Below are positions 1-64,000 of a stretch of 64,000 nt of DNA, one piece after another. Both the position numbers and the translations under genes were made by a program. The DNA lies in NCBI GenBank assembly GCA_026025795.1, contig JAPEUG010000017.1:1-64000 (forward strand), written 5' to 3'. Under the pieces are notes generated by a model that was not told the origin of the DNA, ran no database searches, and saw only the letters and a program-made list of their open reading frames with translations. The stretch is from Thelocarpon superellum. Taxonomy: Eukaryota. Numbering within the stretch: position 1 is the first letter of the stretch; every line of letters starts with the position of its first letter.

Positions 1-830
1 CCTCACCACTCGTGCGGCAAAGGGAGGGTGCGAGATCCCAATGGTCCCGGAGCCGCCGGAACAGCCGGAAGGACCTCCCTAACCAGTTAGTGGACTCACC
101 CAATGGGGGAATTACCTGACGGGAAAGCGGTGCGAAAACACCGTGGGCCCCTCGCCGGCTGGACCCGCCGCCGCATCGCCGTCACATCGCCGCCGTCGAG
201 TCGATCCTCCCGACCAAGTCGGTCCCGAAGCCACCCAGCCATCGATCCGGTAGACCTCTCCCTTTGCCACACCCGTGTGGCAAAGGGAGGTGCGAGATCC
301 CCAACGGCCTCGGAGCCTCCGACTCCGCCGAGCGAACCTCCCTCCCCAGTCGAGAAGGGGTGCGGGACCAACCTGGCCGACCATCCAACCCTTGCCGCCG
401 CCGCCGCCGCCGCCCGCCCCAGTCCCTTTCCTCCCGACCAAATTGGCCTCGAAGTCTCTCGGTTGACGCGATGGTCCTCTCCCCATCACCACCGATGTGG
501 CGAAAGGGAGGTGCGAGATCACGAACGGCCTCGGAGCCGCCGCAGACGAACCGAGAGATCCTCCCACCCTCGCCAGCCCCATCTGGCGAGGATAGGGTGC
601 GAGACCAACCTGGCCGACGTTGAACCCCTCCTCTTTCTCCTCCTCCTCTTTCTTCCTCCTCCTCTTTCTCCTCCTCCTCCTCCTCCTCCACCACCATCTG
701 GCCAATCCCCGGCCAAGCTGATCCCGAAGCCTCCGATCTGATCCGGCGGTCCTCTCCCCACCATCACCGGTGTGGCGATGGGGAGGTGCGAGACCCCGAT
801 GGCCCCGAAGCCGTCGGACCAGTGAGGAGG
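1..830. repeat. Degenerate tandem array, about 220-275-bp units, at least 4 copies, running off the window edge
   Basis: Anchor motif GGGAGG(G)TGCGAGA at 22, 285, 506 and 781 with shared flanks. Submotif GGGTGCG(G/A)GACCAACCTGGCCGAC at about 358 and 595. Submotif CCCG(A/G)CCAA..(C/T)CGAAG at about 209, 433 and 708. (GCC)n and (CCT)n microsatellites are embedded. Confidence 0.85.
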
Positions 831-839
831 GCTGCGCGA

Positions 840-1845
840 TCAGCTTGACCGCTCGTCGACCGTCGCCGCCATGCGACCGACTCGATGGTCCTCGCCCGGC
901 CTGGCGGCCAGACGGACCAATCGTCGACCGAACGACGTAGACACCAAGGCAGGGGTGTCGGAATTGGCCGGCCTCTCACGGCCGCCACGGAACCCAATCG
1001 GCGATGGAGGGCCTTTCAGGTAGTACTCGGGCCTCCAGCCCGGCTCCTGCGGCTCTCCACCGAAGACGTCATCCCCCATCGGCTCGACGCCGGAACGAGG
1101 CGCCCAAATCGATCGCGATCGCGATCGGGCGGTTCCGGACTCCCGATTGGAGGGAATCAGGGCTGGGTACTGGATCGGGATGAACGGCCGATCCAGCAGG
1201 GTGTCCGCCGGGTATGAAACCGGCAGGACAGGGAAAAGGACGGTCGAGAGACTCGGTCCGCCCAGGAGGGTGTCCGCCGGGTACGAAACCGGCAGGACGG
1301 GGAACAGGGCGGTCGAGAATCTCGGTCCGCCCAGGAGGTCGACGGACGGCTGCCCAAACAACCGCGGGTGATGCTTGCCGCATGGGCAAGTGCCGTCGAA
1401 CATGCGCCACGGTGGTGGCGTTATGTATTGCATTTGGGCAAGGTATTGCACAAGAGAGATGCCCACAGTCTCTTGTGCCCCCATGTCGGACCGGTCGTCC
1501 GACGAGGTGGGGGAGGGGGGGGAGGATGGCGCCAGGACCGGAGTGTCCTGGGCCGAGGGAAGCTCGACCTCTGACGGGGCAGGACTCCACTCGGATGTGG
1601 AGCCTGCCGGGGAATCCGCCGGCGTCGAGCAGGCTGCAGTCGGGGTGGGTATGGGGACCCCCCCGAGCTGTGCCTGCGATGCCGCCATCTGCTGGCGGCA
1701 CCGAAAAAACTGCAGCACGTCGTCAGCCAAAGAAGCTCACGACGTTGTCACGCGGAATGCGTCACGCGGCACGCGTCATGAGCGGACTCACCTCCTGAGC
1801 TTCCTCGAAGCTCCAGAGGTGCGGAGGTTTCCGCGGGGCCGCCAT
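840..1845 (-). CDS. Orphan Pro/Ser-rich protein, 2 exons (1845-1792, 1709-840), about 307 aa
   Basis: ATG at 1845 (MAAPRKPPHLWSFEEAQE). An intron at 1791-1710 (GTGAGT..GCTGAC..CAG) joins it in frame to ORF 840..1730 (FFRCRQQ..). Upstream are ATAAATA and a CT-rich tract. Contains CPCGKHH and an internal 23-aa repeat. No family recognised. Confidence 0.6.
1193..1338. repeat. 69-bp tandem duplication (2 copies plus partial) inside the orphan CDS
   Basis: Units start at 1193, 1262 and 1331. They encode (D/T)LLGGPx(F/L)STxLFPVLPVSYPA on the minus strand. Confidence 0.9.
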
Positions 1846-2033
1846 CCCCGCGAGATGATGAGGCGGTGAAGAGGGTATCGAGGTGAGGGGGGGGAGAAGA
1901 TGAGGTTGGCTGTGGTGCTGTTGCACCGTATCACCTCGGGATGAAGGAAGAAGAAGAAGAGAAAGCAGAGACGGCAAGGAGGTGGGATATTTATGTGCGA
2001 GCAACGCGAGACTCCTATCACCCACGCGACGGT

Positions 2034-2380
2034 GTATCAACACCATACGGATGTGCTCGAGCGGGCACCTTCCCTCTACTTCCGGGACCACGTATCAACA
2101 CCATACCGATGTGGTCAGGGAGGGCGCTTCCTTCTGCTTCCGTGGTGGCTTATCTGCACCATGCAGGTGTACTCAGTGGGAGCACCTTCTCTCCACTTTC
2201 ACGACAATACATCAACGCCATCCCGACGTGGCCAAGGATGGCCCTTCCTTCTCCTCCCGCTACGGCGTGACTGCACCATACCGCTGTGCTCAGTGGGGCG
2301 CCTTCCTCTACCTCTGCGACGACATATCAACAACCTTCAGATACGATCAGGGGCGCCTTCCAACATGCACGTCGCCCGGG
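2034..2380. repeat. Degenerate 57-59-bp tandem array, about 6 copies
   Basis: Unit starts at about 2034, 2092, 2150, 2209, 2267 and 2324. Approximate consensus GTATCAACACCATACCGATGTGNTCAGNGGGNGCNCCTTCCNTCTNCTTCCG. Confidence 0.8.
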
Positions 2381-2819
2381 ATACGGTGGAGGCGCTCCTT
2401 CTTTGTTCCTCATATCTGACCGATCTGATGGAGGGCGTTGTCATGCGAAGGACGTTGCGATCATCAGGGAGCTCTTTCTCTCTTCTCTTCAGATAATGAT
2501 ACAGTACCGAGATAACGGAGCCGCTCACATCCCACTCGTGTGCATTACCACGGTCCGATACACCCTCTGGGCGGAGCCGGTGCGGCCTGTGCCCAGTGAT
2601 CCGGAAGGCGATGCATGCATTTCATAGGAGAAGACGTGTAGTCCACTTTGGAAGGGGCTGTTCGTACGGAGGTACACTCTGCCGCAGGTGTTTGCGAGGC
2701 TTTCAGGCGTTGTCAACTTCATCGCTCCGGTGAGGCACAGCTCTTGCCTGCCATTGATGCGCACATCTCATACATCTACGCCTAGCACTGCCGGTAGTAG
2801 GCAGTAATTAACATACTAC

Positions 2820-2905
2820 TGTAGGAAGAGCTGAATTGCTAATCTACGCGTAATCGGGATATGATAGTAGTGGGCACGTGACCAGATCACGTGCGCGCTC
2901 CTACA
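2820..2905. mobile_element. 86-bp TG..CA element (mini solo-LTR or Ginger-type MITE), copy 1
   Basis: Termini TGTAGGA...TCCTACA form a 7-bp inverted repeat. 4-bp target duplication CTAC at 2816-2819 and 2906-2909. Closely similar to 54342-54431. Internal hairpin GCACGTGA-CCAGA-TCACGTGC. Confidence 0.85.
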
Positions 2906-2966
2906 CTACTGCAGTTAACCGAATCCAGGCTGGACGAGTACCAGCGCCACGCCGGTGCCATAGAAG

Positions 2967-3314
2967 TAGTGCTGGTAAATTACCGTAATTTACTCGGGCC
3001 TGTTGTATTAAACAACTAGTGTAGTAATATCCCTATTTTAGCGGTAATTTACTTGGCCTGTATCATGTGATATCTAGCTCTATTTGGCTAGTCAGTTACT
3101 ACTTATGGCGAGGCGTGGAGCTCCTGGCCTCACACTACCTATTGCTATAGTCAAACCAAAATCAAGACAAAATATCAATAAATATTAAATTAAATATTCC
3201 CCCACATTTTGTATGGGAAATATTTTGTATGGGGTTTTTTACTATTTGATGTCGTATTAAACGCGTTTAATAAGCTTACGTAAAAAATGTTAATTTATTC
3301 TGCTACCAGCACTA
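2967..3314. mobile_element. AT-rich island, possible MITE or left arm of a decayed long inverted repeat
   Basis: Sharp AT enrichment against a GC-rich background. 11-bp inverted ends TAGTGCTGGTA (2967-2977) and TACCAGCACTA (3304-3314). GTAATTTACT..GGCCTGT repeated at 2985 and 3044. Confidence 0.4.
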
Positions 3315-3877
3315 ACAACTACGTCCTTCTGGTCTTTCCTACCTACAGAGGCACTGCGAGCTAATTACCTCGCTACGCTTACGCCGTAGCAAGGCTCATA
3401 CCTCGCGGCACATCGTCCTTTGTGCGAGTACCAGAACGGCACGGGGATTCGTCCCCCCACGTCCAAACACAGGACGCAGACCATGACCACTCGGCTGGGA
3501 TTTGGGCGCGTACATTATCACCCATAGCCCGCGGAACCCCCGTGCTGGGAGGCCTCGGAGTGGTCCAATGGCCTGCAGCCTCGCCGCGGGGACTCCCCCC
3601 CTGTACCCATCCTTATCATGTCTCCGCGAATCACGCTGCCGTCACCATCTGCAGAGCCACATCACCCAGCCTACTTCCAGGCGCCCGACCCCGCCAAGGC
3701 AGCCGCCTCATCTATCAGGTCCGGTCTCCAGGCTGCTCGGCGTCCCCCAGCCCTCTCACCTGCTCCGCGTGCTTTGCATTTGGATAGCCATCCATCAGGC
3801 CTGAGAGAAGAAGGACTCGAAGATCCTGTCAGCGTGATTTGTTCATCTGTTCATTATCCCCTGGACGCGCTTAAGTC

Positions 3878-5435
3878 ATGGACAAGATTGTCGTGAATGG
3901 TTTCAGTATCGAGCACGCTCGTGCCCAGTTTGATCGCCTGAAAACTGCAGATCAGACTCGGGGGGAACTCCTCGATGTATGTTCTCCCAGGAGGCCGTCC
4001 TTCTTTCGAATCGGGCTGACGCCGATCCCAGCAACTCATCCGTGAGGTTGAACGGCTGACTCAGAAATATGACGATGTTGAATCACGTTTGGAGCGCGAA
4101 CAGACAACATCGTCGACCTATCATCAGAGGTCTCGAGACCTTCAGCTAGAGCTAGATAAGACTGGGCGGGAGATGGTGCGCGTGTCCCTGATCAATGAGA
4201 TCATCCGACATTCCTGATTGTCGATCTGACAAACACCAAGGTACACCTGCAGACTCGCAATGCCTTTGTGTTGGTCCTCATCGATGGTGATGGCGTGAAT
4301 GTGAGTCCCCCAGAAAGGACGTCCACCAACGAGCGACCACGCAGCGTATTGAATCCTGACACATCGCATCGTGGTAGTTCAAAGATACCGTCCTCCATTC
4401 TGGTGGTAACACTGCTGCGAACCAGTTGCGGAAGTCGACGCAAGAGTATGTCTCGCAAATGCGCCCGGACGTGCCCGATTTCGAAATCATCATTCGGATC
4501 TACGTCAATCTCAAGGGCTTGGCCCGGACCTACCGTGACCTGGAACAGCCCGCCGACTTTGAGCAGTTTGTGCAAGAGTTCAACATGGCTCACCCACTGG
4601 GTGAAATCATCAACGCCGGACATGGGAAGGAGTGTGCCGACGAGAAGATCAAGTGTGAGTTCTTCTTCGTCGTAGAGCTGCGGCGATCGGACTAAGAACG
4701 TGACCTGTAGCGATGTTCGTTCATCATCTCCAGGACATTCATTGCAAACACATCATCTTTGGAGGCTCTGCCGACAATAGCTATGGGACCATGCTGCGGC
4801 CTCACACAACCGACGAGTCGATCCGACAGCGTATCACGCTACTGAAGGGACCTCCCTTTGCTCGCGAGCTCTCCGAGCTACTCCCCCACTTCCACGAGAC
4901 CTCGTTCCCCGAGTTATTCCGCGACTCGAAACTTCCAACTCGCCGGGTCTCGTTCTCGACCACGCCTCCCAGATCGCCCGTCGCGAGGCCGATAAGCTAT
5001 GCCACGACGGCTGCCGCTGCGATTTCTGCGACTTCAGTGGCTAGCAGCCCGCCCGCACCCAGCAACGATGCGGTCAGACCCCCATTCCCAGCAATCATAT
5101 ACCGTAACCAGCACGGTCAACGGGTGGACAAACCACTACAGCATTCGGCAAAACTGGTCAACCACCTCAAGAGCCTCAAGTTGTGCAACCGGCACCACCT
5201 GCTCGAGACCTGTGAATGGGACGATTGCACACATAAACATGGGCCCAGGGTTCAAGGGAAGGAATACGTCGCTGTGCGCGCTTTGGCCCGACTCTCGCCC
5301 TGCTCAGCTGGGCTGGACTGCGACGATGAGTATTGCATCGCCGGCCACAAATGTCCCAGCAGTTCTTGTCCTAGAATTAACTGTCGCTTCACCAACATGC
5401 ATGGTATTGACCAGAACATCGTGTCAGAGCAATAG
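3878..5435 (+). CDS. Coiled-coil + NYN/PIN-like domain + tandem CCCH zinc-finger protein, 5 exons (3878-3976, 4032-4175, 4253-4300, 4378-4654, 4711-5435)
   Basis: Four GT..AG introns with branch sites give one continuous frame: MDKIVV..LLD/QLIREVE..GREM/TRNAFVLVLIDGDGVN/FKD..GKECADEKIK/SMFVHHLQDIHCKHIIFGGSADNSY. The C-terminus has CNRHHLLETCEWDDCTHKH and CSAGLDCDDEYCIAGHKCPSSSCPRINCRF, the conserved fungal C3H1 architecture. Confidence 0.85.
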
Positions 5436-5554
5436 TTGAGATAACGACGGAGAAGAAAGAATGAGGGGACGGAAGGAAGGGAGAAGAATGTTGGAAGATA
5501 TTACTTATGATATTTATTGAGGGGAGGAATCGAGCGCGACACACAAAAGGAGAA

Positions 5555-5740
5555 GACCACAAATTGACAATGTTTACGCGAAATAAATTAAATTGTTCGA
5601 ATTAAATATTAGGCCGTCGATGTTTTATTAATTTTTCCAATTGTTTATTCACGTCGGCAACGGCGCGGCCAGCTCCAGGGCCTAATTAAATAAATTACTG
5701 GCAATTAGTCGTATCAAACGATTTATACGCACTATGCAGT
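5555..5740. other. AT-rich island, possible right arm of a decayed inverted repeat
   Basis: AT-rich. Its reverse complement shares TTAATTTATT, GTAATTTA(T/C)T..GGCC, TGGAGCT..GGCC and an 18-mer (CGTAAACATTGTCAATTT vs CGTAAAAAATGTTAATTT) with 2967-3314. Confidence 0.35.
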
Positions 5741-6256
5741 GAGGCGACCAAAGAAAAGAGTGAATCTGGAAAATTCTCGATCAAGGGGAATATCCGCTCT
5801 CATTCTCATTCTCATTCTCATAAAGTCCAAAATTCAAGGAACCATACGAAGAAGAAGTTCTCTTGGAGCAGAACGGCTCCAACGCAGAAAGAATATATAT
5901 AGGAGCTTGTGGGAACCTTTCTGTGGTATTTAAATTTAATCATCCTAGATGCAAGTACTTGTGTGATGAGACTTGGGCTTGTTGCTTCCAACTTCAAGTT
6001 GTCTGTCGTGGAGCACTGCCGCAAGGGCTGTTCTCTCGCTCTCTCTCTTCACTCGAATCTAGGTGGCTTGAGCAATGAAGAACATTTCGTGATTCATACT
6101 CTTCTCATGTGCGTGCGTCCGTCGCTATTCCCGCTAGGAAGCCATGCTCAAACATCGATAACGCCCTCCCCGCCTTCGTCTGGAACATGTGTAGACCCCT
6201 TTGACTTCATCCTGAACCTCCACCCTCGAAACTTCCTATACCTACCCCGCCGCACC

Positions 6257-9200
6257 TCACTCCGTCGCCTTGGACTTCTCATTAAAAGACATGACGGCGA
6301 CGCCAATCTGACGATAGAGAAAGTTGCGCCCGGATTCGTTGGCGACGGGGATGAAGGGCCCGTTGGTGCCGCCTTTGAGTGTGACGGACAGACCCGTGCG
6401 TTCCTTGGAAATCGTCTGGATCTCTTTGAGCGGCACGTCCCATTCCGTCGTGAGGCGTTTGGACTTGATCAACATGATGCGGTTGTAGGTCAACATCACC
6501 ACCACGTCTTCGCCCGGGAGCTCCAGATGGGCAATGTACTCCTCGTCAAAGTACTTGCCGTTGTCCAGCTGCTTCAGCCAGAATTGGCCCAGCGCTTCGC
6601 GTTGTGAGTAGGGCCGGACGATGCCGTCTTGGCCGACAAATCGCGTCAGTCGTACCCGATCTAGGCCCTCGGCATCGAAGACTGTCGTCGTGTTACGGAT
6701 TCCCTCCGACACATCTGTCTTGCGTTAGCACGCGGTTGCATTCGTCTCGGAAACGGTACTCACTGGACGCCAGATCAAAGACCCCGATGGCCGGCTTTGT
6801 CGCCAGCCCCACCACGCCCTTGCCCACGCCCTTGAGGAAGCCTGCAACCCCTTCGCGCTCCGCACCCTCCAGCGGCTTCCGCGCCAAGCCTCCCACCCCG
6901 CTCGCCACGCTCGTGACGAAGGAGTTTGCCCCTGCCGTCACGCCGTACAAAGCATGCTTGGGCCGGTTGCGCGCCCGCGTCGTGCGTCGTCGATCCTGGA
7001 ATTGCTTGTCGAGTGTCGCGGCGGCGAGACCCTTGGAGATGCTGCCGGTGACCTTGCTGAAGCTGTCGGAGAATCCAAACACGCTCTTCTTCACGAAGCT
7101 CGTCGCGCCCTTGGCGATGCCCAAGCCTAGCTCCTGCGGTCGGTCCGTCATTACCAAGCCTTGATAGGGCTCATAGAAGATATCGGCCACGCCCGAGCTG
7201 ATGTTGTTGAAGAGCCCCACCGGGTTGCCGAGGAAGTCGGCCGAGCCAAGGATCTTGTGCACTTGATATAAGAATTCCTGCGAATAGTGGCTCTGCACGT
7301 GTTGAGAGAGGACCGGCAGCGATACCCGCGCGTTCTCCAGCATTAGCGCGTTCAGTCGCACGGGCGCATCGTTGATGTTGCCGATGGCCATGGTCAGGAT
7401 GTTGAGGAAGAACATGAGCGGGTTGCGCGAGCTGGTCTTGTCCTCGACGTTGACCCTCTCCGTCCGCACAAAGGAGAGATCCAGCTGCGCCGGCTGGATG
7501 TTGAGCAGCTCAAAGTACATGTCCTCGCCCTGTTGATCCTGCTGCGGCTCCGGTAGGTCGAGGGCTTCGTCGCACAAGGTGCCTTGGTCTGCATCCGCCG
7601 CCGTGTCGCCGTCAAACCGGGAGAAATCCAGCAGAGCAAAGACAAAGTCCTCGTCAATCTCCAGCGTCATCTGCTGCAGCAGCACCGTCGCGTACTTGAT
7701 GTACAAGACGCCGTACGAGTCGTCCTTGACTCGCGTCACCTGCGCGTGCAGGATCGGGTGCACGTCCATCTCCTTGCCCGTCTTGGGCACCACGCTGGGG
7801 TAGAGGATCAGCGGGAAGATCCCGCCGTACAGCTGATTGTCGATCTGAATCCACTTGACCGTGGACTGCACCGTCTGATAGAGGGGCGAGTCGCTGTATT
7901 TGAGCTCGATGTCGCGGAAGGTGCAGTAGGCCAGCTCCTTGAGCTGTCGGTTGATCAACGACACCCCAACTCCGGCCAGTCGCAGCTGCGCCTTGAAGGT
8001 CACATTGGTGTCGAGCTCGCGCACTTCGAAGCCGGTCGAGACGCTGGTCTGCGACGAGGGGGTCGATTTTTGCTGGTACAGGCTCTGCGACGCCCGGTAG
8101 GGCGAGAGAATGAGCGTCTGCGTCGGCCCGTCCGCCGCCACGCGCAGGTCGATGATCTTGGGCTCGCGCAGGCCCGATGACCCGGTCCCACCCGGTACCC
8201 GCATCGGGATCAAGTTACCAATCTCCGCTAGCTTGACATGTCGCTCCTTGCCATTGGCGCTGATGATGAGCTCCTTGGTAGGCGCGGCGGGGAAGTCCCA
8301 CGCGTAAGGCATGATGCTCCGCGCCGGCAGCCGATAGCGGATCGGCCGCCAGCTCGACGTCTCCTCTGTCTCCTCATCCTCGACGTGCGGATTCGCCTGG
8401 AAGAAGGTGAATTCCACGTCCGTCTCGTTCCGCATGGAGAAGGGCCAATTCTTCGTCTCGAGGCTCAAGTGCAGGAAAACGGTAGCGTGCTCCAGCAGGA
8501 CCTCCACCCGCACCAGGCGTTGCCGCTGGCCGGCGCCCGCCTTGGCCAGCTTCACGTGCACGCTCCCCAGGTCGGAGATGTTGAAAGGGGAGGACCAGGG
8601 ATTGTTCAGGCCCGGAAAGCACAGGCACACCTGCTTCTTCGTCGTCTGCCGCAGAAAGTGCAAAGGAAGCAACTGGCCAGGCGTGAGGGTCATGACACGC
8701 GACGAGCCGGGCTCGCGCACCTGCATCTCCTCGGGGATCTTGCTCTTGAGAATGAAGCGCGGCGCCAAGGTCACGACCTTGGTGAGTTTGTACTTGCCCT
8801 CGCCCTCGTCGACCGAGATCCCGATATGGATCTCGCTGTGCTTGGTGGCGGACGGCAGCACCACCTCGGACGTGCTACCAATGGCCTCAAAGCTCTGTGG
8901 CGCGCTCCAATTCGAGTCTCCAATCTTGAGGATGGCGCGGTTCTGGCGATCGTCGCTCGGATAAGAGAACATGTACGGCTTCGCCCGGTGGCGGTCGTCA
9001 TCGCTCGCCCCCGTACGCACACCTTGGCCTGCGGCTGAGCGGGCTTGCTGGAGCAGTGACTTGCTCTTGACGTGGATGTCCAGTCCGGTCTTGTTGAGGA
9101 TGAGATAGGGGCTGTAAACGGCAACGCGGAAGGCGCCGCCGCTCTCCGGGATCTCATAGTAGTGAAGGCGTAAATTCAGGGGCAGACCTTGCTCATCCTT

Positions 9201-12200
9201 GACAACCAGGCTCGTCTCGCGGCGGAAGTCGTCTTGGTTTTGGGCGTTGATGATGGCAAACTCGCTCTGCTTGTACACCGTGTCCTGCATGTCGATGCTC
9301 ATCAAGAGGAGATGCGACAGCTCCACGACGTGTACGGGGCTCAGGCCGCCCTTGCGCAGGAAATTGGCCCAGTCGCGCTTCGTGCTCTTGTCGTAAATGC
9401 GGTACTTGAAGTCGTAGGGCAGTAAGTTCTGCAGCTCCAGGGGCGCCGACAGCCGCACGCGCATGTAGGGATACACCTTCGTCAGGGGATTGGTGCGGTC
9501 GTAGTTGGCGCTCAGCTGGAAGAAAAAGGACGGCGTCTTGTCGCGCTGCTCGCCGCGGCAGGTGATGGGCTTGGTCGGGTGCTGCAGCAGGTCGCGCCAG
9601 TGAGTGCGCTCGCTGGACCAGGCGTAGCCGAAGCCCTGGTCGGGGCGGAACAGCAGCGAGTGCTCAAAGGCGGCCCCGACCGGTGCCGGCCGCGCCTCAC
9701 CTGGCGGGACCTTTTCGATCTTGAGTAGGTGGCCCTGCGCAGCGTCGAAGACGCCAATTTCTACCGGGATCTGTGTCATGTTCTCGATCAGGAGCGGAGA
9801 GCGGAAGGTGATGTATTTGACGTTGTCCGGCCCGAGCGTGACCTCGACCAACAGCCGATGCGTCACCCGATCCTTGCGCGGCCGAAGGTGGTAGAGCCGC
9901 TCGCCCTCGCGCGTCACGGCGACGCGCTCCAGGGTGTCGAAGCCGCTACCCTCCAGGCGGAGCCCAACGACGCCCTTGCTGCCCTCCTCCGACAGGTTCT
10001 CTCGCATCTTCTCCCAGTCCTCAAAGCGCCAGGGGGCCTCTTGCCCATCCTCGAGCGTCGCCGACACTGGCTCCTCTTGCTCCGGCGCATCGGCCCAGAC
10101 CTTGAGCTCGAAGCCCGTGTGATTGCGCATCCGGTAGGGCGCGTCGACGCCACGGGGCTTCGAGAGCACGTCGTCATCCTGCGACAGGAAGCGCGCCGAC
10201 TTGAGCCCAAGTGCGATCGAGGCTGCCGTCAGGGTGATTTCCAAAGTCTTGCGCGAGTAGAGCTCGACCGAGAGTCTATCTGGGTGCTGATCCTTCGCCA
10301 TGTGGAAGCCCACCTGCCAGGGCTCGATCAGCGGCTCCCATGCCGACTTGGAGAAGTTGTAGACGTTGATGAAGGTGTCGATGCTGGTGTCGGCCTGCAT
10401 CGCGCCGCTCCAATCACGTACGCCGACGGCAAAGGGCCGGACACTGAGATCCAGCAAGGGGAGCTCGTGCAGGTCCCCGATGAGCACCACGCGCATGCCC
10501 TCGATCTCGGCCTCCAACTCCTCGCGCTTCAACACCCCCGATGCCGGAGCTGCAACCGTGGCGCCAGTACCCTTGGTATCGCGGCTGGATCGGCCCGTCT
10601 TCACCGTGGCTTTGGCCAGAGATGAGCTCTTTTGGACACTGCCTGATGCCCGCTTCGATGCCCGTGACGAACCACGACCCGCGGTGACGGGTTGAGTCTT
10701 GGCACCGGGGCCGGTCGACTCATCCCGGCCAGACAATTCCGAGGCCTTGTTGACGATTTGTAGGGCCAGTAAGATGTCGCGCAGTGAGAGTCGCAGGATC
10801 AACGGCTCGAGGGCGATGTGGATGGTCGTTAGCAAGGCCTGGGAGCGCGTGTCCATGGACATCTGTAGAGTAAAATCGTCGAGGATGCGCAGCCGCGTGG
10901 TCTCAAAGTGATCCATCCGACACAAGAACATGCCGACCTTGGAGACCTGCAGTGTTAGTGCGTGCTGCTGCGAAAGAAGCACCTGCTTGGTGCCAAGCAC
11001 GATGGCCTCGGAGCTGACGCTCGCCGGGTTCGCGATCAAGATGACCTGCGCTCCTACCACGTTGATCCGAAAGGCCATTTCCATGGCCCGAGGTGGCGGC
11101 CCAGATGCGACATCGGCGCCGGCATCCGGCGTGTGCGCGGTCGCCGGCACACCCAGCGGGCTGCGCTTCGATTGGCCCCAGGAATGCATACTCTCCGTGC
11201 TATCCGAGTCCTCGGGACGGGGGGAGCCGATGTCGGAGAGATCCTCCGTGGCTGCAGGTGAGGCATCCGCCGTCAGTGCGGTGCTGAAGAAGGATTGAAT
11301 GGCAAAGAGGTAGTCCAGCGCGAAGATGACGCGAGGGCTGTCGATGGTGACGATGGCGATCAGGCTCCGGTCTTGCCCGCCGGAGATGGTCACGCTCGCC
11401 ATAAATTGTTGCACCTCCTGGTTGGTCGAGGACATGATCTTGCGGAACTTATTCACCTCCGCGGTACGACTGTCGCGGATGGTGAAGGACTGGATGAGTA
11501 ATTCAGATTCCAGGGAGCCGTCGCTGACCATCCGCAGCTTGACGTTGGTATCATTGAGTGAGAATTTGGACAGACTCGCCGCCTCGGCATCGGTCACGGG
11601 TATTTGATTTTGCGCCATGATGAGCTCTAGCCCGATTGTCTTGACCTTGAATACCAAGTCAAGCTTGGTCCAGTGACGCGCGCTGACGTCCAGCTCTGGG
11701 CCGAGGTTGACGACCTCCCCATCATGCTCGCCGGTCGTTGGGTCCACCACGGTGTGGGCCTGGTCGACGGTGTGCCGCGGAAGGTCCTCTACGGCCTGCG
11801 CCTCCTTCGCGCCGACGTCGGTGGCGAAGGCGGCGGGGACGGAGGTGGAAAGCTCGAGCAGGGACTTCATCTGGGTCTGGGTGATGCGCAGGTTGAAGTC
11901 GGACATGGATCCCTGGACCTCAAGGTCCGGTCGCTCCAGGCCGTCACGATGCTCGAGATACGTGATGTGGAAATCGACGTCGACGTCGTTGAGCATCTCC
12001 AGCTCCTCAACTTGCTCGTCTTCGTAGTGGAAATGGGACATCAGCCGCACGTTGCGGATACCAGCGGCGAGCCGGTTGGCGATGGCCGCATCCTGGGTAT
12101 CGTCCAGGGGCACGAAGCGATTGTTGGCGTAGATCTCGCCCAGGTACGCCGTGACCAGATCCCGCTGGGGCCGATCGATAGACGCTAGGCGAGGGAAGAC

Positions 12201-15200
12201 CAGGATCGGCGTCTTGATGACGACATCAAAATGCATCTTTCCGGCATTCTCTTGCAGCGAGGTGGCCCGGTTCATGGCCGCTTGTCGAGCGGCGTTGAAG
12301 ATGGCTTGCATCTTGCCGAACTTGACCATGAATCCGATGATCTTCCGCACCGGTTCCTCCACAAAGTTGACCTGAATTGAGCCCGCGCGCAGGTAGATGG
12401 ACGAATCGTAGCCTGGATAAGCCTCGCCCGCATCGACGTTGAAGGTCTCGTAGCTAAAGTCGGCTAGATCGTCGCCCTGGATTGTGATCAGTTGCCGGAA
12501 CAACGAGTCCCGCGCCGCGCCTTGATTGACGTCGTCAAGAAGTGACAGGTTGCCCAGACGGGTGCCGATACGCATTGTCTTGCCTTTGAGGAAGATACCG
12601 ACGTCGGCGGCGTTCAGACTCAAGGTAGCCAGCCGTACGCCGTCGTCATTGAGGATCAGGACGATGCTAGTGAGGTCGATCTTGATCCGGATCTTGCCCT
12701 CGTCCGCCGCGACCTTGGAATCGATCGTCTTGGGGGGGCGTGGACCACCTGGCTCCGTCGCGGTGTCCTTTTCCTCGATGGAGGGCGCGGCGGACGGGGC
12801 ATCAGGGTTGGTGAAGGTCATGAGGACAAAGTCGAGCAGGGTGAGGAGGGTCCGACGCGTGACGACGAGATTGATGGTCGAGATGGCAACATCGAGATTC
12901 GTCTCGATGGCGTCATAGGCCGTCATGAATTCGGGTGAGTCCCTGTTGACCCGCGCGAACTTGACGGCAAAGAGATCCTTGCTCTCGTCCGTCTCCAGGC
13001 CCTCGGACGAGATGATGCGCTTGAACTCCGGGCTTGCGTCTGACTCGATGTGATCCACGACGGCAAAAGAATGCAGCACCACCTCGGCGATCATGTCATA
13101 CGGTCGCAGATAGAAGTCGAGATCAAAGCCTTCGGCCACGAGCTCGACCAAGAGTCGATCAGGGTGTTGGCCGTCGGGATCAGCCTTGAAGAGCGAGCCT
13201 TGAAGCTTGTCAACGGTGAACTTGAACTCGAAGTTGCGCTGATGGAGTTGTAATCGCTCGTCGTCGACGCCGTCCGACGCTTCTTCATAGTGTTCGTCAT
13301 GCTCTGGCTCGTGATCCTCGTCCTCCAACACCAACGCATGCTCCTGCGCGGCGAATCGAAACGAATTCGATGCCTCCCGGCGGTGCTGGCCTGTTGAACC
13401 CGTCTCACCCTCGGCGGCGCGGTGGACGCCTTCGTCTCCCTGACCGCGTGAGTCGGTCTGATCGTCGGCGAAGCGCGGAGTGGCTAGGTCGATGAGTTTC
13501 ATCAAGCTCTTGTACTTCACGTCTGACACAGATGCGTGTAGGACCGGAAGATGACCGGATACCCGGAGTTTGGTTAGATTCGGGGCTTTGGGCAGGATAG
13601 AGGTCTCGATGACGAAATCCATGTTGACACGGTCAATGATGTGCAGATCTTTCGGCCCGTCCTGCTGCGCCAGCTGGGTCTTGGTCTCCGCGATGGAGGG
13701 TCCAATCAATAGCTGGGTCGCGTGCAACGTGAGCCGGAATTTGTCGTACATGAGGCCCTCGAGGCGGTGGAAGTCTTCGTCGCTCAGCTGGCGCTTCTGT
13801 TTGGATTGCACCTCTCTGATGGTGGCGGGATCGATCAGGTCGCTGTTGAGACTAATGTGCCCCGCATCGAGGATAACGCAGCGTGCCTGCTCTGCCACGA
13901 CGCTGCTGGGAACGATGATCAAGGGCGCCTGCAGATCGAGCTTGGCGTCGATCGTCTTGTGCTCCTCTAAAGCGAACTCGAGCCCCGCGCGGGTTTGCTG
14001 ACGGAGCCCTTCGACTGTCTTGCCAGCGCTCTGCATCAGGGCGCCAATGGACTCCATGTGTCGCTCGGGCGGCTTGAAGAAGCGCACGACCTCGACGATC
14101 ATGCGTGGGTTATAGATGACCTCCATGCTCCGCAGCTTGACCAGGACGGCGGAGTTCGCACGACGATCGAGAGGGTTCTGCTCAAATTCGAGTACAAAGA
14201 ATGGATGGTCCTCGATATGGACACCTTCATCCGCCCGGATCTCCTCCTGGGTCTCCGCCTGGATCGCCTTATTGGCGGCGGCGGTGGCATCTTTGACTTG
14301 GATGATCTGAGGATACAGTGTGCCCTTGGTGGTGCCGTCGTACAGCCGCAACCCGGCGAGTCCCATGTGGAATAAGAAGGAGTCGGGTCGCTGGAGCCAT
14401 TTGGCTTGGAAATTATCGAACAACAGACTGAGCACCTGGGTTGCGGCACCGTGAGGATCGCGGCGCAGGGTGAAGCTCCCCGTCTGGAGACTAGCCTCGA
14501 TCTCAAGTTTGACGGTCTCACGCGGGATCTCGCCCGCCTCGGCGATGGCACCCTTCTCGCTCCAGTCGATGGTGTCGTAGAGCTCCTTACGCTGTTGATC
14601 CGTCATGCCGCCCCCCTCTCCGGCCGTCTCCTCTGTCTGCTTGGTGCCCCAGATCCATGACGTCCACGTCTGAGGGGTTGCCGGTTCGCTCGGCTTCTTC
14701 ACTAATGCGTTTTCTTTGCGGAGTTGGTTTCGGCCGACAGAGCGCCAGAAACGTAGGTCCTCGTAGGGTAAACTCCATTCGAGGGACGACAGGTCCGTGG
14801 TCTCCTCGGCCGTCAGGGCCTCGTCCTTTTTCTTCTTCTTGAAGAGCTCGAGATAGCGACGGCGATCACGCCAGCTCTGCAGACAGTATGCCACCGTGCA
14901 CCGACGGTTACGCTCGCGGATTTCGTCCAGCACGGCGGTGACGGCGAAGTTCAGCCAGGCCTTGGGATCGTCCTTGGGGGTGACTCCCTTGGGCTGGTAT
15001 TTCTTATATTCTTGATGCTGCAAGAAGTAATGGAAGGCATCCACCATCATGAGCGCGTCGCGGTACTGATCATCGTCGAGCATGAAGCCGATCTCATCGA
15101 AAAGCAAGCTGGCCTTGATGTGGGGCTGATCGGTGGCACCCGTCTTGCTGATCTCGATCTTCGCCTGGCCGCTGACAGGTCGCAAGAGGAACTGGTGGTC

Positions 15201-15980
15201 CATCGGGCTCGTAGCGTCTCCACGAACGATCAGGTCGCGGAAGCGATCCAACAGGGGCGCCACCGCGGCATCATCCCCGCCGGTGCTGTTGGGGGGCGCG
15301 GGGTCGGACCCTAGCAGGGTGGCATCGGTGTTCCAGTAGAGGGCCAAGGCGCCCAATGTGGCCAGCTTATGCGTTACGCCGGCCGTAGTGTTGATGAAGG
15401 CCGGCTGCCAGCCAGCGTCGGTGCTCACGGCGCTGAACTCTTCGAGAGTGACGCCCAGGGCGAAGGGGTGGCCCGGGGTAGAGACGGTATCTTCGTAGCG
15501 GAGGTGGATGTTTTTGACCGTGACTTGCAGGTTGTCGACGATCTTGGTGACGAGACTCTCGGTGAAGCTCTGGTTCTTCTGCTGATCCTCGGCGCTCAGG
15601 TTGTCGGGGCTTCGCTCCTTGAGCATCTCGGCGCTGTCGAGCTTCTCCATCTTGACGGCGTGACGCCGTCGCTGCTCGTCGTCGTCATCGTACGTGGCGT
15701 CCTCCTTGGGGGCGGCCAGCAGGAAGACATCGTCGATGGCGACGACCACGGCCTTGCCCTTGAGATTGGACCACGGGATGGACAGCGTCAGGCTCCCCAC
15801 GTGGCCCTTGACGACGTCGATGGGAAGCCGCAGCTGATCCAAGGCCTCCCGCCGCAACTCGAGGTTACGCAGCTTGACGTCTCCGTTCCATATGCCGAGT
15901 CGTAGCTGAGTTGGATCGAAGTTCTGGATGTACATACCCAAGAAGCGGTTAAGCAGCGGGGCCACCAGTCCTTCGAGCAT
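6257..15980 (-). CDS. VPS13: Vacuolar protein sorting-associated protein 13 (bridge-like lipid transfer protein), exons 15980-6764 and 6714-6257
   Basis: Chorein-N start MLEGLVAPLLNRFLGMYIQNFDPTQLRLGIWNGDVKLRNL, WEPLIEPW, VAB/SHR-BD region, QIDNQL, ATG2_C-like GNPVGLF..GLARKPLEGA. A 49-nt intron at 6763-6715 (GTGAGT..CTAAC..CAG) joins DLAS-N-VSEGIRNTT to the PH-like tail. Confidence 0.97.
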
Positions 15981-16754
15981 GGTGAAGGAGGGGGGCCGTC
16001 ACGCGGGCCGCGGCACATTCCTGGCCGGTCCTGGGCGAGTCACTCGGTGAAGGTGGAGATAGAGGCGGACGTGGGAAACGAGACATCAATCCAGGGACGG
16101 GTCGTGGCAGTCATACTCATTACGATCTCATCGGGTGTCTTCCTGTGGGAGGCTACCCGTTCCCTGCCTCCGTCTTACTCCGTCTACTCTTCGCACGCAC
16201 GAGCGACCTGATTTATTCCCCCTCGCTTATTCCTGCTCTCTACGACGACTTTACTAGTAGTAGTCGTAACAAAAGTACCACTTGGGCGGATCACCAAATG
16301 ACGTCTGTTCAAACCCACGTGAGTCCGGAGCGACCCCTTCCGGGCCAGGGCGACCAGCACACGCAAGAAGTCTGTGGACTGGCAGCAGTTGGTGCGTCTT
16401 ATGCGTGGCATGCCACTCGATTCGATTCGGAATCCATCGACGCTGGGCTTTTCCGTGGCACAAGCCCGGGTTGGCTCTGTCGTCATCCGGTTCACATCGC
16501 TGAAGTGCCGATTGATCGGGCCTTAGCCTAAATGGGAAAGGCGGCGGTGGAGCTCCGCCAGGGCAGGATGAAGGGAGGGAGAGCTCCCGGATGTTGGACA
16601 CTCACTTGTCTCTCGCTCTTTGCTTAGGACCTCACTACCACTGTCTCAACTGCTGTAGAGATATTACAACATTCAATTGCCGTGTGATCGGTGTCCCTCG
16701 TCCGCGGCCATTTGCTTTCGATCGCGGCGCCTCTCCACCCCGCCTTTAGTCACG

Positions 16755-17956
16755 ATGCTTCGTACCATGGTACCCCGCTCAATCTTCCGCTCGCTACCCG
16801 TCTCCTCTCGCGCGATTGTTCGCCCCACGCACCACCTCACACCCGTCAAGGGACCATGGCCCATGACGGGGTCTTCCTCGCTCGGCCGGCTTTCACCTTC
16901 GCTGGCCCTGGCGGCATGGACGCCCCGCTCCACCGCCATTCAGCGGGCCAGCACCACTGCGTCCGGCACGGTCTATGATACGATTGACAAGAAAGCGGAG
17001 CAGAGCTACGGCACGGAATTGCTGCAAGCAAATCCGGACGAGGTCTCAGGTGACTCAAGCACCCGTCATGTCATGGCAGAGGCGCGGAGCGAGACGGACA
17101 AGGACGTGGATATGCTCGCCGGGCTCAAAGCCGATCTAGTAAGGAGGCAAGCTGGCGGGGCGGCCCATTCGTTGGCGGCTGACGTGTTCATGTCTCCGTA
17201 GATCACGATCCGCGAGACCTTTGCCCTGCGAGACGTTCCGCGCGAGGCCCTCTACATTGGCCTCGCGGGGGTCCTGCCCTATCTGGCCACGTCCTTGTCA
17301 ACGCTGTACTTGGCGTGGGACATCAACATCTCGCACGCGACCGGCATGGGCTTCCTGGTCTCCGGCGCGACGGCGGAGTCGTTGCTGAACATCCTCGAGC
17401 CGCTACAGGTTGGCTACGGGGCCGTGGTAGGACTCCCGCCGCCCTCCGCAGCGTCTCTAGGCGCGCATGACTGACCCCATGCGTCGTTCAGATCATCTCC
17501 TTCCTCGGTGCCATCCACTGGGGGTTGGAGTTTGCCAAATATGGCGGCTACCACCAGGGCTACCGACGCTATCTCATCGGGGTCGTTGCCCCCGCCGTCG
17601 CCTGGCCCACCATCCTGCTGCCGGTCGAGTATGCGCTGATCACGCAATTCATCGCCTTCATCTTCCTCTACTTCGCCGATGCGCGCGCCGCTGTGCGAGG
17701 ATGGGCACCGGCTTGGTATTCCACCTACCGTTTCGTCCTGACCTTTATCGTCGGTGCCAGCCTGGTGGCCAGTCTGATCGGCCGTGGCGAGATTGCCGAC
17801 AAGATGGGCAGTCTGCCGGGCCCGGCCGAGAAGATGAAGGCCCTCCGGGACCAGGAATGGGAGAATCTGGAGAAGGAAGAAGAAGAGCGCAGTGCCCACG
17901 CGGCGGACGATAACGGCGAAGGCGAGGGCGATGGCGAAAGTGCCGAAGAGGAATAG
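16755..17956 (+). CDS. DUF3429/TMEM69-family membrane protein with probable mitochondrial presequence, 3 exons (16755-17138, 17202-17426, 17492-17956)
   Basis: Arg/Ser-rich N-terminus MLRTMVPRSIFRS. Motifs GLAGVLPY, YGAV/IISFLGAIHWGLEF and P.WY..YRFVLT. Canonical introns with CTGAC branch points. Confidence 0.85.
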
Positions 17957-18353
17957 TGACGGTGGTGTGGGTGCTCGGGCTGGAGTGTATATCAAGATCG
18001 ATAGCGTCTCGTACAATATCAAAGTCGGGTGTACTTCAGCAGAGCGCTGCGCTATCGTCGCGTTATCGGCAGCTCGCGTCTTGTGGGTCCGGGTTCTAGA
18101 GGCCCTTCCTCGTGCACCCCATCCGCAGCGCTCACGACTTTCGGAAGCGCGCCAGGATATTTCCGAAGGACGCCGACAAGGGAGGCGACAGCGGCACGTG
18201 TTCGAACTGTGGAATAGTGCATCTTCGCCAGCACCGCACGTCTCGTCTCAAGAACGATTCGTCCCGCGCTTCAAGGGGAGCATGGTGGAGGAGCAGCGGC
18301 ACGTGGCCGAGGTCCTACGCCGTCATGGCCGACAAGTCGAGGCCGCGGTGTGG

Positions 18354-18630
18354 TCAAGATTCTTTATTCTTGCAGTCACCTACCAGTCCCGTCATTAGAT
18401 GTTTGGTCCAGCATGCTCGAGACGTCGTACCACACTTCTCATCCAGACGATATTCACTGCAACATGGTTCGTCAGCGAGCGGCCCCCGCACCGGAGTCAG
18501 GAAGCACCACATACATGGCCACCACATTGGGAGGGCACCGGACATGGGTCTGTTCATACTTGACGCACCAAGCCCGCACGATGTAGCGCACGTGGCCACA
18601 CTTGTACTCTACCTGCGTGTAGTCACACAT
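18354..18630 (-). CDS. 55-aa Cys/His-rich microprotein, 3 exons (18630-18515, 18456-18431, 18379-18354)
   Basis: Introns GTATGT..GCTGAC..CAG and GTACGA..CTAAT..TAG join MCDYTQVEYKCGHVRYIVRAWCVKYEQTHVRCPPNVVAIEYRLDEKCGDCKNKES*. The MC-x8-CGH..C..C..CxxC pattern resembles small fungal Zn-binding proteins. Confidence 0.8.
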
Positions 18631-18976
18631 GATGGCGACGCCGCCGGCGCGTGGGCAAGGCGACCGGGCAACGAGACCGGGTAATCGTTCGAGCGGGTCC
18701 AAACGCCGATGACGCGCATGCCGGAACCTTTATATCCGCCGTCCGGCGCGGATGGGCGTGGGGCGCGAGCGCGGGCGCGGGCGCGGACGCGGGCCAAGCC
18801 TGCCGGAGCGTGCCCCATCGCTGGCGGGCGTGGAGGCGACACGGCGACGCGAGCGGATCCGCATCCCACGTCGACGACACTGCGGCGATCCATCGATGAT
18901 ATGCAGGTACACCGGCGTTGGGAGACAAACGATGGGGGCTCGGTAGAGAGGGGCCGGTGCGGGATGGGGGACAGGA

Positions 18977-19020
18977 CCATGGGGGCCATGGGGGCCATGG
19001 GGGCCATGGGGGCATGGGGG
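18977..19020 (+). repeat. (CCATGGGGG) x4-5 minisatellite, G-quadruplex-capable
   Basis: Five G5 runs separated by CCAT/CAT, read directly from the sequence. Confidence 0.85.
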
Positions 19021-20227
19021 ATGCGCCATGTTGCAAGTCAGCATCGGCGTCCTCCCCGCGAGGGGATGTGCCGCATGAGCAGCTCGGGAGGGCGGGCGTC
19101 GCCACATGCTTGCCCACAGCGCACACGCGGGGTCGGAACCGTAATCTCCCTCCGTCAGTCAGCAGCGCGGCTTCTCCGCGAGCGTTCGTGTGATAAGGCA
19201 TGGGGAAGCATGAGGCATGCTGCATGCGTCCGCGTAGAGCTGCGAGGGGTATTTGGGATCCGATCTCATCAATAGCCTCATCGCCAACGCGGGTACCTTC
19301 GTGCGGCATCCACGCTACTCAGGACAGCCGGTCGAGCAACGCGAGTTCAGCGTGAGCCAACGAGAAAGAAAAACATTGGGGCTTCATCAATTACAAACGC
19401 CGGTCTCAACGTGCAGGAGCGGGACACCGTCTCACTTCCGGATTTCATGCCCGTCCAGCAACAGAGGCTCCCGGGGGTCACGTAACCTTCGTAGCCGACG
19501 AGGCTCGCATTACTCGCACTTTCACCCTTGACCTGCAATCGCCGCCGGCGTGATGCGTTGAGCCCCTCCACCCCTGGTCCGTGGCCAGCGGCACACTTCC
19601 AGGCGCAGGTGCAGGTGCAGCTGCAGGAGCAGGAGGCGGACCGTTCGGCCGTGGATCCGAACCCGAGGTTGGCGGCCGGGGGGAGCCGGGATTTGACGGT
19701 CCTTGGGCCATGGAACAAGCTGACGCGGACCTTAGTTCCCGTCACGCGTGCGGCGCTAGCATGGTCCGACCTCTTGGTTCGGTGTGCGGCCGGCGCCGAT
19801 GAGAGGCGGAGGGAGAGGTCGGGCGGTAGATTGGCTCTCCCGGCTCCCCAAGTCGTGGTACGAGGACGGCGTCGTTAGCTCCGCTGGTGGCGTGAACCGG
19901 AACGCCATCCTGGTCGCCTCGATTGCCCGCGCCCAGGGTGGGAGAAGCGTTCCACGGCGAGCCCCTTCTGCTCCCTTAAGGGGGACGCATGCTCGACCTC
20001 TGGCCCCGGCGGCTCCCAACCTGCATCTCCCGTCCTCTTGTCGTCCGTCAGAGAGCTTGATCTCGATCGTGAGCGGTGAGGCTTGAGCGGCGAATGGTGA
20101 GGCTTGAGCGTCCGCGAGGTCACTGGGCCACGTCCTGGAAAGCTCCGCTGATGCCGCGTGGGCTCCGGGGGACTACACCCACGCCATGCGGGACGGGCCG
20201 ACCAACGAGACCGCAGCCTGGTCGCGT

Positions 20228-22333
<2,106 letters not shown>

Positions 22334-22884
22334 CTATCGAGGATGGCCGCGATCCGTCGAGCCAGCAATTGACAAATGGCGCTGGACCGGACGGCAGGGA
22401 TATGGCCTGGAGCTGCACGACATTGAGATATCTCCGCCCTGCGGAATGCCAGCCATGTGGTGGGCGCGGCGGGGTAGCGACAGGACCGGGGGCCCTTTGG
22501 TCGCTGAATTGAATTCGGAGTCTAAACTCTGGTGAGGATAGCGCTTCTTGTGGGGAGCCTTATGCGCATCACCACCCTGGCTCACAATTCGGACCTAGCC
22601 AGCACGGTCTGACAGCCAGGACGGAGCTACGATGGTGATGCATTCAAGCCAAGACCCCAATCTTGTTGGACTTCTCAGTCACGATGTCGATTCCCGGGAT
22701 CCGTGACGGACTTACGCAAGGAGGTGTAGTGGAGCCAAGGCAAGGAAGCGGGCGGGGTCTCTCTACCTAGATACATACGATCGACCAACGCTACCTACCG
22801 AATGCGACAAACAAAAGAGAGTGGGGGTGGAAATGACAGGTCTCGGAGATGGGTCTGACAACCGATAGCTACGTAAGGGCGCGT

Positions 22885-25343
22885 TCAGTCCGATCGTGAT
22901 GCGGTGACCGGCCCGATGGCCGAGGAGGTCGCATCGGGACCCGTCGGCGACGGGCCCGCCATCTCGGCCGTGGTCGATCCACTGAAGCCGGGCGGGCGGA
23001 GCGATTCGGGCATCTTCATGGGTACGTTGGGCAGCGTGGTGATGCGATGGGGCAGTTTCTCGCCGCGGACCACCTTCTCCATCTCCTCCCGCGTCAAGGT
23101 TTCATACTCGACCAGGGCCTGCGCCACCGCGTCGAGCTCCTTCCGTTTGCTAGTCAGCAGCTGCGTGGCCCGGGCTCGACCGTCCTCGATCAACTGCCGC
23201 ACTTCTCGCTCGATGGTGCGTTTGGTCTCGGAAGAGAGGCGCGAGTAGCTGGTGTTCAGATCGACGCTGCCCAACGACTCCGACATGCCCATTTGCGTGA
23301 CCATGGCGTATGCCACCTCGGTGGCCTTTTGTATATCCTGCGGCACCGTTAGTTGCGAGAGGCGGGAAGAAGCGACTCCAACGTACGTTAGATGCGCCAC
23401 TGGTCACCTCATCGGCGCCGTAGACGAGCTCTTCGGCCACCTTGCCGCCCATACAGATGTCGATCATGGCTCGCAGCTCGCGCTTGGCCTGCGAGACCTT
23501 GTCCAGCTCGGGCAGCTGGAAGGTGATACCCAGGGCTTGGCCGCGCGGCATGATGGTCGCCTTGTACAGGGGATCGGCGCCAGCGGTGAACATGGCGACG
23601 ACGGCGTGGCCGCCCTCATGGTAGGCCGTCATGAGCCGGTCCTTGGGCTGGATCACGGCGCTGCGTCGCTCTGCGCCCATCATGATCTTGTCTTTGGCCC
23701 ACTCAAAGTCTCGCATCGTCACCTTCTTGGCCTTGTTCTTGCTCGCGTGCACCGCCGCTTGATTGATGACATTCTCCAGCTCGGCCCCCGAGAAGCCTGG
23801 CGTACCACGCGCGATGATGCTCGCGTCCACGTCGATTGCGACCTGCACGTCCTTCATGTGGTGCTTCAGGATGGCCACTCGGCCTCGCACGTCCGGGAGG
23901 GGCACGATGACATTGCGGTCGAAGCGGCCCGGTCGCGTGAGCGCCTTGTCGAGGAGCTGCGGCAGATTGGTCGCAGCGATGACGATGACACCACTATCGC
24001 GGGCAAAGCCGTCGAGCTCCACCAGGAGCTGATTCAGCGTCTGCTTGACGTACGCGGCGTCACGCTCGTTCCGCTTGCCACCGATGGCGTCCAGTTCGTC
24101 GAGGAAGATGATGGCCGGCGCCTTGGCGCGGGCCGCCGCGAAGAGCTCGCGGACGCGCTTTGCCCCGACGCCGACGTACACCTCGTCGAACTCGCTGCCA
24201 GACATGTAGAAGAAGGGGACGCCAGCCTCGCCGGCCACCGCCCTCGCCAGGAGCGTCTTGCCCGTGCCTGGCGGCCCAACAAGCAACACACCCGTCGGCA
24301 GCTTTCCGCCGAGTGCCGAGAACTCCTGTGGAGCCTTGAGGAACTCCACCAGCTCTTGGAGCTCTTCCTTGGCTTCGTCACATCCGTGTACGTCGCTGAA
24401 GCGTGCCGTCTGTGTCTGTGGTTGCGCTTCCGTCGGCTGCGCGCCTCCGACTCGCCGAAGGAGACCGGTCGTCTCGACGACGACGGTCAGGATGACCAAG
24501 GCGCAATACGTGACCAAGCCAAAGTAGAGTAGGAACTTGACCCATTTGAAGATGGTGTTCCCGATCGTCTCCTCGACCACGACGTACATCGGGCTCTCCT
24601 TCGCCCCGCTCCCCGACGCCTCGCTGCTGGCGCGCGCGATGCCGATATTGCCGCCACGCGTCTTGGCCGCCACCGCCTGGCCGATGGCCTGGAGCTGCTC
24701 ATCTGAAAATGTGCCCGGGGCTCGTTGGTTGGCCGGGAGGCCGCGCATTTTCTCGCTCTGCACCTGGCCCAAACGTTCCAGCGCACGCACGTATGCAGCC
24801 TCACAGGCCGCGTTTGTGGCGTATCTCCCCGTCTCGTATCGCTCCACGACGATGTCGGCCATGTTCGCTTTGAGTAAGGCCTGATAGAAGCCATTTTGCG
24901 CCGTCGCGCTCTGCGGGTTATTGTTGGCCGTCTCCTCCATATGCGCGAGCAGGTTGCCCGACCAGGTCCGGCCGACGAAGCTTCGGCGGGCCGGAGCCGA
25001 GTCGAGTGCTGCCAGTCGTAGGGGGGAGGACGTGGGCCGGCTCGCCGACCGCGAGAGGCCCGAGTGGTGTCGTATCGAGCGCTGGAGAGTGATCGCAGGT
25101 AAAGGGGGGGAGTGGGTCCTCGCCAGTGCGATTCGAGTAGGAATCGACAACGGGAGTAGCGCTCGGACGACGTCTCCATGGGAGGCACGCACGAGGCCGG
25201 CGACCCCAGGCCAGAGGCTTCGTCCCAGACATCCCACCTGTAGGATAGATAAGGCGTCAGTCATCAGCAGTCCGTTCATGAGGTGTGGCGATGACCGAAG
25301 AAGGGCGGCTTACCGGAAGGCTGCGCGTCGGAGTGAATGTCAT
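22885..25343 (-). CDS. YME1: Mitochondrial i-AAA protease (FtsH/M41 family), exons 25343-25314, 25237-23387, 23337-22885
   Basis: Walker A GPPGTGKT, Walker B IIFLDELD, SRH TRPGRFD, zinc site HEGGH, TSGASN/DIQKAT..MVTQMGMS and a single transmembrane segment. Introns are canonical; the short first exon is inferred. Confidence 0.95.
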
Positions 25344-25597
25344 CTCCGCCACCAAGGTCGCGGCTTACGACACCGGCCGCGAGAGATCACCACAGCACCA
25401 GTGGGTGACTCGAAACGATCGTGAGAGATGAGGGATTACCAGGAGACTGCATGAAGGACCGAATGACCACGATCGGTCGGGAGGAAGGGTGCGACACGTT
25501 CGATGGAGACGAAGAGGTCGACGTTCGAAGCGTCATATCGATCAAGCGATCGCTCTTCGTCCACGCCCAGACTTGTGATCTGAGTTTCGACCGGGTC

Positions 25598-25633
25598 CAC
25601 GTGACCGCCGACCTCCGCCATTTCAGTCACGTG
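25598..25633. promoter_or_regulatory. Pair of inverted GTCACGTG (Cbf1/bHLH-type E-box) sites about 260-290 bp upstream of YME1
   Basis: CACGTGAC at 25598-25605 and GTCACGTG at 25626-25633. Function is inferred. Confidence 0.4.
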
Positions 25634-26188
25634 ATTATATCCACCCCAGCCTCTTCTAGAAAGATGGTGTTCCCCACGGACAGGTACGACGGCCCAATCA
25701 AGCGCCGAAAATGCAGCTTGGCGATCGTGCATCGCATCACGGCGCGCAAAGTGACAGCTGATTGGGATTTGGTCATGGCAGCGTCATGGGTCAAGACCAG
25801 AGGATGGAAAGACTTTTTGGATCTAATCGTGATGGTCATGCCGGTCATGTCATGTCCATGCCCATTACTCATACACGGATATTAGATATTCGGATAAAGC
25901 AACGCCACGGCCACGCCAATCATGACCGTCCACCGGTTATACCAAGTCCCACACCGCACCCCTTCATTTTCTCCCAGCCCCGGCTCCAGCTCCAGCTTCG
26001 CGGACCCAGCCGCAGACTCCTTTTTCCTCCAGGCGCCGCGGTTCGACAAGAGAGAAGGAACGCGTCATGGTCATCATCATTGCTTTTGGGAGTCCACCGA
26101 ACGCCATGCCTGAGGTGGAGCATGATGGACGACAAAATTGGGGAGAGAAAGGTAAATGGTATCTGCACGCAGAGTGACAAGTGAGAGA

Positions 26189-27722
<1,534 letters not shown>

Positions 27723-30700
27723 GTCGGTAGCGTGGGCGGCGGCCGGGGAGTTGCGTTGACGCGGGGATGGCGAGAGATGGCGACGACAGTCGTGGCAACG
27801 ACGAGGTGCGCGGTGGAGTCCGATGAGGTGGAGAGCAGATCGACACGGCCGCAGCGATCAGCGGTTTTGCCGGTGTGCGGCGACGAGTGCCGAGGACGAT
27901 GCCGCGGCGGAGGTGCGGGAGATGGTCAGGCGAGGGTGACGACGCAGGCGCGGCTGGGCGAGGCGGGATCGCGTGGGTGGGAGGCGAAGGTGCGACGAGA
28001 TGAAACCAGCCAAGTCGCTGGGAGTGTCAGGCAAGGACAATGGCAACGATGACGACCCACGACGGGTGCTCGCATTGGTCTCACAAGGTACTACCGGGAT
28101 GGAGGTCGTGGTCGTGTCGATGGTGGACGGGTGAGGTGGGGAGGGACGGGAAGACGGGAAGGGGCGCGGATGGCGGGGTCGCGGCGAGGATGGAACGCGG
28201 GCTGGCGGGGGGGTTTATGAAGTTTTTTGGATGGCACGGGAGGCCGACGAAGGATCCGCTCCGAATTGAGAACGCGGCCGAGGGTTGGGAGGAGGGTGGC
28301 GCGTGCGATGTGGAGAAGGGCGACGCCAAACTGGCGGCCGGCGCGTCCACGGATGAGGATGGGTCTGGAGGCCGGGGCGAGGATGGTGAGCACAGAGCGT
28401 CCTGATGCGGATTTCCTTTCGCCAGCCTCTGGACGGCATCGCGTATACGCAGCGACGACGGGCCCCCTCTCGCCGGAAGTCCTCCGTAGGAAATGGCCTT
28501 AGTCCGCGACCTAGGTTCTTCGTTCGTTCGCCATTTTCGCCCCGTAGATTAGGTGCTGTTCTGATCGAGCGCGCCAGCGAGCGGGCTGCCGCAACGACGG
28601 GGCGGAGGATCGGGTCTAGTCAGGATGACTACCCTTCCCTAGCGGGGCAGAGGTAGCGAGTCGTCCTGGGAGGTTGCGCCCCGCCGACCATCTTAGACTT
28701 CGTCAGGTACTTTACCACGCCCTCACCATCGGCAGGCATCTCGAACTAGCTGTTGGGCAACCGAGCAAAGCGTCAAGATGGGAGCGGACCTCGAGATCGG
28801 ATAGAACGAGCCCGCGAGGCGACTGACTCTGTCGTAGACGACATGCCGCGACGCCTGCCGATGGCGGCGCCGTCCCCTCGGAAGCGATTTATCCTTCTGA
28901 TCCTCCGATGATCTAGATGCATCCCACCGCGGCCCCATGGCCCCGACGTCCAGGCTCTGTGGCTTCTCCCGGAGCGATCGCATAGCGTGGCACTGAATCC
29001 AGACAGCAGATGACGTTAGGACCAGAACGGCGAACTGGGAGGGCGAGAGATGGTGGTGAAGCTACGATATTGGCGGGTCGTGGAACGAATGGACTAGGGG
29101 ACAAGACGCCGGCCGGACCATGCTTCTGGCCCTCGGTGGGCGTGGTGATGGCGTAGGCGGACGCGATGATGATGGTGTGGTCGCTCCGTCTAGCCTTACC
29201 GATTGATGAGCAGGACAATGGCTATGGATACGATTGCGGCAATAGATGCATCGCTGCTCAACGAGCGTAGCCGCGAGAGACCGTGTCGTTAGTTACTTGC
29301 TTTGGGAGGGGAGGGGAGGGGAGGGAGTTGACGGTCGACGCCGAAAGACGCACGATGCGGTGCCTGGCGTCGAGCTGGCAGTGGTTGCGGCTGCGGCAGC
29401 GACAGCGGCAGCGTCATTCCGGTTGGACCCTCCTTCGTTCCTCGTGTTTCTCGTTACTCATCACGTTGCACAAAAGCGCGTTGGACGCCAACGCCAACGC
29501 CAACGCCAACGCCACCGTCATTCAGACGCGGAAGCCAAACAGAACTGCCACGGGCGTGCTAGGCCGGTCATGCCTAGCCGTCGCTAAGGCATCCCCGGCA
29601 GGTTCCCCACAAATCAAGGCCGTCCCTTCTGCTGCTCCGGGTCAAGGCCAACAGCCAATGGCGCGGCGCAAGACGTCCTCACGGACGGTCAGGACCACCG
29701 CGACCTCGGAGGTATAACAAATTGATTTTCATATCGTCATGTCGCCCCGCGCCAGTACTGGAGATTATTGAGGCATGCAATGCTCCGAGATGACGCCACG
29801 CACATCCATGCGAACGCGGAGGGCGCCGGAGCCGCTCGACCCAACCAACAACGTACGGATATTTGCCTCGCCCCCTCCCCCCCTTTCCTTTGTTTGCTCT
29901 TCATTCGCCCTCGTGGCGATGGCGACAACGCCGGCCGCCGCGGCGCAGGCCTGGGCGGGTCGGCGCGGGGCCTGGCCGAGCCATCTGGCCGGTCCGGGAC
30001 GACTGGGCGCGCGGCGGATGGCGTCGGGAGGGGTGAGCCGTGGCGTTGGGAAGAGCCATCGCGGGCGATCACCCGGTCGTCGCTACCGACACACGCTTGT
30101 GCAAGGGCAAAACATCGGAAGTGGTTGAGAAGGGTGGCGTGTTGGTGTCGTGTCACTGCTTACACTGACGCTCAGACTGTTGTTGTGACAGGGCCGAAAG
30201 CCAAACGGACTCCTAGTAGGATGAAGCCGAGCAGGCGCGTCATGCAGCAGGCGCTGGGCGGGCCCAAGTGACGTCGGTGTGCACTGGGCCTGACCGGCTC
30301 ATGTACCTAGGACGAGCACGGGGACCGCACGTTGGGAGAGAAGCTGTAAAGTCGTACCAGACTAAACGATGACTACTAGTAGTAGTCGTCGTCTCGCTCT
30401 TGTACGACCAGTCTACCTCATCTTCCGCCGGCCAGCAGGCGAGGGTCACGGTACGGGCCTGGTACTCGTTTCACGCCGCTGTGCGGCTTTTACCGGGGAG
30501 CATCGCGAGCAAGGCCAGGCCAGTTGAGCGTAAGGGCCAGGGCACGACGCCGTTTTCATCGTCGCGCCTGCCAAGCGAAGCTGGGAGACATGCCCCACCT
30601 GGACGGCGTGATGGAAGCCGGTGCGCCACCCTTTCGTCTCTGCACTTGGCCTGCCGCTCGTGCCCGTCCTCCTACAGGGCCTACCTGGCAGCACCCAACG

Positions 30701-32706
30701 AGCGCGAGCGCGAGCTCGAGGCCGGTGACCGGCCAGTCAGCGCTGCCTCGCCGAACCATGCAGGGAGGCGTCTTTGTCTCTCGGGTGTACCCGATCCCCA
30801 CATTCCCATTCTTCCTGAGGACGCTGAACCAGGATCGGGACGAAACTCTTTCCTTCGTTACCCGACGCCAGGGCCACTTGCGAGGGGTACCAAACACAAG
30901 TACCGCAGCGCCCATGTCCTGTGGCCCGGCGCGCAGCACGTCGCCCACCCGTCGGCACGACGTTAAGCCCAAGCCGGCAGCGCACGACGATGGACTCATC
31001 ATCCCGATGGGCTGCTGGCCAGGCGGGGCGAAAAGCATGGAAGAAAGCATACCCAAAAGCATAATGGATCGTGCGCCACATTGTCGACGATAAACCTCGC
31101 TCGACGCCAATGGGCGGTAGACGAGATCACTCGCAGCACGATGGCTGATGCATCTGGTATAGTAGGCATGCGGAGGTAGATAGTCGTACCGCGTGCCCGA
31201 TGGGCTAGGCTCGGCACCCGAGCCGGCCTGTCTCTCTGCGGAAGCTGCAATGGGCCCGCCCAATGGACGACCGGCGATGCGGGCGACGTCGAGACGCTCG
31301 ACACGTGCACCTGCAGCCATCTCCTTCAGACCAGTCCATTTCCGTCGCTCGATAGCCTCGATCGGCGTCTCGTTCGGAAGTAGGCGGGCCGCCAGAAGAC
31401 GAGATTGACGTCTAGAAGCTGCATTAGCCCCGTCGGTCGACGCCGCCGCCCCGCCTGACGCCCCGCCGACGCCCTGTTTCAAAACCTGAGACTCGGCCGG
31501 ACGACTTTGTCGGTGGTGGTGGGTCCGCCGGAAATGGTAACGACAGACGATAGACCGCCTCGAGGACGTGCTGGAATGGGACGAGACGCGTGGCAACCCA
31601 GCCGGCCGGGTTGGGGCTGAACCTGGTGCTTAGCCGGAAGGGTCGTGGTGGCGGCGTCCTGGGTGGGTGGGGAGGGTGGCCGGTCGATGGGAGGCGGGCG
31701 TCCAGACTCCTGCCATGCCTGACCCAGCCGCCGTCGCGGGCCTGACCAGGCTGACCAGGGACAGCGGGGCCCAGTCTTTGTCTGGTCCGACAGCGGCCAC
31801 GGCTCCTCCTGACGGCGTCGACCGGGCAGCCCTACATAGACGGCCGCTTTCACGTGTCGGAGCCGGCATTCCCCTTCTTCGCTCGCCCGTCCTCGCCGCC
31901 CCGCGCGCCTGCCATGGACCAGGCATCGATGACAGCAGATCCCGGTCCTACGTCGCCATCGCTCGAATCGAGCGTGGAAAGGGAATAAATTAATTGCTGC
32001 GACTACGGGTACCTCGCTGTGGGAGCCAGTCGGCGTGCAGCAAATAGATTGCACACTTTCCGCCGGCGTCGTCCTACATGCGGGGTGCTTTGGCGCGGGG
32101 CGCCAGTCGAGAGCCGCAGCTTGCGTGAATTTCCTCCGTCCAGCGACCCTGACGAAGGCTCGATGACTACGACGGCGACTAAGACAGGATCGGGAGTGGT
32201 GGGCTCGCGTGGGTCGGCAGATGACTGACAACGCCAGACAGCGCAGACAGCGCAGACAGCGCAGACGACTTCGTCTACTAACCGAAGGTAGACGACGGTA
32301 CCTGCCGTGAAGGAAGGACGGCAGTACGGGTAGTGCCACGACTACTGCAGCCTCTGTCGGAGGCCCGTAGAGCTCTGCCCACTACTGCTTCGCTAACTAT
32401 TCTTCCGTCGCGGTACGCGGACGAGGACGAGGACAAGGGCGAGAACGAGAACGAGGGCGAGTGGAGCCGTTTGGCATCACCTATGCACCTCGTGCAGGAT
32501 GCTGATGACAGCCTGAGGGTGTGACGGCGCGACTGCGCAACAGTGCAGCATCTCGCTTGCGTGTGTCCCCGTCGCCGGACATTCTGTCATCCCATCCCCT
32601 CCCCTCCCATCCCATCCCTGGCCCCATCTTCCATCCGCTGGGGCGCCGGAGCGCTCGGAGTCGTTGAGTCAAGGCTCCCAGGCACCAAGACACGAACGGC
32701 AAGCCT

Positions 32707-34089
32707 ATGGCCGACACTCGCTTTCATGCCCTCGTCACCGGCAGCAATGCGTAAGCCTGACGTGGCCGCTCTCTCTCCCCTCCCCTCTCCGCCCCTCTCT
32801 ACCCCCAATCCAATCGCCGGGCCGCGCTAATAGGGTGACGGGGTAGCGGCCTTGGATTCGCCATCTGTTGTCGGCTCTTGGATGAATTTCTCCTAACCCG
32901 CCCGGCCTCGCATGCCATCACCCTCATCTACACCACCCGAGATGCGCGTAAGGCCAATGACACCACTGCTCGGCTGCGTGCCCACCTGCGTTGCCGGACC
33001 CGTGGCCGCACCCACGACCAGGACGCCCTCTCGTTGCGCGTCCAGCTCCAAGCCGAGATTGTGGACCTCACGTCCCTGGTCTCCGTCGAGGCCTTTGCCC
33101 AGCGTCTGCTCCACTCCGCACCCAAACTCGACGCCGTCATCTTGAACGCTGGGGTCGCAGGGGTGTACGACAACAACTGGCCGCTGGCCTTCTGGACCAT
33201 CGCCATTGGTCCCGTCCAGGCGCTCACGTGGCCCATCTTCAAGCTCGCCTCCATTGGCTCCCTCACCCCTCGACAGCTCCCCGGAAAGGCTACGGACGAG
33301 CCCCCCCTAGGCAACGTTTTTTGCGCCAACGTCTTCGGCCACTATGTGCTGGTTCACCGCCTGGCCTCACGACTCTCTTCGGACAGCGTTTCGCAACCCT
33401 CAGGCCGCATCATCTGGGTCGGGAGCATAGAGCCGCACGACGGGCACTTTAATTTGGCCGACCTGCAAGGACTGACAAGCGACAAAGCCTATGAATCGTC
33501 CAAACGGCTGACCGAGATTCTGGCCCTGACATCCGACCTACCCGGCACCAAGCCGTGGGTGAAGCAATTCCTATCCACGGACTCGGACAGTTTCAGCGCC
33601 AGCGCCAGCGCCAGCCCGCCAAAAGTATACCTCACACACCCAGGCGTCTGTGCAACGGGCATCGTGCCCCTGAACAAGGTTCTGTTCTGTCTCTTCTACT
33701 GTGCGCTGTACTTGGCACGCTGGCTGGGCTCGCCCTGGCACACCATCAAGACGTATTCGGCCGCATGCTCCGCGGTCTGGGTGGCACTGAGTCCCGCCGG
33801 GCAGCTAGACACGCTCAATCCGCCCGGTGCGGGCAGCAAGTGGGGCTCGGCGACGGACACGATGGGTCGGGAGCGGGTGGCGCGCACCCACGTGGAGGGG
33901 TGGGGATACCGCGGCGTGGTGGGCGAGGAGGGCACGGGCGCCAACGCCCGCAGGGGAGGCCGGCGCGCCGGCACCGTCGATCTGACGCCTGAAGCCCGCG
34001 AGGACTTTGAGGTCTTGGGCCGAGAGGCGTGGAAGGCCATGGAGGCGTTGAGGGTGCAGTGGGAAGATCTCTTGCAAACGCACCAGTAA
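32707..34089 (+). CDS. ERG27: 3-keto-steroid reductase (SDR family), exons 32707-32750 and 32847-34089
   Basis: Splicing (GTAAGC..GCTAAT..TAG) restores the Rossmann motif LVTGSNA-GLGFAICCRL. Also LNAG, VFCANVFGHY, DLQG...YESSKRL, HPGVCAT and ARWLGSPWH. Confidence 0.92.
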
Positions 34090-34665
34090 CCATATGGTGG
34101 TGTTGTTGTAATATCAGAGGGCGAAGATATGACGGTGGAAGGAGATGAATGATATGTGTTGCTGGGGGAGGAAGATAGGGGCAACTTGGACAAGCCCAGT
34201 GCAGTCCACTGAACTTCATTACAGACCACTGTCATCACTGGACTACGAATGGTAGAACACCAGATCAGATTGATCAAAGCTATGTATAGATGAGGATATC
34301 CCCCTTCTTCCTTCTCCCTTTCTCCATTCCCACGTCCCATCTTTCCCTCTGAAAGAGTACGTTGCGTGCGGCTACCACCAGGATCAAAACAGGCCCATGG
34401 CAAATCGCACGGGATGGCATGGCACAGCATGACCGGGCAAAGGGACTGCAAAGTCGCTGTCGACACCGCTAACATATGCAAGGTACCGAGCGCAAGATGG
34501 AGGTTTAAAAGCAGCGCGAAGAAATGTGAAGCAAGGATGGCAATAGAATTAAAGAGGTAGGAGTGAAAGGGAGAGGAGAAAGAGGGAGGTCCAGAGGGAT
34601 GGCAGGGCCGGTCCGAGACTCGAATCAAAGCGTATAGCTGGCGCTGGCGCTGCTGGTAACAACGA

Positions 34666-37600
34666 TCAAAAACGTCCGCCAATGGCTCCGAATCCGCCAT
34701 GGTCATAGATCTCCGGCAGCTCGGCGACGCGAAGGCGTGCGATGTGGTCGATAGCCGATTGCGGCATGGGTTCAGGCTGGGCACTGACGGTGCCTGAGGC
34801 CAATTTGCTGCCCCTGAGAGAGCGAGAGGGGGACGCCGGCGCCGATAGCGCACGCTTCCACCGCGCTCCGTATTCCCACGTTGTGCCGCCGCCGCTGCTG
34901 CTGCTGCTGCTGCCGCCACTGCCCGAGGCGCTGTGCGCACTGCGTGTTGAGCTTGCGTTGCCGGATCCAGGCAGGGCGGTGGCGATGGGGAGGTTGAAGG
35001 TCGTAAGAGGTGGGAGCGGAGGATGGTGGGGTGAGTGAGGGGGACAAGGAGATTGATGGGGTGGATGATGAGGATGAAGAGCCGGAGGAACCAGGGCTGC
35101 GCCCTGACTGTGGCCATGACTGCCGCCGCTGTGGGCACTGCCGAGGCTGCCGTTGCTGCCGCCAAAGGCACCGCGTCGCAGCTTCATCAGCGTGCCTAGC
35201 GACAGCTCGTCTTCCTCCACCGGACCCATCATCCCTGCAATCTGCGCCAGGCCTGGCGCTGGATGGAGAGGGCCGGACGGCGACGCGCCTAGCATCTGCA
35301 GTGACATGAAGGAGTTCCGGTTGCTGTACTCGCTCCGCTCCGTGATGGGCGTAAGGTTGGGCTCGCGGAAGGCGGTCCGACCACTCTGAGTTCGCGTCAG
35401 GCCCTCAGCGTCCCGGCTTCCAAAATAGCCCCCGTGCGCGGCATCGCCTTGATCCCCGCCAACCTGCGCGTAGAAGCCGAACTCTTGCCCGTAGAAGCCA
35501 TCGGAGTCGTTCTCCAGCGCTTCCGCATTGGCCGCGGCGATCATTGGATCATCTTCTGCCCCACCGTACTCGTCGTATCGCGTGTCATAGCCCGCTGACT
35601 TGTTCGGTCCTATCACGTTGGCTTCGTCCTCGTCGTAGAAGCCATCATCCTCGTAGAAGCCGATCCGCTCGCTCTGGGGAGGTGGTGGCCTTGGATCCTC
35701 AGGTGAGAGAGCCGGCGAGGTCCCCGGTGCGGAATCCGACGACCGCGCAAATTTCCCGTCCGCGGCGGCCGCGTTGGCCGCGCGAGCGAGAGCGTGGTGG
35801 TAGGCGTCGAGGTTGTCTTGCGTCAGGGCCGAAGACGACTGGATGCCCGTGCTCTGCTCGTGTAGGCGGATGTATGGCAAGCGTGCCGGATCGGCCAGGC
35901 GAACGTTTCCGGGAGGAATGGCCATCGACGGCAGATGCAACTCGTCCACCTTCTCCCTCTGCCGGGTCAGCATGCTGTCGCCATCGCCTTCGCTATCCGT
36001 TCGGACCATCACATCCGTCACGGAGGGGATGTGCACGTTGTCGAGATGATATACCGGAGGCGTCGGACTATTTCCCAATGTCGTCGCCCGCGTCAAATGT
36101 TCATCGTCAAAGACAGACTCGTCAAAGTCCTGCGTCGCGTCGGCCTCGGGATCGTCGATGGCGCCGTCGTGGAAGTACAAGTCATCGTCGTCTTGAACCG
36201 CCCGGGGCACGGGTAGATGGGAAGCCATGTCGATCCCGACGACACCAAGGCCGCTGGGGATCATGCTATCTGCGTCCTCCACCGGCGGTGATGGCGTGGT
36301 CGGTGACAGTATCGTCGGGTCGCGGAGTAATCCTGGTGACTCCTTGGACAATGCATAGCCAATCGGTCGACCCTCCGGATCTCGCGGGGTGGGAAGGGCG
36401 TCATTGCGCGTATAGGTCGGACTGGTTATAGCGCTGGACGTTGGCATGCTGATGGGTTGGAAATCGAACGGGGAGGTAGGCAAATGCACCACCGTCTCCT
36501 GCACTTCGCCGGCTGGGGGGAACAGCGACACGGATAGGCCCTCCATTGGCGGCGCGATATCATCGTCCTCTTCTGCGTCCGCGTTGACGCCTGGTATTCG
36601 CTCTTCAAACCCGCCATCATCCGCGAAGCCATCATAGTCGTCCACGTAACCGTCATCCGATCCCGACACATCAGCCCACTCGTCCGTGTGGTGGGTCCTG
36701 GGGGTCTTGGTCATGACGGACTTGTGCTTCTCCTCCAAGAGCTTCTCCTGCGTCTCGGAGGTTTGGTTGCCCATGTCGAAGCTGAAGCGGGACGAGGTGC
36801 TAGTGAGGTGTTTCGGTAAGCCGGCGGGGTGGAAAGCGGCCGCGTCGACCTCATGGTGAGAGGGTTGCCGCGATCCTCCGAATGCGTCGGTTGCGAGACC
36901 ATGCTCCGCCGTCGCTGATAGAGAGTCCTGCAGGTGGTCGGCGCTCTTTGAGATTCGATGCATCTTGACAACCTCCTGCTTCGATCGAGGGGCCAGGTCC
37001 GACGAGGATGGTAAGTGCCTTGCAAAAGGGGGCAGACGGGAACGAGTCACGCTCGGGTCACGCTCCACGGGTGGTGCACCGGCCTTCGGCGGGACCCGAG
37101 GACGGTCGACCTCGAAGTTCTCGGTGAAGGCCGGCTGGTATTCCCTCTCGGCGCTCCTCGACCTCTCGCCAGCGCCGGTCGCCGCCGCTCCACCAGCGGA
37201 TGATTGAGTCCCAAGGGAGGATGCCACCATCCGCTGTCGCGACTCCTCTCGTAGCACCGCACTGACTTCTCCGTAGGACGCATTACTGGTGGGCCGCGGT
37301 GTAGTGAAATCATGCACGCCGGTGCCTCGAATTCTCGGGTCGTAATCGTCCGGCATCTTCATCGCCGGGATGGTCCACTTGTTGGCCATGTAGTGTTCAG
37401 GCGCGTGATGTGGGGGCTGTGACGCGCGTCGGCGGGAGAGGAGCGACATTGGGTTCAACATGTTCAGCCGCGACTTGACTGGTCGTAGCTGCGGCCGGTC
37501 CGTGGGGACCAGCCTGGGTACGATGACTTCCGCGGCCGGCGCTGGAGCGAGGTGTGAGGGGCGTATTCTATAGCTAGGGTCCGGCGTCGACGCCAGATTC

Positions 37601-38070
37601 GACGCCGAAAGGCCTCCGTAGGTGAAAGTCCTCTTCGGCCGTTCCGGGGGATGGGTTTTCGCCATGGTCGCGGTCCCGTCCGACGCGATCGGCGGGTTTT
37701 CATGCTGCACCATCGGCCATGTCGCCGATGGTTGCAGACGTTCCGGGGACGCCTTGTCACTCCCGACGCTGCCCACGAGGACCGCCTCGTTCTGTCCTTG
37801 CGACCCGGGCCGCCACGCCGAGGGGTCATACCGCGACGCGACACATGGAATCGGAGGTAAGCTGGGCGCGACAGGCGAGACGGGCGAGCTCGAGTGGTAG
37901 TCTTCATAATCCGGGGCTCGGAGGGGTGGGAGGGACGAGGGCTTCGACCGCGATGCAGCGAATGACTCCGAGGGATGTGGCGGGGGCGATATGGGCGACA
38001 CGGTCGACGGCCCCAACACCTGGCTGGTGCCGGAGGACTCGCGCCGGTGATGGCGCAGGTAGGAGAACAT
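34666..38070 (-). CDS. Large uncharacterised, largely disordered protein (about 1134 aa)
   Basis: Long ORF with conserved-looking blocks LNMLNPMSLLSRRR, PDDYDPRIRGTGVHDF, SRFSFDM...EKLLEEKH, GFEERIPGVNAD, IAAANAEALEND.DGFYGQEFGFY, REPNLTPITERSEYSNRNS and LMKLRRGAFGGSNGSL. Confidence 0.8.
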   Translation of the reverse strand: MFSYLRHHRRESSGTSQVLGPSTVSPISPPPHPSESFAASRSKPSSLPPLRAPDYEDYHSSSPVSPVAPSLPPIPCVASRYDPSAWRPGSQGQNEAVLVGSVGSDKASPERLQPSATWPMVQHENPPIASDGTATMAKTHPPERPKRTFTYGGLSASNLASTPDPSYRIRPSHLAPAPAAEVIVPRLVPTDRPQLRPVKSRLNMLNPMSLLSRRRASQPPHHAPEHYMANKWTIPAMKMPDDYDPRIRGTGVHDFTTPRPTSNASYGEVSAVLREESRQRMVASSLGTQSSAGGAAATGAGERSRSAEREYQPAFTENFEVDRPRVPPKAGAPPVERDPSVTRSRLPPFARHLPSSSDLAPRSKQEVVKMHRISKSADHLQDSLSATAEHGLATDAFGGSRQPSHHEVDAAAFHPAGLPKHLTSTSSRFSFDMGNQTSETQEKLLEEKHKSVMTKTPRTHHTDEWADVSGSDDGYVDDYDGFADDGGFEERIPGVNADAEEDDDIAPPMEGLSVSLFPPAGEVQETVVHLPTSPFDFQPISMPTSSAITSPTYTRNDALPTPRDPEGRPIGYALSKESPGLLRDPTILSPTTPSPPVEDADSMIPSGLGVVGIDMASHLPVPRAVQDDDDLYFHDGAIDDPEADATQDFDESVFDDEHLTRATTLGNSPTPPVYHLDNVHIPSVTDVMVRTDSEGDGDSMLTRQREKVDELHLPSMAIPPGNVRLADPARLPYIRLHEQSTGIQSSSALTQDNLDAYHHALARAANAAAADGKFARSSDSAPGTSPALSPEDPRPPPPQSERIGFYEDDGFYDEDEANVIGPNKSAGYDTRYDEYGGAEDDPMIAAANAEALENDSDGFYGQEFGFYAQVGGDQGDAAHGGYFGSRDAEGLTRTQSGRTAFREPNLTPITERSEYSNRNSFMSLQMLGASPSGPLHPAPGLAQIAGMMGPVEEDELSLGTLMKLRRGAFGGSNGSLGSAHSGGSHGHSQGAALVPPALHPHHPPHQSPCPPHSPHHPPLPPLTTFNLPIATALPGSGNASSTRSAHSASGSGGSSSSSSGGGTTWEYGARWKRALSAPASPSRSLRGSKLASGTVSAQPEPMPQSAIDHIARLRVAELPEIYDHGGFGAIGGRF

Positions 38071-39333
38071 GGTCCCAGCGCGCATCCATCCAAGATGCGT
38101 CTGGCTTGCGTCCCACCGGTCAGCGTGCGCGACTCAATTGATCAGGCAGTCGTGTGCATAGCGAAGGAGAACGCGCCGCCATAGTCGGGTCGAGGGTGAA
38201 GGGGCGTGGTGTCTTCGGCGGTCCCGCGAGGGGCGCTGGTCGCAGCCGCAGTCCGGGGTCGACTATGAGCCACGATCGGTGGTCGTGACGCAGCAGTCGG
38301 CACTGGAGAAGGCCGCCGGGGACATGATCGGATTGAGCGCCTGCAGAAGGATGAACGAGTGAGTCCCGGTGGACCTTACTGGTGAACGGGGCCGTAGGGA
38401 GCTTGGATCATACAAGTGTGGTGTTCCGTCGTTACCGTCATGTGGAAACCCAGCAGTTACGGCTCAAGCCCGGGAAGTTCGGCCGGGGTGACGGACGGAG
38501 TAGGGATGATGGGGTTGGCGGGGCACATAGGCGAATTGACGTTGACCAAGAAATGGGTAGGGACCACGGGCGTGCGGTGGCGTCTCGACGGAGGCACGAG
38601 GTCCGGCCGCTACCAGCCAGTAGCATGAGTATGGCGAGTCTCTTACGGGAAGTGGGTGGAGACCGAAGTCCTCCACAATGGCACGGAGTAAGACCGCGAC
38701 ACTGTGACGGATGGCGTGGCCACTACCGGTAGGACCAGCGTCGTGCAATCAAAGGCGACATGGATCCCCGGTTTCCCATCAAAAGTTATCGGACAGGCAG
38801 TCACGAGTAGACCGAGAAGAAGGGTCGGACTACTTGTGGCAAGGCACCATTAATGGCTGGACGAACGCTGGTGTCAGGCGTGTCTGGGATCTTAGCTTCG
38901 GTCGGGGTCTAAAATTACACCACCACTAACCCAGAGCCAACACATCGGGCCGATCTTTAGCTACGCCAAACTGGACGACGACGCCAGCGTCCATGACTGG
39001 TGACTTTGCTCCAGCACACGTGGAGTCTTGACTTGCGTCTGAACACGTCTCATATTCCCCTCGGAGCTGAGCAGATCGACCACGACTGAGGCTTGGGACA
39101 CGCTCGTCGCCTCGACCATGTTGATGGGACATGAAGCGTCGTCATCGAGAGTCTCCAAGCACCAGACAGCCCTGGCACAATGGGTCGCACTGCTGCACAT
39201 CTTATACCAGTAGTATAGAACCATTCTGAGCTAAGAAAGGTACCCCAAGACTACGATTCTTGACCGATGATTCATAAGTTCACTGGTGGCTAACCCTCCT
39301 GGCTCATACTCCGGGTATGGTCGAGATGCATCG

Positions 39334-42300
39334 CTAAGGCATAATACTTTGCCTCCACCGATCAATAAGATCGCGCCGCTCTGGATGTAGGCCGGAGGAC
39401 TGTCGAGACAGGTGGAGGGCCGGCCCGTTACCCGTATTCATCTCGCCGCCATGCGTAGGCGGCGGGGGTCCCCATCCATGGTTCGCGTGTTGCATGCCTC
39501 CGTCCGGCGCCCCGTAGCAGCTGTACACCAACGGACGTCCGTAGTCGGCGGGGATGCCGTACCCATTGGGCGGTGGCGTGCCTGCGCCAGGACCCGGGAA
39601 GCCTCCGCTGGTCCGCCCAAGGTTCCACGCGGGTGGAGCCATTGGCTGCGACGGCGGGCGTCCGCCCGCGGCGGGGTGGGCGTGCAAGATGCTAGCCATG
39701 CTGTGCCGCTGTTTGACCACCGGGCTGCTCGCCACCGCCGCCCCACTCATGCTCGTTAGCTCACGGACCCGAGCCTCGCGCTCAGCTTGCACCTGGCGTT
39801 CAGCTCGGAGACGTTGACGGCGCTCGGCCAAGGACTCGCCCTCGGCCTCTGGTAGAGGAGCAGGTGCGGGTGCTGGGACAGGCATTGGTGCCGACATGGG
39901 AACTGGCATGGGAACCGGGGCAGGCATTGGTGCCGACATGGGAACCGGCATGGGAACCGGAGCAGGCATTGGTGCTGACATGGGGACCGGGGCAGGAGAG
40001 GGTGCCGGGACAGGCGCTGGTCTCGACATCGGAACTGGGGCAGGAACTGTTGCCGAGGCAGGCGCTGGTCTCGACATCGGGACCGGGGCAGGAAGTGGTT
40101 CCAGGACAGGCATTGGTCTCGACATGGGAACCGGCGGTGGCCGCGGCGCCGCATTCGGTGACGGAGGTAGACGCTTCGATGTTGGCCCAGTTTCGCCAAA
40201 GTGGTTCATCATCTCGCGCGCAAAGGAGTCGCTGATGGAGTGCCGCGAGGGCTTGGGCTTTCCCCCTCGGGCCTTCAGCCGCCGCCCGCGCTGGGCCAGG
40301 GTTTCCCCCTCGTGCTCGTCCTCATCCTGCCCGCTTTCCAGCTGGTCCGTCAGGCCCGGCACCTCCAGGGTGTAGCGCGGGGTCGGATCCTTCTCCACGG
40401 CGCTCGATCGTCGTCGCAGGGGCAGTCCAAGCCGCAGTCGGTCGCGTCGCCGTCGGAGCGGCTCTTCATCCTCGAGTTCGCGCTTCTCGATGAGGCCCAG
40501 CGGGAATCGATTGTCGAGACGCGACTTGGGCTTGCTGCCCGGGTAAAGGACGCCGAGCGGGACATCTTCGTCATCGTCGCTGTCTGGCATTCCGGGCACG
40601 CGGCCCACGGGCTCCTCCCACGCCAATGACACGTGCTTGTGACGCCGGGACTGCTGCTGCACTTGGGCGACCGCGTCGAGTTCCAGAAGTGTCGAGTGCA
40701 TGCCGTGCGGGTACGCCACGACAGGGTTACGTGTCCGCTGCCGTTGCTCGTGCTTGCGTAGTTGCAGTTCCGCAAGAAGAGTTGCGGGTGCCGCCGGCGG
40801 GGCCTCCTCCTTGGGGACCGTGTGATCGTCCTCACCCGGCGTCTCTCCCTCGAACTCATCGCGTTCCGCGACCGTGGGCTGCACTCCTCGATCCCCGGTG
40901 CGCTTCCCGCCAAGCTCCTCAAGAGCCGACGGAGTCCGCGGATGATCACCTTGGTCCGCATGATCATCGGAGCCCTCGTGCTCGAGGGACGGGGTGGGCG
41001 GTTGACTTGGAGCCTCGACCGGGGGCTCATCGTCCTTGATGTCTTCAAGCTCGCTGCCATGCCCCGAGTATCCTCCCACGCTCACGCGGCTGCTCATCTT
41101 CCTCTTCATCTCATCTGTGTGGTAGCTGCTCGCCCGTTTTCCGAGTAATACGTTGAGCGAGCTTCGGCTCTTGCGCGCCGCGAGCTTGCCGTCCGACGTG
41201 CTCGCCTTGAGTTGGGGGTCGGGTGACGACCGGGGCGGGCGGCGCACCGGCGCGTCCCGGCGATAGATGTCGGCGCCCGCTTGTCCGACGATGGGATGGT
41301 CGGTGAAGGCGTTGACGGGGGCATGGGCGGAGGCGTCCAGGATACTGTCGAGCGTCGCCACGGCCGACTCCTCCTTTACCTCGACGTCGTGCCCCGCCAT
41401 CGGCTGATCGAAGAACATGCTGGCACGGAGTTGGGGCGGGAGACCCGTGGGATCGCGGGTGCGGCGTCTCAACGCATCGCCGGCTGGAGCAGGGCCCGAT
41501 CCGGGATCTGCCGACGAGGGCGTCGGCTGCGCGTCTTCGACATCTTCCGGCCACGCGGAGGATCGTCGAGCCGCGGCCGGCGCAGAGTCTATCGCGACGG
41601 TACGCCGCTTATCGGCCGGAGCGGCCATGGGCATCTTCGACAATCGTTGCGGCAGATTGAGCATCATCGGCACGGGTGCGGGGTAGTATACCATGCCCGG
41701 TGCGGATGACGGATCTGCGTAGGAACGAGGGCGCCCACCGCCCATCATAGCTTGACCGGGCGGACTCCTCCGGCTGCTCCGGTCCGCAGGGCGTGACCGT
41801 ACCCGTGATTCCGCCGGGCGTCTCACCGGGCGTTCCACCGGGCGTTCCTCCGGACGTTCCACTGGCGTTTCTGTCGTTGCGGGCTCGACCGGAGTGAAGT
41901 GGACGCCGTCAAAATCCTGGAATGGGTTGCTCGCATCGTCGTCGCGAGGCTTCCTGCCCTCGAGCTGTAGAAGGGTATCATCACGATGCTGTCGAGGGAG
42001 CGCCGGTAAGGCTGGCAGCGGGCGGTCGGCATCGTGGATCCCCAGGCCTATCTGGGGTGCGGGCATGGACGGGTGCGAGGAGGCGTTGGAGCCAAACGAG
42101 GTATCTAATCGTAGCGACCTCCGATCGGATCCAGACGATCGAGGGGTTCGTGACGCTTGCGACGTGGATCGATATGATTGCGAGTAGGAGCGAGAGATGA
42201 TGGGGCCGGAGGGGGGATGGTAGTAGGCGGCAGGCGAGTAGCCGCCCGATCGGGCACTGTTGTTGGTGCCGATAATGGAATGGCGTGAGAGCGAGCCGGT

Positions 42301-43080
42301 CGAGATTTTGCGGGGGAGCGGGGGAGGGAGATCGCGGTCGGCGAAGGACTCGGTCGGCGATGATGACGGGGCGTAACTACCTGGCCGCCGCTTGCCCACC
42401 CGTTTCTGGGAAATGGACTCGCCCATATCGGAGGAGGTGATGCTCAACAACTCGGCGCTGCGTTCCAGCCGCTCGACATTCCCCAGGTAGGCACCCTGAA
42501 GCGACTCCAGACCCGGGGTTGGATGATGTAGGTCGACGCTCCCTCCGGACGAGACAGTTCGCAGGCACACGTCGGGCGAAGCGGATCGAGGACAAGAACT
42601 GGGACTGACGCGGTCCTCTTTTTGAATCGACGCCGCCATGGCGAGGGGTGGAGACTCTGGGCCCGACGCGACGACCGGGGCGTCATCGGAAGGGATAGGG
42701 CATGATTGATTGGAGCTCTCGTGATGAGACTCATTTCCGGCCTTTCCATGGTTGGGAGGTGGGGAGGAAGGTTGGTTCGGGTCATGAGCAACGTCGGTCT
42801 GATCATCATGCTCGATCGCCGTCGGTACGACGGACATGGCCGGAGCGTCGGTAGGAAGAACGGTATAGCCGGTGACAGATGTCAGAGCCGTGTTGGCCTC
42901 GAGCAATCTCACCCTCTCTTTGACCGACGCCGGTGCAGCGTGGAGGCCTTGCCGAGATGAGCTGGATAATGCATGATTTTGGTCGAGCCCGGTCGCGCGA
43001 CAAGCCTGGTCGGGGTTGGCGGACGAGTCAAACGCGTCGGTCGGCTCGGGCTCGCATTGCGCGAGGGCCACGTAGGCCAT
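39334..43080 (-). CDS. Large uncharacterised protein (1248 aa) with Pro/Met-rich repeat
   Basis: Uninterrupted ORF with blocks LQGAYLGNVERLERSAE, VYYPAPVPMMLNLPQRLSK, SAVATLDSILDASAHAPVNAFTDHP, TLLAELQLRK, STLLELDAVAQ, DEDVPLG, GETLAQR and C-terminal IDRWRQSI. Confidence 0.82.
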   Translation of the reverse strand: MAYVALAQCEPEPTDAFDSSANPDQACRATGLDQNHALSSSSRQGLHAAPASVKERVRLLEANTALTSVTGYTVLPTDAPAMSVVPTAIEHDDQTDVAHDPNQPSSPPPNHGKAGNESHHESSNQSCPIPSDDAPVVASGPESPPLAMAASIQKEDRVSPSSCPRSASPDVCLRTVSSGGSVDLHHPTPGLESLQGAYLGNVERLERSAELLSITSSDMGESISQKRVGKRRPGSYAPSSSPTESFADRDLPPPLPRKISTGSLSRHSIIGTNNSARSGGYSPAAYYHPPSGPIISRSYSQSYRSTSQASRTPRSSGSDRRSLRLDTSFGSNASSHPSMPAPQIGLGIHDADRPLPALPALPRQHRDDTLLQLEGRKPRDDDASNPFQDFDGVHFTPVEPATTETPVERPEERPVERPVRRPAESRVRSRPADRSSRRSPPGQAMMGGGRPRSYADPSSAPGMVYYPAPVPMMLNLPQRLSKMPMAAPADKRRTVAIDSAPAAARRSSAWPEDVEDAQPTPSSADPGSGPAPAGDALRRRTRDPTGLPPQLRASMFFDQPMAGHDVEVKEESAVATLDSILDASAHAPVNAFTDHPIVGQAGADIYRRDAPVRRPPRSSPDPQLKASTSDGKLAARKSRSSLNVLLGKRASSYHTDEMKRKMSSRVSVGGYSGHGSELEDIKDDEPPVEAPSQPPTPSLEHEGSDDHADQGDHPRTPSALEELGGKRTGDRGVQPTVAERDEFEGETPGEDDHTVPKEEAPPAAPATLLAELQLRKHEQRQRTRNPVVAYPHGMHSTLLELDAVAQVQQQSRRHKHVSLAWEEPVGRVPGMPDSDDDEDVPLGVLYPGSKPKSRLDNRFPLGLIEKRELEDEEPLRRRRDRLRLGLPLRRRSSAVEKDPTPRYTLEVPGLTDQLESGQDEDEHEGETLAQRGRRLKARGGKPKPSRHSISDSFAREMMNHFGETGPTSKRLPPSPNAAPRPPPVPMSRPMPVLEPLPAPVPMSRPAPASATVPAPVPMSRPAPVPAPSPAPVPMSAPMPAPVPMPVPMSAPMPAPVPMPVPMSAPMPVPAPAPAPLPEAEGESLAERRQRLRAERQVQAEREARVRELTSMSGAAVASSPVVKQRHSMASILHAHPAAGGRPPSQPMAPPAWNLGRTSGGFPGPGAGTPPPNGYGIPADYGRPLVYSCYGAPDGGMQHANHGWGPPPPTHGGEMNTGNGPALHLSRQSSGLHPERRDLIDRWRQSIMP
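39862..40132. repeat. Coding minisatellite encoding (PAPVPMS[A/R]P[M/A])n
   Basis: CAGGCATTGGT(G/C).CGACATGGG..CCGG-type units recur about 6 times. Confidence 0.8.
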
Positions 43081-44420
43081 ATTCTAATGAGCCGTGAAGC
43101 AGTGTGTCCACCGACCGTGCCCAGAGAGATCTGTGAGGCTTGGGCCAGGGCCGTCGACGTGACGGCTAGCTTAGTGCTGCACCCCAGGATGGATGGGAGG
43201 TGAGAAGGGTCGTGGACGGAGTGTCACGAGCCTCCAGGAACGACTTTATCGCGACCCTCTTCCGTTGTTTCTATTTAGGTCTCTTCTGGGGCTGGCGGGA
43301 ATGCGCGGCTGGCGTGGGGGTGTCTCTTTACCACTCTCCGCCAGGGCGCCGACGGGGCGTCAGCCACCGGCATGATACGGCGTACCAAGTACGGCTACTG
43401 TCCGGAGGCGTCACGCTTTCATTTTCGCCTCGACCGTGGACTCTACTGGCCACTGTGCGAAGGTCTTCGGGGTGCGTGAACGTCGTGTCACCCAGCCACT
43501 CGCCAGTCTCGGTTATAACTCATTTCTGATGGTGGGTACTTGCCCTTCGTGCCATACTGCTAGCGGTGCGTGGTATTTCCCTGCGATGGCCCCGCGGCCG
43601 GGATCAAGGCCCTCACTTTCGTAGCGCAGGAATCCAGGATTTCTCTTACCGAGGAAGGTAGGAATGACCGCAATTCCCGGACGAAGGAACCAGGTATAAG
43701 ACATCATTTTTCTCCACGACTATGCGACGACGAGCATGGACGGGCATGTACTTCGTACCGCGGTGCGACAGACTTGTCCGAGTACTTTATCAATCAATCC
43801 ATTCACTCCATTGCCGATCCGCCACTGGCCGCATTTGGAGATGCGCACGATAATACCGCCGCTGCTTGATCTTGGCAGATTGCTCGCACTGAGTGGAAGA
43901 GCCACTGACGAGCCTTCTGCACCACAGCGAACGCTATCGTGGAGATTGCGACGCGGCGGGCGCTGATGTTCAGACGCACCCGTTATCTCTGGCACTCCCT
44001 CTATCTCCAAAATTTGGGTGGCGTTTCGGTAATTCCTACCGAGATCTCCCCCATGCTTTCGCCGTTCCCTGAGGCGATCATGGTGGAGAGGGTGACTTTA
44101 GCCGAGAGCCACGGAACACACGCCATGAGCAAGAATTTCGGGATTGTGCCACGACCCATCCGCAACAATGCCGACTTTGTACGTGCAGAAATTGGGTAAG
44201 GACAGAATGCAATGTCGGACAGGCTTCATATATCCCACGCGTCATCTGTCGTTGTTGCCCGGCATCCACCACGTCCGCGCTTGGGGCTTGCTCCACCTTG
44301 GGACCGCCCCTTCCGAACCGGTCCCTTGCGTGCTCACAGGCCCCCCTTCGATCGCCCTCAACCCTGTCACTGGCCCTTGCCCCTGGCTGCGGACCTTTTT
44401 GATGGCCGCCGCTCTCATCA

Positions 44421-44912
44421 TCACAGTGCTCGGCCAAAAAAGAGCAGCTCGCTGACAGGGTTCTCATAATGAGTCGGGATGGGCTGGAAGCCAGCCTTCC
44501 GATACAGTGCAATGGCGCCGACCATGGAAGGCAAGGTATCCAGTCGGACGTCACGGTATCCCAGCCGTCGCGCGGTGTCCAGGATTGCCTTGACCAGCGC
44601 TGTGCCTAGGCCGAGGCCCCTCCCTTCGGGCGAGACATAGAGTCGTTTGATCTCGCAGCAGCCGTCCTGGGGTTGCGGACGCACAGCAACGCATCCAATG
44701 ACGGCGCCGCGCTCATCGTGGGCGAGGAGAATTTCCCCGGTGGGCGGAGCGTATTTACCGGGCATCGAGGCCATTTCGGCGTCAAAGGCCTGGAAGGACA
44801 AGTCGAGACCCAGCGAGGTCGCGTAGGTCGTGAACAAGGAACGTGTGGCCTCGAGGTCTGTGACGGACCGCGCCGGCTCGATGGTAAACTTGATGGGGCC
44901 ACTCGTTGACAT
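44421..44912 (-). CDS. GNAT-family N-acetyltransferase (163 aa, intronless)
   Basis: GCVAVRP, CCEIKRLYVSPEGRGLGLG (acetyl-CoA binding motif A), LDTLPSM..AIALYRKAGF..I..YENP. Confidence 0.9.
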   Translation of the reverse strand: MSTSGPIKFTIEPARSVTDLEATRSLFTTYATSLGLDLSFQAFDAEMASMPGKYAPPTGEILLAHDERGAVIGCVAVRPQPQDGCCEIKRLYVSPEGRGLGLGTALVKAILDTARRLGYRDVRLDTLPSMVGAIALYRKAGFQPIPTHYENPVSELLFFGRAL

Positions 44913-45901
44913 TGCGCAACTGTCCAAGCCACCGCGTTCTGCGTCGAGCCTGATACTTTCATGGTCGCGATACTGGCTGACCACCGGGCGTGCTCACTGC
45001 CCGAACACAAGCCGGGAACAGATCTCGGTTTCGTGTGCCGAAGTCAAGCAACCTACAAGTGTACGGATTACAAAGGCATTACTCACCAGCTTTGGCGCCA
45101 GGTCAATCATCTTTCCTCCTGCCGCCGCTAGAGGACCGTTAAGGTCTCTTAGGCGGAGCAAGTGCAAGGGTTCCGTCGATCTGGCGGCCAAAAAGTGTGG
45201 GATGTGTCCGCACGCAAAGCGGCCCAGCCAAATCGGCTAGTAGCCGTTTTATCCTGGCACCCAGGGCAAATGGCCATGTCGTCCGACACGTCATTTCAGA
45301 CATGTCGGGCGCCCCCCGAGATTCTCTGCAGAGCAATGCAATTGTCTTGACGGACTCGGTTGATACGGGTCCGTTCGGCCAGAACGAAGAACTCGTACGT
45401 GGCGTCCAGTGGTGCCCCGTGGACGTGGCAGGTAGAGGCAGGCCAGCCGTTTGGCTTTGCACCTACTCGTCCAGGGTGAGGACCCATTTTGGACGGGAGG
45501 GACTAAGAGTGCCACTCGGATGCAGGTGCTCAGATGTGACGCATCATATTCCCATGTCCCGCCCATGCAAGAGAGCATCGGTCACGCCTGCCATTGGATC
45601 ACCCCTTGTCTCGACCAAGACCGTTTAGCCGGGCCATGTGCGCCACCGGCTTGATCGGCCTCAGGCGAATGCTCCCTGGCAAGACTAGGTCGTTGGGCGT
45701 TTGGCAAGCATGTACCTACTTTGTACAGCTCCTCAACGGCCGCGGGCTAGTAGATGCAGGCCTGCGGCCCGGCCCCTCATGCCTCCGCTCCATTCCATCT
45801 TTCATCGTGATTCCGGGGCTTGCTTGAATGAAGGGCCGTGGACCATCTTGAGTGCACCGACCGTCGTTGTCGTCCAACTTCATCAGTGACTGCCGCTTAC
45901 C

Positions 45902-46792
45902 ATGAACGCGAATCAGCGCGTGAGCCCTTTCCCGTTCCCTCTGCTCCCCACACCGTTCCGTCCCGCTGTGCCCGAGATCACGCCCGCCAGCGGAACGAAG
46001 CATGGGGAGAGCTCGGCCGTCGCTTCAGTGCCCTTGGCTCGCCTCGAAGTCATCGGCCAAGCACCCGAAGTCAAGCGGCGGATCTTCGTGCGCTTCACGC
46101 CGGCGAACATCCCCGGCGAAGCAGCGGTGCGCCATGCTACCCTGGCCGAGGCCTTTTGCCAGCAGGTCTTCGGACGAGCATACCAGTATCCGCTGCGAGA
46201 CTGGGTCTACGTGCAGCAAAACCGGGACAAGGAAGATGAGAAGTGCTGGATGATTCTGGATCTCAATGTGGGGACGGACGGGCTCGACACCAACATGATC
46301 CCCTTCATCTGCGTGCTGGGCAAGTACGTCGACGACACCGCGTACGTATGTCCAGCCACGGACGGACGCTGATGGCTGCTGGACTGATGCAAGCGCGATC
46401 AGCACCTTCCGCGTGATCAAGAACCCCGACAAGATCACGACCTTTCATCAGGGATATCGATGGGGCGGGGCGGTCGGCGAGTTCGCATATAATGCGTATG
46501 TGCATGGGCCAGGACCTGTGGGTAGGTGCCGTGATTCTTCCCTTCCGAGATGTGCTTCCACCTTCGATGTCGCTCATGCGTCGGAGCAGATGAAAAGGAG
46601 CAAGCGCGGCTCTTGACCGTCGTCCGCCAGGCGCGCTACACCAAGGCGACGTCGTACAATGACCTCGAGCGAAAGAAGATCTTGTTCAACTACAAGTACC
46701 AGCTCGGACAGGTCCAGAAAAACGGCAAGATGGACAAGCCCGACATTCTTCTGAAGAAGGACGAAGACGGGAAGTCAGACGCGGGCGAGTGA
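45902..46792 (+). CDS. Hypothetical protein, probably 3 exons (about 45902-46341, 46403-46521, 46590-46792)
   Basis: Three consecutive ORF pieces join in frame through GTACGT..CAG and GTAGGT..CAG introns. No family recognised. Confidence 0.5.
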
Positions 46793-47084
46793 AGCCGATG
46801 ATGGCGGTGACGCTGTTGCGAGGGAGGGTTGGCGTTCTATTCTACTTCTTTCCTCACGATCCGTCTTCTCTGTGCGGTGGAGAGAAAGGGGAGTGGGCAC
46901 GTCCCGTTGATACTAGATCTAGGAGTGATTCCATACCGCTGATATTGATGTGTGTTCCTGATGTTTTCCTTCTGCATGCACGCTCCCAACTCCACGAGTG
47001 GATCCAACATTCTAGCGACCCCGCCCCCTCAAACGCCATGCGACGGAATTCACCAAACAACGCACCGAGCCCAAGTCGGCGCTC

Positions 47085-48629
47085 TCACAACTGACCTCTA
47101 CTGGTCAGGAGATCATCCAGCTTCTTGGCCTGCTCGACCGTCGTCTCGAAGATGGAGCGCTCGTGTGCGTCGACGCTCAGGATGGAGGCGCCCCTCATGC
47201 AGCTGACGTCTTGCTTGGCGCGGCCCTTGTCCCACGTGCCGTCGATCATCCAGTGAGTCGGCACCAAGAACTCCGTGGCGCTGCGCAGCTTGTTCTTCAA
47301 CAAACTGCCGTTGTACCACAGCAGTTTTCCCGCCTCGTCTGCATGCGCAATCGTGAAGCTGCACACGCGATCTTGCCCTGGACCGCGCTCGTCCAGCTCG
47401 CCAATGATGGCGCTGTAGTGCTCCTCAAACGTGTAAGGCACGCTGCAGAGCTCCAGGCCGAGCCACCAGCTCTCTTTGTCGCCGTAGTGCTTCTTATAGG
47501 TCCAGTTGGTCCGCACCGGGAGCGTGTTCTGCCAACAGATGTGCAAGAGGCCGAGGAAGACGGGCATCCGGGCCTTGTCCAGCACGACCAGGCCCGAGTC
47601 TTGTTCCTCCGCGTAGTTTTGCGAGTAGACCAGGGAGGCGCGGAGCGTGTCGCTCGGCTCGTGGTGCTCCATCTCCTTCTTCCACCACGCGTGTCGCTCG
47701 GGAAACGCGCCCTGCCACAGCAGGCGGTCGTGGAAGAAGAGGGCGCCACGATCGCGATAGCCTCGATGGCCGTCGAAGATCGCCTCCGGGGGCTGCACGA
47801 GCACGGCATCTGCGTCCAGCAAGACGACTTGTTCAAAGTGGCTGGCCAGCACGGCAAAGGGCTTGATGGCCCATCCTCCGCCGGACAGGTCCAGGAGGGC
47901 ATCATCCATCACCTCCGTGATGTCCAGCGTCTCGATATCAGATCCGAGACCCCGAACGGTGTCGCGGAAGGCCTCGGGGAGGTCCTTGTCGCCGGCGTAG
48001 ACGATCTGGATGGGCATTGATGACTGAAAGATATTACGCACCGCTCCGACCAGATGGCAGGCGTATCGGAAATTGTGCCTGCCGGTCGGAATGACGAGGC
48101 CGCGGGTGCCTGGATTCATCGTCTGTAGCCGGCTGCTCAGCGGCGCCCGGTCGTTTGGTTTGCTGGGATTGCGGAGATAGGAAAAGAGCGACTGGGCGAC
48201 GGCCTCGATGTTCGACCACACGGCCTCCGCTGGCCCCACCTCGCCATGTTGCACCATGGCCTTGTGGGATTCGATCCAGCCCTGCAGGATCTGTACGCGT
48301 CGCCCCATCTCCCCAAAGTCGGCGTCGGACAGGGGATAGTCGACCAGGTAGTCGGCGAGGGTCTTGATTGTCGCCGCGACGGCTTCGCTCGATCTCGAAC
48401 CTGGTCCCGTCCCCGTTTCCGTGCTTGCTCCAGCTCCAGCTCCAGCTCCAGCTCCATCGCCCGTGTCCGTCCCCAGTCTTGTTCGGTTGGATAACACAGG
48501 TGATGGTGAATGAAGGAATTGCGTGATTGCACCGCGGGTGGCGAAGAGGGTGCGACAGGTGACGAGGAAGAGAGTCCCGATGACGAGGATTAAGGCCAAG
48601 CGATATCGGGCTGGCACGAAGAAGGCCAT
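47085..48629 (-). CDS. Alpha-1,3-mannosyltransferase, MNN1/MNT family (GT71), type II membrane protein
   Basis: N-terminal signal anchor. Motifs RGLVIP, PIQIVYAGDKDL, GWAIKPFAVLASHFEQVVLLDAD (DxD), GALFFHDR, EQDSGLVVLDK, YGDKESWWLG, HAD..GKLLWYNGSL. Confidence 0.9.
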   Translation of the reverse strand: MAFFVPARYRLALILVIGTLFLVTCRTLFATRGAITQFLHSPSPVLSNRTRLGTDTGDGAGAGAGAGASTETGTGPGSRSSEAVAATIKTLADYLVDYPLSDADFGEMGRRVQILQGWIESHKAMVQHGEVGPAEAVWSNIEAVAQSLFSYLRNPSKPNDRAPLSSRLQTMNPGTRGLVIPTGRHNFRYACHLVGAVRNIFQSSMPIQIVYAGDKDLPEAFRDTVRGLGSDIETLDITEVMDDALLDLSGGGWAIKPFAVLASHFEQVVLLDADAVLVQPPEAIFDGHRGYRDRGALFFHDRLLWQGAFPERHAWWKKEMEHHEPSDTLRASLVYSQNYAEEQDSGLVVLDKARMPVFLGLLHICWQNTLPVRTNWTYKKHYGDKESWWLGLELCSVPYTFEEHYSAIIGELDERGPGQDRVCSFTIAHADEAGKLLWYNGSLLKNKLRSATEFLVPTHWMIDGTWDKGRAKQDVSCMRGASILSVDAHERSIFETTVEQAKKLDDLLTSRGQL

Positions 48630-48999
48630 TGTGCCGAGTGCGGAAGGTGAAGCTTTCGATGGTCGGCTTTATTTTCTAGTCTTCATGGCGAGGGCGCACT
48701 CGTTGCCCAAGCCAATGTTCTGGCGGAGCACTTATCCCTACACCAGGATGATGCACAGTGTCATCGCGCTGGGTCGAGCCATGAAGGAGCGTCTGATGGG
48801 AGGATTCGCTAGTTCAGGAGTGCCCTTACTACGTACGACTCGACCGAGATCAGGCAGCGCCAGGCCTCCACTCATCGAGCGGGTAGCGAGGGGGCCAGTT
48901 ACACCAACCCCGACCCCCCGGAGCCGCTGACGGACCGCGTTCTTACTGCGCCTCCCTTTTCGCCCCGCGGGCTCTTTCCATACGGCAGCATGGCCTTGG

Positions 49000-49515
49000 T
49001 CACGGTAGATGGGTTTGACGTTGGAAGCATCTTTGAGTTCCTGGTAAAACGAGGCAAGCAACCACAGGCTCTTGAGCAAGTGTGAAAAATATGGATTGTG
49101 TAGAAGCGCCGTCGTATTTATTGAAGATGCTGCTGTTGTGCTGGCGATCAACTGAAGTTGTCACACCGGGTCCCGAGTCATCGTCAAATGAAAACCTTGA
49201 CCCAGATGAAATAGCTATGGCATCGACCTGGGCATAATCGAAGTTGAAGTAATTTTTGTCGGGTCTTATACTGAAAAACCCACTTGGAAAGCAGCGTTTG
49301 TCCCCAGTTGCACTGATGATAAGACAGGCAGATGCGCTGTTGTCTAGCGATGGGAAGGCGGGGAGCTTGCCGAATTTCGAGGCATCGGAGGGTGGTGTTG
49401 TCACGGGGGAACCAACAGCGTTGGTGCTGCGCCTAGCTAGATCTGCTCGATGAGCGAGGGCGGATGAGGAGACAGCTGCTGACAGAGCTAGGGCGATGAG
49501 GCATTGGATCATCAT
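49000..49515 (-). CDS. Putative secreted protein (about 171 aa), 3' end possibly frameshifted
   Basis: Signal peptide MMIQCLIALALSAAVSSSALA and dibasic site LARR. Two related motifs ACLIISATGDKRCF and ACLVLPGTQRCF. Confidence 0.5.
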   Translation of the reverse strand: MMIQCLIALALSAAVSSSALAHRADLARRSTNAVGSPVTTPPSDASKFGKLPAFPSLDNSASACLIISATGDKRCFPSGFFSIRPDKNYFNFDYAQVDAIAISSGSRFSFDDDSGPGVTTSVDRQHNSSIFNKYDGASTQSIFFTLAQEPVVACLVLPGTQRCFQRQTHLP

Positions 49516-50558
49516 GATGGGAAAGAGTAGATACACAGTTCTCGAATGGTTGAGGGAGGGCAGAGAGGAGTGATTCGAAGTCGGCACTGTTGCAAAGTTG
49601 GAGTAGTAGGTGACGTGGCGTTGTAGTCGTTATTCCCTAGGTCTTGAATAAATTCCAACATCTGAGTCCCCCTCTCTGACTTGCGCACCAGGGTAATCCT
49701 AGCATGTTCACAGCAAGGATGCTGCGGCACTTTCGTGTACAGCTTTTGGCAGCTGATCAGGACGCTCTGTTGCCATTGCGGTTACCATTGAACCTCAGCT
49801 TGAGGCTTCTGGCAGGGACGAGCCAAGTTCCACAAGCAGCAGATGAGCATCATGCCTACACCCACTGTATGGCTTTCATCTTACAAGATCCTCCGTGTAC
49901 AACATGGCTGGTGATTATCGCTTTTTGAATCTTGCAGCATGCACCTGTCGACTATAGGCCTGCACGCATGACACCGCCACATTTTCAATTTCCATGGGCG
50001 CTCACGGCTTCCGTGGGAATGGTGATATTATTTACCTCGCATCAGGACTGTTCGCAGCTTGGTGGAACGCAAGTCCTCCGCCTCAAGCACCCATAGGATT
50101 CAAGAAATCTCACTGGCTTAGACTACGTTCACATCAAAGGCCCCCCTTGTCTCCAGCAGGTAGTGCAGCTCTAAATCCATTCGTTGTAGCGCCGCATACA
50201 TTTCAGTTATGTTGCACTCGGCGCTCTACTATTCCATCGATTGCTAGTCCATCAAACTTACTTGACACATCGGAGCCTGGCAAGAGGTCTCGGCGGCCAT
50301 TCTGGGGGTGCGGTCCACGACGCTTGGGTCGCGCGTGAACCTCGCGTGAGTCATGTGATTGTCATCATTGCGCTTTAACGACGGCAAAGGAGTCACTGCG
50401 GTGATGGAACCGACCTCCGCCCATGGACCCGCGGTGCGATGGATCGTTGGACGCGTGCGGGAGTCTCACACCTCATCCGTCGCAAAGGACTGATCAAGCC
50501 GCCATCACCACCACCCATGCGCTTGTCACGTTAGCCCTCTCCCGCAACTTCCGGCGCC

Positions 50559-52880
50559 ATGGACGAAGAAGACGGCGTAGATGGCGCCGAGGATAGAGGC
50601 GAATGGGACGGATTCCCACCCCGAGCATTCTCGTCCCGGCAGCCGCCGTCGTTCATTCCCGCAAAGCGCCCGAGGCATCCATCATCGTCGGCGGAGGATG
50701 CGATCATGGTCGAAGGAGGAGACGTCGAGGGTCATGGCTTCGTCCCTCCACCAGGCCCCGCACCCATGCCTCCAAAGGGCGGCAGCTCCTTTGCGGCCCG
50801 GATGATGGCCAAGATGGGCCACAAGGCTGGCCAAGGTCTGGGCGCCTCGGGACAGGGTATCGTCAACCCTATCGATGTCAAACTACGACCCCACGGCGTC
50901 GGCCTCGGTGCGATCCGCGAGAAGACGAAGCAGGCCAAGGCCGAGGAGAAGCTCCGCGCCGCGCGAGAAGGCCGGGTGGTGGATGACTCGTCCGAGGAAG
51001 AGCGAGCGAGTCGCAAGGCGCGGAAGACGGGCAGTGGCCTGAGCACGGCGCGAAGGATCGCGGCCACGCCCAAGGTCACCTACCGCACCGCCACCGAGAT
51101 CGCGGCGGCCGCGGAGGGGCTCGAGGTCCCCAACGTCCTCACGACTCTAATCGATGCCACCGGCAAGGAGCCGGGCCAGCGCATCTCCACGGCCGGATGG
51201 ATGACGCCGACCGCGGGCGATGATGCCGCGCCCGCCGAAGCGATCAAGATTGCGCAGCGGGCGCGACGGGATCTCGAGGCCTTTGCCGATGAGTGGAACG
51301 GGTTGACGGAGCGGAAGAGACATCTGGAACAGCAGGAGGCACAACTGCGCCGAGAGCTAGAAGGACAACAGAACGCCGCGCAGCGTCTGAAGGGCGTCGT
51401 CGAGGCCGTGCTGGCGCTAGAGCGTCGCGAGACCCCCCCCGCCAGCGCGTCGACACATGGTATAGATCACGCATTCGACCAGACCTTGGCCCGCTTGGAG
51501 ATTCTCCAAGTGGATTTGGGCGACGAGGTGGATCACCACCGGCTTGCCGATCTCGCTGTGGCCGCGTTGCACCCGGCCTTTCGGGAGGCCATCTCGCAGT
51601 GGGAGCCGTGGTCCGACCCGACCTTCTTGGTGTCATCTCTCGTACGCCTGCAGACCATTCTGGGATCGCATGCCCCGCCCACCCTCGATGCCTTGACCCT
51701 TCACCCTGCTCCAGACGCGGCCCGGCCCTCCAGCCGGAGCACCACGCCGTATGAGAGTATGATGTACACGCTCTGGCTCCCCAAGATTCGGAGCCTCATC
51801 ATCAACGAGTGGGATGTACATGACCCGTCGTCCCTCGTCTCCCTGGTCGCAGCGTGGAAGGAAGTGCTGCCAGGATTTGTCTACACGCACGTGGTCGACC
51901 AACTGATCGTGCAAAAGCTCAGCACGGCGGTGACGGAATGGAATCCGCGTCTCGCATCGCTGCACCGCGACCGCGGCCTTCCCCCCCACATCTGGCTCTT
52001 CCCTTGGCTCCCCTACCTTGACGAGCATCACACAAATCCCGTCAGTCCGACTGGCTTGTTGTCGGATGTGAAGCGGAAGTTCCGCGTGGTTCTCGACACG
52101 TGGAATCTAACGCGCGGCGTGGTCGACGGCTTGCAGCACTGGAAGGAGGTGCTCCGAGGCGAGCTCGACAAGGTACTCATCCGACATCTCTTACCCCGGC
52201 TCGCGCAGCACCTTCACACCTCCTTCCACATCGATCCCGCCGACCAGCTGCTCGCCCCACTGGAGCAGGTCTTGCGCTGGAAAGACTTCTTTCGGCCGAC
52301 GGCCATGGCGCAGCTGCTCGTGGCCGAGTTCTTCCCCAAGTGGCTTAGCACGCTCTACGTCTGGCTGACGTCGGCACCCAACTACGAGGAGGTGGGCGAA
52401 TGGCTCGGCTGGTGGAAGATGCAGATCCCGGAGGAGATCAGCCAAGTGCGCGTCGTGGGCGAGCAATGGGAGAAGGGCCTGGCCATGATCAACCAGGCCT
52501 TGGACCTGGGCGACCGCGCACGCACCGACCTTCCCATCCCCATCACCGAGACCATCCCCCCGCCCCTTCACACCGCCCCCGCACCCCGCGAACCCGTCCC
52601 GGTCGCGCCCGCCGCACAGCCAGCAGCCGAGGAGACGACGTTCAAGGACGTAGTGGAGGAGTGGTGCGCTGCCGAGGATCTCCTTCTGGTGCCGCTGCGC
52701 GAGGCCCACCAACAGCATGGCTTGCCCCTCTTTCGCCTCACCGCCAGTGCCGATGCGCGCGGTGGTGTACTCGTCTACATGAAGGGCGACGTCGTCTGGG
52801 CGCAGAAGAAAACGGACCGCAGTCTCTGGGAGCCGGTGGCACTCGACGAACACCTCATCCGCCGCGCCGAAGGTCGCTAA
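50559..52880 (+). CDS. NTR1: Spliceosome disassembly factor TFIP11/Ntr1/Spp382 (G-patch + GCFC domain)
   Basis: G-patch SFAARMMAKMGHKAGQGLGASGQGIVNPIDVKLRPHGVGLG and a coiled coil. GCFC motifs WLPKIR, HIWLFPWLP, IDPADQ, EFFPKW, PNYEEV..W..WWK. C-terminal TFKDVVEEWC. Confidence 0.92.
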   Translation: MDEEDGVDGAEDRGEWDGFPPRAFSSRQPPSFIPAKRPRHPSSSAEDAIMVEGGDVEGHGFVPPPGPAPMPPKGGSSFAARMMAKMGHKAGQGLGASGQGIVNPIDVKLRPHGVGLGAIREKTKQAKAEEKLRAAREGRVVDDSSEEERASRKARKTGSGLSTARRIAATPKVTYRTATEIAAAAEGLEVPNVLTTLIDATGKEPGQRISTAGWMTPTAGDDAAPAEAIKIAQRARRDLEAFADEWNGLTERKRHLEQQEAQLRRELEGQQNAAQRLKGVVEAVLALERRETPPASASTHGIDHAFDQTLARLEILQVDLGDEVDHHRLADLAVAALHPAFREAISQWEPWSDPTFLVSSLVRLQTILGSHAPPTLDALTLHPAPDAARPSSRSTTPYESMMYTLWLPKIRSLIINEWDVHDPSSLVSLVAAWKEVLPGFVYTHVVDQLIVQKLSTAVTEWNPRLASLHRDRGLPPHIWLFPWLPYLDEHHTNPVSPTGLLSDVKRKFRVVLDTWNLTRGVVDGLQHWKEVLRGELDKVLIRHLLPRLAQHLHTSFHIDPADQLLAPLEQVLRWKDFFRPTAMAQLLVAEFFPKWLSTLYVWLTSAPNYEEVGEWLGWWKMQIPEEISQVRVVGEQWEKGLAMINQALDLGDRARTDLPIPITETIPPPLHTAPAPREPVPVAPAAQPAAEETTFKDVVEEWCAAEDLLLVPLREAHQQHGLPLFRLTASADARGGVLVYMKGDVVWAQKKTDRSLWEPVALDEHLIRRAEGR

Positions 52881-53859
52881 GACGTGGACACACCGCGGTG
52901 GTGGTGCCTGTGAGCTACTGTATCGGTTGCACAATTCGCTTGGCCTTCAGGAGAGACCGAGTGTACTCGGACGAGCGTACAGCATGCCTGCGCCTCGTAG
53001 CTCCCCAGGTGCCAGCTAGCCAAGAGGGACTGTAGTGCTCTATCAGTCATGGCGTCAGCAACCGGGAGACGGCGGCAATCCCCGGACCCCCCTGTCCAAG
53101 TCCATTTCCGACCCCCCCGCCACACCCCGTCTTTCCACTGGCGTCACCCTTTGCGTACACAGACCTCATCTTCAGGATTTCCAGTTGCCATCATCCTTAT
53201 GAGGCTGGCTGAATTTGCGGAACCGTTGTCGCCGGCATGCTCCATGTCGAACTAGCGTGCATCCCAAGATCATTGGACTCCTGCTCGCAGGAGCTTCTAC
53301 TATCTCCATCTTCACCCACCCCTCCGTACAAGTGACTTCCCTTCATACTTTCATCTTGACAATGGTGAGGTCACGGTCTACACCCACCAATACGCACGCT
53401 TGCAAGCATCAGGGAGAACTTCCGGAAGCGAAGAAACACCATCTTCAAGAAGGCTGATGAGATTCAGGACATTGGTGGCATCGAGGTCTTCATCGTACTG
53501 AAACGGAATGGGCGGTACTACACTTACACACCCAATGATCAGCCTCATTGGCCGCCATCTCCAAGGTCGATAGTGAGTGTCCCATCTCCTCCTCTGTGGA
53601 TGTGCTGACCTCGGAGCAGGATCAAAGCTATGCGGTGCCACAGAAGCATACTCCGTCGAATTTGAAACATAAGCAGCATTGACGGCTGGATCTAAGTAGC
53701 CTCCTGTTGATAACACACGGCACAAGCCCTGCAGGTCAAGCGTGACACACTCCCTCTCATCCCTTCAACTTGGACATATCCTAGCCCACCAAAATAATGA
53801 TGCTCCCGCGACAGTGCTGACTCGCGCGTGCTGGCGTGGCCGGTGCTGGCTCCTCCCGA

Positions 53860-53903
53860 GGACGTAGGTCCTGCGGACGTAGGTCCTGAAGACGTAGGTC
53901 CTC
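53860..53903. repeat. 15-bp tandem repeat GACGTAGGTCCT(GCG/GAA) x3
   Basis: Directly visible. It would encode GPTS(S/A) repeats in minus ORF 53692..54036. Confidence 0.8.
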
Positions 53904-54341
53904 TGCGGAAGACCAGGTCGGAGGCGCGAGGCAATATCGGACGCCTCCTGCGCCGCTTTCCTCTTATGATCCGACCCAGGATCAGCGGACCATCCTGGCT
54001 CTGAGAGCGCGGGCATTGGGGCCGTGGTTCGCTCACCCTTGGCGAGACATGGCGGCACGGGCGAACAACCGTAGCCGGTCAAGGAATTTGGGTCATTTGG
54101 ACTCAGGGAGATGATGAGAGGGCACATGGGCAGTCGAGACTGTCCACCGACATCGCTCACCGTAGTATCCCTTGCGCTCCTATCTGCGGCCTGCCCATGG
54201 TGCCGTACACTGTACACCGCAGCCTTGCAGCTCAGAAGAGAAACGCAAGTTGTGGATACGCAAGCAAGCGGGGATGCCACTCGACCCTGAGATTGAGATG
54301 TGAAGGGCCAGAGACGGCGGTGCGAAGTTCTTTGTTCCACG

Positions 54342-54431
54342 TGTTGGAATCAGAGCTGAATTGCTAATCTACGCGTAGTCGGGATAGTGATAGGATTGGG
54401 CACGTGATCAGATCACGTGCGCGCTCGTACA
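54342..54431. mobile_element. 90-bp TG..CA element (mini solo-LTR or Ginger-type MITE), copy 2
   Basis: TGTTGGAATCAGAGCTGAATTGCTAATCTACGCGT...GCGCTCGTACA. 4-bp TSD CACG at 54338-54341 and 54432-54435. Perfect hairpin GCACGTGATC-A-GATCACGTGC. Homologous to 2820-2905. Confidence 0.85.
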
Positions 54432-54823
54432 CACGTAACGAAACGGTGTATTGCAGCTGACCTTCATTGGTTGTTGAAATTCTAACCATAGTGACTGAGA
54501 CGGACATCAACGAACGTTCAGCTGCCCATCAATTTTCAGCTGGTCCGTTCAGGGTCAAACGAGATCCCTCGTCGTGTCAAGGTCATCACGCCTGCTTGAG
54601 GAATATACCCTCAAGTTCTGATCCTAGGCCGTGAGTACAGTTCACTAAGGTCCCGCACGGACTTTTCAAATCCCGACGCGTTATTTTGGATCCTCATGAC
54701 GTCTTTGGGTACGAGCATGATCCTTCTTCCCTGGTCTCTTGGAATATGTCAACCTCCTGCTTTTCCTCTCGCGTCACGTCTGCAGGTAGGGCAAGAGCTC
54801 TTCGCTCAACTCCTCCGTACGAG

Positions 54824-55417
54824 ATGTTCCTCAGCTGCCTGCGCGTCCTTGCGCTCCTTTTGTGTCATCCCTTCCTCGGAGCAGTTTCCACTCCACTCGA
54901 CGCAAAGCCTTTGCCGGCGCCGGCGCCGCTAGCGCTGCAACGTCGCGATGAGACCAGCAGCGGCGGCGAGCCAGACTTCGACTCCCTACAGTGGCGCGAC
55001 CTATGGCAGAACCACTATTCAGCGAACGAGAATCTCCAATGCCAGTACTACGGGCCCTTATCCAACCACACGGTCACAGCCAAGAGTAACACAACCCAGG
55101 CCGGCTTGCACTCATGTCACGCGCGCTTCGGGCAGATGGATCTGACGAATTGGCCGGGCTGGGACTGCGGAGGCAGAGGGTGGTACATTGGTCACTACTC
55201 GACGTACGCCAACGCAAGTGGATGCTTCGAGACGTGTAGGCAGTGCGTGGCGGATATCATCAACAGCGGCGGTGTCATCGCAAATTGCGTGCATGCAGCG
55301 GGGATGGCGCAGGCGGTGCTGTGCTGGATGGGGTACAATGGCGGGGACCACGGGGAGTTCAACGCAAAGCAGATGTCGGCGGAGAAGAAGAAACAACATA
55401 CGGGACCGCATGGCTAG
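54824..55417 (+). CDS. Small secreted Cys-rich (effector-like) protein, about 197 aa
   Basis: Signal peptide MFLSCLRVLALLLCHPFLGAVS, propeptide ending LQRR (Kex2-like), and 8 Cys in the mature part including C..C(ETC)RQC..NC..CWMGY. Confidence 0.7.
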   Translation: MFLSCLRVLALLLCHPFLGAVSTPLDAKPLPAPAPLALQRRDETSSGGEPDFDSLQWRDLWQNHYSANENLQCQYYGPLSNHTVTAKSNTTQAGLHSCHARFGQMDLTNWPGWDCGGRGWYIGHYSTYANASGCFETCRQCVADIINSGGVIANCVHAAGMAQAVLCWMGYNGGDHGEFNAKQMSAEKKKQHTGPHG

Positions 55418-56567
55418 CTGGCTAGCCGGCAACACGCTCACACTCAGTATCGAAATGAACGGCTCAACCTCTTTGTGTGAGGCCATTGTTTGGACAGAAT
55501 CTGCTTCACTGGTTTGAGAGAGCTTCGAGATTGATTCATTGAGGATGAAGGAAGAGCTCTCAGAGCATTGATTATCGTGAGTCGCAGATGGAAACAGTAA
55601 GGGGGGAAGAGGGTGTGAGGCCGGGAGCTCCACGGGTCGCCGTGAGGATGGCAGAGGTCATGTGATGGTCTCGTGATACTACACGTGACCTAGCCCACTG
55701 TATACATCTGAGTCCCCCTGCGAGCTAGCAGAGCCCCAGCGATCATCTCGAGTAACACGACGAGGTCAGGAATAGGTCTACGAACCCTATTGCGTCACCA
55801 CGCTCCACCTCCTTGCCTATGGCTACTGTTTCCACCTAGCTGTAGGCTTCCCCGTCACAGGTTGCTTCCTCGTGACGACATTTCTGGCCGCTCGCCACTG
55901 TCTCATCGTTCATGGGAAGCCGTGGGACGTGGATGACATGAATGCAATTGGGTTGTCAGTCGTGAGACAAATGACCATGCGCATCGTCGTCATCTGCTTG
56001 CCGGGGTCGCTTCGCTCGACCACTACTGCGTCGACGGACACCGAGTGATCTGTTCGTCTATGTCAGGTTGGTGCGGGGACCGCGCGGAGCCTTTTCGCCG
56101 AGGGCGGCATCGTTCCCAGCCCCATCCTCATACCTCAAAACATTGCCTCGTCGGTAGCGGTCGTCGGGATGCTGCGCCACGCGCTCGGGTAGACATGACA
56201 AGTGATAAGCCGCGGCAAGATGTTGGGCAAACAGTGGGGGATGATGTAGACCCGGAAAGCAGCTCCATAAATGGAGTCAACAGTCCGACCAGGGCCCGTT
56301 TCGGACTTCTTTCTAAATTGGCCGCAAGCCAAGGCCACAAAGCAGCGAACATCGAGGTCGAGCCTTATGGCCGCAGGATGTTGAGGTTCTTCATGGAAGC
56401 AAGGGCACTTTGTGCGTGGCGCTTTCGCTCGCCCTTGCAGCGAGAGGGGATGCATGGCTAGTGACCAGAACAATCACCTCGGCGCAAGCGACAGCAACGT
56501 GGACACGGTTTCCGGCCTGAGCCTGCCCTCATGCATTCAGACGCACCTCTTCGATTCACCTATGCCG

Positions 56568-58003
56568 TCATTCTCCTTGCGCCGTCTTGTCCAGCAGCGC
56601 CTCGACATCCCGCTTGAATGCGGTCGCATGGTGCTCCAATCCCCAGCGGTAATGTCATTACTCTACTGCACATATTCCCGGACGTTGTCAGGACTGTCCC
56701 TATACCCCTGGGCGACGCGCTCGATGGAAGAGTTTTCTCCATCAAACCTGGCCTTGAAGATCTCAAAACGGCAAGAATTGATGATGATGCCGTAGTGTCG
56801 CACGTTCGACCAATCCTCGGACCCTGTTCCCTGTTTGATCCGCTTCCATTACTATAGCCAGACGACCGCGGCGGAGGCTACCTGGTGGCGCGCGGCGGCG
56901 TCATTACCGCCCCTCTCAGCACACTCGTGTTCGATGGCCAAGTATGGACCAAGCCCCTGCGGCTCGGCCAGAACCCAAGCAAGAGCAAGCCCAAGCCCTT
57001 TCAAACAATTGCGGGCCCCGGGTTCGAGAAGGTTTAGGGTGAGCATGTATGTCACGTCCGGTTCGATGTTCCAGTCGAAATAATATCCCGACTCTCGCGG
57101 CACTGTCGGTCCCGGCTGGCGAGGCCGCCAGCGCTTTCGGCACAATGACTGAACGCGCGCCGGACCGCCTATTCTAGCATATGCCTTGCACGGTGCAAGG
57201 TACCTGCTGACGAGGTCGGAGAGGGTATGCTCATCGTTCTGGTAATCAGCGTACTGCCGGCACTGATCGGCAATCAAGCCGGACTTGGCTTCTTCGATGT
57301 TGAGGCAGAGGTGCCCGATGTCGGAAGCTTTGATTGAGGGAAGGTCGATTGTGAGGAGCTCGGCTTGAGATTGATCCCACAGCGCGCTAGGATGTGCTCT
57401 TCGAACCCTCTGTCCCTGGGACCGAGGAGGGGAAGGGAGTTGGATCGCTTCCATTTCCGCTTTCGCCCCATGACGTTGGAAGTGGCCGCGCCTGTTATTC
57501 GCTCTGTTCCATTCATCTGGCTCTTGTCATTAAAGGGGACTTCGTTGGACTGGACGGCGCTTTCCGTTTCGGTCCCCGTTTCGGTTTCGGTCTCCGCTTC
57601 AGCGTCCTCAGCCTCCTCCTCTTCCTCCTTATCCTCCTTAGGGTGCTTTGGCAAATGACATGACCAGCAAGGAAAATGGCACCGTGCACAAGAAGTCTCC
57701 TTCAGTGCTGGGATGGGGCTTTTGGATACCGGAGGCGAGAGCTGTGGCGAAGCACGATGATGAGGGGACTTTTGGGGCCTTGAAGAAGCCGGCTTGGCGG
57801 CGCCGTCGCTATCGTCGATGATTCCTTCTGCCCTGGTCGGTGCCTGACTTGGACCTGTGACTGTCGATTGACCTTTGGCTATCCGTGCATGAGAAAGGTA
57901 GCCAAGCATGCATGCGGGGCGATTGGGCAGGAGGACTGGGAGGCCTGGGAGGAGTTGGAGGAATGTATCTTACTGGAGCGGTGAGAACAGACATTGCGGG
58001 CAC
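56568..58003 (-). pseudogene. Disrupted gene for a fungal PD-(D/E)xK-nuclease-like protein
   Basis: Motifs IEPDVTY, PYLAIEHEC, A..Q.A.AA..WL, RHYGIII and (W)SNDIH-RWGL continue across a frameshift near 57370, tandem TAG-TAA stops at 56854-56849, a TAG in place of a Trp and a 1-nt deletion before RWGLEHH...ALLDKTAQGE*. The family call is inferred. Confidence 0.6.
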
Positions 58004-59018
58004 GGCGACAGCGTTGGGTGCCGTCCTTCCTTTGTCTTCACAATAGCGGGTAGGTTGAAGATGTTCAGGACTGAAGATGGATTCCGAAGAGGATGCTAGG
58101 ACGGTGTCTTATTTGAGCACGTCCAGCCCATGAGCAAAGACGACACACATATGGGCCAGCGATCCACGCCATGGGACCAGGCACTTCAACAAAGACCCAG
58201 TGAGGCAAAGTCAGGTGGGGCCGGTCAGGCCACGGAGATGAAAGCACAGTTCTTTGTGGATGTATGCCTTCAAACTCCCTCCATCTTGCAGCCAGCTCGC
58301 GTAGCCGCATCTCCCCGTCTTACCGTAACCCCCTCCGCACACCGAGCCCCCAGTGGCTTGGTGCTCAGGTGGCTTTCGTTTCCATGCTTCTTTCCCAAGC
58401 AGATGATCTGGACATAATGGCGGCAGACAGGGAGATCACCCCCGCCAAATGTTACGTCGAACAGAAAACTACCTGGAAGACATCACTCATTGCAGCCGAG
58501 CAGTCACGGAGGCTCGAAAGGGGGGCGCACGAAGGAGCGTGGCGCCGTCTTCATCGAAGGGGACGGGCAAGGGCATGCATGGGCTCAGTGTGATGGATAT
58601 CGGCCATACGTGCTCTCGTGGGCCCACCCCAATCAACCGTGGCTCTGGCCTCGGGACGGCGTGGAGGACTTCAACGACAGGGGGGCATGCAACGAAGGTT
58701 TCGGAATGACGGGTGGAAGACGCGTCGTCCGCATTGGCTGACACGGTCGGAACAGCAGAACCTACGCTCGTCAAACGACGGGATCAAGAATCGACATGTT
58801 CCTGATCATCAAGAGACCGAATTGGAACCAGTACGGGCAAAGAGGCTGATGTTGGGAAACGGCGGCGGAAACCCGACACGAACGCGAGAGGCGATGGCAG
58901 AAAGAGCGCAGCTTAGACGTAATCGGAGCGCGACCGGGTTGGAAGAAAAGCGACGGTTGGTTTTGGTACTGTGTCAGACGCACCTGACACTCACTAATAA
59001 TGCTCCTCTTTTGTGCCC

Positions 59019-59369
59019 TGTCGGAGGCGACTTTGCCGGGCCTATAACGTTCATTATTACCCTCCTACTGCGCGCCCATGTTTTGGCGGCGGAGCGAGTA
59101 TAGACCGTGCCTTGCCGCCGAGAACACGCCTTCTGGGCTTGTGAATGACTGTACAACGGGCATCTTTTCCGCTAACACGACGAGTCGTTGTTTCGCCCGG
59201 CCAAAAGGCGACCAAGCGTGGCCGATCCCTACTGACGCACCCCGGTTTATTGCACGGAAGATGGGTGGTTTCAGCTACGGAAGCTATCCGCCGTTCTAAT
59301 ATACAGCTTTTGTGGGTCACGTGAGCCGGCTTACTCAGAAGCCTCAAGCTCCCGTATGGAGCCTCCACA
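59019..59369 (-). repeat. Probable 3' LTR of the Ty3/Gypsy element (about 351 bp)
   Basis: Minus strand starts TGTGGAGGC and ends GCCTCCGACA (near-perfect inverted termini). It is preceded by PPT AAGAAGGGGGGG (59385-59374). Internal order is CACGTG (59318), TATA-like GTATATTA (59304-59297), then AATAAA (59251-59246). The partner LTR is outside the window. Confidence 0.55.
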
Positions 59370-59503
59370 GGCGCCCCCCCTTCTTGAACCAAGCCCCCGC
59401 GAGGTCTGCCAGCTATTTGATCTTATCGTGGTTCCCCGTCTGTCGTAGACGTTCTGCCGTAGCAGTCCGTCGTCCAGCCTCCCGGTCGTCGCTCGTAGCC
59501 GCG

Positions 59504-61984
59504 TCAACTCGATGGGTTGTAATCCGCGTCGGTAGACGTTCGTCGTTCTTCCGCTCCGATCGACTGGCCTTCCATAGCCGTTGGCGTCTCCTTGTTGGCG
59601 CCTCTAGCTGTCCCTGGCTCTACCATAGCCGTAGGAGCTCGTGCCGGTTCGCTGGGTGATCCAGCTTGGCGCGTCAACCGTCTGTCGATGACCGCCTGTC
59701 GGAGGCGTGCCATAGCTTCCGCTGGTGTTTCCGTTCGCGTCTCCATTGCCGTAGGCTCTTCTTGAGCTACCGTCGATGGTTCGATAACCGTCGGTGGCTC
59801 TTCTGGAACCATCGTAACGAACTCCGGAGCAGGGTCACTCTCGTCCGGTTGCTCCGCTGGGACATCCGATTCGTCCGTAAGAATCGGGAGATCCTCCATA
59901 GTGACGTCTCCCATCGGCAGTTGCTCCGACTCGTCCCCTATGGCCTGGGTCACTAGCTCGTCGGCTGCTGCCGTATCAACGATCTCTCCTGGGACGTCCC
60001 CTCCGGTGCCCGTCTCGCTCGACAGGTCCATGGCCGTGCTCGCGCTCTCCTCATCCTCCACACTGGGGAGGTAAGGGCACTGGGGATCCAGGGCGGATCG
60101 GTTGTAACGCTTGAGCATCCGTAGTCGGGCTTCCTGGGCCTTATCATACCCGTTGACGATCCGTAGTTCCGACGATGGTCGCGATGGTGGCAATCCGAGG
60201 TGCGCTCGCAGCCGTTTGGTCGCGGAATTGGTGCACCCCTGGAAGTGCTCTCCCCTACGCGGCTCCGGCAGCTCCATTCCGTTCAGGTACCGTAGCATGT
60301 GACGGAATTCCGCCAGCACGTAGAAGTCGTACTGCTGGCGTCGATTCCAGAGGCCGTCCAGGTCGAGCGTCGCACGCAACTCCGTCAAGTTCCAGTTCGG
60401 GTTGAAGTCTTCCTCGTTCCCCCGTACCCATTCGTCGTCGATCTCCTGCGTCGGGAAGAAGTATTCTACCCGCTCCTCGTGGCTGGGGCGGTCCTTCCAC
60501 ACCTCTTCGTCCCACCCCTCGGGTGGTCCCACAGACCCCTCCCGTTCATTGGTGAGATCGACGATGGCGGTGGCTTCGGCCGGAGTGGCTGCCCGATCCC
60601 CCCGTACTCCAGTCGTGATCGGAATCGGTAGACGCTTCTCCCGCGACGGTAAGATCTTCTCCAGCTCCCGTGGCGTCTCCACGGTTGCCAGTCCCGCTTC
60701 CGTAGCTTGCTTTCCGTCGGCTTCCCGGCGTAGATCCCGGTTCACCCCTTCGAGCGTCTCGAGCTCATTATGGAGGGACTCGATCTCGTCCCTCATTCGC
60801 TCTGCCGCATCGATGAGGTCCTCGATCATCCCGTTCTTCTGCGGGCAATCGCATTTCTCGTACTGCGGCCACAGGCTGTCGATAGCGCCGCTATGGACCA
60901 GATATCCGGCCTCGTTGACGTTCTCCGAGATCTCCATCTGCGTCTGAGCGTTCTGCTCCTTCGTCCGTAGCAGCGTCTCCCACGCTCGGCCTACCGCCAC
61001 GGCCATCACCACGGCTTCCTGGCGAAAGCGCTCGCAGACCGCAAGCATGTGGACGTGCGTCTCCGTCTTGTAGTCGAGCGCGGTCTGGCGCTTGATCGCC
61101 TGTTTCTTCTCTGCTGCCGTAAACGTCACCACGGCTCCCGCACCCGCGTCTTCCGCCATCGTCTCCGCCTCGGTGTTCGGGAGGGGGAGGTTCGCCGTTG
61201 CTGTAAACTCCTCGACGGCTCTCCCGTAGGCCTCGGACTGGGCCTTCATGGCCTCCGAGTTCCGCTTGAACATGTCGCGTCGCTGCTTCAACGACGCCAG
61301 GGTAGTCGACGCTCCCGTAACGAAGTTGCCAGTCTCGTCTCGCACCGCCCGTCTGGCGTGCTGCGTCGCTCGATATCTCACTTCACCGTTCGATGAGACT
61401 AGCTGCGGATGGATGTGCGCGTTCGCGTCGAGGTCGATCGCTCTCAGTTCGACATCCGTCAAGGCCGTACCGAAGGCGGACTTCGGGATGAGCTCTTCGA
61501 GCTCCTGCTTCCGTAGCAGGAGCCACTGCCAGCTCCGGTCGGCTTGGATCTGGTTCGTCTTACTAACGGTGACCTGGGCTTCGCCATTCGTATCACGGAA
61601 AAACAGCGCTGGTCCTTCTCGTTCCGGGGTAGGGATCGACGAGTCTTCCGTAGCCTTGCCCTTGCCTTTCTGTCGTCCTCGCTCGACAGCGATCGGGTCC
61701 TTCAGCTTGAATGTGACGTGCGGCTTGTTCTTGCCGGGCGTCTCCATGGGTTCGTCGTCGTCATCCGTATCGCTATCCTGCTCCGGGCTCTGGACCGCTT
61801 TGCGCTTCTTCGCTTGTCTACCCTTCCGTGCGGACGTCTGCTTCGATGGGGTCTGAACGGTCGGGGTGGGCGTCGTCATCGTCACGTCTGGTACCGGTGT
61901 TGTCGCCGCTGCTGCTGGTCCGGCTGCTGTCCTAGACGACGACGCTTCTGCCGTACTGGCAGCTTGATTCTTCCGTGCCGGCAT
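59504..61984 (-). CDS. 826-aa additional ORF of the retrotransposon (non-env; NLS-like, coiled coil, acidic repeat tail)
   Basis: Intronless and uninterrupted, on the same strand as pol and with similar CGTAG/ACGG-rich composition. RKGRQAKKRK, coiled coil IEDLIDAAERMRDEIESLHNELETLEGVNRDLRRE, and PTAM(E/V) repeats. No signal peptide or TM segment. Confidence 0.75.
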   Translation of the reverse strand: MPARKNQAASTAEASSSRTAAGPAAAATTPVPDVTMTTPTPTVQTPSKQTSARKGRQAKKRKAVQSPEQDSDTDDDDEPMETPGKNKPHVTFKLKDPIAVERGRQKGKGKATEDSSIPTPEREGPALFFRDTNGEAQVTVSKTNQIQADRSWQWLLLRKQELEELIPKSAFGTALTDVELRAIDLDANAHIHPQLVSSNGEVRYRATQHARRAVRDETGNFVTGASTTLASLKQRRDMFKRNSEAMKAQSEAYGRAVEEFTATANLPLPNTEAETMAEDAGAGAVVTFTAAEKKQAIKRQTALDYKTETHVHMLAVCERFRQEAVVMAVAVGRAWETLLRTKEQNAQTQMEISENVNEAGYLVHSGAIDSLWPQYEKCDCPQKNGMIEDLIDAAERMRDEIESLHNELETLEGVNRDLRREADGKQATEAGLATVETPRELEKILPSREKRLPIPITTGVRGDRAATPAEATAIVDLTNEREGSVGPPEGWDEEVWKDRPSHEERVEYFFPTQEIDDEWVRGNEEDFNPNWNLTELRATLDLDGLWNRRQQYDFYVLAEFRHMLRYLNGMELPEPRRGEHFQGCTNSATKRLRAHLGLPPSRPSSELRIVNGYDKAQEARLRMLKRYNRSALDPQCPYLPSVEDEESASTAMDLSSETGTGGDVPGEIVDTAAADELVTQAIGDESEQLPMGDVTMEDLPILTDESDVPAEQPDESDPAPEFVTMVPEEPPTVIEPSTVAQEEPTAMETRTETPAEAMARLRQAVIDRRLTRQAGSPSEPARAPTAMVEPGTARGANKETPTAMEGQSIGAEERRTSTDADYNPSS

Positions 61985-62299
61985 CGTGCCTGTCGTATGT
62001 GCGGGGTCTTCTATCGTTGATGTGGGACGGGGTGGCGTAAGCTCAACGGTCGGAGGAAAGAGGAAGAAGAAGACGAAGAGCTGAAGGAAGAGATGTGACT
62101 GAGAGGTGGCGTGTTATGTCCACCTGCCGCAGCTAGCGCGTAAACAACTCTCGCGTCGACGCCAGCTCCCATAGCAACATCGGTGAATTGAAGCAATTGC
62201 TAGAAGCATCGCGAAAAATTGACACGCGTTCTATCGTAGCCATAACAATCGTATTGACAACACGTCTCCCCCCCTTCCATAGCCACCGACCCCGGTGGC

Positions 62300-64000
62300 T
62301 CAGTGTTCCACCTCGCGTAGGTCTAGTGCCCGTTGCTCCGGAATACCCGCCCGTGCCATGCTCCCCCGCTCGTAGATCGTTGAGACGCCGATGAAACCGA
62401 GATCGTTCTGCCGTGGGTAATACACCTTCATGTCATCGATGTGGTACCGCTTCTCATTTCCACCGTAGAGATCTCTCACGTAGCCCGAGACTCCTGACGA
62501 GGTCAGTCTGGTGAGCAGCCTCGGTCCGAACCATTTCGCATCGAGCTTTCTGCCGTAGTCCTTGTCCAAGCTCATGTCCCGGATGAGCACTAAGTCTCCG
62601 ACCTTAGGCGTCGTCCACATGGGGTTCTTCGCCTTTTCCATACGCGTATGTGATCTAGCGACCGCGAGCACCGCGTGCTCCCGTTGCTCATCGCGTCGTG
62701 CGATATGGAAACCCCAAGCTTCCATAGGGAAGTTATCCGCTTCCTCGAGCGTCACATGGTACGGTGGATCGTCGTCGCGATGCGTCCAGGCCGGTCTGAA
62801 TCCGAGCATCACCTCCGCGGGGGTGAACCCGTGCACCCGTACCAATCTCGTGTTGATATCGAGAGCCGCTTTCGGTAACGCTCTCCCCCATAGCGATCTC
62901 GACGGTAAGCCTCGCTCGAGCACCCACTTCCGTAGCTGGCTTATCACCAACTGAACGCTTCGCTCTGCCAGTCCCACTGACGCTGGATGAGATACCGGCG
63001 CAAGGTAGTACCGTGTCCCGTGTGACTCGAACAGGGCTTGCACCTCTGACCCCGTAAAGTGGGTCCCGTTGTCCGAGTAAACCGTCTTTGGCCACCCGTA
63101 GCAAGGACTTAGTCGATTGACCCACATGTCGTGGACCGCTTCCTGGTTGGCATGAGCGTACGGCTGTAGCCACAGCATCCGGCTGAAATAGTCGATGACG
63201 ATGAGCACATATCTGGCTCCCGTAGCCTCACACATCGGAGAGATCGGTCCGAGGAAGTCCATTCCTACCATATCGTATGGTTGGAAGTGTTGTATGGGCT
63301 TGAGGATCGCGGACTTTTTCCGTGGCCCCGTGTACTGGCATGCTTCACACGTACGGCAGTGCTTCTCGACGTCGTTCACTCGGGTCGGCCAGTAGTAGTT
63401 GCCCACCAGCTTCTCTAAGGTAACGGCCTTTGCGAAATGGCCGTGTTCCTCGTGAGCCCACTGTAGCGCTCTGGAGCACTCTTGCTCGACCAGGCACTTC
63501 GGTCGCGTGCCATTCGTCTCACGGTAAAGGAGCGCGGTGTCGGTGAGGTGGAACCGTAAGGATTGTCGTCGCAGCGCTCTGATCTCGCTCTCACCGCATC
63601 CCATCTGCCGTAGACCCTCCGTGCCTTCGGTAAGGAAGACGACGAGCTTGCTGTACCACTTGCTTCGCTCATACTTCTCGAGCTTAGCCGTCCTGATGAC
63701 CTGCGGTGGCTTCACCTCCACTTCCTCGGTCCCTTCCATAGGCTCGCTGCCTTCTCCGGTAAGTATCGCCGGCATGGCCATACGCTCCGTGTCTTCTGCG
63801 CGGGGTATGGTGGTGTAGGATCGCGGCATCCGTGACATCCCGTCGGCTATGCTCATGATATTCGCCTTGCCTGGTCGGTGGTGGATCTCGATGTCGTATT
63901 CCGTCAATCGATCGAGCCAGCGCGCCAGTCTCCCGTGGGAGTCAGTCCCGTTCCGCAGGATCGATGTGAGTGCCTCGTGGTCGGTGTAGACCTTCGTGGG
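62300..64000 (-). CDS. pol: Ty3/Gypsy Pol, partial: RNase H C-terminus + integrase
   Basis: Frame is open to the window edge. VYTDHEAL..GRLARWLDRLTEYDIEIHHRPGK.N..ADGMSR (RNase H), HEEHGHF..CRTCEAC (HHCC), GMDFLGP / YSDNGTHF / GLAERSV (DDE), KWFGP (GPY/F-like). No chromodomain. Confidence 0.95.
   Translation of the reverse strand, partial: PTKVYTDHEALTSILRNGTDSHGRLARWLDRLTEYDIEIHHRPGKANIMSIADGMSRMPRSYTTIPRAEDTERMAMPAILTGEGSEPMEGTEEVEVKPPQVIRTAKLEKYERSKWYSKLVVFLTEGTEGLRQMGCGESEIRALRRQSLRFHLTDTALLYRETNGTRPKCLVEQECSRALQWAHEEHGHFAKAVTLEKLVGNYYWPTRVNDVEKHCRTCEACQYTGPRKKSAILKPIQHFQPYDMVGMDFLGPISPMCEATGARYVLIVIDYFSRMLWLQPYAHANQEAVHDMWVNRLSPCYGWPKTVYSDNGTHFTGSEVQALFESHGTRYYLAPVSHPASVGLAERSVQLVISQLRKWVLERGLPSRSLWGRALPKAALDINTRLVRVHGFTPAEVMLGFRPAWTHRDDDPPYHVTLEEADNFPMEAWGFHIARRDEQREHAVLAVARSHTRMEKAKNPMWTTPKVGDLVLIRDMSLDKDYGRKLDAKWFGPRLLTRLTSSGVSGYVRDLYGGNEKRYHIDDMKVYYPRQNDLGFIGVSTIYERGSMARAGIPEQRALDLREVEH

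Follow-up and report, generated by a model that had tools for sequence, protein, structure and literature searches.

The window (the whole 64,000-nucleotide stretch of DNA that we analyzed) contains the 3' part of a non-chromovirus Ty3/gypsy element that measures 9,544 bp from LTR to LTR and lies on contig G000:C79 of the 19-Mb assembly (Table 1). The two LTRs show no mismatch, the 3' copy is the sole long repeat of the region, and GTAG stands at both ends of the element. A preliminary description of this DNA had placed the LTR at 59019-59369; an LTR is indeed present there, but its true span is 214 bp shorter, and 59019-59228 is host flank outside the element. The same description had proposed that a 5' LTR should be sought to the right, and it was found there together with the primer-binding site and the target-site duplication. 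This 5' LTR matches the LTR beyond the 826-codon ORF (hereafter ORF3) and not the sequence behind the integrase, so that ORF3 lies inside the element.

ORF1, which has 899 codons from stop to stop, contains gag, a zinc knuckle and the protease, and pol (1,189 codons) contains reverse transcriptase (RT), RNase H and integrase; the Pfam scores of the protease and the zinc knuckle fall below its cut-offs. The order gag, protease, RT, RNase H, integrase is that of Ty3/gypsy elements (Metaviridae), and all of these frames are open. pol lies in the -1 frame, and a GGGAAAA site stands just ahead of the ORF1 stop, with a hairpin behind it (-41.9 kcal/mol, z -6.2; none of 200 shuffles was as good). The primer site, 2 bases past the 5' LTR, pairs over 18 bases with the 3' end of tRNA-Asn plus CCA, and the matching tRNA gene on G000:C390 bears an intron and, as read by eye, the anticodon GTT. 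No chromodomain was found in pol (no Chromo match with E limits of 1 and 0.1), and the same domain library did detect the decayed chromodomain of another element, G000:C269. ORF3 starts 315 bp behind the pol stop and ends 134 bp before the LTR. The intact state of the element, the missing chromodomain, the end of pol, the sense-strand ORF behind it, the CT-rich tract and the polypurine tract had all been noted in the preliminary description, and our analysis confirmed them. The interior of the element is single-copy in the genome, which also holds at least about 40 LTR-only matches at 79-98%. The identical LTRs and open frames mark this non-chromovirus Ty3/gypsy element as intact and as inserted very recently. 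Searches of viral and prokaryote collections returned no relatives of its pol or of ORF3.

Table 1. Features of the element (positions are those of the window unless a contig is named)
Feature	Position	Strand	Remarks
Target-site duplication, 4 bp	59229..59232		GTAG on the element's strand; twin beside the 5' LTR at G000:C79:68777-68780
3' LTR, 137 bp, TG...CA	59233..59369	minus	equals 5' LTR, G000:C79:68640-68776
Polypurine tract	59370..59385	minus	
ORF3, 826 aa	59504..61984	minus	low-complexity N-terminus, conserved core, coiled coil, Trp/Tyr-rich block, acidic tail
ORF3 conserved core, residues 137-381	60842..61576	minus	predicted beta-hairpin, short helices, two long helices, C-terminal CxC
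Basic patch RKGRQAKKRK, ORF3 residues 53-62	61799..61828	minus	NLS-like; putative function
Pyrimidine-rich (CT-rich) tract upstream of ORF3	62045..62103	minus	candidate internal promoter or splice acceptor
pol 3' part: RNase H end, integrase, no chromodomain	62300..64000	minus	pol extends to G000:C79:65869
gag-protease	up to G000:C79:68421		upstream of pol
GGGAAAA slippery site and hairpin	about 65737-65743 (G000:C79)		gag-protease/pol junction
TAYGGNAG motif, dispersed	59233..64000	minus	21 sense copies here, 43 in the whole element

We then analyzed the protein encoded by ORF3. In 500 composition-matched resamples of the region, no frame exceeded 599 aa, compared with 826 aa for ORF3. Its best 19-residue hydropathy window scores 1.14, which indicates no membrane helix, and its N-terminus is hydrophilic as judged by eye. 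Six relatives also lack a hydrophobic segment, with maxima across ORF3 and these six of 0.78-1.33. This bears out the earlier statement that ORF3 is not an envelope protein, and the basic patch and the PTAM repeats (residues 744, 784 and 801) mentioned with it are likewise present. ORF3 and its relatives gave no Pfam match at cut-off; a word-index protein search with ORF3 alone as the query returned only ORF3 itself, the ESM Atlas held nothing scoring 0.9 or more for it, and a PDB sequence search with the ORF3 profile gave nothing under E 5. An exhaustive protein search identified 11 other proteins (E 3e-8 to 5e-4) that align at ORF3 residues ~100-385, and a profile search added 15, for a total of 26 database relatives. 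Three of the profile-found relatives are annotated as hypothetical proteins of lichen fungi, in which a conserved subfamily of ORF3 relatives is annotated at 44-69% identity.

The conserved positions of the core include E179, P193, L195, G200, R203, Q249, H312, E318, R321 and E323, and most relatives end the core with HxCxCxxC, of which the ORF3 of the window retains CxC alone. The Trp/Tyr-rich block, which the preliminary description had singled out, is not common to the relatives (P0005 is a possible exception, by eye); they conserve residues ~137-381 instead, a region that defines an unnamed helical domain family. Two predicted models of this core (pLDDT 65 and 58; pTM 0.31 and 0.38) agree on a beta-hairpin, short helices and a pair of helices that are 30-60 residues long. 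With these two weak models, Foldseek (PDB and viral models) and VIA-align gave no E under 0.3, and the best fold-search Z values, 5.3 and 5.7, came from generic long helices alone. Homology of ORF3 to VANC or MAIN found no Pfam, PDB-sequence or fold match, the last with the same weak models. Against a counter-silencing role stand the lack of any fold or family match for ORF3 and the weakness of the models. A canonical fungal branch-point and acceptor were not found upstream of the ORF3 of the window and occur upstream of ORF3 in five relatives, a raw count taken without a chance control.

To place ORF3 among related elements, we scanned metagenomes with a pol alignment and kept 77 loci. The ORF3 profile matches two of them, L044 and L045, which were recruited by pol alone, and in both of them the match lies between the integrase and the LTR. 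In L044, ORF3 has 858 codons (E 1e-32) and the LTR overlap of 127 bp is identical; in L045, it is split into two frames (E 4e-14 and 2e-5) and the LTRs match at 97%. When the profile was built without the ORF3 of the window, it scored 103.5 bits for the window, 107.5 for L044 and 48.4 and 19.6 for the two frames of L045, compared with at most 1.3 bits for reversed decoys. The frame is open across all 826 codons in the window and all 858 in L044, although the cores are only 22-23% identical. No host paralogue was found in G000 at the sensitivity of the L044 ORF as the query, which recovered only the ORF3 of the window. In its 3-mer make-up, ORF3 resembles gag and pol (r 0.89-0.91), compared with 0.68 for a host gene. 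ORF3 is a long-term resident of the element lineage. Homologues of it accompany homologous pol genes in two other elements, and the idea that it is recently captured cargo is not supported, given its element-like composition and motif load.

We also examined the position behind the integrase across the pol clade. On the window's side of the pol tree, seven distinct elements have a complete integrase end followed by 2 kb of DNA or more, and all seven carry a sense third ORF of at least 319 codons. This count leaves out L050/L051, in which the integrase is cut short and is followed by no sense ORF of 150 codons, as well as L099-L101 and six short fragments. The slot holds five unrelated types of ORF: the domain of the window, a J-domain type, a dioxygenase-like type and two types without assignment. 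The ORFs of L043 (704 codons), L047/L048 (one element; 1,146 codons), L054 (467 codons) and G000:C161 (319 plus 157 codons with one stop between) are dissimilar to the ORF3 of the window and to each other. The N-terminus of the C161 ORF matches the J-domain in Pfam (E 1.2e-5) with 25.7 bits, under the cut-off of 27.8, and the end of the L047 ORF has a PhyH-like oxygenase region (Atlas 0.88), which we take as a lead only. The third ORF is enclosed by an LTR pair in the window's element, L044, L045 and C161, and L048 shows a tandem arrangement; no LTR pair was seen at L043 and L054. At 22 sister loci without a third ORF, an LTR follows within about 0.6 kb of the integrase.

In the RT tree (108 rows, quick search), a branch with a support of 99 separates the seven carrier rows from 21 rows without ORF3; ten loci with short RT pieces, including L054, L050, L051, L099-L101 and L117, were dropped from it. 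The RNase H-integrase tree (23 rows) shows the same split at a support of 89, with L054 added. On either tree the presence of a third ORF requires one change, which could be gain or loss because both trees are unrooted in this respect, and many of the ORF3-less rows are near kin. The ORF3 tree was dominated by long branches and was set aside. Carriers of the window type are interleaved with other types in the tree, which implies that the slot content has been replaced. In other members of the clade, the slot is occupied by unrelated genes; counting all types, at least five unrelated kinds of gene fill this accessory position, which one branch maintains. The J-domain and PhyH-like occupants look like host-modulating proteins. 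In addition, G000:C269, the element with the decayed chromodomain, carries a homologue of the third ORF of C161.

The element is also marked by a short sequence motif. TACGG is its most enriched 5-mer (66 copies, 10 expected), and this word extends to TAYGGNAG, which occurs 43 times on the sense strand of the element, compared with an expectation of 3.2, and 5 times on the antisense strand. The copies are spread evenly, every ~220 bp and in all three codon phases; 37 of the 43 lie dispersed inside the three ORFs and not in non-coding tandem repeats. Synonymous shuffles of the ORFs gave 3.5 copies compared with these 37, and none of 300 reached as many (observed/shuffled: gag 13/1.6, pol 14/1.1, ORF3 10/0.8). 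The presence of the motif in ORF3 shows that this gene has evolved together with the element for a long time. Over the remaining 59 kb of the window, the same strand has no copy, and TACGGNAG, which the two strands of the genome contain 1,801 times in total, reaches ~70 times the per-strand genome density on the sense strand of the element. Each LTR copy has one sense and one antisense TACGGNAG, and the antisense copy is retained in the LTRs of the window, of L045 and of the older truncated sibling at C90. A de novo motif search scored 20 for the window, compared with top scores of 7-11 for control elements.

Elsewhere, the motif is found 11 times in L045 (1.6 expected), which we count as evidence since this element was tested a priori, and six times in the 1.7-kb C90 fragment, whereas it is weak in L044 (5/1.3; 1 of 300 shuffles). 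It is therefore strong in two of the three carriers of the window-type ORF3 and absent in the four carriers of other types (L043, L047, L054 and C161). The pol-close fragments L046, L052 and L096 have 1, 0 and 1 copies, respectively. Among the 22 ORF3-less control loci, L088 has 7/2.5 (1 of 300 shuffles) and L091 has 4/1.3, and a sum by hand gives a slight excess, about 51 observed compared with 33. L044 has a window-type ORF3, yet its motif is no better than that of L088, the best ORF3-less control; this, the count of L091 and those of the three pol-close fragments speak against a clean link between the two. The Gag knuckle is CHNC in the motif-rich window, C90 and L045, and CYNC, CYRC, CFTC, CFNC or CYTC in six motif-poor elements; the Gag of L045 is 30% identical to that of the window, and the Gags of motif-poor elements are 22-30% identical to it. 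We also considered a UNCG-type hairpin, but the flanks of the motif are non-complementary and show no pairing bias relative to controls. The strand bias is easier to reconcile with RNA than with a site on double-stranded DNA. As evidence that ORF3 binds the motif, these results are no more than suggestive, and Gag is just as good a candidate for its reader.

Next, we compared the CpG content of the element with that of its neighbors. The element has an observed/expected ratio of 1.13, the sibling at C90 one of 1.02 and host DNA one of 1.05. Of the 16 other gypsy integrase loci in G000, 13 have a ratio of 0.07 or less; the host thus removes CpG from its repeats. The J-type carriers C161 (0.40) and C269 (0.06) of the same genome are CpG-depleted; therefore, a third ORF as such is not protective. 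Given the presence of solo LTRs, the family has resided in this genome for a long time. The CpG retention fits escape from methylation. It may also stem from youth, from the single copy, or from LTRs too short for recognition by RIP/MIP.

The solo LTRs further show the choice of target site. Sixteen of the 18 examined have a perfect 4-bp duplication, which is GTAC in 10 of these, and none has a 5-bp duplication; the element thus uses GTAC-like insertion sites. Ylt1, a fungal gypsy element, makes a 4-bp target duplication. As judged by eye, GTAC duplications also flank the ORF3-less sisters L055, L056, L064, L068, L074, L085 and L088, which are likewise without a chromodomain. The target sequence is thus a property of the integrase lineage and not of ORF3, and the targeting role previously suggested for ORF3 does not hold at this level. 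No tRNA gene was present in the LTR loci checked, so we rejected tRNA-gene targeting. In the literature searched, we found no description of a GTAC preference among fungal gypsy elements.

Based on these results, we propose that ORF3 encodes a soluble accessory protein that works in the nucleus against silencing by the host, a reading to which we assign a probability of roughly 0.45. Beyond its position, conservation, composition and motif counts, the role of ORF3 is what we infer. ORF3 would be expressed from its own, shorter transcript, would enter the nucleus through the basic patch and may oligomerize through its long helices; there, it would act as a counter-defense factor that keeps copies or transcripts of the element from repeat-directed CpG methylation silencing. 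In a bolder version, ORF3 might recognize its own element, on RNA or DNA, through TAYGGNAG. It would then be a sequence-specific self-recognition factor with a fold yet to be assigned that binds the motif and shields the element from CpG methylation, an independently evolved counterpart of the VANC system, and the slot would hold interchangeable counter-defense genes exchanged even with chromoviruses. We regard this full version as unlikely. It is rather doubtful, though a little less so, that the motif is read by the nucleocapsid part of Gag as a packaging or coating signal while ORF3 has a separate task in the particle cycle, such as RNA export, assembly, or movement between nuclei and hyphal compartments. 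The 43:5 strand bias, the uniform distribution of copies across gag, pol and ORF3, the CHNC knuckle shared by the motif-rich elements and the slight motif excess in ORF3-less elements all suit a Gag reader. However, the Gag of L045 is no nearer to that of the window than motif-poor Gags are, the motif shows no hairpin preference, a signal in genomic RNA leaves the antisense LTR copy unexplained, and the sisters replicate without any ORF3.

ORF3 could also be a chromatin tether that replaces the chromodomain and steers integration to safe regions. The chromodomain-less pol and the NLS-like patch and coiled helices of ORF3 would suit such a role, and the lack of tRNA genes near the LTR loci checked means that another cue may act. 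We nevertheless consider it improbable, given that the GTAC target and the 4-bp duplication are common to sisters with neither ORF3 nor chromodomain, that chromodomain-bearing C269 has a third ORF as well, and that the occupants of the slot are unrelated. Even less probable is a captured host gene carried as a passenger without benefit to the element. The lichen-fungal subfamily among the 26 relatives could consist of host genes, but the genome has no second copy, the 826- and 858-codon frames have stayed open despite the low core identity, the composition and motif load are those of the element, and the same slot is used in three elements. As for an envelope or fusion protein, the env position and the long helices are the features in its favor, and against them stand the lack of a hydrophobic segment in ORF3 and six relatives and the acidic disordered tail; we give this reading almost no credence. 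By comparison, the third ORF of errantivirus-like env elements has a signal peptide and a transmembrane helix. Our preferred reading, a nuclear protein that counters silencing, bears on how such elements survive under strong repeat silencing, which is an open question for fungal gypsy elements usually drawn with gag and pol only. Given an intact new copy and an 8-base word at ~70 times genome density, binding by ORF3 or by Gag is directly testable.

Fungal gypsy elements have been divided into chromoviruses and Ylt1-like elements, and the drawings of some include an 'add. ORF' to which no function is assigned (PMC2864245, Fig. 3 legend). In the accessible text of PMC2864245 and PMC3248453, Ylt1-like elements have the same gag-PR-RT-RH-IN order, no chromodomain, ascomycete hosts and a length of about 9.5 kb (9,453 bp for Ylt1; PMC5014426, same scope), but their LTRs measure about 715 bp compared with 137 bp here, and our element adds the large third ORF. 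No named Ylt1 sequence was among the 120 matches listed, and our trees hold relatives without a Ylt1 reference; judged by its features, the lineage is probably the known Ylt1-like non-chromovirus branch. The lineage had been thought possibly undescribed, which probably does not hold for the branch, whereas the third-ORF slot does look undescribed. The accessible parts of PMC3248453, PMC5014426, PMC8307478, PMC10787394 and PMC13728883 say nothing of a third ORF. BcGypsy1 of Botrytis holds an extra ORF, brtn (bioRxiv 2021.04.13.439636), so that, like the 'add. ORF' elements and ours, it is a fungal Ty3/gypsy element with a gene beyond gag and pol; however, the available descriptions, on which this comparison rests and which may overlap our clade, give no family, clade-wide slot or motif. 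Our search, with most subscription papers and Repbase outside it, found no description of the domain, slot or motif of the window or of J-domain cargo in fungi. That fungal gypsy elements can carry extra ORFs is therefore already known, whereas the unnamed domain family, the swappable slot and the sharp cis motif look new within the literature covered.

In the parts of the reports available to us, VANC of the Arabidopsis VANDAL elements is similarly an accessory protein with a coiled coil (PMC13547354), a motif in its cognate element and host DNA-methylation silencing as its setting, but the short motifs that it binds lie in tandem repeats of non-coding DNA (PMC5735166), whereas the copies here are dispersed and mostly inside ORFs. 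Several unrelated kinds of third ORF other than env, including an oxygenase, are likewise described, in the accessible text, for LTR elements of bdelloid rotifers, in which variable ORF3 types are shared across distant lineages (PMC5408684), and for orchid gypsy elements with an AlkB-type ORF (PMC9289625). Those hosts are animals or plants and the cargo is recognizable as enzymes, unlike the core of the window's ORF3, which matches no known fold. The third ORF shared by C161 and C269 resembles this bdelloid sharing of ORF3 types, as far as the available text of PMC5408684 describes it.

On contig C161 of the host genome assembly (G000), a decayed relative of the window's element (L041, L042:1335-2768), with 41% identity in the integrase region and 183-bp LTRs that are 97% identical, carries a third ORF with a J-domain-like segment that has HPD at its start. 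This ORF is not related to ORF3, the 826-aa third ORF of the window's element. The C161 element also appears to contain a partial duplication of the gag-pol region. On contig C269 (L141:463-8496), we found a decayed gypsy element that bears a chromodomain and has 132-bp LTRs of 98.5% identity. Its post-pol ORF has a J-domain at the start, as in the C161 ORF, and a second region is common to both ORFs (E 1e-8). These are two distant gypsy lineages with the same predicted cargo.

Some of the metagenome loci recruited by pol also contain sense ORFs behind the integrase. The third ORF at L047:7054-10491 (also in L048) has 1,146 codons, and its C-terminal part shows a likeness to PhyH-type 2-oxoglutarate/iron oxygenases (Atlas 0.88, taken as a lead only), with HxD...H read by eye; in L048 it is flanked by the integrase end and the gag of the next copy. 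Two further unrelated ORFs occur at L043:6635-8746 (704 codons) and L054:11143-12543 (467 codons). Neither matched Pfam, and no LTR pair was seen in their contigs.

A 5' fragment of a sibling of the window's element lies on contig C90 at about 84650-86350, minus strand (L136). Compared with the window's element, its LTR is 72% identical, its primer site is the same and its partial gag shows 55% identity. The fragment is rich in the motif TAYGGNAG with CpG intact, and lacks pol and ORF3. Solo LTRs of the family (L003-L020 and about 20 further sites in G000) are 87-98% identical, and most belong to an older subfamily marked by shared differences. Among 18 of them, the target duplications were GTAC (10), GTGC (3), ATAC, GTAG and CTAC (one each) and imperfect (2).

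Other features of the window
Feature	Position	Strand	Remarks
Degenerate direct repeats	1-2315		near contig start
80-bp repeat	2827-2906 and 54352-54432		91-97% identical; 51.5 kb between copies
Tandem array	39825-40134		units of 12-48 bases
Open frame	50535-52880	+	781 codons; start glycine-rich, G-patch-like

The 80-bp repeat may be a small element or a further solo LTR, and the tandem array looks to be inside a proline-rich coding region. The open frame, which may resemble the spliceosome factor TFIP11/Ntr1, served only as a host control. Elsewhere in G000, CpG-free remnants of distant gypsy integrases (L025-L039; C1, C190, C556, C667 and other contigs) include several paired on one contig with 5-8 kb between them, some oriented toward each other.
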